Below are positions 1 to 10,424 of a stretch of DNA of 10,424 nt, piece by piece. The stretch is from Candidatus Hydrogenedentota bacterium (lineage in GTDB: Bacteria; Hydrogenedentota; Hydrogenedentia; Hydrogenedentales; GCA-2746185): positions 1 through 10,424 of the forward strand of contig JAYGCN010000073.1 of assembly GCA_046583315.1 (NCBI GenBank), given 5' to 3'. The notes under the pieces were generated by a model. That model was not told the DNA's origin and searched no databases. It saw only the letters and a list, made by a program, of their open reading frames with translations. Position 1 is the first letter of the stretch. Every line of letters starts with the position of its first letter. The translations under genes and the position numbers were made by a program.

Positions 1-576
1 GTGCGAATCGATCGCGTTAATCATGGTCAGCGAAGGTAGATGAAGCAGCGCGCTGGCTTTCAGGCCGGTGCCAAGGTCTGCCAGACTTGCCGTCAGATAG
101 CCACGTTGATCGTCAAAGGTAAAATCGATCATTCCCACGAGTGAGTCGTCTATTCGCGTAAGGTTGGACCAGATGTCGTGGAGTTGTTGCCCCGAAGCAT
201 GCCCAAAAAGAGTGATATGATCCGCGCCGTTGATGGCCAAGCTGATTCGCTGTCCATCGTTGATGTGAACACCGCGCGCGCCCGACGAATGAATCAGGCG
301 TGGCGGGATGAGACGGCGTTCCATCAGAAAATGCGCCTGGACATCGTCGACCTCAGAAAAGGAGTAATAGGTTCCGTCCGCATCCATATTGATGGCGGCT
401 AGTGATTCGACAATTCGTTTTTCTACAGCCTCGAGGGTGTCGCCGTTGCACTGACTCGTAAATGGGTAGTCGGCGAGATTGCGCACAAGACGGCAGTGGG
501 TGCTAATGACGATGTCGGCGTGGGGGCCTTCGCCATCGAGCCATTGAACGGGGTTTTGCAACAAGGCATCAAGCAT
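1..576 (-). CDS. mcsB: McsB-like ATP:guanido phosphotransferase-family protein (protein-arginine kinase homologue), 3' end outside window; catalytic motifs degenerate
   Basis: Manual translation from the ATG at 576, 1 nt after the mcsA stop, is open to position 1: MLDALLQNPVQWLDGEGPHADIVISTHCRLVRNLADYPF...FLMERRLIP...ISLAINGADHITL...IDFTFDDQRGYLTASLADLGTGLKASALLHLPSL. It is collinear with the McsB motifs (DIVISSRIRLARN, ERHLIS, NEEDH, GYLTxCPTNxGTGLRAS, LHLPAL) and lies directly downstream of mcsA. Confidence 0.9.
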   Translation of the reverse strand, partial: MLDALLQNPVQWLDGEGPHADIVISTHCRLVRNLADYPFTSQCNGDTLEAVEKRIVESLAAINMDADGTYYSFSEVDDVQAHFLMERRLIPPRLIHSSGARGVHINDGQRISLAINGADHITLFGHASGQQLHDIWSNLTRIDDSLVGMIDFTFDDQRGYLTASLADLGTGLKASALLHLPSLTMINAIDSH

Positions 577-577
577 T

Positions 578-1099
578 TTACTCGCTTCCCTGTGGTGTTG
601 CGCCGAGCCCCGTTTCGAGACTTCTGATTTCGTCTCGCAGGATCGCAGCTTCTTCATAACGTTCGGCACTCAGCGAGGATTTGAGCAGTGCCCGTTTCGT
701 CTGAAGATCCGCGCGTACGCGTGAGCGCGTGTCGTCAATGTGAGGGGTCTTGCCGGCATGTGTCAGCCCCACGTGCATGTCGAGCAGAATAGGTTCCAGT
801 TCCTCAGCGAAAAAACCGTAGCACTCCGCGCATCCCACCATGCCGGTATTCCTAATCGTCTGGAAATCAGTGTCGCAGGAGGAACAGGTGGGCATCGGAA
901 ACAGGGCCGACCCGCGACCAGAAGCATCTTTTTCGCGACGCAGAAAAGGTGCCGGGCGGGAAAATTCGAAACCCGCTGCCTTATAGTTCTGCTTCTTGTC
1001 AAGGCATTCACGACACAGCTGTTGGTCGATTACTTGCCCGTCGACCACCTCGGCGTAGCGGATGGATGCGAAGTTTTTATGGCATTGTTGGCAATGCAT
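578..1099 (-). CDS. mcsA: McsA (protein-arginine kinase activator; four CxxC motifs plus C-terminal UVR domain)
   Basis: CQQC, CREC, CSSC and GCAECY motifs, H-x-GK-x-P, and a UVR-like tail (ERYEEAAILRDEIRSLE). Adjacent to the mcsB-like gene. Confidence 0.93.
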   Translation of the reverse strand: MHCQQCHKNFASIRYAEVVDGQVIDQQLCRECLDKKQNYKAAGFEFSRPAPFLRREKDASGRGSALFPMPTCSSCDTDFQTIRNTGMVGCAECYGFFAEELEPILLDMHVGLTHAGKTPHIDDTRSRVRADLQTKRALLKSSLSAERYEEAAILRDEIRSLETGLGATPQGSE

Positions 1100-1136
1100 G
1101 TGAGAACCCTTTGCAGCGCGACCTTCTCTTGTGTTA

Positions 1137-1165
1137 ATTATACCATCGGTGAGCAGGCTTTTCTA
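1137..1165 (-). promoter_or_regulatory. Putative sigma70-type extended -10 promoter for mcsA-mcsB
   Basis: The minus strand reads TAGAAA (1165-1160), a 17-nt spacer ending in TGG, then a perfect TATAAT (1142-1137), 37 nt upstream of the mcsA ATG. Confidence 0.6.
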
Positions 1166-1317
1166 CGGATATGGCCCCTCCAAATGCGAATTATTGGCAA
1201 AACACGCGTCCATGCGCGATAATACGGCTTCCGAAATACGATAGTTTTGCGAAAATCTCAGTGGAATGTCGCATTGAAGTGCCCAATCACAGCGTGGATG
1301 CAGATCAGGAGCGAGGA

Positions 1318-1701
1318 ATGGCCAGGCAAAAAAAGAAACGAATCGATGTCTCATCGGAGCGCGAGGAACTTAGCGATAACCCCTTTGCGACCTTGGCAGC
1401 CAACGTGTCCGATCTTCCTGAGGCACCGCTGAATCAGAATGCCAAAGCCAAGGCCGAAATCATCTCCCTGTATCAAGTCGCCCGTACCCGCAAAGGAAAC
1501 TGGCCCGTGCGCATCGAAAAACGAGGCGGCGGAAAAATCGTCACCATCGTCGAACAAATCTCCGGCGACGGAAAGGCATTCCTCAAAGCCCTGCAAAAAT
1601 CCCTCGGCACCGGCGGAAAATTCGACGGGAGCACCGTCCAGATTCAGGGCGATCATGTCGCCAAAGTCGAAGCCTTCCTCGAATCCGTCACGGAGAAGTA
1701 G
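1318..1701 (+). CDS. SUI1/eIF1-like translation factor (YciH family)
   Basis: C-terminal SUI1 domain: VRIEKRGGGKIVTIV...LKALQKSLGTGG...VQIQGDH. The N-terminal NPFAxL motif is often seen in bacterial SUI1 proteins. The start is placed at ATG 1318 after a purine-rich AGGAGCGAGGA, rather than at 1171 as in the ORF track. Confidence 0.88.
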   Translation: MARQKKKRIDVSSEREELSDNPFATLAANVSDLPEAPLNQNAKAKAEIISLYQVARTRKGNWPVRIEKRGGGKIVTIVEQISGDGKAFLKALQKSLGTGGKFDGSTVQIQGDHVAKVEAFLESVTEK

Positions 1702-1724
1702 TAGAGGTCAGAGATTCTGTTGGC

Positions 1725-2960
1725 TTAGCCCTCAATCTTCGCAATCAGCAACGTCTGGTCATCATGCGTGGGCTCGTTGCCGGCGAAGGCTTTGAGATCC
1801 TGGAGCAGGGATTCGATGATGTGTGCGGGCGTTTCGGTGCATTGGCGTACCGACTCGGTGAAGCGTTCTATGCCGAATAGTTCGCCGTCGCTGTTGCGCG
1901 CTTCAAAGATGCCATCGGTAAAGAGCACAAGGAAGTCGCCGGGCTGCAACGCGAATTCGTAGGTTTCGTAGGATTTCGATTCACGGATGCCCAGTGGCAT
2001 GTTCTTGGTGGCTTCGGGGACGTCGAAGGTGCAATCGGTGGAATGCAGCACGAGCGGAGAGTCGTGTCCCGCGCTGGCGTAACGCATCAGGTGGGTCTCA
2101 GGATCGTACACCGCGTAAAAGGCGGTCACGAAGGTCTTGGTGATGTTCGTGTATCGCAAGATGAGGTGATGGTTGATGAAGTCGAGCATGGATGCCGGGT
2201 CGTCGTTGATGTCCGGATTCGTGTGCGCGATGCTGTGAGTGATGGCCATCAATACGGCGGCTGAGGGGCCGTGTCCGCTGACATCAGCGATAAGCAGTCC
2301 CCATTTCCCGGACGGCAGCTCAAAGAAGTCGTAGTAATCGCCACCGGCCTGTTCTGCGGCTTCGTAATGAACGGCGAGTTCCACGCCCGGTATTTCGGGC
2401 AGGCCGTTGGGGAGCAGGGAGAGTTGGATGCCCGCAACAACTTTCACTTCGTGGTCGATTTTTCGGTGCGCTTCTTTGAGGGCATCGCCCACGCGCAGGT
2501 TGTGAATCGCGCGCCCGAAGAGGTTACCCGTCCACACGATTTCCGGAAGTAGTTCTTCGTCGAAGGCTTCGGGATCCTTGCTAAGCAGCACGGTCATGTT
2601 GAGCGCTTCACGGTTGTCGAAGGTCGGCAAGGAGAGTAAGGAACGGTAGCCCTTGAGATATTCGTATGCGGGATCGGACTCATCGAGATCGTAATCGACC
2701 AATACCACTGCACGATTGTTGAAGATGAGATCGCCGAGTATTCCGCCCTCAAGCACGGGAAGTTTGTCTGGGTCAAGCCAGGGATCGATGGGTTCTTCCC
2801 ATTCGCTGTAACGCGATATCTGAAACTGGGGTGCGGGCACATGACGGCGCGTCATGGAAAGGGATGCATCTCGCTCCAACAGACTGCCCACTTCTTCACC
2901 GAATACTTGAACCATTTCGCGCGGATCGTCGGTGCTGCTCAATGCCTTTACGCTCTTCAT
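1725..2960 (-). CDS. PP2C/SpoIIE (RsbU-like) serine phosphatase with N-terminal GAF-like sensory region
   Basis: PP2C motifs IQxSLLP, GGDYYDF, IADVSGHG, FVTAFY, SAGH, FTDGI and DDQT. The N-terminal region is GAF-like (YRSLLSLP...PEAFDEE). The true start is uncertain (see findings). Confidence 0.92.
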   Translation of the reverse strand: MKSVKALSSTDDPREMVQVFGEEVGSLLERDASLSMTRRHVPAPQFQISRYSEWEEPIDPWLDPDKLPVLEGGILGDLIFNNRAVVLVDYDLDESDPAYEYLKGYRSLLSLPTFDNREALNMTVLLSKDPEAFDEELLPEIVWTGNLFGRAIHNLRVGDALKEAHRKIDHEVKVVAGIQLSLLPNGLPEIPGVELAVHYEAAEQAGGDYYDFFELPSGKWGLLIADVSGHGPSAAVLMAITHSIAHTNPDINDDPASMLDFINHHLILRYTNITKTFVTAFYAVYDPETHLMRYASAGHDSPLVLHSTDCTFDVPEATKNMPLGIRESKSYETYEFALQPGDFLVLFTDGIFEARNSDGELFGIERFTESVRQCTETPAHIIESLLQDLKAFAGNEPTHDDQTLLIAKIEG

Positions 2961-3022
2961 GACTGCTTCGAGACGCTCTTCGAAGGGCTGAGTCTGATCA
3001 AAAATATGCTGCGCTGTGCCAT
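2957..3022 (-). other. 21-codon upstream ORF, or frameshifted 5' end of the PP2C gene
   Basis: GAGGA-6nt-ATG at 3022 gives MAQRSIFLIRLSPSKSVSKQS*. Its TGA (2959-2957) overlaps the PP2C ATG (2960-2958) as ATGA. Confidence 0.45.
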
Positions 3023-3079
3023 GGTGGGTCCTCGGGATGTTTTACAGACAGAACACCACAATACCGTTTTTCATTCGAC

Positions 3080-3115
3080 AAAATAAAAAGAGGCGCGGTA
3101 CAGGTACCACGCCTC
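3080..3115 (-). terminator. Rho-independent terminator downstream of the redoxin gene
   Basis: The minus strand reads GAGGCGTGGTA-CCTG-TACCGCGCCTC (11-bp stem with one G-U pair) followed by TTTTTATTTT, 24 nt after the redoxin stop codon. Confidence 0.85.
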
Positions 3116-3139
3116 GTAGTCGATGCCTAAGTAGAACGA

Positions 3140-4285
3140 CTAATCCGATTCCGGTAAATCCAGTGCGGGATAGTACTCTCCCTCGGAGGCCTGGAATTTT
3201 TTCATCCATTTGGCCCCGGCTTCCTTGGGTGCAAAGGACCAGTCCTGGCGATGATAATTCCAGCTTTCCGGACGCAATTCCTGTGATTTCGCCCAGTATT
3301 GCCCGGCCAGTTCCATGTTGTCTGTGAGTTGAAAATGTGTTGCCAGCTGAAAATACGCTTCGGCCTGCGCCTGATCATCGGTGCGGGGGGCGAGTTTCCC
3401 AGTGACTACCTCTGGCGAAAAAGTGAACTTGCTTTCCGCACCTTTCTCAACCCAGTCGCGCAATGCGGCCACATACGCGTCGCCCGCGCTGGAGAGGGTC
3501 TTGCCTCCCAACTTCAGTTCGGTCTTCTTGGGAGATGCTGTTTCGGGTGGACGAACGATGATGCCCTCTTCATTGATCCATACACCGGAAGGAACATTGG
3601 TCATGTTGTAGAGTGTGCTGATCAGATGACGCTCGTCAATAACGGTCGTGTAGGTTGCTTTGGCTTTGTCGTAAAACTCGCCCGCGGCTTCCTCACCGCC
3701 GGAGTCCTGCGCGAAAGAGAGGAGTTCAAAATTCTGGTCCTTGAGGTCATCGTAAATGGCTTGCCACCCGGGCAAGTCGAAGCGGCATCCTCACCACGAG
3801 GCCCAAGTGTGAATCATCACTTTTTTGCCGCGATAATCGCTGAGGTGAACCGTCTTGCCATCGCGATCCTGCAACTCGAAATCCGGCGCCACGGCCGATT
3901 CGAGGTAGCTCGATTGGTTTTGCGGAATGGGTGCAAAACTCCACACACGACTGTCCGCGTCATAAGCGTAGGCTTGATTCACAATTTGCGCCAGACCGGT
4001 GACGTTGACCCAAGACATCCCCGTACGTTTTACGAAGAGGTCGCTGTCTTCATCCTGCTTGATAGGAATGCACAAATCGTCCAGGCACGCGCCTTCCGGT
4101 TTAAGGACAAAGCCGTTCACCCGTGTAAGATCAGCGGGGGACACCCAAAGATCGGTCGGCGACGACAAGGTTTCTTCAACCCCAATGGTTTTACCTTGAT
4201 AAAGAACAGTCGTGGGTTCGGCGGAAGCGATTGAGGCGCTCATGAGGATAATTGGAACTCCCAAAGTAACTAGCCGGCGTTTCAT
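3140..4285 (-). CDS. Probable selenocysteine-containing thioredoxin-fold redoxin (TlpA/ResA/AhpC-TSA-like, WAxxUGC motif), 381 aa, with signal peptide
   Basis: Track ORFs 3791..4321 and 3140..3775 are in the same frame, separated by one TGA (3793-3791) plus GCRFD. The joined sequence reads APDFELQDRDGKTVHLSDYRGKKVMIHTWASW-[TGA]-GCRFDLPGWQAIYDDLKDQNFELLSFAQD...NVPSGVWINEEGIIVR. ATG 4285 has a strong SD (AGAAGGAG) and is followed by the signal-like MKRRLVTLGVPIILMSASIASA. Confidence 0.88.
3742..3793 (-). promoter_or_regulatory. Putative bacterial SECIS element with the Sec UGA codon
   Basis: The mRNA reads UGA GGAUGCCGCUUCGA CUUGCC-CGGGU-GGCAAG. This is a perfect 6-bp apical stem (3776-3760) with a 5-nt loop beginning 20 nt after the UGA and a G at loop position 2. 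UGAGG can also pair with the downstream CCUCA (3746-3742). Confidence 0.7.
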
Positions 4286-4425
4286 GCGAATACTCCTTCT
4301 CGGCGTTATAGAATAGTCCACTATCTAATCACAGAATACAGGTTAAACACAATGCCATTCAGGCGGTTCCGATCTCAGGCGTTGTAACACGGGATTCTTG
4401 GGTCCATGAACAGAATTCAGACGAT

Positions 4426-5517
4426 TCAGTCCCCGTCGTCGTGCGCGCCGTGTTCGGCTTCTTCGTGCTGCATCTGCTCGCCTTCACTGGCGAGAGCGGT
4501 GATGCTGAAGCCGTCGGTGATGAGGAAGTAGGCCCCGAGAATGAGGACCGGCGGAAGTTGTATGAGGTGATTGATGAGCGCGAAGGCTTTGGCTTCATCC
4601 ACATTCATGTCGGGGAGAATCATAACCAATGTGATTACGATGGGTACATGATACTGTCCGATAAATCCTGGTGCCCCCGGCGCAGCGATGAATACAGACA
4701 AGATAGATTGCATGACGAAGGGCGTGTACCACGGCGCGTCAATATTGAACGCTCGGAGTGTCGCGTAAAAAATCAGGATGGGCATCGCCCAGGTCAGCAT
4801 CGAAAAAAAGATCGAGAGGAACATATCACGCGGCGACTTAAATACTTCCAGGCCTTCGGCAAAATGTGTGAGCAGCTTGACCCCAATCGCAGCGAGCTTC
4901 TTTGAGATTACGCCGATAACCCTTTCGACGATGCCAATGAAGAAATCCTTCTTCACGTAAAGCATTACAAAAGAACCAATGATCGCGAACATCAAAATCC
5001 CCATACTGTATGCGCCCGATCGGTACAATTCGGCTGGAAATTTGATGGGCTTTGGAGTGCCGAAGGTGGAAGCAGGAATAACGACATCCGCGACAGGTTG
5101 ATACGCAAAAATCGCGACCAACATTACCGCAATCAACGCAAACAAATCGGTCACACGATCCAGTGCCACGTAGGCGAAGGTTTTCGAAAAAGGAATCTTG
5201 GTCAGGCGTGTGAGGACCAGCGCACGCACCGCTTCTCCGACGCGACCGGGTAGGGTAAAGTTTGCAAAAAATCCGATTTGGGTCGCACTGGCCAAGTTGC
5301 GAATGGACGTGGGAGTCACCGAGTTAACGATGTATTTCCAGCGAATGATGCGGAATACGAAGCTGAACATCAGTGGGACGTGCGCGATGGCCAGCCACAT
5401 CAAATCAATGTTTTTAACGGTTTCCCAGACCTGAGCCCAGTCTGTACTTCGAAACAATATCCAGATGAGAAACCCGCCAATCAAGAGTCCTACAAGTGCT
5501 ACAAGTTTCTTTTTCAT
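4426..5517 (-). CDS. UPF0104 / lysylphosphatidylglycerol-synthase TM-domain (flippase-like) membrane protein
   Basis: Many hydrophobic helices and the family motifs RxxRW, GFFANFTLPGRVGEAVR, DRVTD and APGAPGFIG. Confidence 0.88.
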   Translation of the reverse strand: MKKKLVALVGLLIGGFLIWILFRSTDWAQVWETVKNIDLMWLAIAHVPLMFSFVFRIIRWKYIVNSVTPTSIRNLASATQIGFFANFTLPGRVGEAVRALVLTRLTKIPFSKTFAYVALDRVTDLFALIAVMLVAIFAYQPVADVVIPASTFGTPKPIKFPAELYRSGAYSMGILMFAIIGSFVMLYVKKDFFIGIVERVIGVISKKLAAIGVKLLTHFAEGLEVFKSPRDMFLSIFFSMLTWAMPILIFYATLRAFNIDAPWYTPFVMQSILSVFIAAPGAPGFIGQYHVPIVITLVMILPDMNVDEAKAFALINHLIQLPPVLILGAYFLITDGFSITALASEGEQMQHEEAEHGAHDDGD

Positions 5518-5547
5518 GCAGGCGGCTATCCCTTTATTATCGTTGGC

Positions 5548-6864
5548 TTAGACTGAAGCGGCTTTGGTGCTGCCCACATAGGCGTCGATTGAATCGCGTA
5601 TGGTTTTGAGAATCCACGCACGCTTCTCATCATCGTGTTCCAGCAATGTCCCGCGGAATCCGAGGTGGGTACATTGGAATCCTGTCAACGGCACGACCAC
5701 GATGCCCGTGGCACCCATCAAGTAATAGACGAATCGTTTGTCCGGTGCCACGTTACGCGTCAACTCTTCGATGGTCTTGCGGATTTCAGCGTTTTCGATA
5801 GGAAGCATCTGTTCATCGTTCAGCACGCCATCCTTGAACATCGTCGTATAATAAAACGCGCCGCCCGGTTTGTTCAGGATGACCGATTCACACCCTTTGT
5901 ACGATTCCATGAGCTCATCCGCACGCGCCCCGAACATCGCTTCACGTCCAGCCAGATGCGCCGGGTAACGCTCATCGCCAATGACCTTCGGGATCGACAA
6001 CTGAGGAAGCGTCGTGGACGATACTTCAAGGCGTTTCGCCGCGAGGATGCTGTCGACATAGGTGCCGAAGTTACCGTCTTTCTCGCGATTCAATATTTCC
6101 AGCCAGCCACAGCGCGATCCTGGCCACGGGTACTCTTTGCTGATACCACGCATCGCGAGACCCGGCACATCCCCGATCCATTCGCTCATGTGGAGATGCT
6201 CGTTTCCGTTAAAGACGATGTGCGCGTAAATCTCGTCTGAGATAATGAAGAGATCATGTTGACGCGCGATCTGTGCGATTTCTTCCAGCACTTCACGCGG
6301 ATACACGGCGCCCGTCGGATTGTCCGGCGAAAGCAACAAAATACCCGCGATCGAGTCGTTGTATTTCACCTTCTTGCGAATGTCATCAATGTCCGGCATC
6401 CATCCCTTATACGGATCGAGGTCGTAGGTCACATGGTTGTAACCCGAATGCGCAGCCTCGGCCGAAGAGTGCGTGCTGTACGCCGGGGAGGGACCGAGAA
6501 TGCGCGCTTCACGACGGAGAAATCCATACACCTTCGCAACCGCATCGCCCAGTCCATTGAAAAACATGATGTCGTCAGGCGTAATCTTCACGCCCTCGCG
6601 ATTGTTGACATGCTCTGCAAGAAAATCGCGCGTTTCCGGTACCCCCGCCGTGTCGCAATACGCCCACGATTCACCCTGCGCAACCAGATCGCGCACGATG
6701 TCCCGAATCCATTTCGGCGGATTCTCGCCCTTCTGCACCGGGTCGCCAATATTCTCCCAGCAGATCTCCATGCCCAAATCACGCATCTTATGCGCAACCG
6801 CAACGATCTCCCGGATTTCATATTTAAGGTTGGCGGCACCGTCATGTACGATATTGCGACGCAT
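5548..6864 (-). CDS. PLP-dependent aminotransferase class I/II (alanine/aspartate aminotransferase-like)
   Basis: NIGDP, PDNPTGAVY, SDEIY, the PLP-lysine region GISKEYPWPGSRCGW, and PGGAFY. ATG 6864 (MRRNIVH) is preferred; GTG 6876 is the alternative start. Confidence 0.93.
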   Translation of the reverse strand: MRRNIVHDGAANLKYEIREIVAVAHKMRDLGMEICWENIGDPVQKGENPPKWIRDIVRDLVAQGESWAYCDTAGVPETRDFLAEHVNNREGVKITPDDIMFFNGLGDAVAKVYGFLRREARILGPSPAYSTHSSAEAAHSGYNHVTYDLDPYKGWMPDIDDIRKKVKYNDSIAGILLLSPDNPTGAVYPREVLEEIAQIARQHDLFIISDEIYAHIVFNGNEHLHMSEWIGDVPGLAMRGISKEYPWPGSRCGWLEILNREKDGNFGTYVDSILAAKRLEVSSTTLPQLSIPKVIGDERYPAHLAGREAMFGARADELMESYKGCESVILNKPGGAFYYTTMFKDGVLNDEQMLPIENAEIRKTIEELTRNVAPDKRFVYYLMGATGIVVVPLTGFQCTHLGFRGTLLEHDDEKRAWILKTIRDSIDAYVGSTKAASV

Positions 6865-6887
6865 AATATAACTCACAGTTAATTACC

Positions 6888-6917
6888 AAAAACAGCGGCT
6901 CCGACGGAAAAACAGCG
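6888..6917. repeat. Exact 10-bp direct repeat AAAAACAGCG x2, 20-bp period
   Basis: Copies at 6888-6897 and 6908-6917, in the intergenic region just upstream of the aminotransferase gene. Confidence 0.75.
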
Positions 6918-6961
6918 AAGTATCTATGAACAAAGAACTTCCAAAACCCCCGTCGAATTTG

Positions 6962-6991
6962 ATCATACGTGGAATATGCGTATTTTTGCAA
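6962..6991 (-). promoter_or_regulatory. Possible sigma70-type promoter for the aminotransferase gene
   Basis: The minus strand reads TTGCAA (6991-6986), 18 nt, TATGAT (6967-6962). Confidence 0.35.
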
Positions 6992-7075
6992 GTTTGAGGG
7001 GATTTTCGACTCGTCCACTTTGCTCGTTACGACCTATGCTAGGATTGAAGTGTCCACAAGGAGGCATCGACTGTC

Positions 7076-7363
7076 ATGGGCCAGATTCCGGCTACCTCAA
7101 AGATTATCATCGGTATCTTGATCGTCCTGTCGCTTATATATCTCTGGTTCGGACATCTGGAAAACGAGCGTGAAACGGAGTTGGCTCGGCTCGCAGGAAC
7201 CGATCGACAAACTCAGATTTTGATGACCGAGCTGGACGAATATCGAATTCTCAATGGAAATCAGCAGCGAGGCATCCTGATTGCTGGAGGGGTAATCGTC
7301 CTCGTGGCCTCGATAGGATGGATCAGGCAATCCGATCACCAATCTGGGGCAGATTCAGAATAG
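7076..7363 (+). CDS. Hypothetical small membrane protein (2 predicted TM helices)
   Basis: AGGAGG upstream of the ATG. Hydrophobic segments IIIGILIVLSLIYLWF and ILIAGGVIVLVASIGWI flank a charged helical loop. The ORF fills the gap between neighbouring genes without overlap. Confidence 0.7.
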   Translation: MGQIPATSKIIIGILIVLSLIYLWFGHLENERETELARLAGTDRQTQILMTELDEYRILNGNQQRGILIAGGVIVLVASIGWIRQSDHQSGADSE

Positions 7364-7374
7364 GGACACTCGCC

Positions 7375-8124
7375 TTATTCATCGGAAAGAGTCGGAGAAT
7401 CGACCGGCTGATCACCCAGATCCCTACGAAACACCAGCTCACGAATATACAGCAGGAACAACCAATACGTGACGTACTCGCGAAATTCCGAAATGTTACT
7501 GCCGATGTTTGACGCGTCGCCGTATCCCCGGTCATTGAGAAGATGGGCGAATTGACTCACCAGTACACTGCCCAACAATGTGAAAACGGAATAGCGATCC
7601 GGAGCGAGATACCTCAGGTATCGATTGCGACTCTTGTGAAATCCGAAGGGCAGTACAACGAACAACACGAACATGCCCAGGTCAACAATACGTTTGATGG
7701 TGGACGTGCGATCGCCGACATTGTGCAAATTACGGTTCGCGGCGGCCTCGTCGGACTGTATGCCGCGGGCATACTCATAAAAATGCAACCCGTAATCAAT
7801 TTCTTCCAGGAAAACGAAAAAGGCGAAAAAGGCCAGGCCGCCGAATGCGACGCGTTCAACCAGATCTTTCTTGCGTACGGCACCCCGAATCGCGAAAACC
7901 ACCATGGCCAATAGTAGGACGTTCTGCAGATTCTCCAACAGTCCAAATTCACGTTGCGAGTTGCCATAGATCCCCTCAATTGTAGGTGTAATGATTTGCC
8001 GAAGCACAGGAATTCCGGAGAAATACATCAAAACCATCACCAATGTGGAGATGATAGGCACGGCGATGTACCAAATCAGTTTTTGACGGTTTTCTGCGAC
8101 TCCGGTGTCGTCCAGTTTATCCAT
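7375..8124 (-). CDS. Hypothetical polytopic membrane protein
   Basis: 249 aa with about 6 hydrophobic segments and motif-like GLLENLQ, FLEEIDYG, NLHN and SEFRE. It does not overlap the neighbouring genes. Confidence 0.82.
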   Translation of the reverse strand: MDKLDDTGVAENRQKLIWYIAVPIISTLVMVLMYFSGIPVLRQIITPTIEGIYGNSQREFGLLENLQNVLLLAMVVFAIRGAVRKKDLVERVAFGGLAFFAFFVFLEEIDYGLHFYEYARGIQSDEAAANRNLHNVGDRTSTIKRIVDLGMFVLFVVLPFGFHKSRNRYLRYLAPDRYSVFTLLGSVLVSQFAHLLNDRGYGDASNIGSNISEFREYVTYWLFLLYIRELVFRRDLGDQPVDSPTLSDE

Positions 8125-8230
8125 GCAAACCCCGCGAGAAGGATGAAGAGTGGTTCAGTGATGTCTCAATAGTATGCGTTCGATGCACCTGGATACACCG
8201 CCCGACACCGGTCAGCCGTGGTTTGCGAAC

Positions 8231-9586
8231 TCAATTCTTCGACCGGCTGACAAATCCCGATTGCTCGGAGTTTTCCTGTGCAGAGTCACTTCCCGTGCCG
8301 GGCACCCCAATCTTAACGGAACTCCCCGCCGGGTTCAGTTGGATGGTCGTCGCGCTATTGATCGTTCCGGTCCAGTTTGACTGTCTGTCAGCAGCGGTCC
8401 CATCCAGGCGGATAGTACCGCTGCTAGCAACCATTTCAACGGCCTGCGCGAAAGAATTCACGGGAAATGATGAAGTTCCACGTTCCGAACCGGTCCAGTC
8501 GAAATCAGTATTAACAGTCGAGATCTTGACTGGCGCCGCGTCCGAATACCCGATATCTTTCAATGCAGCAATGCCCAGCGCACCGTAAGTGAGACTCTGT
8601 ACGCCGGAAGCGATCGCATGTTTCATAATTTCATCTGGAAACGTAGGGGTATCCCAATGACTTAAACTACTTCCGCCGCTAAAAGAGATCGGGGAATAAA
8701 TCTTGGGAATCGCGTTGCCGTTTTCGGCTATCGAATTCGTTCCGGAAAAGCCAACATCATTCGAAACTAAATCGAACGCATTTCCGACGAAGGCGAAACT
8801 GGAATTCCACAAGTCGACCGCACCTGTAATCCGGGTAAGCCCATCTGTTAGGACCGTGAACACGCCTGGACTGCCTCCGCTTAGTGCGCTGTTGCCGCTT
8901 GCGTCACTCAATCCAATGAAGCCCAGCCCATGCGTTATTTCGTGGAGCATTACGGTGAACAGGTCATACTCCGACCCGGTTGGTGTGCCGGTGTCCGAGT
9001 TCCACGTATATCCAAAGTCGACCGTGACATTTAAATCGTGCGTCCCCCCCAAGGGATCGGAGCCCGTTGTTATGTGCTCGAAAGCAAATCCGTTGTCAAA
9101 ACGGTTTGGCGAGGTAAACCAAATGGTTCCCGCCGAGGCTAGAGATCCGGTTCCATCCATCTGGGATACGGCAATTGAAATATCAATTGTAGCTCCCGTC
9201 GTTTCGTTAAGTACATTATTGACGTACGTCAACACTGAGACTACGGTTGCTCGACGGGTTGCGCCGAAGGTAGCATCATCGAAACCGATTCCGTTGCTCG
9301 CTGTTACATCCGCATACGTGACGATGAAGGTCAGATTTCCGGCTCGTGTGCCATTCGAAACGACCGAATGAGGAAGGCCCGAAGATTGGGCGAATCGTCC
9401 CGGGTTTTCAGAGTCCACGATTTCGGTATACCCGGTATGTGGTTCGAAATAGATAAGATCCTCAGCGAAAGTGGGAACGGCATAATCCAACCCGACATAC
9501 GCTGTCAGGGCGAATACGATTGCGCAGCGATGAACCGAAATATGTCGCGTCGATTCAGATTTAACAGCATCTGTCACATTTGTCAT
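8231..9586 (-). CDS. Probably secreted zinc-metalloprotease-like (HExxH) protein
   Basis: DLFTVMLHEITHGLGF, followed by GSSLSHW and a possible Met-turn (DEIMK). The composition is Gly/Ser/Thr/Asn-rich, as in extracellular proteins, with an N-terminal hydrophobic segment. ATG 9586 (after GGGGA) is preferred; starts at 9610 or 9628 are possible. Confidence 0.78.
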   Translation of the reverse strand: MTNVTDAVKSESTRHISVHRCAIVFALTAYVGLDYAVPTFAEDLIYFEPHTGYTEIVDSENPGRFAQSSGLPHSVVSNGTRAGNLTFIVTYADVTASNGIGFDDATFGATRRATVVSVLTYVNNVLNETTGATIDISIAVSQMDGTGSLASAGTIWFTSPNRFDNGFAFEHITTGSDPLGGTHDLNVTVDFGYTWNSDTGTPTGSEYDLFTVMLHEITHGLGFIGLSDASGNSALSGGSPGVFTVLTDGLTRITGAVDLWNSSFAFVGNAFDLVSNDVGFSGTNSIAENGNAIPKIYSPISFSGGSSLSHWDTPTFPDEIMKHAIASGVQSLTYGALGIAALKDIGYSDAAPVKISTVNTDFDWTGSERGTSSFPVNSFAQAVEMVASSGTIRLDGTAADRQSNWTGTINSATTIQLNPAGSSVKIGVPGTGSDSAQENSEQSGFVSRSKN

Positions 9587-9628
9587 GTCGTTTCCCCATC
9601 CTTCGGACATTCGATTTTTCGTTACCAC

Positions 9629-9663
9629 TGAGTTTTACGCAATAGTGAGTTTCGCGCAAATAG
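9629..9663. repeat. Imperfect tandem repeat (17/18 bp) in the divergent protease/xylB intergenic region
   Basis: TGAGTTTTACGCAA-TAG (9629-9645) is followed directly by TGAGTTTCGCGCAAATAG (9646-9663). Confidence 0.6.
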
Positions 9664-9790
9664 TATGGGCTCATCCCAAAGAGTAATGGATTTTACCCTT
9701 CGAATCAACCCCGTCAGGCTGTCACTGGTTCCCGAAATGAACGGGGCCTGGCTTCGAAAATGCACATGTGTAGGCTTCACCACTTTTCGC

Positions 9791-9819
9791 TAGAGATCTT
9801 CATGTTGGCTTGGTATAGT
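9791..9819 (+). promoter_or_regulatory. Putative extended -10 promoter for xylB
   Basis: TAGAGA (9791-9796), a 17-nt spacer ending in TGG, then TATAGT (9814-9819), 51 nt upstream of the xylB GTG. Confidence 0.5.
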
Positions 9820-9870
9820 AGGCTCTTTCGTGAAGGTCGCGAATTCTTGCTGCAAAGAAAGGGATTTGGG

Positions 9871-10424
9871 GTGTATTTAGGAATCGATCTTGGTACTTCG
9901 GCCGTAAAAGCGGTGCTTGTTGACGACTCGGACACGGTGGTCGACCAGGCCGGTGCGTCGCTCGAGGTATCGCGTCCCCATCCGCTTTGGTCCGAGCAGG
10001 ATCCCGCGCATTGGTGGGCCGCCACGAATTCCGCCGTGCAGGAAATCAGGGATCGGCGATCTTCTGAGATGAAAGAAGTCAAAGCGGTCGGACTCTCAGG
10101 ACAGATGCACGGCGCGACCCTTCTCGGCCCAGATAACAAAGTCCTTCGCCCGGCAATTCTCTGGAACGATGGCAGGAGCGGTCAGGAATGCCTGGAAATC
10201 GAGAAGGCCGTGTCCAATTCACGCGCCATCGCCGGAAACGTCGCCATGCCCGGATTCACCGCACCGAAATTGGCCTGGGTACGCAAGCATGAACCAGATA
10301 TTTTCGCAAAAGTCACCAAAGTCCTGCTCCCGAAAGATTATCTTCGATTTTTGATGACCAACGAATTCGCGTCCGATATGTCCGACTCAGCTGGCACCCT
10401 TTGGATGGATGTCGCGAACCGTAA
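9871..10424 (+). CDS. xylB: Xylulokinase (FGGY family), 3' end outside window
   Basis: Manual translation from GTG 9871 (AAAGGGA upstream) is open to the window end: MYLGIDLGTSAVKAVLVD...SRPHPLWSEQDPAHWW...GLSGQMHGATLL...LRPAILWNDGRS...MPGFTAPKLAWVRKHEPDIF...LLPKDYLRF...SDMSDSAGTLW. Confidence 0.95.
   Translation, partial: MYLGIDLGTSAVKAVLVDDSDTVVDQAGASLEVSRPHPLWSEQDPAHWWAATNSAVQEIRDRRSSEMKEVKAVGLSGQMHGATLLGPDNKVLRPAILWNDGRSGQECLEIEKAVSNSRAIAGNVAMPGFTAPKLAWVRKHEPDIFAKVTKVLLPKDYLRFLMTNEFASDMSDSAGTLWMDVANR

Follow-up and report, generated by a model that had tools for sequence, protein, structure and literature searches.

An in-frame TGA in a ResA/TlpA-like redoxin gene of a Hydrogenedentota bacterium is most likely read as selenocysteine

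The minus strand of the window, the whole 10,424-nt stretch analysed here, carries two neighbouring reading frames, at 3791-4321 and 3140-3775, separated by a TGA that falls in a redoxin-like active site, which raises the question of whether they are two genes, the remains of one, or a single gene whose TGA is translated. Sequence comparison indicates that both frames are most likely one gene in which the TGA is recoded to selenocysteine (Sec, U). Read in this way, positions 3140..4285 (minus strand) give 381 residues and a terminal TAG, an extent seen in the translation and in the full-length alignment of homologues, and the sole codon departing from genetic code table 11 is codon 165, the TGA at 3791..3793 (minus strand), predicted to encode Sec by translation and by the homologue column. 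A sequence-only reading had placed this TGA at 3793-3791, codon 165 of 381, which the translation reproduces exactly, and had proposed a single redoxin with UGA in a WASW-U-G-C motif at a TlpA/ResA-type active site, which is supported here; U165 lies in the context HTWASW-U-GCRFDLP, and an NVP motif occupies residues 230-232. The Shine-Dalgarno sequence AAGGAG (4293..4298, minus strand) precedes the ATG at 4285 by 7 nt. Table 11 breaks the gene at the TGA, and the second frame then begins with a TTG, as the same reading had observed, but its remark that this start lacks a Shine-Dalgarno sequence does not strictly hold, as an SD-like GAGGA overlapping the TGA lies 12 nt upstream of the TTG at 3775. 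The 211-aa downstream half is a separate entry of the protein collection (P0008, 100% identity), so gene callers do split the gene, as had been anticipated.

Just past the gene, a pattern scan finds an intrinsic-terminator-like 11-bp hairpin with a T-tract (3080..3115, minus strand); two terminator-like sites occur in the region against a shuffle mean of 2.1, a count that alone is non-significant. No sigma-70 promoter-like site was found in 2900-4500, and the gene looks monocistronic. A contig of one public run is identical to the window over 3000-4029, TGA included (0 differences), and may stem from the source sample rather than from an independent one. No RNA run is listed among the runs with this sequence. 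In runs X5, X6 and X7 no contig of this organism covers the TGA, and none of the contigs examined from public runs has another base there.

Homologues of the joined protein give the comparison that the sequence-only reading had asked for, and it favours Sec. At the column of codon 165, TGA is found in 102 and TGC in 4 of the 106 distinct DNA loci that are homologous, and full-length database proteins have Cys in 117 of 119 cases, with a single Trp and a single Arg (1/119 each). The 106 loci comprise 15 from phylum searches, 14 from a genome-contig scan and 77 from the best 80 of 532 metagenome relatives; four duplicates over 60 nt from the codon, two loci unaligned at codon 165 (L074 and L075) and two ordinary CxxC redoxins (L025 and L032) are left out. 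The Cys-form control at the DNA level consists of these 4 loci only, and kin among the loci are non-independent. Named records of several phyla are included among the TGA loci, and the host genome itself holds three copies of the family, all with TGA. The two host paralogues (G000:C318:3491-4612(+) and G000:C186:17333-18445(-)) are 51-54% identical to the window protein and have TGA at column 165 and a hairpin each. Two codons downstream, the second redox residue of the U-G-C motif, Cys167 (3785..3787, minus strand), is invariant in the 102 Sec loci and in all 119 Cys-form database proteins, in which position 168 is always R, K, S or N. Since the Cys forms are therefore C-x-C, the short x-G-C motif is family-wide, and the shortened UxC motif that had been pointed out is present without being a Sec-specific trait.

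The machinery for Sec insertion, the other check that had been suggested, is encoded in the host genome (4.65 Mb, 355 contigs, 96.66% complete, 5.38% contamination, 53% GC). A profile search finds selA at 491.8 bits, selD at 268.1 bits, tRNA-Sec (selC) at 78.3 bits and a SelB winged-helix domain in a 645-aa frame, all above the curated cut-offs. Both marks of a bacterial selenoprotein gene, the UGA/Cys column and the set of selA, selB, selC and selD, are thus found. Of 135 genomes of the phylum, 10 have a UGC-family match at E<=1e-40, and nine of these genomes belong to the family of the host. Of 13 genomes with the UGC protein family, 10 were found to have selA. The 97% complete genome G008 has the Cys form only and no selA, selB, selC or selD above cut-off, and G010 has both Sec and Cys forms together with all four sel genes. 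In G003 (88% complete), a TGA copy (L021) with a perfect hairpin was found, yet none of the four sel genes, and a second selenoprotein query gave a best match that is distant and without TGA; an assembly gap, mis-binning or a relic gene are possible readings of this case.

The host SelD (L057:3204-5396, on G000:C299) is encoded in a 730-aa frame that also has a CAGC motif in the Cys form and a long domain at its N-terminus. By eye this domain looks like an NADH dehydrogenase, and the frame resembles the Ndh-SelD fusions described in the accessible text of PMC2398784. Five more candidate selenoproteins occur in the same genome (L162-L166, on G000 C77, C303, C94, C272 and C101), with an AhpC-TSA domain spanning the TGA and a U-x-x-C motif; two of them carry a C-terminal DsbD_N-like domain, and the C101 candidate has TGA-containing orthologues in G006 and G010. 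A query for Sec formate dehydrogenase returned none in the host, where the four molybdopterin oxidoreductase matches have no internal TGA.

A predicted SECIS hairpin follows the TGA at 3760..3776 (minus strand), with a 6-bp stem, CUUGCC/GGCAAG, and a 5-nt loop, CGGGU, 20 nt after the UGA; it covers codons 170-176 and was revealed only through homologue comparison. All 102 TGA loci can form a hairpin 20 nt past the UGA that has 4 bp or more in its stem and a 5-nt loop whose second base is G, and the stem is found in 0/4 Cys loci. According to section 5 of PMC13188914, as far as that text is accessible, a bacterial SECIS has a loop of 3-9 nt, a stem of 4-16 bp, a spacing of 16-37 nt, G within the first two loop positions and an MFE <= -7.5. 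With 6 bp, a 5-nt loop and 20 nt the hairpin lies within these bounds, as it does with the -8.1 kcal/mol at which the downstream 24-nt segment folds alone, although it is not the MFE fold of a longer context. In the 60-nt context of the window the core-pair probability of the hairpin is 0.07 and a competing helix dominates, which uses bases just after the UGA that a paused ribosome would presumably cover. The region downstream of the UGA folds no better than shuffles by MFE (z -0.21 to +1.78), and the helix obtained is a different one. Genome-wide, 483 TGA sites get through a loosely set SECIS filter, mostly by chance, so the hairpin by itself is weak evidence.

Two of its base pairs covary. 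Base 1 of Leu171 and base 3 of Gln175, both synonymous, pair as C-G in 65, U-A in 14, U-G in 1 and C-A in 1 of 81 loci, and base 3 of Asp170 and base 1 of residue 176 as C-G in 34, U-A in 34 and C-A in 3 of 71. Fisher values overstate the significance of such counts among non-independent kin. On a tree built without the hairpin codons (a quick version, midpoint-rooted, with no AU test and L094 omitted), the U-A state must have arisen through 3 changes, of which strong branches force 2 or more. Codon 171 ends in G in 102/102 TGA loci, and the encoded peptide is compatible with the hairpin in 101/102 Sec loci versus 33/119 Cys proteins. The Sec reading is supported because selABCD, the TGA/Cys column and a covarying SECIS-type hairpin occur together, and we regard it as nearly certain that this is one open frame with SelB-dependent Sec insertion through the hairpin.

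On the same tree, the Cys forms L016 (G008) and L052 (G010) are placed next to the window gene within a group of Sec forms (SH-aLRT 86) and no longer have the hairpin, which suggests a change from Sec to Cys. In X5 and X6, contigs from other organisms share with the window only 3750-3805, which spans the UGA and the SECIS, a pattern consistent with conservation of the nucleotide sequence at this place.

The family to which the protein belongs was published as early as 2008, as a predicted family of selenoproteins. Zhang and Gladyshev described 'Prx-like (UGC-containing)' proteins of pfam00578, counting 46 sequences with Sec and 855 homologues with Cys (PMC2398784, in the text accessible), and Dataset S1 of that paper, in its accessible part, contains WASWUGC sequences of this type; a TWASWUGC entry is by eye close in its onward sequence to the window protein and to the paralogue L055. 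The window protein has both the pfam00578 domain and the UGC motif of the UGC-containing Prx-like/TlpA selenoproteins found in the 2008 GOS work, and from the accessible descriptions no essential difference emerges. In the accessible part of a 2026 review 'UGC-containing TlpA' stands under 'predicted' and not under 'experimentally verified' (PMC13188914), and that of PMC9312934 also gives the family as predicted. The three-domain layout, the signal-peptide classes and a family SECIS are absent from the UGC-family descriptions in the accessible text of PMC2398784 and PMC13188914. In the open literature searched, no experimental study of the family was found: 'UGC-containing' with 'selenoprotein' retrieves computational work only and 'WAxxUGC' no paper. 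The family terms are likewise absent from BSepDB, from the accessible part of the Haft and Gwadz preprint and from the main text of PMC5029168 as far as accessible, whose supplements may list the family.

Among curated models, NCBIfam NF041054 (WAxxUGC_long, ResA-like, equivalog) is by far the best family (E 2.7e-86, model positions 5-340 of 354), so that the WAxxUGC ResA-like family mentioned in the sequence-only reading does exist. The window protein has its motif (WASWUGC) and its long multi-domain form but scores 290 bits, short of the 300 bits set as curated cut-off; the model is matched by each of the 120 proteins in the alignment, of which the query is one. In 15 relatives, five signal-less proteins score 484-547 and the other ten, mostly signal-bearing, 245-329, of which four pass, among them the closest relative, L015, at 317. 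Going by these scores, the model is centred on the signal-less clade, and the window protein is a sub-threshold homologue from a signal-bearing clade at its edge.

The structure model of the protein (pLDDT 92.8, pTM 0.89) has three domains behind a low-confidence N-terminus, which matches the pattern of a signal peptide. By eye, residues 1-22 (4220..4285, minus strand) have the basic N-terminus, hydrophobic core and A-S-A of a predicted signal peptide, and 106/120 proteins have a hydrophobic 9-mer close to the N-terminus. Twin-arginine-like RRxF[LV] N-termini are found in one clade, in 21/106 loci (among L085-L150) and in 3/119 Cys proteins, and L061-L072 begin just ahead of the N-domain core with no signal peptide. 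The N-terminal domain (about residues 23-120; 3926..4219, minus strand) is predicted to be beta-rich and weakly usher-N-like: modelled alone, it gives weak likeness at Z 7.1 to the N-terminus of 5h3k, 5.5 to Caf1A-N and 5.2 to FimD-N, with Foldseek E >= 0.28 in the comparison with copper amine oxidase N-terminal and usher N-terminal domains. In the window copy it has no Pfam match at E<=1 and no Foldseek match at E<=0.001; matches in PDB sequences were rejected as spurious repeat hits. Within it, C67-x4-C72 (4070..4087, minus strand) is placed on adjacent strands of a predicted beta-hairpin (model strands E65-68 and E71-73), and this pair is kept in 119/119 Cys-form proteins and in 96/97 Sec loci with enough upstream sequence, including the signal-less clade.

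The central domain (about residues 128-284; 3434..3904, minus strand) is a ResA/TlpA-like thioredoxin fold by Pfam (AhpC-TSA 3.7e-16, Redoxin 3.3e-11) and by the model, with Z 14.8 to the DsbE-like 3gl3 and 14.4 to ResA 2f9s (rmsd 2.2-2.3) and an NVP (predicted cis-Pro) loop at 230-232. In CxxC proteins the nucleophile sits at the start of the active-site helix, and in the model residue 165 directly precedes helix 166-181. The predicted TlpA-type fold, the WAxW before the nucleophile, the NVP loop and predicted export are shared with ResA, TlpA and DsbE (CcmG), but these have C-x-x-C where the window protein has U-x-C together with extra N-terminal and TPR-like domains, and it scores below the ResA, TlpA and StoA cut-offs. 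Nor was a conserved neighbour gene seen, of the kind that a cytochrome c maturation operon would give. The C-terminal region (about residues 291-366; 3188..3415, minus strand) is helical and TPR-like in the model, with a conserved W342-N-x-H-R-Q and an invariant Y371-Y372 just beyond it. Precomputed matches to PF07719, PF00515 or PF13181, which we take to be TPR families, are found in 20/120 listed homologues, and the window protein has no TPR Pfam match at E<=0.01.

With this architecture, the predicted gene product is a ResA/TlpA-like thiol-disulfide oxidoreductase that would be exported and falls in the UGC-containing selenoprotein family. SelB would very probably bind the hairpin 20 nt downstream and deliver Sec-tRNA, and the predicted signal peptide would export the protein. 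The fold suggests that Sec165, which lies where the active-site helix starts, would attack a substrate disulfide and that Cys167 would resolve the intermediate as a selenenylsulfide. The bacilliredoxins YphP/BrxA and BrxB, thioredoxin-fold proteins whose active site has CGC spacing, offer a mechanistic analogy only; their substrates in B. subtilis and S. aureus are bacillithiolated proteins, which they reduce (PMC5444506, in the text accessible), and no bacilliredoxin family is among the Pfam or NCBIfam matches of the window protein. CGC thioredoxin-fold proteins have potentials of -130 to -200 mV (PMC3173608, accessible part), and by analogy the centre would be relatively oxidising, hence reductase/isomerase-like; a disulfide reductase or isomerase role is probable, with some reserve. 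Speculatively, the protein substrate may be bound by the TPR-like tail, and re-reduction of the centre may fall to the C-x4-C of the N-domain or to a partner of DsbD type. The earlier term 'selenoenzyme' should be read as a prediction. Clustering of 1215 ORFs from the 106 loci yields no conserved gene neighbour and so no pointer to the substrate, the largest clusters (7-9 loci) being mostly one group of close Acidobacteriota records.

Could the TGA be a true stop, left by a recent nonsense mutation in a pseudogene or followed by re-initiation at codon 171 to give two polypeptides? Codon 171 is always NTG, the SD-like sequence overlaps the TGA, and G003 has the TGA without detectable sel genes. 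However, the TGA is conserved across 102 loci of several phyla, and both halves are conserved, with identity to L015 of 26/35 residues on one side of the TGA and 66/85 on the other. Codons 166 and 167 would be untranslated, yet Gly166 and Cys167 are invariant in 102/102 TGA loci with free synonymous codon variation (TGC 89 and TGT 13 for Cys167), so the codons after the TGA are under protein-level selection, which argues against a stop with re-initiation. Moreover, codon 171 is CTG, a poor start codon, in 66/102 loci, and we consider a true stop very improbable. A genome-wide change in the meaning of TGA, to Trp or Gly (tables 4 or 25), could be read from the Trp at column 165 in one of the 119 database homologues, but TGA terminates 335 of the host's 1368 long frames, the sole UGA-reading tRNA is tRNA-Sec, with tRNA-Trp being CCA, and the counterpart residue is Cys, not Trp or Gly; this reading is effectively refuted and has next to no probability left.

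Two further alternatives accept Sec and concern what it does. A GPx/Prx-like peroxidase, in which the selenol would reduce peroxides and Cys167 would resolve, is suggested by a Pfam GSHPx score of 27.3 bits, just above the cut-off of 27, by a U-G that matches the GPx active-site pattern, and by the first name of the family, 'Prx-like' (PMC2398784, accessible text). Yet Sec stands at the first CxxC position and not in the Prx TxxU motif, and the PxxxTxxC/U peroxiredoxin motif is not found in the window protein (motifs from the accessible part of PMC13188914); structural likeness to ResA/DsbE (Z 14.4-14.8) exceeds that to Prx/Bcp (up to 12.3) and GPx (11.2). By eye, NVP stands where GPx has WNF, and the GPx Gln motif is not seen. 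A peroxidase is accordingly unlikely. Alternatively, U-x-C and the N-domain C-x4-C might together bind or traffic a soft metal or metalloid, with no disulfide catalysis. The four invariant S/Se ligands would fit, the C-x4-C persists in the signal-less clade, where a purely structural disulfide is presumably less expected, the twin-arginine-like N-termini (21/106 loci) would imply export of a folded protein, and Haft and Gwadz (bioRxiv, accessible part) propose heavy-metal binding for other Cys-rich selenoproteins. Against this, no metal-related or other neighbour is conserved, and the fold with its NVP loop is of the disulfide oxidoreductase type; we hold metal binding to be quite unlikely. 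The probability left beyond the oxidoreductase reading and the four rivals belongs to an unforeseen function.

For the oxidoreductase reading, we tentatively hypothesize, as a possibility that we hold to be rather doubtful, that the UGC family is a self-contained two-centre redox relay, in which U-G-C would be recharged by the C-x4-C of the usher-N-like domain and the TPR-like tail would select the substrate, with three compartment-targeting forms (Sec signal, twin-arginine-like signal and no signal) and repeated Sec-to-Cys reversions erasing the SECIS. If the relay were real, this would be the first natural U-x-C oxidoreductase characterised, as far as the literature searched goes. The UGC family is widespread and its biochemical role predicted. 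Neither the recoding mechanism nor the protein family is new, and the case, though real, is an ordinary one. The new contributions are covarying base pairs that support a family SECIS, three classes of targeting and a cysteine pair that is invariant in the N-domain. For annotation, the split gene (P0008) is repaired, and the NF041054 cut-off is seen to miss part of the signal-bearing clade. The short and strongly covarying in-frame SECIS offers a convenient test of how a SECIS constrains protein sequence, and the natural Sec/Cys pairs in close relatives, such as both forms in G010, a test case for U-x-C versus C-x-C chemistry.

The other genes in 1171-2960, 4426-6876, 7076-8124 and 9760-10424 of the window do not recur beside the gene in relatives, except for one 6-locus cluster that includes the downstream neighbour. 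They encode a SUI1-like protein, a SpoIIE-type phosphatase, an LPG-synthase TM protein, a class I/II aminotransferase and the start of an FGGY kinase, and two of them are membrane-like ORFs without a Pfam match. At 1-1099 (minus strand) a UVR-motif protein is followed by an ATP:guanido phosphotransferase (Pfam), which we take to be the McsA-McsB arrangement, and at 8231-9628 (minus strand) lies a 465-aa protein with no Pfam match and the motif HEITHGLG, presumably of the zinc-metallopeptidase-like kind.
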